From Acidimicrobiia bacterium (lineage in GTDB: Bacteria; Actinomycetota; Acidimicrobiia; Acidimicrobiales; Bin134), in the NCBI GenBank assembly GCA_022822905.1, contig JAJDYE010000040.1, positions 262-64,261 on the forward strand: a stretch of 64,000 nt of DNA. Direction: 5' to 3'. Shown here piece after piece: positions 1 to 64,000 of this stretch. The notes below the pieces were generated by a model. It worked only from the letters and a program-made list of their open reading frames with translations, did no database searches and had not been told where the DNA came from. The number at the start of each line of letters is the position of its first letter. The stretch's first letter is position 1. The position numbers were made by a program, and so were the translations under genes.

Positions 1-1
1 C

Positions 2-1051
2 GCGGCGGCCAGTGCCGCCGAGAGCACCGGCGCGCGCAATGTGCGGGTGAATCTCAGCCCCGCGCCGCATCGCAGCATCACCCTCGGCTACACCGTCGGC
101 GGCACCGCCACGCGCGGCAGCGACTACACCGTCTCGGGCTCGGCTGCCGTGAGCGCCGGGGCGACGTTCGTGGACATCGGCGTGGTACTGGCCGACGACT
201 CCGCCGCGGAACCTGACGAGACGGTGGTGCTGACCTTGAGCGCCGGCAACGGCTACAGCGTCGGATCGCGCGGCGTGTTCACCTTGACGGTCACCGATGA
301 CGACGTGGCGCCCGGCACTCCGACGGCCGCCTTCGCATCCGCGGCCGAGTCGGTGAGCGAGGGCGTGGGGACGCATTCGGTGACGCTGCATGTGCTGCCC
401 GCACCGACGTCGCCCATCACGGTGCGCTACACGGTGGGCGGCAGCGCCGATCCTGCCTCCGATTACACGGCGCCGGGCGGCACGGTGAGCGTGAGCGCCT
501 ACACCACCAGCGCGACCATTGACATCCCCATCACCGGCGATGCTGCCAACGAGGGCGACGAGACGGTGGTGCTGACGCTGAGCGCCCCGGGCGGCGGCGC
601 CGGGTATGTGCTGGGCGGGCAGAGCTCCTACACGTTGACGATTCTCGATGACGACGCGACCCCGACTACGCCTCGCGTGTGGTTCAACAGCTCGGCGATT
701 CGCGTGCCGGAGCATCAGCGCGCTCTCTACCCGACCGTGTACCTGGACCCGTGGCCGTCCAGTGACCTCGCGATCCATTTCGCGATAGACACCAACGTCT
801 CCACTGCCACGCTCAATGAGGACTACAGGCTGTACCGGCGGCTGCGAGATCCCGACGGCGACGGCGTGTACCACGGCACCTTCATCGCGGATGCCGACAA
901 CTTCCGCCGCTGGGCCAAGCTCTCGGTGCTGTTCATCCAAGACGGTGTCCGCGAAGGCGACGAGACCATCGTCATCCACCTGCTCAACGGACCGGGCTAC
1001 ACCCTGGGCGACATACCCACCGACACCCTCACCCTCACCCTCACCGACTGA
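2..1051 (+). CDS. Calx-beta domain repeat surface protein, 5' truncated by window
   Basis: Frame open from base 2; repeated motifs 'YTVGG.A...SDY', 'E.DETVVLTL', 'LTILDDD'. Confidence 0.85.
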   Translation, partial: AAASAAESTGARNVRVNLSPAPHRSITLGYTVGGTATRGSDYTVSGSAAVSAGATFVDIGVVLADDSAAEPDETVVLTLSAGNGYSVGSRGVFTLTVTDDDVAPGTPTAAFASAAESVSEGVGTHSVTLHVLPAPTSPITVRYTVGGSADPASDYTAPGGTVSVSAYTTSATIDIPITGDAANEGDETVVLTLSAPGGGAGYVLGGQSSYTLTILDDDATPTTPRVWFNSSAIRVPEHQRALYPTVYLDPWPSSDLAIHFAIDTNVSTATLNEDYRLYRRLRDPDGDGVYHGTFIADADNFRRWAKLSVLFIQDGVREGDETIVIHLLNGPGYTLGDIPTDTLTLTLTD

Positions 1052-1074
1052 CAAGGGAGCCTATGACAGGCCCC

Positions 1075-2271
1075 CTAGTTGTTGTAGGCCGTCTCGGCGT
1101 GCAGCGACTGGTCTAGGCCGACGCTCTCATCCTCGGCTGAGGCCCGGATACCAATGGTGCGGTGGAGCACGATGGCGATGATGTAGGTGGCCACGAAGCT
1201 GTACGCCATGACCGCCACGATGGAGATGATCTGGTTGGCCAGCAGCTCTCCGCCGCCGAAGAACACGCCGTTTATGAACACCTCGCCGGCGATGGCCCCG
1301 GAGTCGGCGAAGAATCCGATCAGCACGCCGCCGATGACGCCGCCGAACATGTGTATGCCCACCACGTCGAGGCTGTCGTCGTACTTGTAGCGAAGCTTGA
1401 GCCCGATGGCCAAAAAGCACAGCACCCCGGCCGCGGCGCCGATCACGATGGAGGACATGGCCCCCACGAAACCGGCTGCGGGGGTGATGGCCACCAGCCC
1501 GGCCACAATGCCCGAGGCCATGCCCAGCGCGGTGGGCTTGCCGTCTTTGACGGTCTCGGCCACCATCCACGCGCACAGCCCGGCGGCCGCGGCCAAGAAG
1601 GTGGTCAAGAAGGCGTGAGAGGCGGTGAGATCAGAGGCCAGCGCCGAGCCGGCGTTGAACCCGAACCAGCCGAACCACAAGATGCCGGCACCCAGCAGCA
1701 CCAGCGGCAGATTGTGGGGGAAGTCCACGTCGCGGGGCCAGCCCTTGCGGGGGCCGAGGACAAGAACCAAGGCCAGGGCAGCCGCACCGGCGTTGATGTG
1801 GATGGCCGTACCACCGGCGAAGTCGTGGGCCGGAAGATCGGCAATCCAGCCTCCGCCGCCGTAGATCCAATAGACCACCGGCGAGTACACCACAAACGAC
1901 CAGACGGGCACGAAGATGGCCCAGGCGGAGAACTTCATCCGGCCGGCCACCGCCCCGGAGATGAGCGCAGGCGTGATGGCGGCAAAGGTCATGCCGAACA
2001 CGAATTCCCGCTTGGCCACCATGTCGTCAACCCCGTTGAGCCAGGCGGCGTCGAAGTCGCCGAACAGCGGGAAGCTCCAGTCGCCGGTGGCAAATCCAAA
2101 ACCGGCCACCGCCCACAGAATGGGGATGATGCCCAGGCAATACAGGTTCATGTTCATCATGTTGAGCACGTTCTTCGTGCCCACCATGCCCCCGTAGAAC
2201 AGGGCCAGGCCCGGCACCATGAACAAGACCAGCGCTGCGGATACGAGTACCCATGCGGTATCAGCGTCCAT
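1075..2271 (-). CDS. amtB: Ammonium transporter (Amt family)
   Basis: PGLALFYGG, DFAGGTAIH, LWFGWFGFNAGS, AGLVAITP, DDSLDVVGIH motifs; ATG 2271 with GGGAG RBS. Confidence 0.95.
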   Translation of the reverse strand: MDADTAWVLVSAALVLFMVPGLALFYGGMVGTKNVLNMMNMNLYCLGIIPILWAVAGFGFATGDWSFPLFGDFDAAWLNGVDDMVAKREFVFGMTFAAITPALISGAVAGRMKFSAWAIFVPVWSFVVYSPVVYWIYGGGGWIADLPAHDFAGGTAIHINAGAAALALVLVLGPRKGWPRDVDFPHNLPLVLLGAGILWFGWFGFNAGSALASDLTASHAFLTTFLAAAAGLCAWMVAETVKDGKPTALGMASGIVAGLVAITPAAGFVGAMSSIVIGAAAGVLCFLAIGLKLRYKYDDSLDVVGIHMFGGVIGGVLIGFFADSGAIAGEVFINGVFFGGGELLANQIISIVAVMAYSFVATYIIAIVLHRTIGIRASAEDESVGLDQSLHAETAYNN

Positions 2272-2327
2272 CACCACTCCCCGTGCATTGACGGCTATCC
2301 CGCCTGTTGACACCGCCAGTATGCCAG

Positions 2328-2343
2328 GTTTGGCGGTTGTGAC
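2328..2343 (-). promoter_or_regulatory. Possible GlnR box upstream of amtB
   Basis: Minus strand GTCAC-n6-CAAAC resembles gTnAc-n6-GaAAc; a CATACT -10-like element follows. Confidence 0.35.
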
Positions 2344-2364
2344 CCTGAACCGTCTTCGTGTGGG

Positions 2365-2826
2365 TCAGCCGTGGCGTTGGCGGTGTACGAAGGCCTTGGC
2401 CGCTCCCCACGTCAGGCCCGGGGCCTGGAGATCGGGGTGGATGTCGCTGAACGACACCGGGGCCAGGTTGTAGACGTCGTCGGGGAACCGGTCGATGGCG
2501 AAGTCGTCCCGCTCCACTGGGCTTGCGCCGGCGGCGCTCAGCACCTCGGTGGGGTAGATCACTGCCCGGCGCAAGACGGCCATGGGGTTTTCCCGCTGGT
2601 CGTCTATGTCGGCGGCCAGCAGCCGGGCCACCTTGCCGCCCACCGCGGCCGCCGCCGCCGCCCCGGCGGCCTCGGCGGCTTGTCGGTGGTGGGGCCCCAT
2701 ATCGGGCAGTCGGCTCTCCACCGCGGAGACCACCCAGCCGGGCAGGGCCTGCACGATGCCCTCGGCCAATTGCCGGGCGCACTCGGCGAGCTGGCGTTCA
2801 GCGGCGAGCAGTTCGTCGTCGGTCAA
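2365..2826 (-). CDS. Hypothetical protein coupled to larE
   Basis: TTG start overlaps the larE TGA; protein-like C-terminal part of ORF 2365..3375. Confidence 0.7.
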   Translation of the reverse strand: MTDDELLAAERQLAECARQLAEGIVQALPGWVVSAVESRLPDMGPHHRQAAEAAGAAAAAAVGGKVARLLAADIDDQRENPMAVLRRAVIYPTEVLSAAGASPVERDDFAIDRFPDDVYNLAPVSFSDIHPDLQAPGLTWGAAKAFVHRQRHG

Positions 2827-3647
2827 CGGCGCGGGGGTGACAGGCCGACGTCTACGGCCTTGCCCAGGGCGGAGTTCAGATTGCCGGAGCGGAGGCCCTC
2901 CAGATCCAGGGTGGCGTACCGGTAGCCGGCCTGGCGCATCGCATCCACCACCTCGGCGCGCCGGGCAACCACATCGGCCAGGCGTGCTTCGGGCACCTCG
3001 ATGCGGGCCAGGTCTCCATAGTGGCGCACCCGAAGCTCGGCGAAGCCCAAGCGCCGCAGGGCGGCTTCGGCGTCGCCCACCGACGCCAGCGCCCCCAACG
3101 TGACCGGCGTGCCGTAGGGTATCCGCGAGGCCAGGCAGGGGGCCGCAGGCTTGTCCCAGGTTCGCAAGCCCAGCCGCCGCGACCACTCCCGCACATCGGC
3201 TTTGGAGAATCCGGCTTCGACCAGGGGGAAGACCGCTCCCCGCTCGGCCGCTGCCCGCTGGCCGGGGCGGTGGTCGCCCAGGTCGTCGGTGTTCACGCCC
3301 AGGGCCACCACAGCCGAAAGGTCGGAGGCCAAAGGCGTCACCGCATCCATGAGCGCGTCTTTGCACCAGTAGCACCGGTCGCCGTCGTTGGCCACGTAGG
3401 CGGCCTGTCCCATCTCGGCGGTCTGCACTTCACGCCATTGCAGCCCCCATTCGGCCGCCAACGACCCGCACTCGTCCCGCTCGGCGCGGGCCAGCGAGGG
3501 CGACACCGCGGTAACGGCCGTGGCCCGCTCGCCCAGAACGTCGTGGGCCACCCAGGCCAGCAGCGAGGAGTCGGCCCCCCCGCTGAAAGCCACGACAACC
3601 CGGCCCATCTCTCCCAGGTCGCGCCGAAGCTGCTCCATGTCGCCCAC
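2823..3647 (-). CDS. larE: ATP-dependent sulfur transferase, LarE family
   Basis: PP-loop AFSGGADS, RCYWCK, HRPG, KPAAPCLASRIPYG. Confidence 0.85.
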   Translation of the reverse strand: MGDMEQLRRDLGEMGRVVVAFSGGADSSLLAWVAHDVLGERATAVTAVSPSLARAERDECGSLAAEWGLQWREVQTAEMGQAAYVANDGDRCYWCKDALMDAVTPLASDLSAVVALGVNTDDLGDHRPGQRAAAERGAVFPLVEAGFSKADVREWSRRLGLRTWDKPAAPCLASRIPYGTPVTLGALASVGDAEAALRRLGFAELRVRHYGDLARIEVPEARLADVVARRAEVVDAMRQAGYRYATLDLEGLRSGNLNSALGKAVDVGLSPPRR

Positions 3648-3750
3648 GGCACCATTGTTGCCGCCTGCCAGAGCGCCTGCGCCGCCGCTGCTGTTGCCGC
3701 CTGCCGAGTCGCCCACGGCACCATTGTTGCCGCCTGCCAGAGCGCCTGCG
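3639..3750. repeat. 43-bp direct repeat x2 (3639-3681, 3708-3750), 69-bp period
   Basis: gtcgcccacggcaccattgttgccgcctgccagagcgcctgcg occurs twice. Confidence 0.9.
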
Positions 3751-3804
3751 AAACCTAGCGGCATTGGCCGGGGGCCGAATAGCCAACCGCTAACGTGTCG
3801 GGTG

Positions 3805-5088
3805 ATGCGCAGAGGGGTTGTGCTGGTCGGTGTGGTGCTCGCTGTGCTGGTGGCGTGGGCCGCTCCGGGCCTCGCCCAGAATGAAGGCGAGCCCGACCAG
3901 TCCCAGCAAACGGTGCTGACGGGAACCCTCCGACTGGGCTTCGACCAGTTCTTCGCCGGTGTCGAGATAACCGCAGCCGATGAGTCGGGTACTCGGGTGG
4001 GCCGGGCCACCACCGACCAAGACGGGCGCTGGACAATCGAGGTGCCCGCCGCGGGCGACTATCTGGTGACGCTGAACGAGCAGACCCTTCCCGAGGGCAT
4101 AAGCCTGCGAGAGGGGCACCAGTCCACTGCCGGGGCAACCGTGTTGCAGGGCGCCTCCAGGGCCGTCGTGTTCGCGGTGGGCGAAGCCCCCAAGGGCACG
4201 CCATTCGGCGAGAGGGCCGCCCAGACTGTTTTCAACGGCCTCAAATTCGGCCTCATCATCGCCATGAGCGCAATCGGTTTGTCGCTCATTTACGGCACCA
4301 CCGGGCTTGTCAACTTCGCCCACGGCGAGTTGGTGACATTTGGAGCGGTTATAGCCTGGTACTTCAACACCTCGTGGGGCGGTCTGAACCTGGTGCTGGC
4401 CGCCCTGGCCGCCATGGTGGTGTGCGGACTGCTGGGCGCCGGGATGGAGACCGGCCTGTTCCGGCCATTGCGGCGCAAACGGCTCGGGATTTTCCAGCTC
4501 TTGGTTGTCACCATCGGCCTCTCTTTGCTCGGTCGCCAGCTCATCCAGCTCTTCTTCGGCCCCGAGCCCCTTCCCTACACCGACTTCCAGGTTCAACAGC
4601 GGTGGGAGTTCGGACCCTGGGCGGTCACCCCCAGAGAGGTGGTCACGGTGGCGGCGATCATCGCAGTGCTGGTGGGGGCGGGTTTGGTGCTCCAGTTCTC
4701 CCGCTTCGGCAAGGCCACCCGGGCCGTGTCGGACAACCCCGGCCTGGCTGAGGCCTCGGGCATCAACGTGAACCGGGTTGTGCTGTGGGTTTGGGTGCTG
4801 GGGACGACGCTGGCGGGGCTGGGAGGCGTGTTCCAGGGGCTGGACACCGACATCGACCCGTTCTTGGGCTTTCAGCTTCTGCTGCTGATTTTCGCCGGGG
4901 TGGAACTGGGAGGGTTTGGGACCGCCTTCGGGGCTCTGGTCGGATCGCTCATCATCGGCATGTCCACGGAGGTGAGCACTCTCTGGATATCGCCCGAGCT
5001 CAAGTTCGTGGTGCCGCTGGCCGCGCTCATCGGCATGGTGCTGCTCCGTCCCCAAGGCCTTTTCGGCATCAAGGAGCGGGTGGGCTAG
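3805..5088 (+). CDS. Branched-chain amino acid ABC permease (LivH-like) with N-terminal extracellular beta domain
   Basis: Signal peptide; GLSLIYGTTGLVNFAHG; RAVSDNPGLAEASGIN. Confidence 0.9.
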   Translation: MRRGVVLVGVVLAVLVAWAAPGLAQNEGEPDQSQQTVLTGTLRLGFDQFFAGVEITAADESGTRVGRATTDQDGRWTIEVPAAGDYLVTLNEQTLPEGISLREGHQSTAGATVLQGASRAVVFAVGEAPKGTPFGERAAQTVFNGLKFGLIIAMSAIGLSLIYGTTGLVNFAHGELVTFGAVIAWYFNTSWGGLNLVLAALAAMVVCGLLGAGMETGLFRPLRRKRLGIFQLLVVTIGLSLLGRQLIQLFFGPEPLPYTDFQVQQRWEFGPWAVTPREVVTVAAIIAVLVGAGLVLQFSRFGKATRAVSDNPGLAEASGINVNRVVLWVWVLGTTLAGLGGVFQGLDTDIDPFLGFQLLLLIFAGVELGGFGTAFGALVGSLIIGMSTEVSTLWISPELKFVVPLAALIGMVLLRPQGLFGIKERVG

Positions 5089-5124
5089 GTGGATTCAGGG
5101 TCGATGCGGTCCGGGGGCGATTAG

Positions 5125-6132
5125 ATGGATTTCAGCATCATCTTCGGCAACGCGGCCCGGGCCGCATTCGGCCCCGAGGCAGTGATATTGGCGCTGGCCG
5201 CTATCGGCTTGAACGTACACTTCGGCTACACCGGCCTGTTGAACATAGGCCAGGTGGGGTTCCTGCTGTTGGGGGCCTACGGCACCAGCGTCTCGGTAGC
5301 CACTTTCGGCTGGTCGCTGTGGGCCGGGGTGGTTGTGGGCCTCTTGCTGTCGGCGGCGTTTGCGGTGGCGCTCGGCTTTCCCACCCTGCGCCTGAACACG
5401 GTGATGTTCGCCATGGTCACCATTGCCGCTGCGGAGATCATACGGATTCTCATCGGCTCTACCGATGCCATCGGCCTCACCGGGGGCCCGCTCAGCGTGA
5501 GCTTCGACGCCGGCGCGTTCTACGACCTGAACCCGTATCCCGACGGGCCTCACGACCGCTACGGCATAGGAACCTTCGAGTTCACCGGCCAGCAGCTCTG
5601 GGTGATCACCGTGGGCTGGCTGTTGGTGGCGCTGGTCACCGCCGTGGTGGTCATGTTGGTGCGAAGCCCCTGGGGGCGGGTGCTGAAGTCGATCAGAGAA
5701 GACCAGGACGCTGCTCGCAGCCTGGGCAAGAACGTCTTCTCCTACAAGATGCAGGCCCTGGTCATCGGCGGCGTGATAGGCGGGATGGGAGGGGTGATCG
5801 ACGCCATCAAGACCTCCGGGGCAGACCCCAACGGATTCCGGCCCCAGGTGACCTTCTTCGCCTATACCGCCCTGTTGCTGGGCGGCTCGGCCACCTACCT
5901 GGGCCCGGTGCTGGGCGCGGTGCTGTTCTGGTTCCTGCGGGAGTGGATCGAGTCGTTCCTGCGCCAGATTGTCGAAGAAGCCTGGCTGCCCGATGTGGTG
6001 GCCGACTTCTTCGACGGCGCCGAAGGGGTCATCAGCGTCGCCATGGTGGGCGTGGCGCTCATTCTGCTGATGCTGCTCAGGCCTCAGGGAATAGTCGGCA
6101 ACCGCACGGAGATGCAGCTCGATGCCAGATGA
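5125..6132 (+). CDS. Branched-chain amino acid ABC permease (LivM-like)
   Basis: GLNVHFGYTGLLNIGQ; SPWGRVLKSIRED; RPQGI. Confidence 0.9.
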   Translation: MDFSIIFGNAARAAFGPEAVILALAAIGLNVHFGYTGLLNIGQVGFLLLGAYGTSVSVATFGWSLWAGVVVGLLLSAAFAVALGFPTLRLNTVMFAMVTIAAAEIIRILIGSTDAIGLTGGPLSVSFDAGAFYDLNPYPDGPHDRYGIGTFEFTGQQLWVITVGWLLVALVTAVVVMLVRSPWGRVLKSIREDQDAARSLGKNVFSYKMQALVIGGVIGGMGGVIDAIKTSGADPNGFRPQVTFFAYTALLLGGSATYLGPVLGAVLFWFLREWIESFLRQIVEEAWLPDVVADFFDGAEGVISVAMVGVALILLMLLRPQGIVGNRTEMQLDAR

Positions 6133-7024
6133 GCTGACCCCGCAGGCCGCCTCGGACCAGAGCGAGGCCGCACTGCCTCCCCCCGACGGAGGGGCACCTG
6201 CCATCGAGCCCATCTTGACGGTGCCGCATGAGCCGGGCGCTCCAAAGCCTGATCCGATCTTGGAGGTAGACGGGTTGAGCCGCAGCTTCGGCGGCCTGTT
6301 GGCGGTGGATGTGGACCACTTGGAAGTGCAGCGGGGGGTCACTACCGCGCTCATCGGGCCGAACGGCGCGGGCAAGACCACCCTGTTCAACCTCTTGAGC
6401 GGGTTTGAGCGGGCCGACACCGGGCATTGGTCGTTCAACGGGGAGGCGGTCACCAACCCGTCTGCCGACGCGCTGGCCCGCAACGGGATGATCCGCACCT
6501 TCCAGCTCACCAAATCGCTGGCCAAGCTCACCGTGATCGACAACGTGCTGCTCGGCGCTCCCCGGCAGTTGGGCGAGAGGCTCTGGGCCGCCCCGTTCCC
6601 CAGCAGGTGGCGATCACAGGAGGAGGCCAACACCGAGCGGGCCGAAGCGCTGCTGGAGAGGTTCAACCTGGCGCACATGCGAGACGAGCTGGCCGGCACG
6701 CTGTCGGGGGGCCAGCGCAAGCTGCTGGAAGTGGCCCGGGCGCTCATGGCCGACCCTGTCTTGATCATGTTGGACGAGCCCATGGCAGGAGTGAACCCGG
6801 CATTGGCCCAGTCGCTCATGCACCACATCACCCAGCTCGTGTACGAAGGGCTCAGCGTGGTCTTCATAGAGCATGCCATGGACGTGGTGACCGGCATCAG
6901 CGACTGGGTGGTGGTGCTGGCCCAAGGCCAGGTGATAGCCGAGGGGCCGCCCTGGAAGGTGATCCACGACGACCAGGTGATCGACGCCTACCTGGGGCGG
7001 CGCCGAGCGGGGGCGGAGCGGTGA
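6122..7024 (+). CDS. ABC ATPase (LivG-like)
   Basis: GPNGAGKTT, LSGGQ, LDEP, VIDAYLG. Confidence 0.92.
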   Translation: MPDELTPQAASDQSEAALPPPDGGAPAIEPILTVPHEPGAPKPDPILEVDGLSRSFGGLLAVDVDHLEVQRGVTTALIGPNGAGKTTLFNLLSGFERADTGHWSFNGEAVTNPSADALARNGMIRTFQLTKSLAKLTVIDNVLLGAPRQLGERLWAAPFPSRWRSQEEANTERAEALLERFNLAHMRDELAGTLSGGQRKLLEVARALMADPVLIMLDEPMAGVNPALAQSLMHHITQLVYEGLSVVFIEHAMDVVTGISDWVVVLAQGQVIAEGPPWKVIHDDQVIDAYLGRRRAGAER

Positions 7025-7806
7025 GCGGGAGCAGCGCGCCGGGCGGGAGCAGCGCGCCGAGCGGGGGCAGCATGCCGAGCGGGTTGACCCCGCTGGTGCG
7101 GGCCGACGATGTGGTGGCCGGCTACCTGCCGGGGGTGGACATCTTGAACGGCTGCTCGCTGGAGCTGCACACCGGCGAGGTCATCGGGATCATCGGCCCC
7201 AATGGGGCGGGAAAGTCCACCTTGCTGAAGGCCGTGTTCGGCTTGGTGGAGGTCCGCTCGGGTTCCATATTCCTCGGCGACGAGGACATCACCGGACTGG
7301 CCCCCTTTGAACTGGTGTCCCGGGGCATCGGCTTCGTACCCCAGACCGAGAACGTCTTCCCTCGGCTGACCATTCAGGAAAACCTGGAGATGGGGGTCTT
7401 CCAGAGACCCCACACCTTCGAGGCGCGGTTCGAGGCGGTGGCCGAGCTGTTCCCCCTTCTGGCCGAGCGCCGCAGCCATCGGGCCGACGGGCTGTCGGGG
7501 GGCCAGCGCCAGATGGTGGCCATAGGCCGGGCGCTGATGATGGATCCCCAGGTGGTGCTGCTGGACGAGCCCTCGGCCGGGCTATCTCCGGCCTACCAGG
7601 ACGAGGTGTTCGAACAGGTCACCCGGATTGCAGAGCGCGGCGTGTCGCTGATTCTGGTGGAGCAGAACGCCCGGCGGTGCCTGGAGATATGCGACCGCGG
7701 CTATGTGCTCGACCAGGGCACCAATGCCTACACCGGAACTGGTCAAGAGCTCCTCGACGATCCCAAGGTGGTCAGCCTGTACCTGGGCACCCTTATGGGT
7801 GCCTAG
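7021..7806 (+). CDS. ABC ATPase (LivF-like)
   Basis: GTGA overlap; GPNGAGKST, LSGGQRQM, LDEPSAGL, VEQN. Confidence 0.92.
   Translation: MSGSSAPGGSSAPSGGSMPSGLTPLVRADDVVAGYLPGVDILNGCSLELHTGEVIGIIGPNGAGKSTLLKAVFGLVEVRSGSIFLGDEDITGLAPFELVSRGIGFVPQTENVFPRLTIQENLEMGVFQRPHTFEARFEAVAELFPLLAERRSHRADGLSGGQRQMVAIGRALMMDPQVVLLDEPSAGLSPAYQDEVFEQVTRIAERGVSLILVEQNARRCLEICDRGYVLDQGTNAYTGTGQELLDDPKVVSLYLGTLMGA
7023..7083. repeat. Imperfect 18-bp tandem repeat (~3.4 copies) at the livF-like 5' end
   Basis: gagcgggagcagcgcgcc / gggcgggagcagcgcgcc / gagcgggggcagcatgcc / gagcggg. Confidence 0.8.
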
Positions 7807-7851
7807 CCCTGTATCGCCATCGCTCCGGTAGGGCACTAGCCTCGGCGGGCA

Positions 7852-10194
7852 GTGGCGATTGGCGAGGCCGGGACAGGCGCTTTGCGCCGGGGCGAGCTGC
7901 TTGCCGACCGCGCCATGGTGGGAGCGGTTCTGTGCCGTGCGCTGGCCCGGCGCGTCGACGAGTGGCTCCAGGGCATCTTCTCAGCCGAGGTGGCCGACCC
8001 CGAGGGCATCGCGCTGGTGGCGGTGGGCGGGTACGGCCGATCTGAGCTGTGCCCCTATAGCGACATCGACCTGCTGCTGTTGCACCGCGATCGCCCTGAC
8101 ATCGGCGAGGTCGCCCCCCGGCTGTGGTATCCCATCTGGGACGAGGGTCTCAAGCTCGGCCATTCGGCGCGAACACCTCGGGAGACCCGGGATTTGGCCA
8201 AGACCGACCTGGACACGGCCACATCGCTGATGGACGCCCGCCATATCGCGGGCGATGCCGACCTGACTGCCGATCTGACTGCCGACAACGCCAGCCAGTG
8301 GCGGCGCGGCGCCCGGCGGTGGCTCCCCTTGCTGGCCCAGGGAGTGGCCGAGCGCCATCGGCGCAGCGGCGAGGTGGCGTTCAAGCTGGAGCCCGACCTC
8401 AAGCAGGGGCGGGGAGGGCTGCGAGACGTGCATGCGCTTCGGTGGGCCGAAGAGGGCGTGTTCGAGATGGACGAAGCCGACAGCCGCGAGCTGCGGGCCG
8501 ACTACGAGGTGATCCTGGCTGCCCGGGTCGAGTTGCACCGCACCACCGATCGCCCCGGCGACCAGCTTCTGCTCCAAGAGCAGGATGGGGTGGCCGCCGC
8601 GCTGGACTATGCCGATGCCGATGAGCTGATGGGCGCCATCGCCAGCTCGGCCCGGTCGATTGCCTGGCGCAGCGACGAGATATGGGCCTGGCTGCGGGAT
8701 TCCGAGCTCCCCCCCGAGTGGCGTCGCCGGCTGCGTCGCCGTACCAGCCGAAACAACACGGAGTTGGATGCCGGTGTGGAGGTGCATGAGGGCCGGGCGG
8801 TGCTGGCCGCCGACGCTGATGCCGCCGATCCCTGCACCGCTCTGCGCTTGGCCCGGGCGGCTGCCGCCCATGGGCTGCGTATGGACCGCAACAGCCTGGA
8901 GTGCCTTCAAGAGCAGATGGCCCCCATGCCTGATCGGTGGCCCGGCGAAGCCCGCAAGGCGTTCGTGGACATGCTGCTGACCGGCGCCGCCGCTCCACCG
9001 GTGATCGAGGCGTTGGACCAGATGGACCTTTTCGTGCGCATCCTGCCCGAGTGGGCGCCCAATCGCAGCCGTCCCCAGCGCAACGCCTACCACCAGTTCA
9101 CCGTGGATCGGCACTTGTGCGAGGCCGCCGCTTTGGCCGCCGATCTGGTCGACCGGGTGGATCGCCCCGACCTGTTGGTGGTGGGGGCCCTGCTCCACGA
9201 CATCGGCAAGGGCTACCCCGGCGACCACACCGAGGTGGGTATGGAGTTGGTGGCCGACATCGCCCACCGGATGGGGTATCCGCCCACCGACGTGGACGTG
9301 CTGGTGGCCATGGTGGAGCACCATCTGCTGCTGCCCGACGTAGCCACCCGGCGCGACCTGGAAGATCCCGACACCATCGCCGACGTTGCCCGCCAGGCCC
9401 GCTCGGTGGAGACCCTGCGCCTTCTGGGAGCGCTCACCGAGGCCGATTCGGTGGCCACCGGCCCTTCGGCGTGGAGCGCTTGGAAGGCCAGCCTGGTACG
9501 CGAGCTGGTGGCCCGCTGCGCTCACGTGATGGAGGGCGGCGACATCGACGAGATCACGTCGAGGTTCCCCACCCCCGAGCAGCGGGGGATGATGGAGGCC
9601 GGCGAGCGATTGGTGCTGGGCGAAGGCGACACCCTGTTGGTGATCGCCCCCGACCAGCACGGCATGTTCTCCCGCGTGGCGGGAGCGCTGGCGCTGAGCG
9701 GTCTGCGGGTGCTTCTGGCTGCGGCCCACTCTGAGTATGGGATGGCGCTGGAGCGGTTCCAGGTGGAGAGCACCTTGGGCCTGGAAATCGACTGGTCCCA
9801 GGTCACCGCCTATGTGGAGCAGGCCCTGGCCGGCCGATTGGCGATCGAGGCCCGATTGGCCGAGCGGATCAGCACCTACGAGGTGGAGCCCGACTTCAGC
9901 CCCCGGCCGGTTATCGCCCCCAAGGTGACCGTGGACAACGATTCCTCCTCCACCGCCACCATCATCGAGCTGGCCGCCCAGGCCCGCATCGGCCTGCTGA
10001 GCCGGGTTACCAGCGCCCTGTCGCAGCTCGGGCTGGACATCCTCAGCGCCAAGGCGCAAGACCTGGGCGGGGATGTGGTCCACGCCTATTACGTGCGCGA
10101 CGGCGAGGGGAGCAAGGTGACCGATCCAGACCACATCAACGAGATCAATCTGGCCCTTCAGCACGCCATCGATACCTGCTCTACCCGGGTATGA
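7852..10194 (+). CDS. glnD: [Protein-PII] uridylyl/adenylyltransferase
   Basis: AVGGYGRSELCPYSDIDLL, DLKQGRGGLRD, HQFTVDRH, LLHDIGKG, C-terminal ACT domains. Confidence 0.95.
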   Translation: MAIGEAGTGALRRGELLADRAMVGAVLCRALARRVDEWLQGIFSAEVADPEGIALVAVGGYGRSELCPYSDIDLLLLHRDRPDIGEVAPRLWYPIWDEGLKLGHSARTPRETRDLAKTDLDTATSLMDARHIAGDADLTADLTADNASQWRRGARRWLPLLAQGVAERHRRSGEVAFKLEPDLKQGRGGLRDVHALRWAEEGVFEMDEADSRELRADYEVILAARVELHRTTDRPGDQLLLQEQDGVAAALDYADADELMGAIASSARSIAWRSDEIWAWLRDSELPPEWRRRLRRRTSRNNTELDAGVEVHEGRAVLAADADAADPCTALRLARAAAAHGLRMDRNSLECLQEQMAPMPDRWPGEARKAFVDMLLTGAAAPPVIEALDQMDLFVRILPEWAPNRSRPQRNAYHQFTVDRHLCEAAALAADLVDRVDRPDLLVVGALLHDIGKGYPGDHTEVGMELVADIAHRMGYPPTDVDVLVAMVEHHLLLPDVATRRDLEDPDTIADVARQARSVETLRLLGALTEADSVATGPSAWSAWKASLVRELVARCAHVMEGGDIDEITSRFPTPEQRGMMEAGERLVLGEGDTLLVIAPDQHGMFSRVAGALALSGLRVLLAAAHSEYGMALERFQVESTLGLEIDWSQVTAYVEQALAGRLAIEARLAERISTYEVEPDFSPRPVIAPKVTVDNDSSSTATIIELAAQARIGLLSRVTSALSQLGLDILSAKAQDLGGDVVHAYYVRDGEGSKVTDPDHINEINLALQHAIDTCSTRV

Positions 10195-10219
10195 GGGCGG
10201 TTGGGACCATCTAGCGGCC

Positions 10220-10915
10220 ATGACTGACGAAGGCCGGGCCGTAGTAGGGGAAGGCGACCTGAGGCGGTGGTCGGAGGCCCTGGCCGGGATCGCCCGCACC
10301 GGTCTGGCCTTCACCGACAACAAGTACGAGCAGGAGCGGTTCGAGGAGGTGCTGCATGTGGCCGCCGACATGGCCGCCGCGCTGAGCACGGGCTGGACGC
10401 CCGACAACTTCGTGGCCGAGTGGATGAAGTCGGTGGGCGACGGTGTTCCCGGCTACGTCACCCCCAAGGTGGCGGTGGGCGCGGTGGTGGGCAACAACGA
10501 CGGTGAGATCCTGCTGGTGCAGCGGGCTGACTCCGGGGTGTGGCTGTACCCCACCGGCTGGGCCGACGTGGGCTACTCCCCCTCAGAGGTGGTGGTGAAG
10601 GAGGTGCTGGAGGAGACCGGCATTGTCTGCGAGGTGGAGCGGCCCATCGCCATCCACGACGGCCTGCGCCGGGGATTCACCACCGTGCCGATGTACTCAA
10701 TGGTGTTCTTGTGCCGGGCGGTGGGCGGCCAACTCGATCCCCACCCCCTGGAGTGCAGCGATGTTGGATTCTTCGGCCCCGACAACCTCCCCGACGGCGT
10801 ACACGGCAGCGACTGGTGGCTGTCCCACTCCTTCGCCGCCATCCGCGGCGAACCCATAGAATTCCTCTTCGACCACCCCCGCACCCCACCCTGGCGCAAC
10901 GGCCGAGCCGATTAG
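10220..10915 (+). CDS. NUDIX hydrolase with Nudix_N domain
   Basis: IARTGLAF...ERF; TPKV; Nudix box GWADVGYSPSEVVVKEVLEETG. Confidence 0.9.
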   Translation: MTDEGRAVVGEGDLRRWSEALAGIARTGLAFTDNKYEQERFEEVLHVAADMAAALSTGWTPDNFVAEWMKSVGDGVPGYVTPKVAVGAVVGNNDGEILLVQRADSGVWLYPTGWADVGYSPSEVVVKEVLEETGIVCEVERPIAIHDGLRRGFTTVPMYSMVFLCRAVGGQLDPHPLECSDVGFFGPDNLPDGVHGSDWWLSHSFAAIRGEPIEFLFDHPRTPPWRNGRAD

Positions 10916-10920
10916 CAGCA

Positions 10921-10970
10921 CGCACCCTCCCAACCAAGTTGTCACCGAGCGGGAGTAGGGTGCGGCTTCT
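10921..10970 (+). terminator. Possible terminator hairpin at the RM island edge
   Basis: CGCACCCT / AGGGTGCG inverted repeat with a long loop, followed by a T-rich run. Confidence 0.3.
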
Positions 10971-11009
10971 TATTGGCGCGAGGAGGCGGCCTGCAAATAC
11001 CCAAGGAGT

Positions 11010-11027
11010 CGTAACACAGGTGTTACG
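11010..11027. promoter_or_regulatory. Palindromic operator candidate
   Basis: CGTAACAC-AG-GTGTTACG, 11 nt before the HTH-MTase ATG. Confidence 0.6.
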
Positions 11028-11038
11028 GTTAGATTCGG

Positions 11039-11890
11039 ATGGAGTCGAAGTTGTTGTTGAAGGAGTTGGACGAAGCTCGTCGGAGGGCGGGGTTGTCCAA
11101 GACTGAACTGGCTCGGTTGGCGGGGACGCAGCCAGCGGCCGTGCGGCGGCTGTTCTCGGGGAACGGGCACAATCCTCAGATTTCTACTGTGGCTGCCCTA
11201 GCTGAGGTTCTTGGGCATGAGGTTCGAGTCGTGCCCAAGTCGAGAGAAGAATTGGCAGCTGCCGCCGAGAGGGCGACGGGAACTGTGTCAGCCGCAGACG
11301 AGCTCCGTGGTGTAGAAGGAGGGCCGTTTTCGACGATCTTGGCCGATCCGCCGTGGCGATTTATGAATCGCACTGGAAAGGTAGCGCCGGAACATCGGCG
11401 GCTTTCCCGATACGACACGATGACCACTGCGGAGATCCGGGCGCTACCGATATCAGAGGTCGTGACTGAGAACGCCCACCTCTATCTGTGGGTGCCCAAT
11501 GCGCTCATCTCCGATGGGCTCCAGGTCTTGGAGTCGTGGGGGTTTACCTACAAGTCGAACATTGTGTGGGCGAAGCGGCGCAAGGACGGTGGGCCAGACG
11601 GTCGAGGTGTGGGCTTTTACTTCCGCAACGTGACAGAGCTGATTCTGTTCGGGGTGCGAGGCAGCATGAGGACGCTGCCCCCTGGCCGTCGCCAAGTGAA
11701 CATGATCGAGACCCGGAAGCGGGAGCATTCCCGCAAGCCTGATGAGCAGTACGACATCATCGAAGACTGCTCTCCCGGGCCATATCTGGAGCTGTTTGCC
11801 CGCTACTCCAGGCCAGACTGGGTGTCCTGGGGTCTTGAAGCCGACGAGGAGGTCACTCCGCGAGGCCAGCTCTATCCTGCCTACAGCTGA
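11039..11890 (+). CDS. XRE-HTH fused MT-A70 family N6-adenine DNA methyltransferase
   Basis: N-terminal HTH (GLSKTELARLAG...NPQISTV); ILADPPW; AHLYLW; REHSRKP; LELFAR. Confidence 0.9.
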   Translation: MESKLLLKELDEARRRAGLSKTELARLAGTQPAAVRRLFSGNGHNPQISTVAALAEVLGHEVRVVPKSREELAAAAERATGTVSAADELRGVEGGPFSTILADPPWRFMNRTGKVAPEHRRLSRYDTMTTAEIRALPISEVVTENAHLYLWVPNALISDGLQVLESWGFTYKSNIVWAKRRKDGGPDGRGVGFYFRNVTELILFGVRGSMRTLPPGRRQVNMIETRKREHSRKPDEQYDIIEDCSPGPYLELFARYSRPDWVSWGLEADEEVTPRGQLYPAYS

Positions 11891-11909
11891 GCCGACAGAT
11901 GATGAAGTG

Positions 11910-12779
11910 CTATTGGCTTGAGACGGGCGGCATCAGCGCAAAAGCCTCATTCCTGAGCTCGTCATAATCAGACTTCGCCTCGCTCCAACTTGAATATTCC
12001 AGTTCTCGCCAATTGGCCTTTAGGTCTTCTGCATCGTCTAGAACGTCTCGGACTTGGTAGGCCAGTTCGATGCCCTCGATCTTCTCGGGGCGGATCCCGA
12101 TGAGAAGCAACGGGCATTCACCGCCGCCGCCCAAGTTAACTCTCGGGACCAGCTTGTCCCAGTGAGTGCTTGACGTTCCGTACTTGAAGCCACCGTCTTT
12201 GCTTTGAATGACCTTGGAAATCAGATCTTGAAGGTCGGCGCTTCGCGTGACGATCACTCCTACGGCGATAGCCCCCTCGTGGTGCAACGCTTGGAAGTTG
12301 ATGAGGTCTCGGTCGAAGAATGGGTCTTTGTTGTTCCACTCCATCTCGACGGCTATTCCAGGTAGCGGCTGCTCCAAGGAGCCGAGGCCGAACATGTCGA
12401 TCTCGTGGCCTCTGACTTTCGAGACGGGAGCCACATTCCCCTCGAACCCGAGGGCCTTCTCGATGGTTATGTTCTGTTTCCCCCAGACGGTCTGCCCATC
12501 TTCTTGTTGGTCCGCCAAAGACTGGTCGAACCGGGCGACAAAGACTGTTCTACCGCCGCCGCCTGATCTCAGCTCATCAAGGGTTGGCTTAAATTGCTCG
12601 AGTGCCCTCGTCAGATCGCGGAATCGGCCGGGGAACGCCTCTTTGAGGATCACGTCAGCGTAACGGGTTGCCTTGTAGTCGTATCCGTAGGGAAGCCCGC
12701 TGACCGTGATGTCCCGGACTTGACCTGCGAGGTCTACGACATCGTCTGCCTCAGGAACAGCTTCATCGTCTTGTTCCAC
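11910..12779 (-). CDS. BglII/BstYI-family type II restriction endonuclease
   Basis: HEIDMF...IAVEMEWNNKDPFFDRDL; VGVIVTR; convergent with the MTase. Confidence 0.8.
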   Translation of the reverse strand: MEQDDEAVPEADDVVDLAGQVRDITVSGLPYGYDYKATRYADVILKEAFPGRFRDLTRALEQFKPTLDELRSGGGGRTVFVARFDQSLADQQEDGQTVWGKQNITIEKALGFEGNVAPVSKVRGHEIDMFGLGSLEQPLPGIAVEMEWNNKDPFFDRDLINFQALHHEGAIAVGVIVTRSADLQDLISKVIQSKDGGFKYGTSSTHWDKLVPRVNLGGGGECPLLLIGIRPEKIEGIELAYQVRDVLDDAEDLKANWRELEYSSWSEAKSDYDELRNEAFALMPPVSSQ

Positions 12780-12793
12780 AGCAGCGATGGTAG

Positions 12794-13684
12794 TCAGCTG
12801 GGCTGGTCGCGGAGGAACTGCTCTATCTGGTCGACGAATTCGCCGGGGTCGGTGGAGCGCATCTCCTCTATTTCGCCGTTCTCTTCGGCTTCCCGGTCGT
12901 AGGCGCTCTCCAGTTCGGCGATGTAGTCGGAGGTCTCGTCGGCTTGGTCGGCCAGCTCGGACACATGGCGTTCGTAGCTTTCGGCCATCTCCTCAAGCTC
13001 CGAGGTGTCGGGGGAGAGGTCGAGCAGGGTTCCCAGCCTTCGCACCAGGGCGAGAGAGGCTTTGGGCGAGGGGATCTCCGAGGCGTAGCCCGGCACCGCA
13101 GCCCACAGTGAGGCGGTGTTCAGCCCGGCGGTGGCACAGGCGTTGTGGAGCACGCCCACGATGCCGGTGGGGCCCTCATAGCTGGAGGGGGTGAGGCCCA
13201 GTTGGGCTGCCATCTCGGGGTCGTCGCTGCTGCCGTAAATGGGGGTGGGCCGGGTGTGGGGGACGTCGGTCAACAGCGCCCCCAGGGTGACCACCAGCGG
13301 GCTGTCGAGCCGCTGGGCCATGTCCACGATCTGCTGGGCGAAGGTCCGCCACTTGAGCTGAGGCTCAGTGCCCACCAGCAGGGCCAACTCGGTGTCGGCG
13401 CCGTCGGGCGTCTCGGCGCCGGTCACGGTGGCTGCCATCAGGTCGTTGCTGGGCCAGATCAACGACCGGGAGCCGTCGTCCTCCAAGTGAAGCCGGGGGC
13501 GAGTGTCAGCGAAGTCGTAGAACGGCTCGGGGTCCAGCGTGGCCACCTCGGTGGTCTCCCAGCGGCTGGCCAGCCAGGCCAGTGCCCCAGAGGCGGCATC
13601 GCCCGCGTCGTTCCAACCGGTGAAGGCAGCTACGAACGCCGGCCGCTTGCGGGGGGACTCATCCACCCAGGTGATAAAGTCCAT
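12794..13684 (-). CDS. PAC2 family (proteasome assembly chaperone-like) protein
   Basis: AFTGWNDAGDAAS, GTEP, VPHTRP, YEGPTGIVG, WAAVP. Confidence 0.9.
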   Translation of the reverse strand: MDFITWVDESPRKRPAFVAAFTGWNDAGDAASGALAWLASRWETTEVATLDPEPFYDFADTRPRLHLEDDGSRSLIWPSNDLMAATVTGAETPDGADTELALLVGTEPQLKWRTFAQQIVDMAQRLDSPLVVTLGALLTDVPHTRPTPIYGSSDDPEMAAQLGLTPSSYEGPTGIVGVLHNACATAGLNTASLWAAVPGYASEIPSPKASLALVRRLGTLLDLSPDTSELEEMAESYERHVSELADQADETSDYIAELESAYDREAEENGEIEEMRSTDPGEFVDQIEQFLRDQPS

Positions 13685-13724
13685 GACCTGAACCTACTGG
13701 CTATTGCAGGTAATCTCAGCACTC

Positions 13725-14156
13725 ATGGCGATTGAGATAGCCGAGGCCTCAGAGGTCACGGATGAGTTGGTGGAGGCCTTTGAGCGGCTGATCCCCCAGC
13801 TCTCATCATCCAACCCCCCGCCGTCAAAGAAGGCGTTGGCTGAGATTATAGCCAGTGGATCAACAAAGCTGCTGATTGCCCGGGACCACGGTGCCATCGT
13901 CGGCGGTCTTACCCTGGTGCTTGTCCGCATACCTACCAAGGTGCGGGCCGTCATCGAGGATGTCGTAGTGGACGAGGAGTTCAGGGGCCAGGGGGTGGGC
14001 TGGGCGCTTAACGAAGCGGCATTGAAGCTGGCCCTCGAAGCCGGTGCAGCGAACGTGGAGTTGACCTCTCGCCCGTCTAGGGAAGCAGCCAACAACCTCT
14101 ACCGGCGGCTTGGCTTCGAAGTGCGTGACACCAACGTCTACCGCTACATATTTTAG
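13725..14156 (+). CDS. GNAT acetyltransferase
   Basis: IEDVVVD..RGQGVG; LTSRPSREAANNLYRRLGF. Confidence 0.9.
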   Translation: MAIEIAEASEVTDELVEAFERLIPQLSSSNPPPSKKALAEIIASGSTKLLIARDHGAIVGGLTLVLVRIPTKVRAVIEDVVVDEEFRGQGVGWALNEAALKLALEAGAANVELTSRPSREAANNLYRRLGFEVRDTNVYRYIF

Positions 14157-14171
14157 TTGTATGCCGATCGG

Positions 14172-15182
14172 CTAGTTGCCGTTGACGCTGACCGGGACTT
14201 CGTTGGGGAAGTGGCAGGCCACGAAGTGGTCGGGGGCGATCTCCCGGAGCTCTGGCTCCTCTTCTGAGCACAGATCCTGCACTTTCTCGCATCGGGTGCG
14301 GAACCGGCAGCCTGAGGGGGGATTTATGGGGGAAGGCAGCTCCCCGGTGATCTGCCGGTCGGATACCGGGTGATCAGGGTCGGGCTCCGGGATGGAGGCC
14401 AACAGCACGTCGGTGTAGGGGTGGGCGGGGTGGGCGTAGAGGGTGTCGGGCCCGGCCACCTCGCACACCTTGCCCAGATACATCACCACCACCCGGTCGG
14501 ACACGTTCTTGACCACGGCCAGATCGTGGGCGATGAACACCAGGGTCAGCCCGTAGCGCTCTTTCATCTCCTCCAACAGATTCAGGATCTGGGCCTGCAC
14601 CGACACGTCCAGCGCCGACACCGGCTCGTCGCAGATGATCACCTTGGGATCGAGCACCAGAGCCCGGGCGATGCAGATGCGCTGACATTGGCCCCCGGAG
14701 AACTGATGGGGACGGCGGTCGGAAACCACCTCGGGGTCGAGCCCCACGGCGTCGAGTACCTCGTTCACTTTCTGGACGGCCGTGTCTCCGGCATCGTTGT
14801 GCCAGATGGACAGTCCCTCGGCCACGATGTCCTTCACCTTGCGCCGGGGGTTCAGCGACGAAATCGGGTCTTGGAAGATCATCTGCATCCGGGTGCGGGT
14901 ACGGCGCAGATCCTCCTTGGACAACTCCGTCATCTCCACGCCGTCGAATCGCACCGATCCCGCCGTGGGCGAGGGCAGCTGCATCATCGCCCGGCCGGTG
15001 GTGGACTTGCCGCAGCCCGACTCGCCCACCAAGCCCAGAGTCTCCCCTTCGAGGATGTCGAAGCTGATGCCCGACACGGCGTGCACCACGGCCCGGCGCC
15101 CGGCGGGGAACTCCATCACCAGGTCCTCGACGGAAACCAGGGCTTCGGTGCCCCTCATATGGACTTTGCCAGTTCCAGCCAT
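14172..15182 (-). CDS. Oligopeptide ABC ATPase (OppF-like)
   Basis: GESGCGKST, FSGGQCQR, DEPVSALD, PSPINPPSGCRFRTRC. Confidence 0.92.
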   Translation of the reverse strand: MAGTGKVHMRGTEALVSVEDLVMEFPAGRRAVVHAVSGISFDILEGETLGLVGESGCGKSTTGRAMMQLPSPTAGSVRFDGVEMTELSKEDLRRTRTRMQMIFQDPISSLNPRRKVKDIVAEGLSIWHNDAGDTAVQKVNEVLDAVGLDPEVVSDRRPHQFSGGQCQRICIARALVLDPKVIICDEPVSALDVSVQAQILNLLEEMKERYGLTLVFIAHDLAVVKNVSDRVVVMYLGKVCEVAGPDTLYAHPAHPYTDVLLASIPEPDPDHPVSDRQITGELPSPINPPSGCRFRTRCEKVQDLCSEEEPELREIAPDHFVACHFPNEVPVSVNGN

Positions 15183-15215
15183 TAGTGAGTCCTCCTCGAG
15201 AGTGCGATCGCCGGG

Positions 15216-16286
15216 CTAGGAGACCGCGGCGGCGGTCAGGTCGAGGCCGGCGGCGGTGATTCCCGTTGCCTGGTTGGCGGCCAGCGCTTCGGCGTTTTCT
15301 GGTGATCCCACCGGGTAGAAGCAGGCTTGGCGGTGTCCGGTCTGGCCGGTGTCGAACAGGTCCGGCTCGTCGGTGATGCACTGCTCCTGGGCGTAGCGGC
15401 ACCGAGGGGCGAACCGGCATCCCACCAGATCGAGAACCATGTCGGGCGGCCGGCCGCTGATGGCGTCGAGCCGGGTGTGGCTCTGGTGCTCCACTCGGGG
15501 GATCGACTTGAACAGCGCCTCGGTGTAGGGGTGGTTCATGTGGTGGAACAGCGTGGTGGTGTCGGCGGTCTCCACCATTTTTCCGGCGTACATCACCCCG
15601 ATGCGACGGGCTCGGCCGGCCACCACGCCCAAATCGTGGGTGATGAGGATCATGGCCATGCCCAACTCCTCTTGGAGCGATGCCAGCAGATCGAGGATCT
15701 GCTTCTGCACGGTCACATCCAGTGCGGTGGTGGGCTCATCGGCGATCAGCAGCTTGGGGTTGCAGGCCAAGGCGATGGCGATGGTCACCCGCTGCCGCAT
15801 CCCGCCCGATAGCTGATGGGGATACTCCTTGAGCCGCTTGCGGGGCTCGGGGATGCCCACCTGCACCATGAGCTCCAGAGCCCTCTCCATGGCCTCCTGC
15901 TTGGACGCACCAAGGTGGTAGCGGATGGACTCGGTGATCTGGATGCCCACCTTCTTGACCGGGTTCAATGAGGTCATCGGATCTTGGAAGATCATTGCCA
16001 TCTGGGTGCCCCAGAAGTGCTTGGCCTCGCTCCGACTCAGGTTGCGGGTGTCCTTGCCGTCGAAGAACACCTCGGAGCCATCGGGGATGATGGCGTTGCT
16101 GGTCAAGATGTTCATGATCGAGCGCACCAGCACCGACTTGCCCGAACCCGACTCACCCACAATGCCGATGGTCTCGCCCTTGTCCAACGTGAAGCTCACC
16201 CCGTCGACTGCCTTCAAGATCCCTCTCGGCGTATCGAAATAGGTGCGGAGGTTCTCTACCTCCAAGAGCGGACGCTCAGCTGCCAC
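15216..16286 (-). CDS. Oligopeptide ABC ATPase (OppD-like)
   Basis: [36 protein letters not shown]. Confidence 0.92.
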
Positions 16287-16344
16287 GGCTTTCCCCCCGT
16301 CGTTTACGGACTGCCCTCAAACTGGCTGACATGGTAGGCGAATC

Positions 16345-17175
16345 TCAATCCGTCTGGGAAGCCTGGGACCGCTCCCGGCTCGGCGGAGGTCGATTGCCCC
16401 TTCGGCCGCCTAATTCCCCCATGCCGCCGAAGAGGCCGGTTATCCCGTACTTGCGCCGAATCTGGGCCCGCACCGACATCGGCCGGCCGAACTCGTCGAG
16501 CACTTCCTCGGCCACCCCGTCGGGATCTTCCTTGTCGCGGTTGTAGGCGATGACTGTGGTTCCTGCCGCCCAGTCCGACACTGTGCGCCGCCGCCGGTCG
16601 AAGGGGACCGTCAGGTAGGTGGCCGCGTTCACGATGATTCCGCCGAGCACCACGGGGGGCGCAATCCACGACACCCCGCCCACCAGCCATCGGGCGCCGC
16701 ACCGGCCCAATCCAAGGTGGCTGCCGTCTTTGGTGCGCACGGCCCGCAGCTTCATCAGATCCATGGCCGGGGTCTGGCCCTCGTTCCAGCGCAGGAACAC
16801 CATCGTGTACACGAAGTGGAAGAAGATGTAGCCCAATATGGCTGCGGTGGCCCGGCCCCAGGGCTCGGGCTGCCACCGGTTGGACACGTCGTCCATGAAC
16901 CACAGGATTTGGATCACGGTGAGCATCCACTGGATGAAGAACACGGTGATGGCGTCGATCAGCCGGGCCAGCGCCCGCCTCCAGACCGCGGCCACCGGAT
17001 ACGGCTTGCCGTCGGGCCCGGCCACGATGGTCGCGCTCTCGGGGAATTCGTCGTCGCCCAGCGGGGTCTTCCGCGGTTTCGAGCGCCTCGATGAGCCGGA
17101 AGCGTGCTGTCGCCGTGCTTTGGTTTCAGCACGCGCCACAGCAGCGTGTTCGAATGAACCTCCCCTGCCCATCAT
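16345..17175 (-). CDS. RDD family membrane protein
   Basis: WRRALARLID, GQT, D..AGT.V motifs; start uncertain. Confidence 0.75.
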   Translation of the reverse strand: MMGRGGSFEHAAVARAETKARRQHASGSSRRSKPRKTPLGDDEFPESATIVAGPDGKPYPVAAVWRRALARLIDAITVFFIQWMLTVIQILWFMDDVSNRWQPEPWGRATAAILGYIFFHFVYTMVFLRWNEGQTPAMDLMKLRAVRTKDGSHLGLGRCGARWLVGGVSWIAPPVVLGGIIVNAATYLTVPFDRRRRTVSDWAAGTTVIAYNRDKEDPDGVAEEVLDEFGRPMSVRAQIRRKYGITGLFGGMGELGGRRGNRPPPSRERSQASQTD

Positions 17176-17185
17176 GGAAGTGGCC

Positions 17186-17536
17186 TCACAGAAGTTCCTC
17201 TACGAGCTCGGAGGGGCGGGCAATCACGGCCTTGTCGCCGCGGACCACCACCGGGCGCTGCATCAGCTTGGGGTGCTCCAGCAGCAGATCGACCACCTCA
17301 CCGGCGCTCTGGTAGTCGCCGATGTTCAGCCCAAGCTCCTTGAAGTTGTTGTCCTGCCGAACCAGATCAGCGGGCTCGTTGGGCAGCAGCTCCAAGAACC
17401 GCTCCAAGTCGTCCCGCCCCAGCGGGTTCTTGAGGTATTGGACGACGTCGAACTCGACGCCCCGCGACTCGAGGATCTCGAGCGCGCCCCGGGAACTGCC
17501 TCAACCGGGGTTGTGGTACACGACGATCTCAGCCAT
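17186..17536 (-). CDS. arsC: Arsenate reductase family protein with in-frame UGA at codon 12 (probable selenocysteine)
   Basis: MAEIVVYHNPG*GSSRGAL...HPKLMQRPVV...IARP; the TGA (17501-17503) aligns to Cys12 of glutaredoxin-type ArsC (HNPACGTSR). Confidence 0.85.
17463..17486 (-). promoter_or_regulatory. SECIS-like stem-loop
   Basis: CGCG-CTCGA[GATCC]TCGAG-T-CGCG; the loop starts with G 23 nt after the UGA. Confidence 0.55.
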
Positions 17537-17624
17537 CCCACGACGTTACCCCAGCGCGGCAAATTGTTCCGTTCTGAGCGACCGCGGATCGGCGGTGGGA
17601 GACGCCACCCTCTAGCATGGCGTT

Positions 17625-19358
17625 ATGCACGATCTGGTGATCAAGGGCGGTTTGATTGTGGACGGCACCGGTGGTGAGCCATTCACGGGGGATGTGGCCG
17701 TTGACGGGGATCGAATCACAGGGGTGTACCCGGGCGGCAACCCTGATCTGGAGGGCGAAGAGGTTATTGACGCCACTGGGCTGGTGGTGACCCCCGGCTT
17801 TGTGGACTGCCACACCCACTACGACGGCCAGGTGACCTGGGATCCGATCCTGGAGCCGTCGGCCCACCACGGGGTGACCACGGTGATGATGGGCAACTGC
17901 GGGGTGGGGTTCGCCCCGGTGCGGCCCGGCACCGAGGAATGGCTAATCCAGCTCATGGAGGGGGTGGAAGACATCCCCGGTGCCGCGCTGTCGGAGGGCA
18001 TCACCTGGGAATGGGAGACCTTCCCCGAGTATCTCGACGCCCTGGAGCGCAAGCCCCTGTCCCTGGACATCGGCTGCCAGGTGCCCCACGGAGCGGTGCG
18101 GGCCTATGTGATGGGAGAGCGGGGGGCCAAGAACGAGCCGGCCACCCCGGAAGACATCGACCAGATGCGCGAGATCGTGGCCGAGGCGTTGCGAGCGGGG
18201 GCCTTCGGGTTCTCCACGTCGCGCACCATCGCCCACATGGCCATCGACGGCGAGCCGGTTCCTGGTACTTATGCCGCTGAGGACGAGCTGTTCGGCATTG
18301 GCGAGGCGCTCACCGAGGTGGGGCACGGCCTGTACGAGCTGGCCCCCGCCGGAGTGATTGGCGAGGACTTGGCCGCTCCCCACAAAGAAGTCGACTGGAT
18401 GCGCCGCCTGTCGGCCGCCACCGGCCGCCCGGTGACCTTCGCTCTGGTGCAGGTGGACGCCGCCCCCGAGCTGTGGCGGGAGATCATGGACCTGTCGGCC
18501 GATGCGGTGGCCGAGGGCGCCCAGCTCCACCCCCAGATTGCCCCTCGGTGCAACGGCATCCTGATCGGGCTTCAGACCAACCACGCCTTCAGCAGCCGGC
18601 CCAGCTTCGCCGAGATTGCCGAGCTGCCCCTCGAAGAGCTGGTAGCCGAGCTGCGCCGGCCCGAACGCAAGGTAGCCATCCTGTCGGAGGAAAGCTCGTT
18701 CACCAATCAGTTCGCCGAGTACATGGGCACCCAACTCCATCGGATCTATGTGCTGGGTGATCCTCCCGACTACGAGCCCGGCCCCGAGCGGTCGGTGGCC
18801 GCCATCGCCGAGGCTCAGGGGCGGGAGACCGAGGATCTGCTCTATGACTTGCTGTTGGAGGATGACGGTCGGGCGTTGCTGCTGTTCCCGTTCCTCAACT
18901 ACAGCCACGGCAACGCCGACGCGGTGCGGGAGATGTTCCTGCATCCGTCGGGAGTGTCGGGGCTTTCCGACGGCGGGGCCCACTGCGGGGCGATCTGCGA
19001 CGCCTCCATGCCCACCTGGCTGCTCACTTTCTGGGCTCGCGACCGCCAACGGGGCGAGAAGCTCCCCTTGGAGTATGTGGTGCGCAAGCAGTCGCATGAC
19101 ACCGCCCGCCTCTTCGGCCTCACCGACCGGGGCACGCTGGAGCCGGGCATGAAGGCCGACATCAATGTGATCGACCACGAGCACCTGACGCTGCACCCGC
19201 CCAAGCTGGTGGCCGACCTGCCCGCCGGGGGTCGCCGGTTCGATCAGAGGGCCACCGGATATGTCGCTACGCTGGTCAGCGGGGCAGTGACCCGCCGCAA
19301 TGGTGAAGACACCGGGGCCCGCCCCGGCAAGCTGCTCCGAGCCGGAGCCGCCAACTAG
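17625..19358 (+). CDS. N-acyl-D-amino-acid deacylase-like amidohydrolase
   Basis: [29 protein letters not shown]. Confidence 0.9.
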
Positions 19359-19407
19359 CGGCAGACACAACAAACATCGCCAAGTAGCAACCTGGGGAGG
19401 AAGAGCA

Positions 19408-21153
19408 GTGCTGGATCTGGTGATTGCCAACGGCACCATCGTGGACGGCACCGGTGCCGACCGCTTCACTGGCCACATCGGAGTCAAAGACGGCAAGGTG
19501 GCGGTGGTGGACCGCAGCGGCGGTCCCGCTCCCGAGGCCGATGAGACCATCGACGCCACTGGGCTGCTGGTGACCCCCGGCTTCGTGGACTGCCACACCC
19601 ACTACGACGGGCAGGTCACATGGGACGACATGCTCCAGCCGTCTTCCAACCACGGGGTGACCACCGTGGTGATGGGCAACTGCGGGGTGGGGTTCGCCCC
19701 GGTACAGCCCGGCAAAGAGGACTGGCTCATCCAACTGATGGAAGGCGTGGAGGACATTCCTGGAGCGGCCCTCTCCGAGGGCATCTCCTGGGGGTGGGAG
19801 AGCTTTCCGGAGTATCTCGATGTTGTCGAACAGCGCGACCTGGCCATCGACGTGGCCGCTCAGGTGGCCCACGGCGCGGTTCGGGGCTATGTGATGGGGG
19901 ATCGAGGGGCCAAGAACGAGCCGGCCACCCCCACCGACATCGAAGCCATGTACGCCATCGTGCGCGAGGCCATCGAGGCCGGGGCGCTGGGCGTGTCCAC
20001 CTCTCGCACGCTGGGCCACCGGGCCATCGACGGCGAGCCGGTGCCGGGCACCTTTGCTGCTGAGGACGAGCTGTTCGGTTTGGGCCAGGCGCTGGCCGAT
20101 GCCGGTTCCGGGGTGTTCGAGCTGGCCCCGGCGGGTGCGGCGGGGCTGGATCTAGTGGCCCCGCCCAAGGAGATGGACTGGATGCGCCGGCTGTCGGCCC
20201 ACTTCGACGTGCCGGTGTCGTTCGCTCTGCTGCAACTGGAGGCCGCTCCCGATTTGTGGCGAGAGATGATGGACGAGTCGCTTCGGGCGGTTGACGAGGG
20301 TGCCCGGGTGTATCCCCAAATTGCCGGTCGTCCTTTCGGGATGCTCATCGGCTTTCAAACGAACCACGCATTCGCCAAGCGGCCCACGTTTGCGTCGCTG
20401 GCTCATCTGCCCTTCGATCAGCTCGTAGCTGAGCTCAAGAAGCCGGCGATCCGGTCGGCCATCTTGGGCGAGGACGACCTGCCCCCCGACCCCAGCGTGC
20501 TGTTCGACCAGATGCCCAGCATGGTGGCTTCGATGATCCACAAGCTGTATGTGATCGGCGACCCGCCCGACTACGAGCCCACCCACGACCGCACCGTGAC
20601 CGCCATGGCCGAAGCCCGCGGGGTGGATCCGCTGGAGATGCTGTACGACCTCTCCCTGGAGGACGACGGCCGTGCCCTGATGATGCTGCCCATGTTCAAC
20701 TACGTCGAGGAGAACCACGACGTCATCCGGGAGCAGCTGCTGCACCCCGCCGGGGTGTCGGGGCTGTCCGACGGCGGGGCCCACTGCGGCATGATCTGCG
20801 ATGCCTCTATCCCCACCTTCATGCTCACCCACTGGACCAGGGACCGTACCCGGGGCGAGCAGCTCCCTCTGGAGTGGGTGGTGAAGAAGCAGACCCACGA
20901 CACCGCCTCCCTGTATGGGCTGGGCGATCGGGGAACGCTTGAAGTGGGCAAGCGGGCCGACGCCAATGTGATCGACCACCAGGCGCTGACCTTGCGCTCT
21001 CCTCGGGTGGTGTACGATTTGCCCGCCGGGGGACGCCGGCTCGACCAGCAGGCGGATGGCTATGTGGCCACCGTTGTGGCGGGCGAGGTGACCCGCAGCC
21101 AAGGCAAGGACACCGGGGCCCGGCCCGGCCGGCTGGTGCGCGGCACCCAGTAG
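19408..21153 (+). CDS. N-acyl-D-amino-acid deacylase-like amidohydrolase (tandem paralog)
   Basis: Same motifs; GTG start after GGAGG. Confidence 0.9.
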
Positions 21154-21166
21154 CGCCCAACCTGCC

Positions 21167-22450
21167 ATGGGCATCGACCTGGACCGCTATCAGATTCGCC
21201 CCGGCAACGGCGACGGCGCCCCGGCCCGGCTGCCCAAGGCCCGCTACCTCGACGAGGATTACGCCGAGCTAGAACGGCAGCGACTGTGGCCGTCCACCTG
21301 GCAGCTTGCCTGCTTGACCAGCGACGTGGCCGAGCCCGGCGACTGGTTCGAGTACCGCATCGGAAACCAGAGCTATCTGGTGGTGCGGGACCACGACGGA
21401 GAGCTGCGGGCGTTCCACAACGCCTGCCGCCACCGGGGGTTCCAGCTCTGCGAGGGCAAGGGCAACGCCGACGAGCTGCGTTGCGGGTTCCACGACTGGT
21501 GCTACGGCCTCGACGGGTCGCTGAAGGAGATCGTGTACCGCAAGCACTTCGGCGTGGTGGCCAACGAGAACCTGTCTCTGGCCCCGGTTCGGCTGGGCAC
21601 TTGGCATCAGATGGTGTTCATCAACCCATCCCCCAACGGCCCCGACCTCGACGAGTTCCTCGACCCGGTACCCAACACGCTGGCCCCTTTCAACTTGGGG
21701 GAGCGGAGCTTGACGGCCTGCTGGACCATCCCGCTGGGCGGCAACTGGAAGACCACGGTGGACGCCTTCAACGAGGCCTACCACTTGGAAGGGCTGCACC
21801 CCGGCTTGCGGGGGTTCATGGATGCGCTCAACACCACCTATGAGTTGTGGGACCGGGGCCACTCCATGATGAAGATCCCCCTGGGGATCGGCTCGCCCCG
21901 ATTCCCCGATGCCGACCAAGAAGAGGTGGCCCGAGCCTTCGTGGACAACTACAGCACCATGCTGGGGCTCCAGCCCGATGACGAAGTGGACCTGGCCGGC
22001 CAAAGCGCTCGGGACTGGGCGGTGGGCTTGGTGCGGGACCGAGCGGCGGCCGAGGATGTGGACTTCAGCCACTACACCGACGAGCAGATCCTCGACGACT
22101 ACCACTATCTGGTGTTTCCCAACGTGGTGCTGAACGTACACAGCGACATGTACACCATCTTCCGGGCTCGCCCTGGCGACCACGCCGGACATTCCCACTT
22201 CGACTTCTGGCTGTTCCACCGGCTGGGAGACCGAGCAAATTCCGGCTCACCCCCCGAGATGATCCACTTCCCTGAGGGAACGGTCATCGCCGAAGTGGTG
22301 AACCAAGACCTGGACGGCATCGGGCGGGTGCAAGCCGGGATGGCCTCGAACGGCATCGACGAGCTGGTTCTGGGCGATTTCGACTGCCGCCTCGTGAACA
22401 TGCACTCGGAGCTCGACCGGGTTCTGGCTGGCAAGGGTTCCATCAAGTAG
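21167..22450 (+). CDS. Rieske ring-hydroxylating oxygenase alpha subunit
   Basis: CRHRG...CGFHDW; NWK...EAYHLEGLH. Confidence 0.9.
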   Translation: MGIDLDRYQIRPGNGDGAPARLPKARYLDEDYAELERQRLWPSTWQLACLTSDVAEPGDWFEYRIGNQSYLVVRDHDGELRAFHNACRHRGFQLCEGKGNADELRCGFHDWCYGLDGSLKEIVYRKHFGVVANENLSLAPVRLGTWHQMVFINPSPNGPDLDEFLDPVPNTLAPFNLGERSLTACWTIPLGGNWKTTVDAFNEAYHLEGLHPGLRGFMDALNTTYELWDRGHSMMKIPLGIGSPRFPDADQEEVARAFVDNYSTMLGLQPDDEVDLAGQSARDWAVGLVRDRAAAEDVDFSHYTDEQILDDYHYLVFPNVVLNVHSDMYTIFRARPGDHAGHSHFDFWLFHRLGDRANSGSPPEMIHFPEGTVIAEVVNQDLDGIGRVQAGMASNGIDELVLGDFDCRLVNMHSELDRVLAGKGSIK

Positions 22451-22576
22451 AGATTTCGCTCCCAGTTAGAGGGTGGAACTAGCGGCGGCCCTGGTGGGGT
22501 GGGTAACCGTGTCGTCGCGCCGGGTCTGCTGGGGGTGACGCTGGGGTTGGGTCGGCTGTAGATACCATTTGGGCGT

Positions 22577-25563
22577 ATGGGTAGGCGTTTGTGGGCTGTG
22601 GTGTTGGTGTGGTTGTTGGCGGCGGGCGGGTTGGGCGTGCCTGTTGGGGCTTGGAGTGCGAGGCTTCCCCCACCCAGATCAGGTTCTCCTGGGACGCGGT
22701 GGTCGGTGCGGACGGCTACTCGGCGAAGATCCAGCTGGCAGTGCCCAACAGCGCGCAGACCCAGATGCGCACTGCATCCACCACAGTGGTGTTCGGCGGT
22801 CTGGCTGCGTCCACGAGGTACTGGGTGAGCGTGCTGGCGGTCAAGGGCGGCAAGGCCCAGCACTTCGCAGGCGTGTACTGCACCACCCTGGCCGACATAG
22901 CGGCGCCGGCTCTGTTATGTACGGCGACCTCCAACAGCGTGTCGGTGACCTGGCCGAAGGTGACGGGGGCGACAAAGTATCGGGCGAGGATCGGCGGCGG
23001 GGCCTGGACCGACGACATCGAGCCCGCCCCCGATGCGGCGAGTGTGGTCCGTGTGTTCGCCGGGCTGGCGGCGGGCACGATGCACACGGTCACCGTGCAG
23101 TCGGGCGGCGAGAAGGGCTGGGGGCAGGCTGCGACGGTCCGGTGCGTGACCTCGGCGGCGGGGGTGGACTGCGACCAGACCACGTCTGACAGCGTCGTGC
23201 TCCAATGGGCGCCCATAGACGAGGCCCAATACTGGTACGCGGCCATCTGGACCGGCAGCTCTTGGGCCAACTACAGGACAGCGTACGAGGGGAACAGCAC
23301 CGAGTTCACCGGTCTGGCCAAAGGCACAGCCTATGAGATCCACCTGTGGTGGTACGGAAAAGACGAGAAATGGCACAAAGTGAACCCCGCGTCCCGTTGC
23401 TACACCAAACACCTCGACACCCCAGTGCTGACCGGGCACACCACCGGGGGTAACACCCTCACCATCCAATGGCAACCCGTCGACGGTGCAGAGATCTACC
23501 TGGCGAGAGTCAGCCCCGCGGGCTCATCGGGCGCGTCTGGGGCCTCGGGGGGCGGCGAGTGGGAGATCGTGGTGTCCACTGGCAATTCCCACACCTTCAC
23601 CGATCTCAAACCCGGCATGCAATACACCGTGCAGCTCAGGGCGGGCACTATCGCAAAGGCCAAAGAGGCATCTGACAACGGGGTGGAATACAAGCCTGAG
23701 AGCGGCGGCGCAACCGACGATCACACCACCTCCACGGTCGAATGCAAGGCCAATACCACCAGCACCATCGACATCGAATGGGACGACCCCAACGGGGACT
23801 ACCAATGGCGGATAGCCAGAACGCTCATCGACCAGAACGGCAACTTCCAATACCTGGGCACAAAGACCTTTGCCAAAGGCACCACAGGAGCGACCCTCAC
23901 GGGCCTCCAGCCGAACACCATCCACTGGATCACGGTATGGAAGAGCGCCGACAGCGGGCAGAGCTGGCAAGTCCTCGGGCACGTCCCCCACTGCCAAACC
24001 GCGCCTGCCGACCTGGAAGTCCACCAATGCCCACAAACCGCTGACACCGACGGCACCGTACGCTGGACCGACAACGGAGCCGCCTACTACCGCATAGCCC
24101 GCGACCGGAAACACACGGACCCCGAATGGATCGCCACCAACGCTACCTCCCACACCTTCACCGGGCTCGCTGAGGAGACCACCTACGAAGTAGCAGTCCA
24201 GGCCTGGACCCCCATGGGGTGGACTACAAGTGCCACTTGCGACATCAAAACACTCCCAAAGATACCCGACGGGTTTATTTCAAATGACGGAATATACTAT
24301 TTCACGGAGGGAACAATAAAAGGGGTGGCCTACGCCGCTAAGACGGCGATAGACCAATATATAAAAACACCCACCAACATGTGGAATAGCTGCCAAACAA
24401 CTATAGACGAGAAAAAACTTGCAGCAATTATGCTCATGCTGCCTTCCCATGAATTGAATGATGGACAACACCGAAGCAGGGCCCCATCACCAATGACCCT
24501 TTCGCGATGGGATAATTTGAATTGGCAAATGCAGACTCATACTTATATGGAAAATGGAGAAGTGAAGAAAAAGACTAGGAGTTTGAATGAGAGATTGTTT
24601 TCCCACATGGATACGGCAGGATATCTCCGAGCACATTGGAGTCCCGGGGTTGGGCTTTGGCAGCTGGATCCTTGGGACATTACCAAACAGTTAAATCATG
24701 CTCAAAGAGCAGATATTAGGGAAGGCGGTCTCCGTGTGGCATCCTACTTATTGGGTGAGCATTGCAAGTTGTCAGCAGATGACGCGGGAATCAAAAAGGC
24801 CATCAAAATGTGGTCTGCGTGCGATACTCCAAGCGAGAATGAAAAATGTTACAAGACATATATAGGCGACCCAGACAGCATTTATCAGTCAGTAAATTTG
24901 AACATTCGAAGTGTAGATACAGCATCTCAAGTAGAGGGCGGTATTCAACAGCGGACATGTCGATGGAAATCAAGCCAACTGACGATGCCATGCTTTCTCT
25001 ACGACTTAGAAGCTGCCGAAGGCTACCCTTCAGATTACGAATATATAATCTCTAAATCTGCCGACTCTTCAGACAGTCAACAAGTGAAAGAAGATGAGAT
25101 TGACTGGACAGCAAGTGCTACACCTGTACCTATGGCCTTCCTGTCTTTTACCGATACTCTAACGAATACAAGGTTTGCAGTCTGGCCTCGCGAATGGCCT
25201 CGTTCCAACAGCTATCAATATTGGCCTTCTGACACTGTTTCAAGCGACAAGACCATATACCGATCCGTAATCCAAAATGATGTAGTCCGATGCAGTCCCG
25301 GCCGAGATGTGTCGCCTGAGTCTAAAGACCCGAGAATAGCAGCTATGGATTGTGCAGAAGAATTATACAAGCCATTTGGAGAAAAGATTGAAAATCACAG
25401 TTTCATGAATGGGAACACAATCGTTGAAGGTTGGTACGATGACTCAGTTCCCTTCCGAGATGGTGGGACCGCGGAAGATAGACACAAATTGCAAGTTGAG
25501 CATTGCGATACGTTTCGATTCTTTGGACAATCTGTCGTCTTTTGCGATTGGGTAGGAGTATGA
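22577..25563 (+). CDS. Fibronectin type III repeat protein with AT-rich lysozyme-like C-terminal domain; signal peptide out of frame near 22645
   Basis: Repeated FN3 motifs (W..V.GA..Y, FTGL..GT.Y); signal-like ORF from ATG 22577 in a different frame from the 990-aa ORF. Confidence 0.75.
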
Positions 25564-25570
25564 AGGTGTT

Positions 25571-28186
25571 GTGAATACCAGACCTAGAGCCAATCTGGCA
25601 CAGAACGGAGGAAACTGGATCTCAAATTGGAGGACTGCGCTTGCAGCCGTAGTTTTCATGGTTGTTATGATGACCTACTGCGGTTCTAAACTGCCTGAAT
25701 CGCAGAGTGATGGGATTCCACAAAATACGATTGAAGAGTCTGCTGCCGAAGTGGTCGCACCTACAGGCTCGCCTAGTTTGCAACCAGTGGAAGAGACACC
25801 TGTTTCAATCCCGACTCCGTTGCCACCAAACGCAACATCAGAGTTCTCTAACGGTTATCTGGTAAGTGCGCAAGATGTTGAATCTGAAGAAGCAATCAGC
25901 AAAAGTTCCACATCTGAAAAAAATAGAGAACCGTATGCTCCTGAAGCTGAATTTTTTGCCTTAGATCCAGAAAGTGAGCTAGAAGAAGAGATACAAGTGG
26001 TGGAGCCATGGGAGGATGAAGAGCATTTTCATGTCGGTATTCTTACAGAGGATGGGACAATTCGTGTCGAAAGACCATTGATTGAAGATTATAACAACAT
26101 TCCTGACTCCTACTTTTATGCATTTGACATTGAGGTTCCGGCTGAACCTCGAGATGAATTGATTGTTGAGTCATTTGACATAAGGGAATGTGTGGCGCGA
26201 GGGTTCGTACGCAATCTTTCTGACAAAATGTTTGCAAGAGATGTTGTTGTCACTCTTGAATCCTTGGATGGTGCTGACAGCGCTACTTGGCAGTGGCCAC
26301 TAACAGTCATGCCCGGCGAACGTGCTCCTTTTGAGATAGCTATTGATTGGGTGCCTAGTCGACTTCCGATAGACTCGCCTCACTTTAGGACTAAGAACGA
26401 ACGTATATCTCCATGGGGATATCAAGAAGTTCGGACTCTTAGGCGTGAACCTGCAGGCAATGTTCTGGCCAATGTCACTTACAATTTTTCAACCGATGTA
26501 GATGTTAGTCGAGCCTTTGGTAATGACTTCAATAGGTCGGGGACTTTAACGGGAAACCGCCCCTTGTACTTGATGACATTTGATGAACGTCTATACGAGT
26601 TTGAGGAGTGGGAGAATTGGTCTCGAGGCCCTGAACATCATCTTATAAGTAGAGAGTCATTTGAACAGGCGTATCCAAGTGTGTTGGTGGACAGCGTGGA
26701 CTTAGATGCCATTGTATCTGAATTCTCCATGCTCCAACATTCCGATTTGTACTATATACCTGAACGTGTGTTCCCGCAGCACTACGATGAGAAACTCCAC
26801 GTTGAAGTAAATAATATTCGAGTTTTTCGGGCTATAACTGAATCAAATCGCGTATTGGATGTGATAGAATCGATTCCATTTAAAGTGGAATTTGATGAGG
26901 ATAGTGACGGAACGCGAAGGCGGATCGTTGCACCACAAACCTCGTTTATCAATTTCGACTCAGATGGAATCGACCCAACATTTGCGATAAGGACAACGCC
27001 GGAGATCTATGCGAAAATAACAGGTATGACTGAGACATCTGCTTTTTCTCGCCGCACTGGCGTCCAAACGTGGGTTGGTAAAGCAGATTCGATGGAGCCC
27101 TTATCGAACCGATTACGGGCAGTTAGCCAGAGTGATACAAATTTAGAAGAACACAGGGGTTGGTCATCGGGGTCCTGCGACCGGTCTGGTGGTTTGACGA
27201 AAGAAGACTATAAAATTATTGGGAGTGCCCGAGCTCACACATTTGATGTCCCATTGGGATATTATGGCTTGTTCAATGATTTCCGGTCATATCCAATGCT
27301 TGCAGAGTCAATTCTTATTGATCCCTTCACAGTTTCAGCAGATGATGGATTTGTGCGGGGATTGATTCACAATGTGTCAGATCGGCTGTTCGCCCGCGAT
27401 GTGGTAGTAAGGATAGTGAGAGCGAACAACGTAGATACTGAAAACTTTTGGGCGTGGCCATTGACCATCCAACCAGGAGAACGTGCTCCATTTGAAATCT
27501 ATATTGGTGGTTGGGAAGGGAGTGCTTCTAACTCAGAATTTGAATTCAACGTTTCAGCGACCTTGTCGGAGAAGGTTGATATCAGTCGATCGTTCCGCAT
27601 TGCTCATTTTGCAGTAGGCTCAGTGTATGAAAAGGAAGCAGACGCTCGCTTAGAGGAGAGTTCGTATTGGTGGGGGGACTATGAAGGATATATTACTGAT
27701 AGGTATTTCAAAATCTATCAGCATGTCAGTATCGATACCTTTGTGGCTACCTATGGTGACTTACCTTGTGGGCTACGCCTGGAAGATACCCAGGCGGACG
27801 ATGTCCATTTGCGACTGAGAACTGAAGAATATTGTTATGATTTTGAAACACCCGCTGGCTTTGTAGATCTCTACGCTTACATTGACACTCCTGATTCGCA
27901 CCCAACCTTGAGTGCTCCCATTGGCTACCAGGCCATTGATGATCTTCGAGCCTACGTTGCTATTGTTGACAGAAATGGCGTTGTAAGTGATGTAAAAAGG
28001 GCTGTTCTTTTCACAACTGGTTACTCCAGCGCCACCAGAGTACAAGAGTATGTTGCTGTGGACAGGATTCCTGTCCCCAATCTCTTGCAGCCTGGAGGTG
28101 TGCGGTTGCTGTTCACTCGTCCACATTATGAGGACTCGTGGCTTGAAGAGGGCTATTCCTTTCAGGTGTGGATAGGGGGTGCGTGA
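25571..28186 (+). CDS. AT-rich secreted/lipoprotein with two homologous FxLYD-like domains
   Basis: Hydrophobic N-terminus ending MTYC; duplicated RG..N.SD..FARDVVV...WPLT..PGERAPFEI. Confidence 0.7.
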   Translation: MNTRPRANLAQNGGNWISNWRTALAAVVFMVVMMTYCGSKLPESQSDGIPQNTIEESAAEVVAPTGSPSLQPVEETPVSIPTPLPPNATSEFSNGYLVSAQDVESEEAISKSSTSEKNREPYAPEAEFFALDPESELEEEIQVVEPWEDEEHFHVGILTEDGTIRVERPLIEDYNNIPDSYFYAFDIEVPAEPRDELIVESFDIRECVARGFVRNLSDKMFARDVVVTLESLDGADSATWQWPLTVMPGERAPFEIAIDWVPSRLPIDSPHFRTKNERISPWGYQEVRTLRREPAGNVLANVTYNFSTDVDVSRAFGNDFNRSGTLTGNRPLYLMTFDERLYEFEEWENWSRGPEHHLISRESFEQAYPSVLVDSVDLDAIVSEFSMLQHSDLYYIPERVFPQHYDEKLHVEVNNIRVFRAITESNRVLDVIESIPFKVEFDEDSDGTRRRIVAPQTSFINFDSDGIDPTFAIRTTPEIYAKITGMTETSAFSRRTGVQTWVGKADSMEPLSNRLRAVSQSDTNLEEHRGWSSGSCDRSGGLTKEDYKIIGSARAHTFDVPLGYYGLFNDFRSYPMLAESILIDPFTVSADDGFVRGLIHNVSDRLFARDVVVRIVRANNVDTENFWAWPLTIQPGERAPFEIYIGGWEGSASNSEFEFNVSATLSEKVDISRSFRIAHFAVGSVYEKEADARLEESSYWWGDYEGYITDRYFKIYQHVSIDTFVATYGDLPCGLRLEDTQADDVHLRLRTEEYCYDFETPAGFVDLYAYIDTPDSHPTLSAPIGYQAIDDLRAYVAIVDRNGVVSDVKRAVLFTTGYSSATRVQEYVAVDRIPVPNLLQPGGVRLLFTRPHYEDSWLEEGYSFQVWIGGA

Positions 28187-28351
28187 GTGGAGAGGGTGAG
28201 GGTGTGTCGTCGATACGGGTTATCATTGGGTTGAAGAGGCTCTTGCGGTGGAGTGCTGAGTTCGATAATAATCGGGGGTTTATTCCTTAAGTCAGCGCTG
28301 TCGGGCATTTAACCCCCGAAAGGGCCGCAAAGAGAGCTTGGGAGGCGCCCC

Positions 28352-29194
28352 ATGTCCGATGTCGTTAGGGCCGCAATCGTGCAGGCCGCGTGGGCTGGTG
28401 ATCAGGAGTCCATGGTCGAGTTGCACGAGAAGTATGTGACTGAGGCCGCGGCGGCGGGAGCCCGGGTGATGTGCTTCCAGGAGCTCTTCTACGGGCCCTA
28501 CTTCTGCCAGGTGCAGGAGACCGACTACTACAGCTACGCCGAGGCCATCCCCGACGGGCCCACCACCAAGCGGTTCCAGGAGATCGCCGCCAAGCACGAC
28601 ATGGTGCTGGTGCTGCCGATGTATGAGGAAGAGCAGCCGGGAATCCTCTACAACACCGCCGCGGTCATCGACGCTGACGGCACCTACCTGGGCAAGTACC
28701 GCAAAACCCACATCCCCCAGGTGAAGGGCTTCTGGGAGAAGTTCTATTTCCGCCCCGGCAACCTCGGCTATCCGGTGTTCGACACCGCAGTGGGAAGAGT
28801 CGGGGTGTACATCTGCTACGACCGCCACTTCCCCGAAGGGTGGCGGGCGCTGGGCCTCAACGGCGCCCAGGTGGTGTTCAACCCCTCGGCCACCAGCCGG
28901 GGCCTGTCGGCGTACCTGTGGAAGCTGGAGCAGACGGCTTCGGCCGCGGCCAACATGTACTTCGTAGGGGCCATCAATCGGGTGGGCATCGAGCCGCTGG
29001 GCGACAACGACTTCTACGGCACGTCGTATTTCGCCAACCCCCGCGGCCAATTCGTCGAGGATCCGGCATCTGACCAGGAGGAGGAGTTGGTGATCCGCGA
29101 CCTCGACTTCGCCATGATCGACGAGACCCGAGCGCAGTGGGCCTTCTACCGAGATCGCCGCCCCGACATGTACGGGCCACTCACCGAGGCCTGA
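28352..29194 (+). CDS. Nitrilase-family beta-ureidopropionase
   Basis: FQELF, KYRKTHIP, EKFYF, ICYDRHFPE (E-K-C triad). Confidence 0.9.
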   Translation: MSDVVRAAIVQAAWAGDQESMVELHEKYVTEAAAAGARVMCFQELFYGPYFCQVQETDYYSYAEAIPDGPTTKRFQEIAAKHDMVLVLPMYEEEQPGILYNTAAVIDADGTYLGKYRKTHIPQVKGFWEKFYFRPGNLGYPVFDTAVGRVGVYICYDRHFPEGWRALGLNGAQVVFNPSATSRGLSAYLWKLEQTASAAANMYFVGAINRVGIEPLGDNDFYGTSYFANPRGQFVEDPASDQEEELVIRDLDFAMIDETRAQWAFYRDRRPDMYGPLTEA

Positions 29195-29204
29195 GCCCAC
29201 CGCC

Positions 29205-30503
29205 GTGACCTCCAACGCCGATCTGCACCAGCGCTACCAGGCTATTCTCCCCTCCTACGTCAAGCCGCTCTACGCCGAGCCCATCAGCATCGAGCGCGGC
29301 CAGGGGAGCTATGTGTGGGACGTGGAGGGCAACCGGTACCTAGACTTTTTCGGCGGCGTGCTCACCACGATGGTGGGGCACAACAACCCCGCGGTCACCG
29401 CAGCCATCCAGGAGCAGGCGTCCAAGGTGCTGCACACCTCCACGCTGTACCTGTGCGAGCCGATGATCGAACTGGCCGAGGAGATTGCGGCCATCAGCGG
29501 CATCCCCGACGCCCGGGTGTTCTTCACCACCTCCGGCAGCGAGGCCAACGACACCGCCATCTTGCTGGCCACCAGCCACCGAAAGTCCAACGAAGTGCTG
29601 GCCATGCGCAACAGCTACCACGGGCGCTCGTTCACCGCGCAGGCCATAACCTCGCACTCCTCCTGGTCGTCGACCGCGCTCTCGGGCCTCTCGGTAAACT
29701 TCGTCCACGGGGCTTATCAGCTGCGCAGCCCCTTCCAGCATCTGGACGACGACGAGTTCACCGAAGCCTGCACCGACGATCTTCGCCAAGTCCTCGACAT
29801 GATGACCACCGGGTCGGCGGCCTGCCTCATCGCCGAGCCCATCCAGGGCGTCGGCGGGTTCGCCACCCCTCCCGACGGGTTCTTCGGGTCGATGCACAAA
29901 GTGCTGGCCAACCGGGGAATCCTGTTCGTGACCGACGAGGTGCAAACCGGCTGGGGGCGCACCGGCGAGCACTTCTGGGGCTACCAGGCCCACGACATCG
30001 TCCCCGACATGCTCACCTTCGCCAAGGGCGTGGGCAACGGGATCACGCTGGCGGGCATCGTGGCCCGGGCCGAGATCATGGACACCATCAAGGCCCTGAG
30101 CTTCTCAACGTTCGGCGGAAACCCGCTGTCGACGGCGGCGGGGCTGGCCACCTTGAACTACGTGCGGGAAAACGACCTCCAGGGCAACGCCCTGCGCATG
30201 GGCAAGCGATTGGCCGATGCGCTTCGGCCAGTGGCCGAGCAGACGCCGTGGATCGTCGAGCTGCGGGGCAAGGGGCTTATGCAGGCCATAGAGATAGTGG
30301 CGCCGGACTCGATCCAGCCCGACGCCGATCGGGCCACCGAGCTGCTGGAGGGTTGCAAGCGGCGGGGGCTTCTGGTGGGCAAGGGCGGGCTATACGGAAA
30401 CGCCCTTCGGATCACCCCGATGCTGGATGTGGCCGAGGAGGAGATCGACCAGGGCGTGACCGCCATTCTCGAGACCATTGAGGAAATCGACAAGCAGGTT
30501 TGA
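29205..30503 (+). CDS. Class III aminotransferase (beta-alanine aminotransferase-like)
   Basis: SGSEAND, SYHG, DEVQTGWGRTG, AKG, TFGGNP. Confidence 0.9.
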   Translation: MTSNADLHQRYQAILPSYVKPLYAEPISIERGQGSYVWDVEGNRYLDFFGGVLTTMVGHNNPAVTAAIQEQASKVLHTSTLYLCEPMIELAEEIAAISGIPDARVFFTTSGSEANDTAILLATSHRKSNEVLAMRNSYHGRSFTAQAITSHSSWSSTALSGLSVNFVHGAYQLRSPFQHLDDDEFTEACTDDLRQVLDMMTTGSAACLIAEPIQGVGGFATPPDGFFGSMHKVLANRGILFVTDEVQTGWGRTGEHFWGYQAHDIVPDMLTFAKGVGNGITLAGIVARAEIMDTIKALSFSTFGGNPLSTAAGLATLNYVRENDLQGNALRMGKRLADALRPVAEQTPWIVELRGKGLMQAIEIVAPDSIQPDADRATELLEGCKRRGLLVGKGGLYGNALRITPMLDVAEEEIDQGVTAILETIEEIDKQV

Positions 30504-30545
30504 AGCATGACCACTCTCATCGAGGACGAATAGGGGGCAGAAAAC

Positions 30546-31955
30546 ATGACCATTTTGATCAAGAACGGCACAGTGGTGAGCTCGACCGGGGCTGATCCGG
30601 CCGAAGTCCTGATCGATGGCGAGGTGATCGTCGCCGTGCTGCAACCAGGATCCGAGCTGGCCCTGTCAGCCGAGAACGGGGCCGATCGGGTGATCGACGC
30701 CACCGGCAAGCTGGTCGTTCCCGGCGGGGTAGACGTACACACCCACATGGAGCTGCCCTTCGGCGGCACCATCGCGTCCGACGATTTCGAGACCGGCACC
30801 CGGGCCGCCGCCTGGGGCGGCACCACCACCATCGTGGATTTCGCCACCCAGAGCTATGGGCTCGACGTGCGCGAGTGCTTCGACGCCCGCATGGAGCAGG
30901 CCGAGGGGCGGTGCGCAATCGACTACGGCTTCCACATGATCATCGGCGACGTCACCGACGCCGCCCTCAAAGAGATGGACCTGCTGGTGAACGAGGGGGT
31001 CACCAGCTTCAAGCTGTTCATGGCCTACCCCGGCGTCTTCTACAGCGACGACGGTCAGATCCTGCGGGCCATGCAGCAGTGCGCCGACAACGGCGGGCTC
31101 ATGATGATGCACGCCGAGAACGGCATCGCCATCGACGTGCTGGCTGAGCAGGCCTACGAGCGGGGCGAGACCGACCCGGTGAACCACGGGTACGTGCGCC
31201 GGGCAGAGTTCGAGTCGGAGGCCACCCATCGGGCCATCCAGCTGGCCAAGGTGGGCGCCGCCCCCCTCTACATCGTGCACCTGTCGGCCAAGCAGGCGCT
31301 GGAGCAGGTGGCCATCGCCCGCAACAACGGCGCCAACGTATTCGCCGAGACCTGTCCCCAGTACCTGTACTTCAGCCTCGAAGAACACCTCGACCAAGGT
31401 TGGGACGGCGCGGCCTATGTGTGCTCAACCCCGATCCGCTCCCACCACGACCACCACCAAGACGAGCTGTGGAAAGGGCTGCGCACCAACGACCTTGCCG
31501 TGGTGTCCACCGACCACTGCCCGTTCTGCATGAAGGAGCAGAAGGAGCTGGGTGTCGGCGACTTCCGGGCCATACCCAACGGCCTGGGCACCGTCGAGCA
31601 CCGGATGGACCTGATCTATCAGGGGGTGGCCACCGGGGAGATCACCCTGCCCCGCTGGGTGGAGCTGTGCTCCACCACCCCGGCCCGCATGATGGGCCTC
31701 TACCCCCGCAAAGGCATCATCCAGCCCGGGTCCGATGCCGACGTGGTGATCTACGACCCTCAGGCAACCTGGACCATCAGCGTGGAGAACCACCACATGA
31801 ACATCGACCACTCGGCCTACGAGGGGATCGAGGTCAGCGGCCACGTCGACACCGTCTTGTCGAGGGGCCGGGTCATCATCGACGACAACCAGTACCTGGG
31901 CTCCAAGGGCGACGGGCAATATCTGCGCCGCGGCCTCAGCTCCTACCTGATTTAG
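30546..31955 (+). CDS. hydA: Dihydropyrimidinase
   Basis: PGGVDVHTH, SFKLFMAY, HAENG, ETCPQYL, STDHCPF. Confidence 0.93.
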   Translation: MTILIKNGTVVSSTGADPAEVLIDGEVIVAVLQPGSELALSAENGADRVIDATGKLVVPGGVDVHTHMELPFGGTIASDDFETGTRAAAWGGTTTIVDFATQSYGLDVRECFDARMEQAEGRCAIDYGFHMIIGDVTDAALKEMDLLVNEGVTSFKLFMAYPGVFYSDDGQILRAMQQCADNGGLMMMHAENGIAIDVLAEQAYERGETDPVNHGYVRRAEFESEATHRAIQLAKVGAAPLYIVHLSAKQALEQVAIARNNGANVFAETCPQYLYFSLEEHLDQGWDGAAYVCSTPIRSHHDHHQDELWKGLRTNDLAVVSTDHCPFCMKEQKELGVGDFRAIPNGLGTVEHRMDLIYQGVATGEITLPRWVELCSTTPARMMGLYPRKGIIQPGSDADVVIYDPQATWTISVENHHMNIDHSAYEGIEVSGHVDTVLSRGRVIIDDNQYLGSKGDGQYLRRGLSSYLI

Positions 31956-31977
31956 AACCTGGATTAACGGAGGGGGA

Positions 31978-33465
<1,488 letters not shown>

Positions 33466-33532
33466 CAGACCACCGTTTGGCCAGGTGCTTTCGACTTGCG
33501 CCGGGCGTTGAACGCGAATGGTTCTTGTTGGT

Positions 33533-33554
33533 TGTGGTTACGATGTGGTTACAT
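33533..33554. promoter_or_regulatory. Operator candidate for the MazE antitoxin
   Basis: tgtggttac x2 at 11-bp spacing; ATGT-GGTT-ACAT palindrome. Confidence 0.45.
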
Positions 33555-33587
33555 ATTTTCCAAGACAGGGTAACGGTGGAGGCATCT

Positions 33588-33857
33588 GTGGACGCGACAA
33601 TCGTAAGGGTCGGGAACTCCCGAGGCATTCGGATACCTAAGCCCCTCATTGAGGAAGCCGGGCTCGGGGAGCGGGTGGTGCTTAGGGTCGTCGAGGGCGG
33701 TCTTTTGATCGAACCGCGGGAAGAGGTGAGGCCAGGTTGGGCGGACGCCGCACGCCAAGGTCGGGAGCATAGCGAAGCCGGCAGCGAAGATAGGTGGCCA
33801 CAGACTCGCTTCGACTCTTCTGAGTGGGAATGGGTGCCCGGCCAAGGCGATGGCTGA
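33588..33857 (+). CDS. AbrB/MazE family antitoxin
   Basis: IVRVGNSRGIRIPKPLIEEAGL; GGAGG before GTG. Confidence 0.88.
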   Translation: MDATIVRVGNSRGIRIPKPLIEEAGLGERVVLRVVEGGLLIEPREEVRPGWADAARQGREHSEAGSEDRWPQTRFDSSEWEWVPGQGDG

Positions 33858-34180
33858 TGTTCCCGAAGCGCGGCGACGTCTACCTGTGCGAACTGGATCC
33901 CGCAATCGGCTCTGAGATCCGCAAAACTCGGCCCGCGCTGGTGGTGTCTCCCGACGAACTGAACGAGCACTGGAGCACATGCCTGATTGCCCCGATGACA
34001 ACCGGCGGCCATCCTTACCCATTTCGGGTCGCCTGCAAGTTCCGCAACACCAGAGGCCATGTCGTGGTGGACCAGATCAGGGCGGTGGACTCGGCCCGTT
34101 TGGTGCGGAGGCTGGGCAGCCTCTCACCGTCTTCGATGTCGCAGGTGCTGGCGGTGGCCCGCGAGATGTTCGCAGACTGA
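33857..34180 (+). CDS. PemK/MazF family toxin
   Basis: RGDVY...LDPAIGSEIRKTRPALVVS; DQIRAVD; TGATG overlap. Confidence 0.92.
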   Translation: MFPKRGDVYLCELDPAIGSEIRKTRPALVVSPDELNEHWSTCLIAPMTTGGHPYPFRVACKFRNTRGHVVVDQIRAVDSARLVRRLGSLSPSSMSQVLAVAREMFAD

Positions 34181-34335
34181 CCCTTGCTCCCCTTGCCGCT
34201 AAGGGCCTCTGACCGCTGCCTCCATATTTCGTCGACACAAGCATCAGGCAGGCATCTGGTACGCAGCCGCTGCTGTGGGTTCCCCTGCTAGATTCGCTCC
34301 GATCAGGCTGATGATCGCCAGCGGAGGGTGAGGGA

Positions 34336-35337
34336 ATGGATTTCGGCGTTGTCCTGCAAACTGATCCACCGGCATGGAGGGTGGTGGAGTTGGCCAAGCG
34401 GGCGGAGACGCGGGGCTTCAACTATGGGTGGACGTTTGACAGCCATGTGCTGTGGCAAGAGCCCTTTGTGATCTACAGCCAGATGCTCTCGGCCACCGAC
34501 AGCATGATCGTCGGGCCGATGGTCACGAACCCCGGCACCCGGGATTGGACGGTTACCGCGTCGCTCTTCGCCACCCTGAACGACATGTTCGGCAACCGCA
34601 CCGTGTGCGGCATCGGCCGGGGTGATTCCGCCATGCGGGTGATTGGCCGCAAGCCTTGCAGCCTGGCCACTTTGAGCGAGTCTATGAGGGTGATCAAGGA
34701 CCTGGCTGAGGGCCGGGAGACTGCCTACAACGGCACTCAGCAGCACTTCCCGTGGGCAGGGGAGTCCGTTCTCAAGATGCTGATGGCGGCCTATGGTCCC
34801 AAGGCGCTGCACCTGTGCGGAAGCGAGACCGACGGGTTTATTCTCCAGCTAGCCGATCCGGCGATCGCCGAGTGGACCATCTCCGCCGTTCGGCGGGCCG
34901 CGGAGGAGGCAGGCCGCGATCCCGACAGCCTGTACATCTGCGTGGCCGCGCCCGCTTATGTGGGCACCAACATCGAGCACCAGCGAGAGCAATGCCGATG
35001 GTTCGGCGGCATGGTGGGGAACCACGTGGCCGACCTGGTGTCTCGCTACGGCGATCAGGGGGCGGGCGTGCCCCAAGCGCTCACCGACTACATCGCCGGC
35101 CGGGAGGGCTACGACTACAGCGGGCACGGCAAAGCGGGCCACGAACACACCGACTTCGTTCCCGACGAGATCATCGACCGCTTTTGCATTCTCGGCGACG
35201 AGGACGCCCACCTGGCCCGGCTGCGCGAGTTGGAAGCGCTAGGCGTGGATCAGTTCGCCATCTATCTCATGCACGACCAAAAGGACGAGACCCTCAACGC
35301 CTACGGCCAGCGGATCATCCCGGCGATGGGCGGCTAA
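34336..35337 (+). CDS. LLM-class F420-dependent oxidoreductase (TIGR03842-like)
   Basis: MDFGVVLQTDPP, WTFDSHVLWQEP, CGIGRGDSA, WFGGMVGNH. Confidence 0.85.
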   Translation: MDFGVVLQTDPPAWRVVELAKRAETRGFNYGWTFDSHVLWQEPFVIYSQMLSATDSMIVGPMVTNPGTRDWTVTASLFATLNDMFGNRTVCGIGRGDSAMRVIGRKPCSLATLSESMRVIKDLAEGRETAYNGTQQHFPWAGESVLKMLMAAYGPKALHLCGSETDGFILQLADPAIAEWTISAVRRAAEEAGRDPDSLYICVAAPAYVGTNIEHQREQCRWFGGMVGNHVADLVSRYGDQGAGVPQALTDYIAGREGYDYSGHGKAGHEHTDFVPDEIIDRFCILGDEDAHLARLRELEALGVDQFAIYLMHDQKDETLNAYGQRIIPAMGG

Positions 35338-35349
35338 GGGCGAACGAGC

Positions 35350-36327
35350 ATGCCGAAGATCGACACCATGGCTGAGACGGACGATCCTCTCGTTCGCGAA
35401 CACCGTCTCAAGCAGCAGGCAGCCCACGAGGAACGCCGCGACGCCGTGGTGCGCATCGTTCGCCAAACAGTGACCTTCGTGTTGTTCATGGCGTTGCTCG
35501 CCGGGTTGTACACCGGGTACAAGGCGTTCGGCCAGGCCATCGACGACCGCCAGCACGAATGGGCCGTGGTGGGATCGGTTCTACCCCGCACCGACGATCT
35601 GAACATGCCCCCGGTGAGCGAGATCTTCGGCCAATTCGGTGAGACGCCCGGGGGCCGAGACCAGATCTATGTGAAGATCCTGTTCGACGAGGCCCTCTTC
35701 ACGCTGCGGGAGGCCTTTGCCGGCTTCATGGTGGGCCTGGTGATCGGCATGGCCATCGCCTTGGCCCTGGCGCAGTGGCGCCGGCTCGAACAGGGCCTGC
35801 TCCCCTACGTGATTGCCAGCCAGACCATTCCGCTCATCGCCATCGCACCCATCATCGTGATCTGGGGGCGCAAGAACTTCGATGTGTTCCCGTGGGAGTG
35901 GCAGGACTGGATGTCGGTCTCCATCATCGCCACCTACCTCACGTTCTTCCCGGTGGCGGTCAACGGATTGCGAGGGCTGCAATCGCCCCGGCCGGAGAAC
36001 CAAGAGCTCATGGAGTCTTACGCCGCCAACTGGTTGCAGACGTTGTGGCGCCTGCGCCTTCCCGCCTCACTCCCGTACTTGTTCGCCGCACTCAAGATCG
36101 CGGCAACGGCCAGCATCGTGGGGGCCATTGTGGGTGAGATCTCCGCGGGAGTCGAGGGCGGGCTCGGTCGGCGCATCTTGCGCGAGGCGTTCAACTACAC
36201 CACCGGCCCCGACCGTTTGTTTGCCAGCGTGCTGGGAGCCGCAGTTTTGGGGATCTTCGTGTTCCTCGTGGTGACTGGTGTCGAGAGAGTTGTCGTCGGC
36301 AATCAGAATCGAGAATCGACGACATGA
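35350..36327 (+). CDS. NitT/TauT-type ABC permease
   Basis: SQTIPLIAIAP, LPASLPYLF, GAIVGE. Confidence 0.9.
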   Translation: MPKIDTMAETDDPLVREHRLKQQAAHEERRDAVVRIVRQTVTFVLFMALLAGLYTGYKAFGQAIDDRQHEWAVVGSVLPRTDDLNMPPVSEIFGQFGETPGGRDQIYVKILFDEALFTLREAFAGFMVGLVIGMAIALALAQWRRLEQGLLPYVIASQTIPLIAIAPIIVIWGRKNFDVFPWEWQDWMSVSIIATYLTFFPVAVNGLRGLQSPRPENQELMESYAANWLQTLWRLRLPASLPYLFAALKIAATASIVGAIVGEISAGVEGGLGRRILREAFNYTTGPDRLFASVLGAAVLGIFVFLVVTGVERVVVGNQNRESTT

Positions 36328-37145
36328 GTGAGGAATCAGCAGTGAGCGAGGCCATGTCCACCGGCGAAGCTGAATCCCAGCTCGTGATCGACATCCGCGG
36401 GGCGACGAAGGTGTTCAACCCCGGCAGAAGCAACCAAGTAGAGGCGCTGGCCGAGATCGATCTGGCCGTTGAGCCGGGGGAGTTCATCACCCTCATCGGC
36501 CCATCGGGGTGCGGCAAGAGCACCCTGCTGCGGTTGATCGCGTCATTGATTCCCCCGTCGTCCGGGTCGGTGCAGGTCAATGCCAAGCCAGCGGAGCAGG
36601 CTCGTCTCGACCGGGACTACGGCATGGCCTTCCAGACGGCCGGCTTGTTCGACTGGCGCTCCGTGACCAAGAACATCGAGCTGCCGCTCGAGCTGATGGG
36701 ATGGTCGAAGGGGGATCGGCGTCGCCGGGCCGCAGAAATGTTGGAGTTGGTCAAGCTCAGCGAGTTTGCCAAGCACCACCCCTCCGAGCTGTCCGGCGGC
36801 ATGCAGCAGCGGGTAGCCATTGCCCGGGCGCTGGCGTTCAGCCCGTCGCTGCTGCTGATGGACGAACCGTTCGGAGCGCTCGACGAGATGACCCGCGAGC
36901 ACATGCAAGACGAGCTGCTGCGGATCTGGAAGGAGACCGAGACCACCGTGGTCTTTGTCACCCACTCGATCCCTGAAGCGGTGTATCTCTCCACCCGTGT
37001 CGTAGTGATGTCGCCTCGTCCCGGGACGATCGCCTCGACCATCAGCGTGGATCTCGGCGACCGCAGCGCCGCCACCCGAGACGATCCCGCATTCTTCAAG
37101 AAGGTCACCGAGGTGCGCATTGCCCTGAGGGAGGTGGAAGGGTGA
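36324..37145 (+). CDS. NitT/TauT-type ABC ATPase
   Basis: GPSGCGKST, LSGGMQQR, DEPFGALD, VTHSIPEA. Confidence 0.92.
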   Translation: MSEESAVSEAMSTGEAESQLVIDIRGATKVFNPGRSNQVEALAEIDLAVEPGEFITLIGPSGCGKSTLLRLIASLIPPSSGSVQVNAKPAEQARLDRDYGMAFQTAGLFDWRSVTKNIELPLELMGWSKGDRRRRAAEMLELVKLSEFAKHHPSELSGGMQQRVAIARALAFSPSLLLMDEPFGALDEMTREHMQDELLRIWKETETTVVFVTHSIPEAVYLSTRVVVMSPRPGTIASTISVDLGDRSAATRDDPAFFKKVTEVRIALREVEG

Positions 37146-37921
37146 ACACGCTGAAGGGGTTTTCCGCCCCCATCGTGACCGGTGTGGTGCTGTTCGGCTT
37201 GTGGGAAGGCGTGTTGACCCTGCTCAACCCCCAAGGATTCGTGTTGCCAGCCCCCTCTGAGATCGTCGGCGCGTTGATCGACAACTGGGATGAGGTGTAT
37301 CAGGGGGCCCGCATCACCGGCTTCGTCGTGGGGTCCGGGCTGATCGCTGGGATCATCCTCGGCATTCTCGCTGCTCTGTTGGTCACTCGCTTCCGGACCG
37401 CCAACGAGACCATCACGCCGCTGGCCGTGGCCGTCAACGCTATTCCGATCATCGCTCTGGCCCCGATCTTCAACAACTGGTTCGGGCTCACCTCTCCCCG
37501 CTCCAACCAGGCCATCGTGGTGGCGCTGGTGTTCTTCCCCATCTTCATCAACACCACTAGGGGTCTCACCCAGGTGGATCGAAGTCAGATCGAGCTCATG
37601 GAGTCGTATGCAGCCAGCCGGTCGCGCATCACCCGAGAGGTGAGGATTCCCAACGCCATGCCGTTCTTCTTCACCGCGCTGAAGCTGGCCACATCACTGG
37701 CCGTCATCGCCGCCATCGTCGCCGAGTACTTCGGTGGGCGACAAGACGCCCTCGGCCCCATGATCACGCAGTCGGCGGGTCTTACCCGCTACGACGAAGC
37801 ATGGGCCGCCGTGCTTGCCGGCACCGCCATCGGCGCGGTGCTGTATTTCGCCGTAATTGTTCTTGAGCGAGTGGCGATGCCCTGGCACTCGTTGATTCGA
37901 GCCCAAGAAGGCGAAACATGA
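37142..37921 (+). CDS. NitT/TauT-type ABC permease
   Basis: LPAPSEI, PIIALAP, AIVAEY. Confidence 0.9.
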   Translation: MNTLKGFSAPIVTGVVLFGLWEGVLTLLNPQGFVLPAPSEIVGALIDNWDEVYQGARITGFVVGSGLIAGIILGILAALLVTRFRTANETITPLAVAVNAIPIIALAPIFNNWFGLTSPRSNQAIVVALVFFPIFINTTRGLTQVDRSQIELMESYAASRSRITREVRIPNAMPFFFTALKLATSLAVIAAIVAEYFGGRQDALGPMITQSAGLTRYDEAWAAVLAGTAIGAVLYFAVIVLERVAMPWHSLIRAQEGET

Positions 37922-37932
37922 AAGGAAAAACC

Positions 37933-39045
37933 ATGAACAGACAAAAAATCTGGCGCTTGCTCGCCGTGCTTCTTGCCTTGGTGGTGGTTGCCGCCGGGTG
38001 CGGCAACGACGACGACGAAGTCCAAGAAATCCAGGATGTGTCGCTTCAGCTTCAGTGGGTCCCGCAGTCGCAGTTTGCCGGCTTCTTTGCCGCTCGCGAC
38101 CTGGGGTTCTATGAAGACGTCGGCCTAAACGTCACGATCATCGACGGTGGTCTCGACATCGTGCCGGCCACGGTCCTCGACTCCGGGGGCGCCGACTTCG
38201 CCATCTCCTGGGTGCCGCGGGGGCTGGTGCCCCGTGAGGAGGGCCTGAACATCACCAACATTGCCCAGGTGTTCCAACGCAGCGGCACCTTGCAGGTGTC
38301 GTTCGTTGACGCCGGCATCACTGGTCCGGCCGACCTTGAGGGCAAGCTGGTGGGGAACTGGGGCTTCGGCAACGAGTTCGAGCTCTTGGCCGGCCTCGTC
38401 AGCGTGGGCCTCGACCCGCAGTCCGATGTCACCTTGGTGCAGCAGGACTTCAACATGACTGCGCTCGTCAACGGCGACGTCGACGCCGCTCAGGCGATGA
38501 TCTACAACGAGTACGCCCAAGTGCTCGAGACCATCAATCCCGACACTGGCGAGCTGTTCCAGCCCGAGGACTTCTCGGTCATCGACTGGAATGACGTGGG
38601 CACGGCCATGCTGCAAGACGCCATTTGGGCCGACGCCGACAAGCTGGAGACCGATGACAATTACCGCGACATCGCGGTGCGCTTTGTGGAGGCGTCGCTG
38701 CGAGGGTGGATCCACTGCCGCGACAACTTCCAGCAGTGCGTCGACATCGTGGTAGCTGCCTCTCCGCCCTTCGGCGGACCGGCGCACCAGGCGTGGATGA
38801 TGAACGAGATCAACGCCCTCATCTGGCCATCACCGGGTGGGGTCGGGATCATGGACCAAGCTCTGTACGACCAGACCATCGACGTGGCCACGTCCCAGGG
38901 CATCCTCCAAGCGCCTCCCGATGCCGGGGCGTTCCGCACCGACATTGCCGAGGAAGCGGTTGCCAACCTCGAAGCCGCTGGCGTGGATGTGTACGGCAAC
39001 GACTTCGCCCGCCGCACCGTGGAGGTCAAAGAGGGCGGCAATTAA
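37933..39045 (+). CDS. NMT1/THI5-like substrate-binding lipoprotein
   Basis: Lipobox AAGC; LQLQWVPQSQFAGF; AMIYNEY. Confidence 0.88.
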   Translation: MNRQKIWRLLAVLLALVVVAAGCGNDDDEVQEIQDVSLQLQWVPQSQFAGFFAARDLGFYEDVGLNVTIIDGGLDIVPATVLDSGGADFAISWVPRGLVPREEGLNITNIAQVFQRSGTLQVSFVDAGITGPADLEGKLVGNWGFGNEFELLAGLVSVGLDPQSDVTLVQQDFNMTALVNGDVDAAQAMIYNEYAQVLETINPDTGELFQPEDFSVIDWNDVGTAMLQDAIWADADKLETDDNYRDIAVRFVEASLRGWIHCRDNFQQCVDIVVAASPPFGGPAHQAWMMNEINALIWPSPGGVGIMDQALYDQTIDVATSQGILQAPPDAGAFRTDIAEEAVANLEAAGVDVYGNDFARRTVEVKEGGN

Positions 39046-39078
39046 CCCGTAGACAGGGCCATCGAGAAAACTGGGGGA

Positions 39079-39993
39079 ATGAAGTTCAGCTTCGGCCTCC
39101 CGCTGATGGCCCATCCGCAGAACCCCGAATTCCTGACCGCCGAGGCCGTTTCCGAGTTCGCTCGGGCGGCCGAGGCGGCGGGGTTCGACTCCTGCTCGCT
39201 CACCGAGCACCCCCTGCCCAACGACCGGTGGCTGGCCAGCGGGGGCCACGACGCCCTCGACCCATTTGTGGCGCTAGGGGTGGTGGCCGGGGCTACTACC
39301 CGGCTGCGGTTGCTCACCAACCTGACCCCGGTGCCCTATCGAAATCCGGCCATCTTGGCCAAGACGGTGGCCACCCTCGACCGGCTCAGCGGAGGTCGGG
39401 TCATTCTTGGCGCGGGGGTGGGCTATCTGCTCTCCGAGTTTGAAGCGGTGGGAGTGGACTTCGACCAGCGCAATGCCCTTTTCGACGAGAGCTTGGAGGT
39501 GATGCGGCTGATCTGGTCGGGCGAGACGGTGAACTACCAGGGCCTCAACTTCACCATTGCCGACAGCACCGGTCTCCCCGCCCCGGTGCAGTCGCCGGTG
39601 CCGGTGTGGATCGGGGGCAACTCCAAGCTCTCCCGCCGCCGGGTGGCCGAGAAGGCCCAGGGGTGGATGCCCATGCCCAATCCGGCGGCACTGGCCTCCC
39701 GCCGCCGCTCGGCCCACTTGGAGACCCTGGATGAGCTGGCCGAGATGATCGCCTATCTCCACGACCACGCCGCGTCGGTGGGCCGCACCGAGCCCATCGA
39801 CATCAAGTACATGGATCTTGAAGTCGGGCCGGTGGGCACGCCGGGCTGGAACGCCGACCAGCACTTGGAGAACATTGCCGCCCAAGCCGCCATCGGCGTG
39901 ACCGCGATGGCCGCCCTCATCGCCGGCGATACACGCTCACAAATTGTTGAGGCCCTGCATCAATACGGCGAGGAAATCATCGCCTATCGTTAG
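39079..39993 (+). CDS. LLM-class F420-dependent oxidoreductase
   Basis: EH, DPFVAL, AKTVATLDRLSGGR, WIGGNS. Confidence 0.88.
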   Translation: MKFSFGLPLMAHPQNPEFLTAEAVSEFARAAEAAGFDSCSLTEHPLPNDRWLASGGHDALDPFVALGVVAGATTRLRLLTNLTPVPYRNPAILAKTVATLDRLSGGRVILGAGVGYLLSEFEAVGVDFDQRNALFDESLEVMRLIWSGETVNYQGLNFTIADSTGLPAPVQSPVPVWIGGNSKLSRRRVAEKAQGWMPMPNPAALASRRRSAHLETLDELAEMIAYLHDHAASVGRTEPIDIKYMDLEVGPVGTPGWNADQHLENIAAQAAIGVTAMAALIAGDTRSQIVEALHQYGEEIIAYR

Positions 39994-39997
39994 GCCT

Positions 39998-40076
39998 ATG
40001 TTGAGATTTGTCGAGGGAGCTTTGGGTGGTCGCCGCGCAGAGGCGGAAAGGGGATTCCCATGTTGAGATTTGTCGA
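39998..40076. repeat. 17-bp direct repeat duplicating the GPP34 gene start
   Basis: atgttgagatttgtcga at 39998-40014 and 40060-40076. Confidence 0.9.
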
Positions 40077-40731
40077 AGAGATCCTTCTCCTGTTGCTGCG
40101 AGACGACGACGGGAGGTTCATCAACGTGCCCCAGTCGTCCATGGATCGGGCCGTGGCTGGGGCGGTGCTGATGGAGCTGGCCATGGAGAACCGGATAGAC
40201 ACCGACTTGGAACACCTGATCCTGGTGGATGACACCCCGGTGGGCGACGACCTGCTGGATCCGACGCTGGCCATGATCGCCGAAGGGCAGGGGGTGCAAG
40301 GCCAGGAGAAAGACCCCCGGCACTGGGTGGAGCAGACCTCCCAGAAGGCGCCGGAGATCAGGGAGGCGACGCTGGACCGGTTGGTGGAGCGCGGCATCCT
40401 GGAGCGTGAGGACGACCGCTTCTTGTGGGTGTTCCGGTCGCGCCGCTACCCGATGATCGACGGCGAGGCCGAGCGGGAGGTCAAGCTGCGGATCATGGGG
40501 GTGCTGTTCAGCGATGAGATCCCCAGCCCTCGCGACGTGGTGATCATCTGCCTGGCCCACGCCTGTGGGATCTTCAGCGAGCTGCTCTCCAAGCGGGAGC
40601 TCGAGCAGGCCAGTGCCCGCATCGAGCAGGTGCGCAAGCTCGACCTCATCGGCCAGGCCATGTCGCAGTCGATCCAAGACTTCGAGGTATGGCTGGCCAA
40701 CGCCGCCGTCCAAGGACGAGGCTTCTTCTAA
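40060..40731 (+). CDS. GPP34 (Golgi phosphoprotein 3-like) family protein
   Basis: EEILLLLL.DD.G, AGAVLMEL, RLVERGIL, RRYP. Confidence 0.8.
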   Translation: MLRFVEEILLLLLRDDDGRFINVPQSSMDRAVAGAVLMELAMENRIDTDLEHLILVDDTPVGDDLLDPTLAMIAEGQGVQGQEKDPRHWVEQTSQKAPEIREATLDRLVERGILEREDDRFLWVFRSRRYPMIDGEAEREVKLRIMGVLFSDEIPSPRDVVIICLAHACGIFSELLSKRELEQASARIEQVRKLDLIGQAMSQSIQDFEVWLANAAVQGRGFF

Positions 40732-40741
40732 GGCACCGAGC

Positions 40742-41563
40742 ATGGCCGATTGGACCGTAGAACCGTTCGGGGGAGTGCTCGGGGCCCGGGTGACCGGCAT
40801 CGACCTGCGGGAACCGCTGGCCAACGGTGAGCGCGACGATCTCTACAAGCACCTGCTGGAGCATCTGGTGCTGGTATTCCCCGGTCAGTCCATTGACGAC
40901 TCTCACCAGATGGAATTGCTGGCCCCTTGGGGCCGGCCCTACATCCATCCCATCGGCCGGGTGGCGGGGGCGGTGGAGGCCAAGGTGGAGCGCATCGTGG
41001 ACGATGAAGAGCGCCCGCCCTACCAGGACAAGTGGCACACCGATGTGACCTGGGATCCCGACCCGCCGATTCTGGGCACGCTGCGGGCCATAGAGATGCC
41101 AGCCCGGGGCGGCGACACCATTTTTGCCAGCATGTACGCGGCCTACGACGGCCTGTCGGAGACCTTGCGGGATCGCCTGGAGGGGATCAGCGCCTGGCAT
41201 CACATGGGGGCGGGCCAGTCGTTCAAGTCCAAGGCCGGGGTGGAGCTGTATGACCGCACCAAGGAGCAGTTCCCGGGCACCGAGCGTCCGGTGATTGCCG
41301 TCCACCCCGATACCGGCCGCCGCTATCTCAACGTGAACAAGAATTTCACCAGCCATCTGGTGGGCTTCAACCGGGCCGAGAGCGACGCGGTGCTCGACTG
41401 CCTCTATGAGCACGCCACCCAGCCCAACTACACCATCCGCTACGAGTGGGCCGAGGGCGACGTGATCTTGTGGGACGAGCGCTGCACCCAGCACTTCGCG
41501 GTGGCCGACCACTATCCCCAGCGCCGGGAAATGGCCCGCCTCACCGTCTCGGCCCCCGCCTGA
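40742..41563 (+). CDS. TauD/TfdA Fe(II)/2OG dioxygenase
   Basis: WHTD, GGDTIF, HPDTGR, WDERCTQH. Confidence 0.9.
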   Translation: MADWTVEPFGGVLGARVTGIDLREPLANGERDDLYKHLLEHLVLVFPGQSIDDSHQMELLAPWGRPYIHPIGRVAGAVEAKVERIVDDEERPPYQDKWHTDVTWDPDPPILGTLRAIEMPARGGDTIFASMYAAYDGLSETLRDRLEGISAWHHMGAGQSFKSKAGVELYDRTKEQFPGTERPVIAVHPDTGRRYLNVNKNFTSHLVGFNRAESDAVLDCLYEHATQPNYTIRYEWAEGDVILWDERCTQHFAVADHYPQRREMARLTVSAPA

Positions 41564-41616
41564 TCGCCTCTTCGTCGCTCCTGAGCGAACTTGATGATGG
41601 TGGCTAGGCTGCGCCA

Positions 41617-42672
41617 GTGATGTTCGACGACGAGAAGTTCGACGTAGAAGCGGCGGCGGCTGGGGCATGGGCTCCCAGCCGGTATGGGTCCGACGACATG
41701 CTGGGCACCTACAACGAGGTCACCGAGCAGAAGCGGGCCGACGCCTTGGGGATGCTGGATCTGACCAGGCCGATTCGCACTTATTCGATGGGCGACGGCA
41801 TTTGGCCCGGCTATCCCGCCTACAGCACCCGGGAGTTCGCTCAGAAGCTGGTGATCGCCGGATATGACCCCGGCGATGGTTTCGAGGGCGAGATCATCAG
41901 CGGCACTCAAGGGCTGGGACCTTCGAAGTTGGGGTATTCCGAGGAGCGGGTGTCGTACACCTTCAACATGAGCACCAAGATCAACGGCTTCACCCACGCC
42001 GCGGTGGACGGCACCTTCTACAACGGCCACCAGGGCACGGATCTGGCCCGCACCGACGGGGTGACCGCCATGGACGTTCCCTCATGGGGGGCGCCGCTGC
42101 TCACGCGGGGACTGATGATTGATGTGTCCGCCCAGGTTGCGGCGACCACCGGTGATGTGGAGACGAACCAGGCCGGGCTGCCTCGGCTCACCGACCAACA
42201 CCGCATCACTGTTGAGCAGATCGAGGGGGCTTGGGAGCGCCAAGGCCTGCCTGATCCCGAGCCGGGCGACGCTCTGTGTCTGCGCACCGGGTGGATCAGC
42301 CTTTCTCGGGAGGACCCCGAGCGGTTCCTGTCTGGATCGCCCGGGCCGTGGATCGCCGAGAACAAGTGGTTGGCCTCCCACCGTCCGGCGCTGGTGTCCA
42401 CCGACAGCTGGATGTGGGGCTTCTACGACTTCGAGGCCACCGAGGGGTGGATGTCGGTGGGCCACCAGCTCATGCTGGTGAAAGAGGGCATCCGCCTGGG
42501 GGAGTCGCTGAGCTGCGAGGAGGTCGCCGCCGCCGAGGTGGACCGGTTCGTTTTCTGCCACTCCCCGTTCCGGGCCAAGGGGTCCACCTCGTGCTCGTCG
42601 CCCCCCATGGCTATTGCCAACCCACCCATTGCCAACCCACCAGGCGCCAACCCACCGGAGGAATCATCATGA
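41617..42672 (+). CDS. Cyclase family protein
   Basis: YGSDD.LGT.N, TRG, GD.L.LRTGW, H..LV..G...GE. Confidence 0.75.
   Translation: MMFDDEKFDVEAAAAGAWAPSRYGSDDMLGTYNEVTEQKRADALGMLDLTRPIRTYSMGDGIWPGYPAYSTREFAQKLVIAGYDPGDGFEGEIISGTQGLGPSKLGYSEERVSYTFNMSTKINGFTHAAVDGTFYNGHQGTDLARTDGVTAMDVPSWGAPLLTRGLMIDVSAQVAATTGDVETNQAGLPRLTDQHRITVEQIEGAWERQGLPDPEPGDALCLRTGWISLSREDPERFLSGSPGPWIAENKWLASHRPALVSTDSWMWGFYDFEATEGWMSVGHQLMLVKEGIRLGESLSCEEVAAAEVDRFVFCHSPFRAKGSTSCSSPPMAIANPPIANPPGANPPEESS
42613..42656. repeat. 15-bp tandem repeat x3 (IANPP) at the cyclase 3' end
   Basis: attgccaacccaccc attgccaacccacca ggcgccaacccacc. Confidence 0.8.
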
Positions 42673-43523
42673 GCATCTTGGAAGGATCACCCCTGGCCGG
42701 GAAGGTGGCTTTAGTCACCGGGGCCAGCCGGGGTATCGGCAAGGGCTGTGCCTTGGAGCTGGCTGCCGCCGGGGCTTCGGTGTACATCACCGGACGTACA
42801 ACAGGTACTGGCCAGCATCCGCTACCTGGCACAGTGGGAGGCACCGCGGAGGAGATCACCGCAGCGGGGGGTACCGCTACCGCGGTGGCCTGCGACCACC
42901 GCGACGACGATGCGGTGCGGGCGGTGTTCGACCGGATTGCCGAAGAACAGGGCCGCTTGGACGTGCTGGTGAACAACGCCTTTGCCATTCCCGACGAGCT
43001 GACCGCCATGCTGCCCTTCTGGGAGGTGCCCATCTCCAACTGGGACGACATGATGGACGTGGGCACCCGATCGGCCTACGTGGCCTCGGTGCAGGCCGCC
43101 CCGGTGATGATCGACCAAGGCGACGGCCTGATCGCCAACATCAGCTCGTCGGGGGCCACAGAGTACGCCTGGCATGTGGCCTACGGGGTGGGCAAGTGCG
43201 CCCTCGACCGTATGACCGCCGACTGCGCCCGCGAGCTCGGGGACACCGGTGTGTCGATGGTGTCGGTGTGGCCCGGGTTCGTGCGCACCGAGCGCATCGA
43301 TGTGGCCGTCGACTCTGGGGTTGAACTGCCGCCGAGCTTGGACCTGTCGGCGGCCGAATCGCCCCGGTTCACCGGCCGGGCGGTGACCGCCTTGGCCGTC
43401 GACGCCGAGAGGTCCCGCTACACCGGCCAAGCCGTGGCAGCCCGAGACATGGCCGATGCCTATGGGTTCACCGACATCGACGGCCGCCTCCCTGCCGGCC
43501 CCCTCCACGACCGCACCGGTTAG
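42669..43523 (+). CDS. Short-chain dehydrogenase/reductase
   Basis: TGASRGIG, NNA, YGVGK. Confidence 0.9.
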   Translation: MSILEGSPLAGKVALVTGASRGIGKGCALELAAAGASVYITGRTTGTGQHPLPGTVGGTAEEITAAGGTATAVACDHRDDDAVRAVFDRIAEEQGRLDVLVNNAFAIPDELTAMLPFWEVPISNWDDMMDVGTRSAYVASVQAAPVMIDQGDGLIANISSSGATEYAWHVAYGVGKCALDRMTADCARELGDTGVSMVSVWPGFVRTERIDVAVDSGVELPPSLDLSAAESPRFTGRAVTALAVDAERSRYTGQAVAARDMADAYGFTDIDGRLPAGPLHDRTG

Positions 43524-43531
43524 CCGCTGTT

Positions 43532-44659
43532 ATGACCGCCGTGGAGCCGTTCACCATCGAGGTGCCCGATGAGGTGCTCGACGACCTGCACCGCCGCTTG
43601 GACGCCACCCGGTGGTTCGACCCGCTGCCCGGTGCCGGATGGAACGAGGGCACCGACCTGGACTACCTCAAAGAGCTGTGCCGCTACTGGCGCCATGAGT
43701 ACGACTGGCGGGCCATCGAAGCCGAGCTCAACCGGTTTCCCCAGTACACCACGGTCATCGACAACCAGAACTTGCATTTCATCCACGCCCGCAGCCGCAA
43801 TCCGGACGCCATGGCCCTGGTCATCCACCACGGTTGGCCCGGCTCCATCACCGAGTTCGCCAAGGTGATCGAGCCGCTCCGGGAGCACTTCCACGTGGTG
43901 TGCCCGTCGCTGCCCGGTTACGGCTTCTCGGGGCCTACTTCTGAGCCGGGCTGGACGCCCCGGCGCATGGCCGCGGCCTCCCTTGAGCTGATGAGCCGCC
44001 TGGGCTACGAGCGGTTCGGCGCCCAGGGCGGGGACTGGGGAGCGATGGTCACCGCCCAGATGGCACTCCAGGCCCCGGAACGACTCACAGGCATCCATCT
44101 GAACCTGATAATCGCTTCTGAGCCTCCGCCCGGAGCAGTGCGCGACCTGACTGATGAGGAGAGGGCAGCCCGGTCTGAAGGCCGGACTCGCAACCAGGTG
44201 GAGCGGGGCTACCGGGAGCAGCAGGCCACCCGCCCGCAGACCTTGTCGGTTGGCTTGAACGACTCCCCGGCCGGACTGGCTGCCTGGATCGTCGAGAAGT
44301 TCCTGGCTTGGAGCGACATCGGCCCCGACAACGACATCGAGGCCAGCTTCAGCAAAGACGAGCTGCTCACCAACGTGATGGTTTATTGGGTGACCGGCAC
44401 CATCGCCTCGGCCAACCGGCTCTACTACGAGACCCGAATCGGGGGCCGAGGATCCTCGGCCCCCGACAGGCAGGTGGAGGTGCCCACCGCCTACGCCCGC
44501 TTCCCCGGCGATGGTATTTTCCCGGCTCGTCCATGGGTGGAGTACTGGTACAACATCACCCGCTGGACAGAGATGCCCCGCGGCGGCCACTTCGCCTCCC
44601 TCGAAGCCCCCGATCTGTACATTGACGACGTCACTGACTACTTCGGCGCTTTGAGCTGA
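43532..44659 (+). CDS. Epoxide hydrolase
   Basis: HGWPGS, GGDWG, GGHFA. Confidence 0.92.
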   Translation: MTAVEPFTIEVPDEVLDDLHRRLDATRWFDPLPGAGWNEGTDLDYLKELCRYWRHEYDWRAIEAELNRFPQYTTVIDNQNLHFIHARSRNPDAMALVIHHGWPGSITEFAKVIEPLREHFHVVCPSLPGYGFSGPTSEPGWTPRRMAAASLELMSRLGYERFGAQGGDWGAMVTAQMALQAPERLTGIHLNLIIASEPPPGAVRDLTDEERAARSEGRTRNQVERGYREQQATRPQTLSVGLNDSPAGLAAWIVEKFLAWSDIGPDNDIEASFSKDELLTNVMVYWVTGTIASANRLYYETRIGGRGSSAPDRQVEVPTAYARFPGDGIFPARPWVEYWYNITRWTEMPRGGHFASLEAPDLYIDDVTDYFGALS

Positions 44660-44747
44660 CCCCGTTTGCTTTGGGGGAGGCTCTAGGGCATGACGGGCAA
44701 TTGGTCTGCTTAGCTGAGGGAGGTGGGCGTGTGATGAACTTGCCGGC

Positions 44748-45743
44748 GTGCCTACGCTGCATGATGTTGATTACACCCTTGAGTACCCCTACACCCGCAC
44801 CACCGGTCCGGTCATCGGCCCGTTTCTGACCGGATTGCGCGACGGCCGCATTCTCGGACAGCGCTGCGGTGACCGGGTGCTGTGCCCGCCCATGGAGTTC
44901 GATCCGGACACCTTCGCCACGCTTGAGCCCGACCTTGTGGAGGTTGGCCCCGGCGGGGAGGTGGTGAACTGGACCTGGGTGGCCGAGCCCTCGGCCAAAC
45001 ACCCCTTCGACCGGCCCTTCGGCTTCGCCTTCATCAAGCTGGACGGGGCCCACACCTCCCTGGTGCATGCGGTGGACACCGGGGGCGACCCCGAGGCCAT
45101 GAGCACCGGGATGAGGGTGCAGGCCCAGTTCCGAGACGAGCGCCACGGCTCTGTTGCCGACGTGTACTTCGTGCCCGAGGCCGACGCCGCCGAGCAGGTG
45201 ATTCAGCCGGGCGACGAGCCGGTGACCATCACCGAGCACCTCATCGGCCTGCGCATCACCGAGCCGCTGTACCCCCACCGGGCCCGGTTCGCCCAAGGGC
45301 TGCTGGACGGCAAGATCATCGGCCAGCGCAGCCCGGTCACCGGCAAGGTGTATGTGCCGGGTCGGGGCTACGACAACATGTCCCGGGTGCTGATGAGCGA
45401 ATCCGACGAGGTGGAAGTGTCCGACGTGGGCACCGTGGTGGCGTTCACCGAGCTGAACCCGGTGCAGTACTACGGCCAGACCGAGACCGAGCCCTATGTG
45501 CGGTGCTCGATCCTGTTCGACGGGACCGACCAGCCGGTGATCGGCATCGACATCCGCGACATGACGGTGGACGAGATGCGGGTGGGGATGCGGATGCGCT
45601 GCATCTGGCGCGACCCCGAGGAGCGGTCGGTGACCGACATCGACAACCGCTACGGCAACATTCCCGAAACGGTGTACGCCCGGTTCGAGCCCACCGGTGA
45701 GCCCGACATTCCCGCCGACGAGCTGAAAGAGCACTCATGGTAA
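44748..45743 (+). CDS. Double Zn-ribbon/OB-fold (DUF35) thiolase partner, Rv3521-like
   Basis: YTRTTGPVIGPFLTGL, IKLDGA, GMRV repeated. Confidence 0.8.
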   Translation: MPTLHDVDYTLEYPYTRTTGPVIGPFLTGLRDGRILGQRCGDRVLCPPMEFDPDTFATLEPDLVEVGPGGEVVNWTWVAEPSAKHPFDRPFGFAFIKLDGAHTSLVHAVDTGGDPEAMSTGMRVQAQFRDERHGSVADVYFVPEADAAEQVIQPGDEPVTITEHLIGLRITEPLYPHRARFAQGLLDGKIIGQRSPVTGKVYVPGRGYDNMSRVLMSESDEVEVSDVGTVVAFTELNPVQYYGQTETEPYVRCSILFDGTDQPVIGIDIRDMTVDEMRVGMRMRCIWRDPEERSVTDIDNRYGNIPETVYARFEPTGEPDIPADELKEHSW

Positions 45744-46804
45744 GCCTGGCTGAAGACGTGGCCATCGTCGCGTTCGAGCAGACCCCTTCTCACGCCCATT
45801 TCAACGACAGCGAGCCGGCCATGATCATGCCGTGCGTGAACTCGGTGATCGAGCAGGTTGGGATGGACCGCCACGACATCGACTTCACTATCGCCGGCAG
45901 CTGCGACTACCTGTCGGGGATGCCGTTCGCCTTCGTCATGAACATCGACGCGGTGGGGGCGTGGCCCCCCGTCTATGAGAGCCACGTGGAGATGGACGGC
46001 GCCTGGGCCCTGTTCGAGGGGTTCGTGCGACTCCAGTCGGGCGATATCGACACGGTGCTGGTGTCGGGCTCGGGCAAGTGCTCGCCGGGCAGCTACCGGG
46101 AGGGGTTCTCGCTCCAGACCGACCCCTATGTGCATGCCCCCATCGGCCTGGACCCCCGGACTCAGGCCGGGTTCCAAGCCCAGGCGCTCATCGCCGCGGG
46201 CAAGGCCACCGAGAGGGACTTCGCCGAGGTGGTGGCCCGCAGCCATGCCAACGCCAAGGACAACCCCTATGCCCAGCTCAGCGGCGACCTGTCGGTGGAC
46301 GAGTTGCTGGCCGAGCCCTACTTGCAGCAGCCACTGCGCCGCCTCGACTGCCCGCCCACCAGCGACGGTGCCGCGGCCATGGTCATCGCCCGAGCCGACA
46401 AGGCCCGGGAGCTGTGCGACAACCCGGTGTGGATCCGGGCCATCGACCACCGCATCGATTCGCACCACCCCACTCTGCGGGACCTCACCGACTCCCCGTC
46501 GGCGCGCATCGCGGCCGATCGGGTGGGCCTCCACGACGGCCCGGTGGACATCGCCGAGCTGACCGTGACCTACAGCCCTGAGGAGATCATCCTGCGCGAT
46601 GCCCTAGGCCTCAATGGCGAGACCTCGGTGAACCCGTCGGGCGGGCCGCTCACCGGCAGCCCGTTCATGGCGGTGGGCCTCACTCGGGTGATCGAACTGG
46701 CCCGGGCCATCCGCAACGGCGATGGCGGCCGGGGCGTGGCCCACGCCTCCAGCGGCCCGGCCCTGCAACAGAACCTGCTCTGCGTCTTGGAAGGAGACGG
46801 ATAA
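45737..46804 (+). CDS. Thiolase-like protein (Ltp4-like)
   Basis: GSCDYLSG, ESHVEMDGAWAL, NPSGG, SGPALQQN. Confidence 0.8.
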   Translation: MVSLAEDVAIVAFEQTPSHAHFNDSEPAMIMPCVNSVIEQVGMDRHDIDFTIAGSCDYLSGMPFAFVMNIDAVGAWPPVYESHVEMDGAWALFEGFVRLQSGDIDTVLVSGSGKCSPGSYREGFSLQTDPYVHAPIGLDPRTQAGFQAQALIAAGKATERDFAEVVARSHANAKDNPYAQLSGDLSVDELLAEPYLQQPLRRLDCPPTSDGAAAMVIARADKARELCDNPVWIRAIDHRIDSHHPTLRDLTDSPSARIAADRVGLHDGPVDIAELTVTYSPEEIILRDALGLNGETSVNPSGGPLTGSPFMAVGLTRVIELARAIRNGDGGRGVAHASSGPALQQNLLCVLEGDG

Positions 46805-46850
46805 TGCTCTCGAAGAATGCGCAAGGCTCTATCGCGGAGAGGACGATCTA

Positions 46851-48008
46851 ATGGCTCCACGACCTTGTGCTGTCATCGGTGTCGGCCAGACCAAGTACAA
46901 GCGCCGGCGTGACGATGTGACCTTGGACGGCCTGGTGCGGGAGGCCGCCCTCCGGGCCTTGGAAGACGCCGGGGCCACCTTCGACGACATCGACGCCATC
47001 GTGATCGGCAAGGCGCCTGACGCCCTCGAAGGCGTGATGATGCCGCTGCTGAGCCTGTGCGACGCGCTGGGCGCGATCGGCAAGCCCATCCACCGGGTCC
47101 ACACCGCGGGGTCGGTGGGGGCGTCCACCGCCATCTCGGCCGTGAACCTGGTGGAATCGGGGATGTACGACACCGTGCTGACCATCGCCTATGAGAAGCA
47201 GTCGGAGGGCAACGCCACCTGGGCGCTGTCGGGCGGCAAGAGCGGCGGCCAGGGCGCGGGCGGCACATTCGCCCCGTGGATCCGCAACTACATCGCCCGC
47301 TCCCAGGCGCCCGAGCACATCGGGTGGATGGTGGCGGTGAAGGACCGGCTCAACGCCCTCAAAAACCCCTACGCCCACCTGCATCTGCCCGACATCTCCA
47401 TTGAGAAGGTGCGGGAGTCGCCCATGCTGTGGGACCCGCTGCACTTCTTGGAGTCGTGCCCCTCCTCGGATGGGGCCGCCGCGGTGGTGCTGGGCAACGA
47501 CGACATCGCCAAGAAGTCGGGCCGTCCGCCGGCGTGGGTTATCTCCCACGCCAAGCGCACCGAGTTCGGCCAGTTCCCTGGGCGCGACACGGTGCGGCCC
47601 CAAGCTGGGGTGGAGTGCTCGGAGGCCCTGTACCGCAAGGCGGGCATCACCAACCCCCGGGAGCAGATCGACTGTGCCGAGCTGTACGTGCCGTTCTCTT
47701 GGTATGAGCCCATGTGGCTGGAAGGGCACCTCATCGCTGAGGAGGGCGAGGGGTGGAAGATGACCGACGCCGGCGACACCGAGCTGGGCGGATCGTTCCC
47801 GGTGAACATGTCGGGCGGCGTTTTGTCGTCCAATCCCATCGGAGCATCGGGCATGATCCGCTGTCTTGAGGCGGCCAACCAGGTGAGGGGCACCGCCGGC
47901 GAGTACCAGGTGCCGGGGGCCAAGATCTCCATCGGCCACGCCTACGGCGGTGCTGCCCAGTACTACGCCATGTGGATGGTGTCGTCTGAGCTGAATCCGG
48001 AGTTCTAA
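46851..48008 (+). CDS. Thiolase-like protein (Ltp3-like)
   Basis: GKAPD, TAGSVG, CPSSDGA, ELYVPFSW, HAYGG. Confidence 0.82.
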   Translation: MAPRPCAVIGVGQTKYKRRRDDVTLDGLVREAALRALEDAGATFDDIDAIVIGKAPDALEGVMMPLLSLCDALGAIGKPIHRVHTAGSVGASTAISAVNLVESGMYDTVLTIAYEKQSEGNATWALSGGKSGGQGAGGTFAPWIRNYIARSQAPEHIGWMVAVKDRLNALKNPYAHLHLPDISIEKVRESPMLWDPLHFLESCPSSDGAAAVVLGNDDIAKKSGRPPAWVISHAKRTEFGQFPGRDTVRPQAGVECSEALYRKAGITNPREQIDCAELYVPFSWYEPMWLEGHLIAEEGEGWKMTDAGDTELGGSFPVNMSGGVLSSNPIGASGMIRCLEAANQVRGTAGEYQVPGAKISIGHAYGGAAQYYAMWMVSSELNPEF

Positions 48009-48010
48009 CC

Positions 48011-48910
48011 ATGCCCGGAATAGCCGACGGCCGGGTGGTGGTGATCACCGGGGCGGCCCGGGGGCTGGGCCGAGCCCACGCCCTGGAGTTCGCCGCCGAG
48101 GGGGCCCGAGTGCTGGTCAACGACCTGGGGGTGGAGCGCGACGGCTCGGGCGGCGCGTCGGAACCGGCTCGAGAGGTGGTGGCCGAGATCCGGGCCATGG
48201 GGGGCGAGGCCGAGGCCAACGCCGCCGATGTGGCCGACTGGGATCAAGCCGAGGCCATGATCGCCCAGGCCATCGACACGTGGGGCCGCCTCGACACGCT
48301 GGTGTGCAACGCGGGCTTTTTGCGCGACCGGATGCTGGCCAACATGAGCGAACCGGAATGGGACGCCATCATGCGGGTCCACCTCAAGGGCCACTTCGCC
48401 CCGGCCCGCCACGCCGTGGCCCACTGGCGGGATCGGTCCAAGGCCGGTGAGAACGTGCGAGGACGGCTCATCAACACCAGCTCGGGCGCCGGTCTGTTGG
48501 GCTCCATCGGCCAGGGCAATTACGCCGCGGCCAAGGCCGGGGTGGCGGCGCTGACCATCCAGCAGGCGGCGGAGTGGGGCCGCTACGGGGTGGCGGTGAA
48601 CGCCATCGCCCCCGACGCCCGCACCCGCATGACCGCCGGGATCATGTACGAGGAAGAGGCCCCCGAGGGCTGGGACGAGAAGGATCCGGCCAATGCCTCG
48701 CCGCTAGTGGTGTGGCTGGGCTCGGATGCGTGCGACGTGACCGGGCGGGTGTTCGAGATCGCCGGCGGGGCCCTCAACGTGTGCGACGGCTGGCAGCACG
48801 GCCACGTCGTGGATGTGGGGCGCAAGTTTGCTGCTGCTGAGGTTGGTGACGCGGTACACGCTTCTATTGCTGGTTCGCCGGAGCCGGCGCCGGTCTACGG
48901 AGCGAGCTAG
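48011..48910 (+). CDS. SDR oxidoreductase (Rv3548c-like)
   Basis: TGAARGLG, VHLKGHF, YAAAK. Confidence 0.88.
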   Translation: MPGIADGRVVVITGAARGLGRAHALEFAAEGARVLVNDLGVERDGSGGASEPAREVVAEIRAMGGEAEANAADVADWDQAEAMIAQAIDTWGRLDTLVCNAGFLRDRMLANMSEPEWDAIMRVHLKGHFAPARHAVAHWRDRSKAGENVRGRLINTSSGAGLLGSIGQGNYAAAKAGVAALTIQQAAEWGRYGVAVNAIAPDARTRMTAGIMYEEEAPEGWDEKDPANASPLVVWLGSDACDVTGRVFEIAGGALNVCDGWQHGHVVDVGRKFAAAEVGDAVHASIAGSPEPAPVYGAS

Positions 48911-50130
48911 CTGGGTATATCCCGGAAAGGGACGCCCTTGTCGACTCGGATGTCGGGGGGCAGGCCCAGCACTTTCTCGCCGATGGTGTTGCGCTGGATG
49001 TTGTCGGTGCCGCCGCCGATGCGCGACGCCCACTGGCCCAGGAACTCGTATTGCCAGCGCCCCTCGTCTCGGGCGTTGTCGCCGTGGAGCATCCCGGCGG
49101 CGCCGTTCATGGCCATCACCAAGTCGCCCATCTCTCCGAAGTGCAGCGAGATGGCCAGCTTCATGGTGGAGCTCTCCGGGCCGGGCAGCTCGCCCCGGCT
49201 GGTGGCGGTGCGAACCCGGTACCCCTGATATTTGAGGATCTCCATGCGGGTGTAGGTCTTGGCCAGCTCCTGGCGGATTACCGGATCCTGGTCGGTGCCG
49301 GTCTGCTGGGCCAGCTTGACCAGCTCGTTGAACCGGGTCCGAGCGTTTGACCCGCCGATCAGGGCCCGCTCGTTGGACAGGGTGGTCATGATCGGCCCCC
49401 AGCCGGTGTTGACCCCGCCGAGGATGTTCTCGTGGGGGATCCGCACATCCGACAAGAACACCTCGTTGAAGTGGGCCGCACCGGTGATCTGCACCAGCGG
49501 GCGCACCTCGATGCCGGGGGTGTTCATGTCCACCAGGAAATAGGTGATGCCCCGGTGCTTGGGCTGGTCGGGGTCGGTGCGGGTCAGCAGAATGCCCCAG
49601 TCGCTGTACTGGGCGCCTGAGGTCCACACCTTCTGGCCGTTCACCACCCACTCGTCGCCGTCGCGCACCGCGGTGGTCCGCAACCCGCCCAGATCTGATC
49701 CGGCCACCGGCTCGGAGAACAGCTGGCACCACACCTCCTCGCCCTTGAGCATGGCGGGCAGGAACCGCTCCTTTTGGGCGTCGGTGCCGTGGCCGATGAT
49801 GGTGGGGCCGGCCATGCCGATGCCCACCGCGAACACCCCGGTGGCCGCCACCCGCTTGGCCTCCTCCTCTTTGAAGATGCCCTCGTGGATGCCGCTCAGC
49901 CCCTTGCCTCCATATTCGACAGGCCAGGTGATGGAGCCCCAGCCGCCGTCAAATTTGGTGCGCTGCCAGGCCTTGCACCGGGCCACGTAGGCGTTCTCGA
50001 CGTCCGGATCGGAGATGGTGATGGCTGTCTGGTCACGGGCGCCGCCACCGTCAGGGGGGATGTTGGCATCCAGCCACTCAATGCACTCGGCTCGAAAGGC
50101 GGCTTCTTGGGGGGTCTCGTCGAAGTCCAT
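48907..50130 (-). CDS. Acyl-CoA dehydrogenase
   Basis: WCQLFSEPVAGSDL, NGQKVWTS, FNEVF, IGGGTDNIQRN. Confidence 0.92.
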   Translation of the reverse strand: MDFDETPQEAAFRAECIEWLDANIPPDGGGARDQTAITISDPDVENAYVARCKAWQRTKFDGGWGSITWPVEYGGKGLSGIHEGIFKEEEAKRVAATGVFAVGIGMAGPTIIGHGTDAQKERFLPAMLKGEEVWCQLFSEPVAGSDLGGLRTTAVRDGDEWVVNGQKVWTSGAQYSDWGILLTRTDPDQPKHRGITYFLVDMNTPGIEVRPLVQITGAAHFNEVFLSDVRIPHENILGGVNTGWGPIMTTLSNERALIGGSNARTRFNELVKLAQQTGTDQDPVIRQELAKTYTRMEILKYQGYRVRTATSRGELPGPESSTMKLAISLHFGEMGDLVMAMNGAAGMLHGDNARDEGRWQYEFLGQWASRIGGGTDNIQRNTIGEKVLGLPPDIRVDKGVPFRDIPS

Positions 50131-50242
50131 GCCGTGATGATGGTAGCCAGAGGGTTCTGGGCAGACCCCACCGGACAGCCAGGCAAACAGCCGTGTTTTC
50201 CAGCATTCGGGCTCGACAGGCCGGGGGTGCTTCAATGGCGGC

Positions 50243-51379
50243 GTGAAATTCTCCATGATCTTCGAAGCCCAGATGGCCGATCCGTCCCGCGAGGTTGAGC
50301 AGCAGGTCATCCGAGACTGCGTGGATCAGGCGGTGTTGGCCGAGGAGGTGGGTTTCGACCGGGTGTGGGCGGTGGAGCACCACTGCTTGAAGTGGTACGC
50401 CCACATGAGCGCTCCTGAGATCTTCTTGACCTGGGTGGCAGCTCGCACGTCCCGTATCCGCATCGGCCACGGGGTGGTGTGCATGCCGTTCGGCTACAAC
50501 CACCCGCTGCGGGCGGCGGAGCGCATAGCCATGCTGGATGTGCTGTCGGACGGGCGGTTGGACGTGGGTGCGGGCCGGGGGGCCACCCTCCAGGAGATGT
50601 CGGCGTTCGGGGTGAAGCCCGAGGACACCTATGCCCAGGTGGAGGAGTCGCTGCGGATCATCTCCAACTGCTGGCGCGACGACGAGTTTGAGTGGGACGG
50701 CCTGCTGGACATCTCACCCCACCCGATTTTGCCTCGGCCGGTGCAAGACCCTCATCCGCCGCTGTACCTGGCCTGCACCAAGGTGGACACCGTGCGGCTG
50801 GCCGCCGAGTTGGGCATTGGGGCGCTGGTGCTGGGGTTTGCCGGCGCCGACGAGATCCGCCTGATGAAGGAGACCTACGACGAGGCCATCGCCACCCGCA
50901 CCGGGGAGCGATTCGTGAGCGACCACCCCAACAACTGGTTCTCGGCGCTATGCCCCACCACGATCCTCGACGACCGGGACGAGGCTTTCCGCATTGGAGC
51001 CCGGGGCCAGCGGTTCTTCGCCGAGGCCATCATGCACTGGAACCTGGGCACACCGCCGCCGAGGGTCGGATCAGCCGACGAGGACACCGCCGCGGCCATC
51101 GACGAGGCGGTGGGCAACGTTCACGCCAAGATCAGCGAGATGAACATCCCGCTCAGCCCCAACGCCACCAGCACCTTCAACATCGAGCACGCCTACGGGA
51201 ACTACGAAGACGCCATCCGCTACGTGAGCGAGCTCGAGGCCATCGGCTGCGACGAGATCATGTGCATGATCCAAATGGGCACCATCCCCCAGGAGGTCAT
51301 GCTGGAAACCATCCGCCAGTTCGGCCACCACGTCATTCCGCACTTCCGCGCCAAAGAGAAGGCGGCCGTTCCGGCCTAG
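50243..51379 (+). CDS. LLM-class flavin-dependent oxidoreductase
   Basis: WAVEHH, AERIAMLD.LS.GR. Confidence 0.88.
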   Translation: MKFSMIFEAQMADPSREVEQQVIRDCVDQAVLAEEVGFDRVWAVEHHCLKWYAHMSAPEIFLTWVAARTSRIRIGHGVVCMPFGYNHPLRAAERIAMLDVLSDGRLDVGAGRGATLQEMSAFGVKPEDTYAQVEESLRIISNCWRDDEFEWDGLLDISPHPILPRPVQDPHPPLYLACTKVDTVRLAAELGIGALVLGFAGADEIRLMKETYDEAIATRTGERFVSDHPNNWFSALCPTTILDDRDEAFRIGARGQRFFAEAIMHWNLGTPPPRVGSADEDTAAAIDEAVGNVHAKISEMNIPLSPNATSTFNIEHAYGNYEDAIRYVSELEAIGCDEIMCMIQMGTIPQEVMLETIRQFGHHVIPHFRAKEKAAVPA

Positions 51380-51390
51380 CTCGCTCCTAC

Positions 51391-51681
51391 TCAGCGTTCT
51401 CTGTCGGGGTAGACCTCAAATGAGATGATGTTGACGTAGTAGTGGTCCTGGTCTATTCGGTAGGTCATTGCCAAGGTGCTGCCAGGTACGGTAACGGAGG
51501 GGCCTATGCGGTGGTGCCACTCACCAACAAGATCCTTGTTCGCCAGGATGTCGAAGGGGTCGATTTCCAACCGGCGGATAGCCGCGTGTATGGCATCTAC
51601 ATCGGCTTCTTCCAGGACTCTACGATTCAGGAACTCATCGACGCGCGCGCTGGCATTGGTTTTCCATGGTCGCGAGGCCAT
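51391..51681 (-). CDS. Small hypothetical protein, candidate toxin partner of DUF4065
   Basis: 96 aa; starts 6 nt after the DUF4065 stop; RelE-like size and secondary-structure pattern. Confidence 0.55.
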   Translation of the reverse strand: MASRPWKTNASARVDEFLNRRVLEEADVDAIHAAIRRLEIDPFDILANKDLVGEWHHRIGPSVTVPGSTLAMTYRIDQDHYYVNIISFEVYPDRER

Positions 51682-51687
51682 CCGCGC

Positions 51688-52242
51688 CTACCTAGGAAAG
51701 TGCTTTGCGATAACGGCGTCGAGGGCGCCCGGCGGATCGGGCACGAATTCTTTGTTGTCGCGGATCGTGGCTACGTGCTCGCGCATCTGCCGTACCCAGT
51801 CTGGTTCGGTGCTGAAGAAATCGACGAGCGATTGGTGGGAGATCTCTTGGTTGGCGACATTGCGCCCCCCGTCGGTCGCAAGCCGCCAGGGGTCCTCGGC
51901 ATGGGTAGCCTCGATGAGTTCGGCACCGCTCTTGTCGCCCAGTCTGTTGATGACATTGACGGTGATGTTGCGCACACTCTTGGGCAGTGGTTTGGGAGAT
52001 CTGACTGATCGGCTCAGCTTGCCCAGAAAACTGTGCTTTCGGTCGCGCCAGAGCCGGGCAACAACGGGGCCGAGTTCCCAGGCCTCGATGTCTTCCTTGA
52101 ATGCCGGTCCCTGCTCCCACGCAAGATGGTACCCCTGCACGTAGTAGAGCAACTTGTGCAGCTTCGCTTCGCCGACGCCTGGCAAGCGCCGCTCGATCTC
52201 CAAAGCCACATCACGAGCTGATGCGACCTGAGCGTTTGACAT
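51688..52242 (-). CDS. DUF4065 (SocA/Panacea) antitoxin domain protein
   Basis: KLHKLLYYVQG, IEAWELGPVV, TH.EDPW; GAGGAG RBS. Confidence 0.85.
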   Translation of the reverse strand: MSNAQVASARDVALEIERRLPGVGEAKLHKLLYYVQGYHLAWEQGPAFKEDIEAWELGPVVARLWRDRKHSFLGKLSRSVRSPKPLPKSVRNITVNVINRLGDKSGAELIEATHAEDPWRLATDGGRNVANQEISHQSLVDFFSTEPDWVRQMREHVATIRDNKEFVPDPPGALDAVIAKHFPR

Positions 52243-52423
52243 TGCGCTCCTCTCATCCACTGATTGCATCCAGTGTAACGATGCCCAGTGACAGCTTTCG
52301 GCTCACCGTCGTCCCCACCTCTAGGCCAAGGCAAGACCGGTTGCGGCGGCCAAAAAAGTAGCCCCGCCATGCCCTGCGAACAGGGCAGACGGGGAAGAAT
52401 ACGATCAGGGTATCCGATCAGCC

Positions 52424-52591
52424 ATGGATGACAACCCCATTTTCGACCAATGGGGAACCACCTACTTCAACTTGTCGGACCTGGCAGCGGAGCTGCGAGC
52501 GCTGCTCGGATGCGAAATCGACATCATTCCCTCTCAGGGCCTGAAGCCCCGCAAACGCCACCGCATCCTCGAAGACGCCATCACCCTGTGA
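52424..52591 (+). pseudogene. C-terminal half of a minimal nucleotidyltransferase (MNT) antitoxin
   Basis: GTTYFNLSDLAAELRALLGCEIDII...GLKPRKRHRILEDAITL; lacks the GS..DxD motif; not in the ORF track. Confidence 0.6.
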
Positions 52592-52812
52592 GCACTGCCG
52601 ACTCCGAGCACATTGAGGGTCAGGGTTGCCTCGACGAGTCCTCTCAAGCAGCACCCGACTCAACTCTTGAAGACGTCATCGAGCGTATCGAAGGAAGGGA
52701 TCTAGGCCAGTTGACCAGTGAAGATGCTGTAGCCGCCCTTGAAGCCGAACGTGCCCGTCGTATGGTGCCGGCTGAGTCGCCCGGGCCAAAACGCTCAACT
52801 GCCCCATCCTGA
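52588..52812 (+). pseudogene. Chimeric fragment resembling a VapB/FitA antitoxin C-terminus
   Basis: GTGA overlap; TLEDVIERIEGR...DAVAALEAERARR. Confidence 0.4.
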
Positions 52813-52946
52813 CCGGCGTTGCCCGTCTTGCCTTTGCTTCCGGCCTGACCGACTTTCGATCGTCCGATGTGCCGAACGGTTCGATTCCAGATTCTTCTTG
52901 GGTATCCTGACGGACCGAGTTCAGCGCAGCAGAAGAAGGGACGGTG

Positions 52947-53636
52947 ATGGGCGACGCGGCTGTGCTCGATCTCGAGATGTATCGCAGGAGCGATGCTGCC
53001 CGGCTGCTGGGCATCGCACCTCAGACGCTCGGCAGGTGGCTTGACGGCTGCATCACTGCTGATGGCACGCGCCAGCCGCCCATCCTGAGGGCTAAGGGCG
53101 CAACAGGCTGCTCTGCCACACCGAGGTTTGTCACTTGGGGCGAGTTCATTGAAGCGGGCCATCTTGCCGCATACCGCCAGCAGCAGCGCATGCCGCTTCG
53201 GAGGCTCAGAGAGTACGTCTCAGACTGGCGGGGAAGTTCCGAAGCCCCGTACCCACTCGCCCGCTGCAAGCCCTGCACGGATCCCGGCCCGCTTGTCCAC
53301 GCCGATGCCATCGGCGTTGATTCCGCGACTCGGGCGGCGGCCCGATCCGCCGTTGCTTTCTTCGACCGGGTTGACTACGAGGGAGATGTCCCCGTTCGCT
53401 ACTGGCCCGACGGCCGAGATGCCCACATCGTGCTCGATCCTCGCCGCCAGTTCGGAACCCCGATTATCGAAGGCACCCGCATGGGCACCGAGGTGCTTCA
53501 CGGAATGTATACAGCCGGGGACCCGGCTGAGTGGCTTGCCCACGCCTATAGCCTCGACCTCGTACAGGTCGAGGCCGCTATCCGGTTCGAGCAGAGGCTC
53601 GCCAACCGCAAGGTCGTCGCCTACCAAGCCGCTTGA
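52947..53636 (+). CDS. HTH-DUF433 protein (VapB45-like antitoxin)
   Basis: Y...DAARLLGI..TL.RW; VTWGEFIEA; DPRRQFGTPII; VEAAIRFE. Confidence 0.8.
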   Translation: MGDAAVLDLEMYRRSDAARLLGIAPQTLGRWLDGCITADGTRQPPILRAKGATGCSATPRFVTWGEFIEAGHLAAYRQQQRMPLRRLREYVSDWRGSSEAPYPLARCKPCTDPGPLVHADAIGVDSATRAAARSAVAFFDRVDYEGDVPVRYWPDGRDAHIVLDPRRQFGTPIIEGTRMGTEVLHGMYTAGDPAEWLAHAYSLDLVQVEAAIRFEQRLANRKVVAYQAA

Positions 53637-53645
53637 CCGCTCCGG

Positions 53646-53831
53646 CTAGCCCCTGTCGTCCTGCCGCTTCCTGTCGGTGATTGTCGCCAAGCGGTTACCC
53701 AGCCATCCACAGAGCTTGAAGAGCCTCACCTTCATCAAGGTGCGCTTCCGCAGCTTTGCGAGCCGCAGCGCGGCACCAGGCCGGGCAGCGACCTGCTCAT
53801 GTAGCTGCTGGTAACTCTTGGTTGAGGGCAT
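53646..53831 (-). CDS. 61-aa ORF resembling a truncated HigA-like antitoxin N-terminus
   Basis: GAGGTG RBS; MPSTKSYQQLHEQVAARPGA; no HTH follows. Confidence 0.45.
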   Translation of the reverse strand: MPSTKSYQQLHEQVAARPGAALRLAKLRKRTLMKVRLFKLCGWLGNRLATITDRKRQDDRG

Positions 53832-54007
53832 ATTGTCATCACCTCTTGATAACTTCATCGACACTATCTGCCAACAGATGAAGAGGAGAGGGCTTTATGA
53901 CCCCACAAGTACAGGGAGATGGGTGGGCTTCCCTGGGTTGGCTGGACACGTCACTTAGGCGGCTTGGTCTAGTCGTTGTCGGTGGTGGCTGTGGCTGATC
54001 GACCTTT

Positions 54008-56407
54008 ATGGCACAGAACGACATGAATCTTGACCAGGTGTATGAGAAGGCGACCGGCTTTAGGCCGTACGACTATCAGCGAGGTGTCGCTGAAGAAGGT
54101 CTGCCGGAATTGCTGAGAATCCCAACAGGCTGTGGCAAGACGGAAGCTGTCGGGCTTGGGTGGCTGTATCGTCGGCGATTTCATCCAGATGCCGAAGTTC
54201 GCGCCGCCACTCCCCACTGGCTGGTCGTCGCTCTGCCGATGAGGACCCTCGTCGAGCAAACCCGCGAACGCTTCAAGCGATGGCTAGAGCAACTCAGCCT
54301 GGATATAGATATCAGTCTTCACACAGTGCAAGGTGGCGTCGGATGGAGCGATCATGATTGGCGACTGGCCCCCGACCGTGAGGCTGTGTTTGTCGGCACC
54401 ATCGACATGCTCTTGTCCCGAGCCCTCAATCGTGGCTATGCCGATAGCCGATGGAACTGGCCCATGTCATTTGGCGGATTCAACAATGGGACGCACTGGG
54501 TCTTCGACGAGATCCAGTTGATGGATGTCGCGACGCCGAACACTCGTCAACTCCAATCGTTCCGCGACGTGTTTGGCACTGCGCTTCCAACAGCAAGCAC
54601 TTGGATGTCAGCCACGGTTGATGACCGCCTCCTATGCACGGTAGATCGGCCTGGCGTCGGGTCCATCGTAGAACTCAGCGATCATGATCGTCATGGCTCG
54701 CTTAGTCGGCGCCTAGAAGCGGTTCGCACCATCGAAGAGATCGAACTGCCTGACCAGAAGCCCGAACAAGCTCTTGCAGAAGAACTTATTCTTCGTCACA
54801 AACCGGGCACTCTGACTCTCGCCGTGCTCAACACGGTCGAACGTGCTGTGACCACTTGGCGTTCGCTGAACAAGCTCTGTCCTGACGCCGACGTGGAGCT
54901 CCTGCATTCCCGCTACCGACCCGCTGATCGTGAGGCCCACACAACAGCCGCCCTGTCCTCGCCCGGACCCACAGGCAAGATCGTTGTCAGTACCCAAGTG
55001 CTCGAAGCCGGAGTCGACCTCTCTGCGGCGCTGTTGTTTACCGAAGCTGCTCCATGGCCGTCGATCGTGCAGCGCGCTGGGCGCTGCAACAGAGACGGCA
55101 CACAACACGATGCACAGTTGTTGTGGGCAAAGCCTCCGAAGAGTCCGCCCTACGGGGAGGGCGATGTGCAGGCGTCCGAAGAAGCACTTCGATCGCTTGC
55201 TGGGACAGTCGTGACCACCAATGGGTTGCAGTGCCTTGATGTCCACACATCAAGCCGGATCACCCCGATAATCCGCCGCAGAGACCTAATCGACTTATTC
55301 GACACCACTCCTGATCTCAGCGGCAACGATGTCGACGTTGCTCGCTTCATACGCGATGGGTCCGACCGCACCGTCCAGGTGGCCTGGCGTGAAATCGACA
55401 ACAACAAGCCGTTGGGAAAGTCCACGCGACGAGACGAGCTTTGCTGCGTTCCAATTTCAGAACTCAAGACTTGGTTGAGGAAACATCGGGTGTGGCGTCT
55501 TGACCACCTGTCCCGCGACCATCGGCAACCATGGATGCAATGCAGCGCCAGCGACCTATACGACGGAATTGAGATAGTGCTCGATGCAAGTAAAGGGGGC
55601 TATGACAGCGAAATCGGCTGGAATCCACGGAGTAGCGAACCTGTAGGCGTGATTGCACCGTCCTCATCGGGATCTGCCGGAGTCAGCTTCTCACCTGGCG
55701 ACGACATCAGAGTGGGAGATGATCCCGCATCGCTCAGCGATGACTGGTATCCGCTTGCGGCGCATCTAGCTGACGTTGAACGCGAATGCGCGGCGCTCCT
55801 TAGAGCGCTAGAGCCCGGCGGCCTCAGCCCCGAGATGAACCGCGCTGCAATTGTCGCAGGACGGCTCCACGACATTGGAAAAGCGTCGCAGGTGTGGCAG
55901 GACGCCGCGTTGGATACTGCTGATGAGGAAGAACGAACTGCCCTCAAGGCCCGAGGCCCGTTTGCCAAGACTGGTAGTCGCAAGGCTCTGCGTTTTAAGC
56001 GCCGGTTCTTCCGCCATGAGCTGGCATCCGCGTTAGCGCTCATGAGTGAAGGCTCGTCGGCGTTGGGCGATCATCACGAAACCGACCTCGTGATTTATCT
56101 CGTGGCATCCCACCATGGACGTATCCGCCTTTCCATCCGCCGCCCACCGGAGGAGTCCGGTATCAATGACACAGTTGTCACTACGCTCGGCGTCGGTCCG
56201 GGAGATGAACTGCCCGAGGTGAACCTTGGAGGCTCGACCGTGCCACAAAGCCATCTGACTATTCCGGCAGGTCATGATGGATATGAGCGGCGCGCTCTCG
56301 CATTGCGTGACCGTGCCGATCTCGGGCCGTTTCGGCTGGCCTTTCTTGAAATGATCGTCCGCTGTGCTGATTGGAGAGCAAGCCGTGACATCCAGGCATC
56401 CATATGA
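54008..56407 (+). CDS. cas3: Type I-G Cas3, helicase with C-terminal HD nuclease
   Basis: PTGCGKT, DEIQ, MSAT, QRAGRCNR; C-terminal H..LHDIGK, RHELAS, SHHG, ADWRAS. Confidence 0.93.
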   Translation: MAQNDMNLDQVYEKATGFRPYDYQRGVAEEGLPELLRIPTGCGKTEAVGLGWLYRRRFHPDAEVRAATPHWLVVALPMRTLVEQTRERFKRWLEQLSLDIDISLHTVQGGVGWSDHDWRLAPDREAVFVGTIDMLLSRALNRGYADSRWNWPMSFGGFNNGTHWVFDEIQLMDVATPNTRQLQSFRDVFGTALPTASTWMSATVDDRLLCTVDRPGVGSIVELSDHDRHGSLSRRLEAVRTIEEIELPDQKPEQALAEELILRHKPGTLTLAVLNTVERAVTTWRSLNKLCPDADVELLHSRYRPADREAHTTAALSSPGPTGKIVVSTQVLEAGVDLSAALLFTEAAPWPSIVQRAGRCNRDGTQHDAQLLWAKPPKSPPYGEGDVQASEEALRSLAGTVVTTNGLQCLDVHTSSRITPIIRRRDLIDLFDTTPDLSGNDVDVARFIRDGSDRTVQVAWREIDNNKPLGKSTRRDELCCVPISELKTWLRKHRVWRLDHLSRDHRQPWMQCSASDLYDGIEIVLDASKGGYDSEIGWNPRSSEPVGVIAPSSSGSAGVSFSPGDDIRVGDDPASLSDDWYPLAAHLADVERECAALLRALEPGGLSPEMNRAAIVAGRLHDIGKASQVWQDAALDTADEEERTALKARGPFAKTGSRKALRFKRRFFRHELASALALMSEGSSALGDHHETDLVIYLVASHHGRIRLSIRRPPEESGINDTVVTTLGVGPGDELPEVNLGGSTVPQSHLTIPAGHDGYERRALALRDRADLGPFRLAFLEMIVRCADWRASRDIQASI

Positions 56408-58728
56408 GCTCGATTCATCTGAACGGCTGTCAAGCTGAACCGCTTCTCAGCTACTTAGCGGGGCTTGGAGTCACCCGATTAATCGCCGAGCAATTCAACT
56501 CCGATGTGTCGGCCCGATGGGATGCTGACCAACTGGTCATTGCTGCCCATGAGTTGGACGAAACCAGTCTTGTCGAGTTCTTCGCCATGGACTACAAGCC
56601 CACTCCGCTGATAGCCCCATGGAATGGTCGTGGAGGGTTCCAGGATGGCCAGGAGCGTGATTCTGAGAAGATTGTGAGGAAGGTCGAAGGCAGCAATTTG
56701 GAGCGGCTTGGACCATATCGGAAGGCTATCAAGATTGCTCGTGTCACTTGGGAAGAGGCCCGAGGCTACGAACTGATTACTGACGGCAAGATTCCTGGCA
56801 AGCACAAAGCCCGGTTTATCGAACTTTGCCGAGCGACGTTCCCTGATGAAGCCCTCGCTTGGCTTGACGCGTCGGCCGTTCTCCTAGATGACGACATCGT
56901 TTTTCCCTTGATCTTGGGTACCGGTGGAAACTTCGGCAGCATGGACATCTCATTCACCTTTCTTAAGAACTTGGATGCTCTCGGGCTCTTGGATGGGCAG
57001 AACAGTGAATTGGCGCCAGAAGGCAAGAAACATTCAAATCGAAGATCTCTTCTCCGGCATGCACTCTTTAAAGACAACAATGCCAAGCTTCATAAGGGCA
57101 GCACTGGCCAGTTCGATCCGGGCGGTGTAGGGGGTCCAAACAGCTCATCGTTCGGCGACGGTGCAGCTCTTGCCAATCCGTGGAGTTTCGTGCTCGCTAT
57201 GGAAGGGGCCATGGTGTTTGCCAGCGCCGCAGCTCGACGGCTTAGCGCAGAAAGCCAAATGGGTGGTTCCCGCAAGGCCAGCATGCCCTTCACCGTTGCG
57301 GCGACGGCGGTGGGATATGGCTCGGCAGCAGGAGGCGAAAGCCCCAAAGGCGAACTGTGGGCACCGCTGTGGCGAGATGAAATGTCGTTTAGGGAGATAC
57401 GGCACTTCATCTCAGAGGGGCGGTCCCAATGGGGGCGCAGCCAAGCACGGTCGGGACTCGACTTTGTTCGAGCTGCTGCGACCTTGGGCGTTGACCGTTC
57501 AGTTGACGAGTTCGTCCGCTATCTAATCAGCGAGCGCCATGGACAAAACGTTCTAGCTGTTCCGATTGGGCGACTCAAGGTCACCGATCAGGGGAGGCCC
57601 GAGGTCGATCTTCTGCGCCAACTCGATGTCTGGGTTCGCCGGGCCAGATCCAATCAAGGACCTGGTGCGGTCACCGCGGCGTTGAATGCTCTAGATCGAG
57701 CACAATTCGCTGTCGCGACCCATGGTGGAGCCAGCCGGCTCCAGACGGTGCTTGCTGCACTCGCTGAGGCCGAGCAGGCAGTATCTCGATCGCCCAAATT
57801 CTGCGATGATCGGCGCCTTCATCCTATCGGTGGGTTATTGGCCCAAGAGTGGTTGCCGCTGCTTGATGATGGTTCCGTCGAATTCCGGATTGCCGTCGGC
57901 CTTGCATCGCTGAGCGACCGAATGCCCCCAGAAACACCTAGCGGTGCAGAGGCAGTCAGGGGAAGCCTTGCGACACTTCTCCGCCCAGTAAGCCGTGCCC
58001 GATACCGCTTAGATTGGTCGAACAGCGGACCAAGGGTTCCCAACTTCAGCCGCCGTCCGCTGTTCGATGTCCTCGATGAAGCCTTCGGTGCTCGCGCTAT
58101 TCTCTCGGCATCCAAGCGGTCTGACAATGAGAGCCACGACCACATTGCAGGTCTGCCCTTCGCTTTCGACTATGGCCTCAAAGTCGATATTGCCGATATT
58201 GGGCACCTTCTGTATGGGCAGCTTGACGAGCAGCGGCTAGGTGACATTTTGGCGGGCCTGTTGTTGTTGGAATGGGAGGATGCCTTCAGCGTTGCCGCCG
58301 ACTGCTTGTCCGCTGTTCCCGATGATCCGCTGGCCCGGCTACATGCTGCGAGCCACCCCATCTATGTCGTGCTCGCTCCCTTCTTTGCTGGGCGACTTCC
58401 AGTCGCCCCGACGGACACAGAGCCGAACCCCGACCGATTAATCGCAGTACGTCCACGGCCCGAGTGGGTTGGAGTGATTCGCTCCGGAGCTGCCCACACA
58501 GCAGCTAGGTCGGCCGCCCACCTGCTTCGGGGGCGTGGCTGGAGGCTGATCGCTGACAGTTTCGAGCCAACAAACATCAAACCCGGCCACTTGGCGACGG
58601 CATTGTTGCTGCACCTTGACCGAGCCGCCGGTGATCAGCGCCAGATTCGATTCCTACTCAACCATCAAAGCACAGTTGAGACTCGCTGGTCAGCGAGTCG
58701 AGAAAGGCAGGAGCCAAACCATGAGTAA
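56404..58728 (+). CDS. csx17: Type I-G large subunit Cas8g (Csx17)
   Basis: PTPLIAPWNG, LGTGGN, NPW.FVLAMEG, GELWAPLW; position after cas3. Confidence 0.85.
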   Translation: MSSIHLNGCQAEPLLSYLAGLGVTRLIAEQFNSDVSARWDADQLVIAAHELDETSLVEFFAMDYKPTPLIAPWNGRGGFQDGQERDSEKIVRKVEGSNLERLGPYRKAIKIARVTWEEARGYELITDGKIPGKHKARFIELCRATFPDEALAWLDASAVLLDDDIVFPLILGTGGNFGSMDISFTFLKNLDALGLLDGQNSELAPEGKKHSNRRSLLRHALFKDNNAKLHKGSTGQFDPGGVGGPNSSSFGDGAALANPWSFVLAMEGAMVFASAAARRLSAESQMGGSRKASMPFTVAATAVGYGSAAGGESPKGELWAPLWRDEMSFREIRHFISEGRSQWGRSQARSGLDFVRAAATLGVDRSVDEFVRYLISERHGQNVLAVPIGRLKVTDQGRPEVDLLRQLDVWVRRARSNQGPGAVTAALNALDRAQFAVATHGGASRLQTVLAALAEAEQAVSRSPKFCDDRRLHPIGGLLAQEWLPLLDDGSVEFRIAVGLASLSDRMPPETPSGAEAVRGSLATLLRPVSRARYRLDWSNSGPRVPNFSRRPLFDVLDEAFGARAILSASKRSDNESHDHIAGLPFAFDYGLKVDIADIGHLLYGQLDEQRLGDILAGLLLLEWEDAFSVAADCLSAVPDDPLARLHAASHPIYVVLAPFFAGRLPVAPTDTEPNPDRLIAVRPRPEWVGVIRSGAAHTAARSAAHLLRGRGWRLIADSFEPTNIKPGHLATALLLHLDRAAGDQRQIRFLLNHQSTVETRWSASRERQEPNHE

Positions 58729-59689
58729 GCGTGAGATGTACACAATCGGTCTGAAGGCTGTCCCTTCAGACCGGTTTCAGCCCACTGGATTTCCGGACTT
58801 AGGCGCAGCCAAGTTCCAGAAACCGGCTGGTCCGAACAATGAATGGGTCGATGCCATCCTCGTTGAGTCTGCTCAATCTATGGCAAACCGATTTGAAGCC
58901 GTTGGATGGAGCGAGGAGCACCAAGAACCTGTCACTGCGCTGCGGGGCCTACCATGGGTCAAGGTTGTTGCCGGCGACGACGGCCGCTACCTGACTTCCA
59001 GTCGTACTGAGGCCCATCGGCTGGCGTCGGCCTTCGTGAAAGAAAGTGTCACCACTGACGGTACAGACATGGTCGACGAGATCTACAATCGCTTCAAGTT
59101 GGCTGACGACACGCCCCTTTCTCTGAATGAAATAGCTGCTGCAATTTTTGCTCTCGATCCCCTGTGTCTTATACACGGGGTGTTCTTCGCCGATAAGCGG
59201 TGGCCTGGCCAGCCCAAGATAGCCAGAGCGCTTACTGGGTTTATCGAGGCGACTGATGTCAAGGAGGCATATTCTGGCGGCGTAAAGCGCGATGATGTTC
59301 GGCATTCAATCGACGAAGGGATGGGGGGTGCTGCCGAAGGATACGGACACGTCCCGTACTCCCGCACTGAATACACTGCCCGCTCAATAGCGTTGTACGT
59401 GTCTATCGACGCAGCACAGATTGAGGCGTATGGCCTATCTGCAAATGCGACAAAGTTGCTGCTCGCTATTGCGCGATGGGAAGTTCGTTCAATTCTTGAC
59501 TTGGGCCTGCGACTACGTACCGCTTGCGAGTTCGAGCCGATTAACGGCGACGATCTAGCTGGACTCCCGGACATCGATGCTTTGGCTTCGGAAATCAGCG
59601 ATCTCGTCGGTGGCGGAGTTGATGAGCTAGAGGACTCTGATGGGTCGTCGCTGGTGGTTCGCTGGTCGGGTGGGAAGAAGCGCTCGTAG
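58721..59689 (+). CDS. csb1: Type I-G Cas7 (Csb1)
   Basis: RFQPTGFPDLGAA, VESAQSMANR, EAHRLAS, LIHGVF, LRLRTAC. Confidence 0.9.
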   Translation: MSKREMYTIGLKAVPSDRFQPTGFPDLGAAKFQKPAGPNNEWVDAILVESAQSMANRFEAVGWSEEHQEPVTALRGLPWVKVVAGDDGRYLTSSRTEAHRLASAFVKESVTTDGTDMVDEIYNRFKLADDTPLSLNEIAAAIFALDPLCLIHGVFFADKRWPGQPKIARALTGFIEATDVKEAYSGGVKRDDVRHSIDEGMGGAAEGYGHVPYSRTEYTARSIALYVSIDAAQIEAYGLSANATKLLLAIARWEVRSILDLGLRLRTACEFEPINGDDLAGLPDIDALASEISDLVGGGVDELEDSDGSSLVVRWSGGKKRS

Positions 59690-61104
59690 TGACTGCCATC
59701 CTCCAGGTGGAGTTTCCATGGGGCAAGTACCACGCCACTGAATGGGGGCGGAACGTAAACGAAGGCCAACCCGAGTGGCCTCCGTCACCATGGCGCATCC
59801 TTCGAGCGCTGTTTGCTACCTGGAAGACCTGCTGTGCGCATCTTCGGGATGCGGATGTTGAGTCAGCTCTGAGTCAGCTTGCAAAACCTCCCATGTTCCA
59901 TCTTCCCACGATGAGACCTGCTCATTTGCGCCACTACATGCCTCAGGTCGGCCATCATTCGGTCGGGAAACAGGTCACAACGCTTACCTTCGACCCATTC
60001 GCCGTTATCGATCCACAAGTGCCGGTCTACATTGAGTGGGATGTCGATTTGGCCGAAGGCCCAACTGCAGCTCTTGGTGAGATCGCAGCCGCTCTCTCCT
60101 ACCTCGGGAGATCCGAGTCCATTTGCAAGGCGGAGTTGGTGCCCCGAGTCGAACACTCAGCACCGGAACTGTGGAGACCAGCAGGGTCCAACGATCGCAT
60201 AGAGACCGAAGTCCTGTGTCCTCAACAGCCGTTTAAGTTGAGCGACTTACTTCAAAGCCCTGACACTGTCAGAAAGAACGGGCGAATCGTTCCACCTGGA
60301 AGCCACCTTGTTCCGTACACAAAGGCTGATCTGACGCAGAGCGCTCCCCCGGCAACTGACGACTGGCGGCCTGCTTATGCAGCGGTCCGATTGGCTGTGC
60401 ATCCCAGACCCCGCCCCACGATCTCCAACGCCGTCGTTGTCGGTGAATTGCTTCGACGGGCTGCACTGAGGAAACACAGCGTGCCCTCGGAAACGCTTAG
60501 CGGCAAGCAACCATCGGGAGACCGAAATCGCGGCAGACACGAACATGCCCACTACCTCTCGCTGGCACCGGGTCACAGGTCGGATGCTGGAGCACCCATT
60601 GACTCACTCGTGGTGTGGGCGCCGGGCCGTCTCAGCGGGGACGAACTCGCGGCACTCGCCCAAGTCAAATGGCTCAGGGCTGGTCGATCTGCCAGTGGCG
60701 TACCTGACATTGCAGTAGCAGTCGCTGCCTTCGGTGAAATTGAAGAAGTAGCCCCTGCAATCGTCGGGCCCTCGCCCATCTGGATATCTCGTACTCCGTT
60801 TGTTCCCGGTAGACATCGCCAAAAGCTCTCCTGGGACGACCATATCCAAACTGAGATCGCACGTGAACTTTCGGTGTATCGCGACCTGCCTGAGCCTGCG
60901 TCAGTAGCTGTGCTCGATGGTGATACGCGACGGTATCGTCGCCGTCGACTCCCGCCAAAAGAAGCCATAGGCGGTAGCCGGCGTGCAGCCTTTGTTGAGA
61001 TCAGGTTCCAGCATCCGGTCAGGGGCCCGATCATTCTCGGTTCAATGAGCCATTTCGGTCTTGGCCTGTTTCTACCGGACGAATCCGAATCCAGTCGGGC
61101 ATGA
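59689..61104 (+). CDS. csb2: Type I-G Cas5/6 fusion (Csb2)
   Basis: YHATEWG, EWPPSPWRILRAL, YLGRSES, HEHAHYL, HFGLGLF. Confidence 0.9.
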   Translation: MTAILQVEFPWGKYHATEWGRNVNEGQPEWPPSPWRILRALFATWKTCCAHLRDADVESALSQLAKPPMFHLPTMRPAHLRHYMPQVGHHSVGKQVTTLTFDPFAVIDPQVPVYIEWDVDLAEGPTAALGEIAAALSYLGRSESICKAELVPRVEHSAPELWRPAGSNDRIETEVLCPQQPFKLSDLLQSPDTVRKNGRIVPPGSHLVPYTKADLTQSAPPATDDWRPAYAAVRLAVHPRPRPTISNAVVVGELLRRAALRKHSVPSETLSGKQPSGDRNRGRHEHAHYLSLAPGHRSDAGAPIDSLVVWAPGRLSGDELAALAQVKWLRAGRSASGVPDIAVAVAAFGEIEEVAPAIVGPSPIWISRTPFVPGRHRQKLSWDDHIQTEIARELSVYRDLPEPASVAVLDGDTRRYRRRRLPPKEAIGGSRRAAFVEIRFQHPVRGPIILGSMSHFGLGLFLPDESESSRA

Positions 61105-61172
61105 GGCGATCATCTCTGAGAAGCGCCCAGGGCGGCTCCGGCAATTCGGTCCTCCAGAGGTGATTTGGTCTC

Positions 61173-62813
61173 GTGAGTGACGTGCCTGACCTCGTTCCGG
61201 CCAGGATGGTCAACGAGTTCGAGTACTGTCCGCGGCTGTTCTACTTGGAGTGGGTCCAGTCTCGCTTCGAGGACAACCCTGACACTGTTGAGGGCCGCTA
61301 TGTCCATCGAAATGTGGATGCCGGTGGGGGGCGCATTGACGGCCCCGGTGAAGACAGCCCGGTGCGCAAGGCGAAGTCAGTCACCGTCAGTTCTGAAGCC
61401 CTGGGGATAATCGCCAAAGCGGACATCATCGAGGGCAAGGGGAACAAGGTCACCCCGGTTGAGGTGAAGCGCGGACGGCCGCCAAAGCATGGCCCCGCGT
61501 GGTCTCCTGAGCTTGTGCAAATCTGCGCCATCGGTCTCATACTCCAGGACAACGGGTATGACTGCTCAGAGGGTCAGATCTTCTTCGCCGAGTCGCGTGA
61601 GCGCGTCAAGGTGCCCTTCGACGAGAAGCTGGTGCAGCAGACCTTGAACGTGCTGGGGGACTTGAAGGAGGTTGCTGGCTCTCCTGACCCGCCGCCTCCG
61701 CTCGTTGACAGCCCCAAGTGCCCTCGATGTTCTCTCGTGGGCATCTGCTTGCCTGACGAGACGAACCTCCTGGCTGACCGGTCGGATGTTCCGCCCCGTC
61801 GCTTGACACCTAGGGATTCTGCGGCCCGACCCCTCTATGTGACAGAGCAGGGAACCAGGATCGGGGTCAGGAAGGGAAGGATCACAGTTTCTCAGCAGAA
61901 GGAGGTTCTCCAAGAGGTCAGGCTGATTGATGTCTCTCAAGTTTCCATTTATGGAAATGTGCAGATCAGTTCCCAGGCAATGCGAGCGATGTTCGATCAG
62001 CAGGTTCCAGTCTGCTGGTTTTCCTACGGTGGGTGGTTCCAGGGTATTGCCCATGGGCTGCCGTCCAAGCACGTTGAGCTTCGGAGGCGTCAGGTTGCTA
62101 TTGCAGCGCAGGCGGGCTTGCCGATAGCCCAAAAGATGATCGAAGGGAAGATCAGGAACTCAAGGACACTGCTGCGACGGAACTCGCGAAGTGAAGTCAA
62201 GCCAACCTTGGAGCAGTTGAAGGCGTTTGCGGATCAGACTGCTGAGGTAGACACTGTCGAATCGCTGCTCGGTGTGGAAGGTGTAGCCGCCCGACTCTAT
62301 TTCTCACAGTTTTCGGTGATGTTGAAGGATGGTTCGTTGGGCTTCTTTGACTTTCAAGGGCGAAATAGAAGACCTCCTAGAGATCCCATAAATTGTCTGC
62401 TTTCCTATGGCTATTCTTTGCTGACAAAAGACCTAACTGCCGTAACGCTGGCTGTGGGGTTTGATCCCTACTTGGGTGTCTTTCACAAGCCGAGATTTGG
62501 ACGTCCCGCGCTGGCTCTTGACCTCGCTGAGGAGTTCCGCCCCCTCATTGCCGACTCAGTTGTGATCAACGTCATCAACAATGGTGAGATTCAGGAGAAA
62601 GGATTCATAGTAAGAGCTCAAGGTGTTGCGCTGACTCAGCAAGGCCGTCGGTCATTCATTGCGGCCTATGAACGCCGTCTTGATCAAGAAGTGACCCATC
62701 CAGTCTATGAGTACAAGATCACCTACCGCCGCGTCCTCGAAGTTCAAGCGCGAATGCTGGGCGCTTACCTGCTTGGCGAGATTCCCGAGTACGTACCGTT
62801 TATGACGAGGTGA
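61173..62813 (+). CDS. cas1: Cas4/Cas1 fusion
   Basis: Cas4: YCPR, PVEVKRG, CPRCSLVGIC; Cas1: LLGVEG, RRPPRDPIN, LDLAEEFR. Confidence 0.93.
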   Translation: MSDVPDLVPARMVNEFEYCPRLFYLEWVQSRFEDNPDTVEGRYVHRNVDAGGGRIDGPGEDSPVRKAKSVTVSSEALGIIAKADIIEGKGNKVTPVEVKRGRPPKHGPAWSPELVQICAIGLILQDNGYDCSEGQIFFAESRERVKVPFDEKLVQQTLNVLGDLKEVAGSPDPPPPLVDSPKCPRCSLVGICLPDETNLLADRSDVPPRRLTPRDSAARPLYVTEQGTRIGVRKGRITVSQQKEVLQEVRLIDVSQVSIYGNVQISSQAMRAMFDQQVPVCWFSYGGWFQGIAHGLPSKHVELRRRQVAIAAQAGLPIAQKMIEGKIRNSRTLLRRNSRSEVKPTLEQLKAFADQTAEVDTVESLLGVEGVAARLYFSQFSVMLKDGSLGFFDFQGRNRRPPRDPINCLLSYGYSLLTKDLTAVTLAVGFDPYLGVFHKPRFGRPALALDLAEEFRPLIADSVVINVINNGEIQEKGFIVRAQGVALTQQGRRSFIAAYERRLDQEVTHPVYEYKITYRRVLEVQARMLGAYLLGEIPEYVPFMTR

Positions 62814-62816
62814 CCC

Positions 62817-63116
62817 ATGGCACAAGGACGCAAGAGGTTCTTGGTGGCGTATGACATCCGTGATCCCAAGCGCCTTCGGAAAGTCCACAAGACGATGGTT
62901 GGCTACGGCTGGTCGATGCAATACAGCGTATTCATCTGCGACCTCGATGCCATGGAGCTGATCGCCATGAAGACCGAACTAGGAGAGATCATCCATCATG
63001 CTGAAGACTCCATTGCTATGATCGACATCGGTGACCCAAGTCAGAGGGGCAGAGACTGCTTCCAGTTCATGGGAGTATCCATCCCCCTGCCGACCAGCGG
63101 CCCAGTCATCCTGTGA
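62817..63116 (+). CDS. cas2: CRISPR-associated endonuclease Cas2
   Basis: LVAYDI.DPKRLRKV, QYSVF. Confidence 0.93.
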   Translation: MAQGRKRFLVAYDIRDPKRLRKVHKTMVGYGWSMQYSVFICDLDAMELIAMKTELGEIIHHAEDSIAMIDIGDPSQRGRDCFQFMGVSIPLPTSGPVIL

Positions 63117-63286
63117 TGCGAGCGCTGAGGTGAGCTGTGAAATAACCGGCAGCGCTCGAAACCGCATGTATCCAAGAGTAATGGCGTTCCTTGACAAGTG
63201 AATACGACCGAGAAAATGCTTCCTAACCATGACCGCTCGCAAAAGCCCGCACACCAGCAGGTCACAGCAGGCGTTTAGAGCGAGGG
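63117..63286 (+). promoter_or_regulatory. CRISPR leader
   Basis: Non-coding, between cas2 and repeat 1; cgagcgct/agcgctcg inverted repeat; TTGACA at 63191. Confidence 0.75.
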
Positions 63287-64000
63287 GTTCGGGGGGTGTA
63301 AAAGCCCCCCCTTCATTGAAGCATGACCACCGACACCGACACCACCCGGCCCGACTGCGGTTCGGGGGGTGTAAAAGCCCCCCCTTCATTGAAGCAGGCC
63401 GTCGCGGCGGGCCTCCCACTGGCGGATGGCGTGTTCGGGGGGTGTAAAAGCCCCCCCTTCATTGAAGCATCGAGGAGTTCTGCGACATCGCCTGGGGCTC
63501 CTGGGTTCGGGGGGTGTAAAAGCCCCCCCTTCATTGAAGCAGGTCGCCGCCGACGGTGAGGCTGTCGGGCAGCGACACCGTTCGGGGGGTGTAAAAGCCC
63601 CCCCTTCATTGAAGCGGCTGACGGCTGCGGTCCGGAACGAGCTGCTCATGCCGGTTCGGGGGGTGTAAAAGCCCCCCCTTCATTGAAGCATCGAGCGCGT
63701 CGGTGATGATCTGGGCCACCTGTTTTTCGTTCGGGGGGTGTAAAAGCCCCCCCTTCATTGAAGCCCCCAGCCCTTTGGCCGGCGCAGGATGCCGCGGCGG
63801 GTTCGGGGGGTGTAAAAGCCCCCCCTTCATTGAAGCGCGGCGTCGACGAACTCGCGCGACGGGTCGGCGACCAGTTCGGGGGGTGTAAAAGCCCCCCCTT
63901 CATTGAAGCCGACAAGCCCACGCGCCCCGGCCGCGTCAGCACGAAGTTCGGGGGGTGTAAAAGCCCCCCCTTCATTGAAGCCAAATTTATTGCGAAATAT
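63287..64000 (+). CRISPR. CRISPR array with 10 identical 36-bp repeats and 9 complete spacers (36-39 bp); may continue past the window
   Basis: GTTCGGGGGGTGTAAAAGCCCCCCCTTCATTGAAGC at 63287, 63360, 63433, 63505, 63580, 63654, 63729, 63801, 63874, 63946. Confidence 0.98.

Follow-up and report, generated by a model that had tools for sequence, protein, structure and literature searches.

An in-frame UGA at the catalytic position of an ArsC-family gene in Candidatus Poriferisocius (Acidimicrobiia) points to a selenoprotein of the published UxxS type

A gene in the window (the whole 64,000-nucleotide stretch of DNA analysed here, from a draft genome of Acidimicrobiia) carries an in-frame UGA at the codon of its catalytic cysteine, and we conclude with high confidence that it encodes a selenocysteine (Sec)-containing reductase of the ArsC family. 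The case for Sec decoding rests mainly on the pairing of Sec and Cys forms in a single alignment column, on conservation of the gene and on the presence of the Sec machinery, rather than on the hairpin that follows the UGA. Named records assign the genus as Candidatus Poriferisocius, with metagenome-assembled genomes (MAGs) that come largely from sponge-type samples. The substrate is less firmly placed than the protein family, and we weigh it separately below.

On the minus strand, the frame opened by the ATG at 17536 reads MAEIVVYHNPG, a TGA (17503..17501) and then GSSRGALEILESRG, continuing to the terminal stop at 17188..17186; counting the TGA in, there are 116 sense positions in 17536..17186 (Table 1). 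Translation confirmed the start, stop and length proposed in a preliminary description of this DNA. Its statement that gene calling reports only a 73-residue fragment was also reproduced, as the table 11 ORF list holds a single 73-aa ORF at 17186..17407 that starts at an internal TTG. The neighbors of the gene are an RDD protein, two amidohydrolases and oligopeptide ABC ATPases. The RDD-family membrane protein (PF06271; 276 aa; 16345-17175, minus strand) starts 11 nt past the ArsC stop and may be co-transcribed with the ArsC gene; an ORF of equal length and position also follows the ortholog in locus L070. The amidohydrolases, of 577 and 617 aa, are Amidohydro_3 (PF07969) paralogs arranged in tandem (17625-19358 and 19300-21153, both plus strand), divergent from the ArsC gene across an intergenic gap of 88 nt.

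Table 1. Features of the Sec-containing ArsC-family gene, in window positions
Feature	Coordinates	Strand	Details
Sec-containing ArsC-family CDS, complete	17186..17536	(-)	116 residues + terminal TGA 17188..17186
In-frame UGA, codon 12, motif U-G-S-S (UxxS)	17501..17503	(-)	catalytic Cys12 column
SECIS-like hairpin	17464..17487	(-)	nt 17-40 from U of UGA; ~9-10 bp
Terminal stop TGA	17186..17188	(-)	followed by GGC, the same as after the Sec codon

The distribution of the internal TGA was surveyed by a six-frame search of 60 relatives, 36 from the same genus and 24 from other families of the order. The gene was recovered in 34 of the 36 same-genus genomes at 65-95% identity, with exactly one in-frame TGA in each of the 34; the gene was missing from two genomes, whose completeness is 68% and 84%. 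Of the 24 other-family genomes, four carry a TGA form, ten a form with no internal stop and one a partial match, with no homolog in the remaining nine. Forty-eight loci of relatives were aligned, leaving out G052, which lies at a contig edge and shows no internal stop, and G060, the partial match, which has a TAG; their codon-12 column reads TGA in 39 and Cys in nine. Scanning named genomes contributed a further 80 loci, reduced to 79 by removal of L144, which is cut at its 5' end, and here the same column reads TGA in 68, Cys in ten and is unreadable in one. In that last locus (L117, from a Thermoanaerobaculia MAG), the match starts at residue 16 and the upstream frame holds two TGA codons; it was kept out of the counts. 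Some genomes contribute to both locus sets, and the 126 usable loci were therefore collapsed to 80 unique 60-mers (61 Sec, 19 Cys) and to 94 unique proteins (75 Sec, 19 Cys). The Cys forms (n=19) fill the column with TGC in 18 cases and TGT in one, and each of the 107 Sec-form loci has exactly one internal stop and no frameshift. TGA occupies the same column in homologs from other phyla as well. The preliminary description had proposed looking for TGA/Cys pairing among homologs, and the pattern obtained is TGA in every close relative that has the gene and Cys only in distant ones.

Purifying selection acts on the reading frame before and after the UGA. Residues of codons 2-11, upstream of it, are kept while synonymous variation is present, Pro10 being written with three different codons. 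Were translation to stop at codon 12, this upstream peptide would serve no purpose; the retention of its residues therefore indicates purifying selection.

The window genome, a draft in 42 contigs that is 95.65% complete, encodes selA (401 bits), selB (277 bits), selD (357 bits) and a tRNA-Sec (67.5 bits), each above its curated cut-off, so that all four genes named for such a search in the preliminary description are present. The selA and selB genes are adjacent on contig C12, and the tRNA-Sec gene, called by ARAGORN as SeC with anticodon tca, lies about 15 kb away on the same contig. The selD gene (L010; G000:C5:52458-53402, minus strand) encodes a selenoprotein too, with a single in-frame TGA within an N-terminal G-U-A-G-K motif, and the hairpin after that UGA forms about 12 pairs in the fold, with a loop that starts at nt 19. 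Searches for selA covered 31 of the 60 relatives: seven of the 36 in the genus and every one of the 24 other-family genomes. The gene was present in nine of nine genomes with a TGA-form ArsC; the ten relatives without selA have no TGA form, three of them carrying a Cys form and seven no homolog; and selA occurs together with a Cys-form ArsC in seven of the 31. This co-occurrence of selA and the TGA form is supportive of the Sec reading, as a pattern among kindred genomes rather than as statistical proof.

The hairpin that follows the UGA is very probably the SECIS element. Its stem contains one bulged U, and the minimum free energy (MFE) structure has the apical loop AUC (nt 28-30; 17476..17474), closed by the pair G27-C31. 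The preliminary description had the loop beginning with a G 23 nt downstream; the G is there, as G27, but it would begin the loop only if the closing pair G27-C31 were open. Folding of the 86 nt that surround the UGA gives a z-score of -2.71 relative to dinucleotide shuffles, of which one in 200 does as well. When the window hairpin is compared with synonymous recodings of the same peptide, z is -0.85 and 18% of the recodings fold as well; the earlier proposal of a SECIS-like hairpin thus stands as to its presence at a suitable distance, with an individual statistical signal that is weak. Over the whole set, the Sec forms have a mean z of -1.01 against synonymous recodings (58 of 61 negative; nine below -1.64) and the Cys forms a mean of +0.33 (seven of 19 negative), while a hairpin of at least 5 bp was found in 60 of the 61 unique Sec sequences, with a loop start at nt 26-28 in 42 of those 60, and in 13 of the 19 Cys forms at scattered positions; the sequences are kin, and these contrasts in folding overstate their independence.

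Codon usage within the genus points to the same segment. Synonymous entropy, computed over 37 unique coding sequences, is as low as 0.48 for codons 13-24; the values for codons 2-11 and codons 26-116 are 0.70 and 0.86. The Ile codon that places its third base in the loop varies freely (entropy 1.22), and the flanking stem codons hardly vary. The terminal TGA differs from the internal one in what follows, with -9.9 kcal/mol for nt 10-48 after the former versus -17.3 kcal/mol after the Sec UGA. Across 28 Sec-form sequences, 86.9% of the cells in helix 1 are paired, and covariation in the helix is slight, two of nine pairs being changed on both sides. A count over a larger structure, in which a second helix was placed out of register and paired in 35% of cells, gave a covariation score that 40 of 500 shuffles reached, with 69.0% pairing on a -2 slide against 66.2%; the helix 1 values are thus the usable ones. 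Where clades differ in peptide, the bases that make up the stem differ as well, and its register is slightly shifted. RNAalifold, run on 28 Sec sequences of mixed clades, did not return the post-UGA hairpin and gave only a hairpin at nt 43-60; the former was missed in the fixed codon alignment because stem registers differ between clades. The consensus for bacterial SECIS elements expects a G in the loop. The MFE loop of the window, AUC, is without one, the only G being that of the closing pair (G27); a GGUC loop occurs in four unique Sec-form sequences, including L057 and L139. Passages of a 2022 review state that some known selenoprotein genes do not match the SECIS consensus model (PMC9312934).

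The second hairpin, at nt 43-60 (17444-17461, minus strand) and formed by the V-E/D-F-D codons, was considered as a further part of the SECIS and rejected, its palindrome being found also in Cys forms such as L125 and L098. A G-C to A-U exchange occurs there in six of the 28 sequences, and this hairpin is probably a by-product of coding. In the MFE fold, the UGA is enclosed in a CCCCGG...CCGGGG stem (17482-17510, minus strand) made by the N-P-G and S-R-G codons, which is kept within the genus and not in other clades.

Two other accounts of the internal TGA have to be set against Sec decoding. According to one, the gene is a pseudogene with a nonsense mutation, or the TGA is an error of sequencing or assembly, in line with the stop that table 11 places at codon 12 and with the truncated 85-aa product on public record for a same-genus ortholog (P0121). 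Its probability is nonetheless negligible, since a TGA in the same column of 34 out of 34 same-genus orthologs leaves no room for chance or sequencing error, the TGA recurs in other phyla (36-95% identity to the window protein across all these homologs), no frameshift or second stop accompanies it in any of the 107 Sec-form loci, and the residues before it are conserved despite synonymous change. The preliminary description had held that a genome lacking Sec machinery, with TGC or TGT in all close relatives, would mark the codon as a lesion; the opposite was found on both counts. The other account has the codon decoded otherwise, through a reassigned code or near-cognate readthrough with Trp or Cys, or has the functional product start downstream of the UGA. 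Nothing specific speaks for it beyond the weakness of the hairpin signal in the window sequence, and we consider it very improbable: TGA is the terminal codon in 82 of the 107 Sec-form loci, the window gene among them, and is therefore an ordinary stop in these organisms; selA is present in nine of nine TGA-form genomes, as counted above, and none of the ten without selA has a TGA form; and a downstream start would remove the first strand and the catalytic residue, although 11 upstream codons are conserved.

With the codon read as Sec, the assignment of the protein to the ArsC family follows from profile and structure searches, the profile searches being run with Sec written as Cys. The window protein matches PF03960 (ArsC) at 48.8 bits against a gathering threshold of 24, over residues 7-114 and profile positions 1-78 of 79. 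The equivalog model TIGR00014 (arsC) is matched over its full length (1-114 of 114) at 101.8 bits, narrowly under its cut-off of 106.05; Spx-type models lie far below, at 50.1 and 37.2 bits. Among solved structures, the best matches are the R773-type arsenate reductases 1i9d, 1j9b, 1jzw and 2mu0 (E ~5e-19). The alignment to 1i9d and 1jzw is collinear, residues 1-115 on 1-115, and places the TGA on their Cys12, as the preliminary description had claimed; Arg60, Arg94 and Arg107 of the R773-type chains are kept at identical numbers in the window protein. We take the position 12 nucleophile and these three arginines to be the active site of R773-type ArsC. The sequence U12-G-S-S15, together with a pfam03960 domain, corresponds to the definition of the ArsC 1 (UxxS) selenoprotein family.

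Family searches of the 95.65% complete draft yielded no arsenite pump of the ACR3 (TIGR00832) or ArsB (PF02040) kind, and no match to gshB (TIGR01380), glutaredoxin (PF00462) or mycoredoxin (TIGR02200) among possible reductant partners. MshC-like and MshA-like genes are present below their cut-offs (440 vs 485 bits and 386 vs 462.5 bits, respectively). The Sec-ArsC gene is the sole PF03960 gene of the window genome. No ars genes stand beside it in the window or beside its counterparts in five other lineages, and the neighboring genes in those five lineages are unrelated to each other. That the protein reduces arsenate in vivo is, on homology and genomic context, a proposition to which we would give about an even chance; it is kept at this level on account of the lack of a pump, of gshB, glutaredoxin and mycoredoxin matches and of an ars operon, and of the sub-threshold scores of the Msh-like genes. 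The earlier suggestion of a selenium-dependent arsenic or redox enzyme remains reasonable in its general form, while its arsenic part has to contend with a genome in which pump, ars operon, gshB and glutaredoxin were not detected.

These same observations give weight to an alternative in which both the Sec and the ArsC fold are real and arsenate is not the physiological substrate, the role of the protein lying with another oxyanion or disulfide, or in redox sensing of the ArsC/Spx-like sort. The missing ACR3/ArsB pumps and gshB, glutaredoxin and mycoredoxin matches would be understandable on this account, as would the position of the only PF03960 gene outside an ars operon, with neighbors that differ in five other lineages, and a TIGR00014 score just under the cut-off; in addition, the gene occurs in every same-genus genome with a match, in the manner of a housekeeping gene. 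Set against this, R773-type arsenate reductases are the best matches by far, the three arginines sit at identical positions and Spx-type models score about half as high (50 vs 102 bits). The absences, moreover, come from family searches of one draft genome, and arsenite exporters of the MFS type fall outside those searches. We consider a non-arsenate role a serious possibility, though one that falls somewhat short of being probable.

Returning to the preferred reading, the protein is very probably a thioredoxin-fold ArsC reductase of the R773/glutaredoxin-type lineage in which the single catalytic nucleophile, Cys12, has been replaced by selenocysteine. SelB carrying Sec-tRNA(Sec) would bind the mRNA hairpin and Sec would be put in at codon 12, and the terminal UGA, with no such hairpin after it, would terminate. 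The selenolate at position 12, held by Arg60, Arg94 and Arg107, would then attack an oxyanion substrate and be regenerated by a thiol reductant. By homology, arsenate would be the most likely substrate, at the same even level of confidence as above, and mycothiol or thioredoxin are the candidate reductants, given that no glutathione synthetase or glutaredoxin was found. A more far-reaching version, which we offer as speculation and think unlikely, is that Sec-ArsC is not a classical detoxifier at all: it would work free of glutathione, glutaredoxin and pump, be recycled by mycothiol, thioredoxin or another thiol, perhaps act on another substrate, and may also have been transferred across phyla together with its SECIS.

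The relationships of the homologs bear on that last point. Sec forms from MAGs of Pseudomonadales/Gammaproteobacteria, Myxococcota and Opitutales (loci L097-L135) are 59-70% identical to the window protein, and homologs of both forms from the other families of Acidimicrobiales reach no more than 36-53%. In a quick maximum-likelihood tree, whose backbone is weak and in which 47 of 91 inner branches stay open, all 37 unique genus sequences form one well-supported clade consisting of Sec forms alone. Outside this clade, Sec and Cys forms interleave, with eight changes by parsimony, at least two of which are forced by well-supported branches. Transfer of the Sec-ArsC gene between phyla of marine or sponge-associated bacteria is a possible interpretation of this sequence-based picture.

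Public annotation treats the Sec and Cys forms differently. Among the matches listed from a collection of 5.8 billion proteins, Cys occupies the catalytic column in each of nine full-length relatives (65-71% identity), and named sources label such Cys-form relatives "arsenate reductase (glutaredoxin)". The closest relative among the matches listed (P0121, 86% identical), from a same-genus chromosome that also gives L076, is recorded as an 85-aa fragment starting just past the UGA, which demonstrates that gene callers do truncate the gene. The preliminary description had called the selenoprotein hidden; it is hidden from gene callers, but the selenoprotein family is already in print. In the passages available, a survey reports 77 sequences of "Arsenate reductase (ArsC) 1, UxxS" in GOS (PMC2398784), and the 2022 review includes 'Arsenate reductase, COG1393 (ArsC), UxxS', crediting it to an earlier survey (PMC9312934). 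Likewise, the accessible part of a 2006 comparative study mentions "ArsC-like" selenoproteins in two Deltaproteobacteria (PMC1794560), and that of BSepDB (2026) gives an actinobacterial Cys-form arsenate reductase-like protein as an example query for Sec homologs (PMC13326102). In the portions available of the literature among the matches listed, UxxS ArsC is not assigned to Acidimicrobiia or sponge symbionts; the supplementary tables of the surveys may list members. The gene described here belongs to the published ArsC 1 UxxS selenoprotein family and is not a new kind of system.

Its interest lies in several directions. The annotation is corrected, in that an intact selenoprotein of Candidatus Poriferisocius is called as a fragment or missed, and Acidimicrobiia gain a well-supported example of Sec use, accompanied by the complete machinery in one genome. 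Together, the unique sequences (61 Sec, 19 Cys) constitute a clean natural series in which to ask why this active site favors selenium. The apparent absence of the textbook partners (pump, glutathione and glutaredoxin) turns substrate and reductant into a concrete question for the bench.

Bacterial SECIS elements, such as that of E. coli fdhF, are stem-loops in the coding sequence shortly 3' of the UGA. The stem-loop of the window resembles the fdhF type in lying within the CDS at a short distance 3' of the UGA, and departs from the bacterial consensus in its AUC loop and in a stem register that varies between clades. At the protein level, the closest well-known system is the glutaredoxin-coupled ArsC of R773 and E. 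coli, with which the window protein has the motif H-N-P-x-[C/U]-x-x-S-R in common. It differs from R773 ArsC in having Sec in place of Cys12, in its length of 116 rather than ~141 aa, the C-terminal tail being missing, and in its setting, a genome in which no ars operon, ArsB, ACR3, GSH synthetase or glutaredoxin was found. The 'Arsenate reductase 2' or ArsC-like proteins (cd03032, UxxC) and Spx/MgsR, as far as their available descriptions go, have the same superfamily fold and the same N-terminal position of the redox motif; cd03032-type proteins and Spx/MgsR carry UxxC or CxxC, whereas the motif of the window protein is UxxS and lacks a second Cys. The nearest counterpart is the published ArsC 1 UxxS family, which, in the passages available, has the same Pfam domain, U-x-x-S, Sec in the catalytic Cys column and a marine setting, a likeness of description rather than of compared sequences. 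Those reports, in the parts available, consist of metagenomic reads or a single accession; here, the gene is seen in a whole genome with the full Sec machinery and is fixed across a genus.
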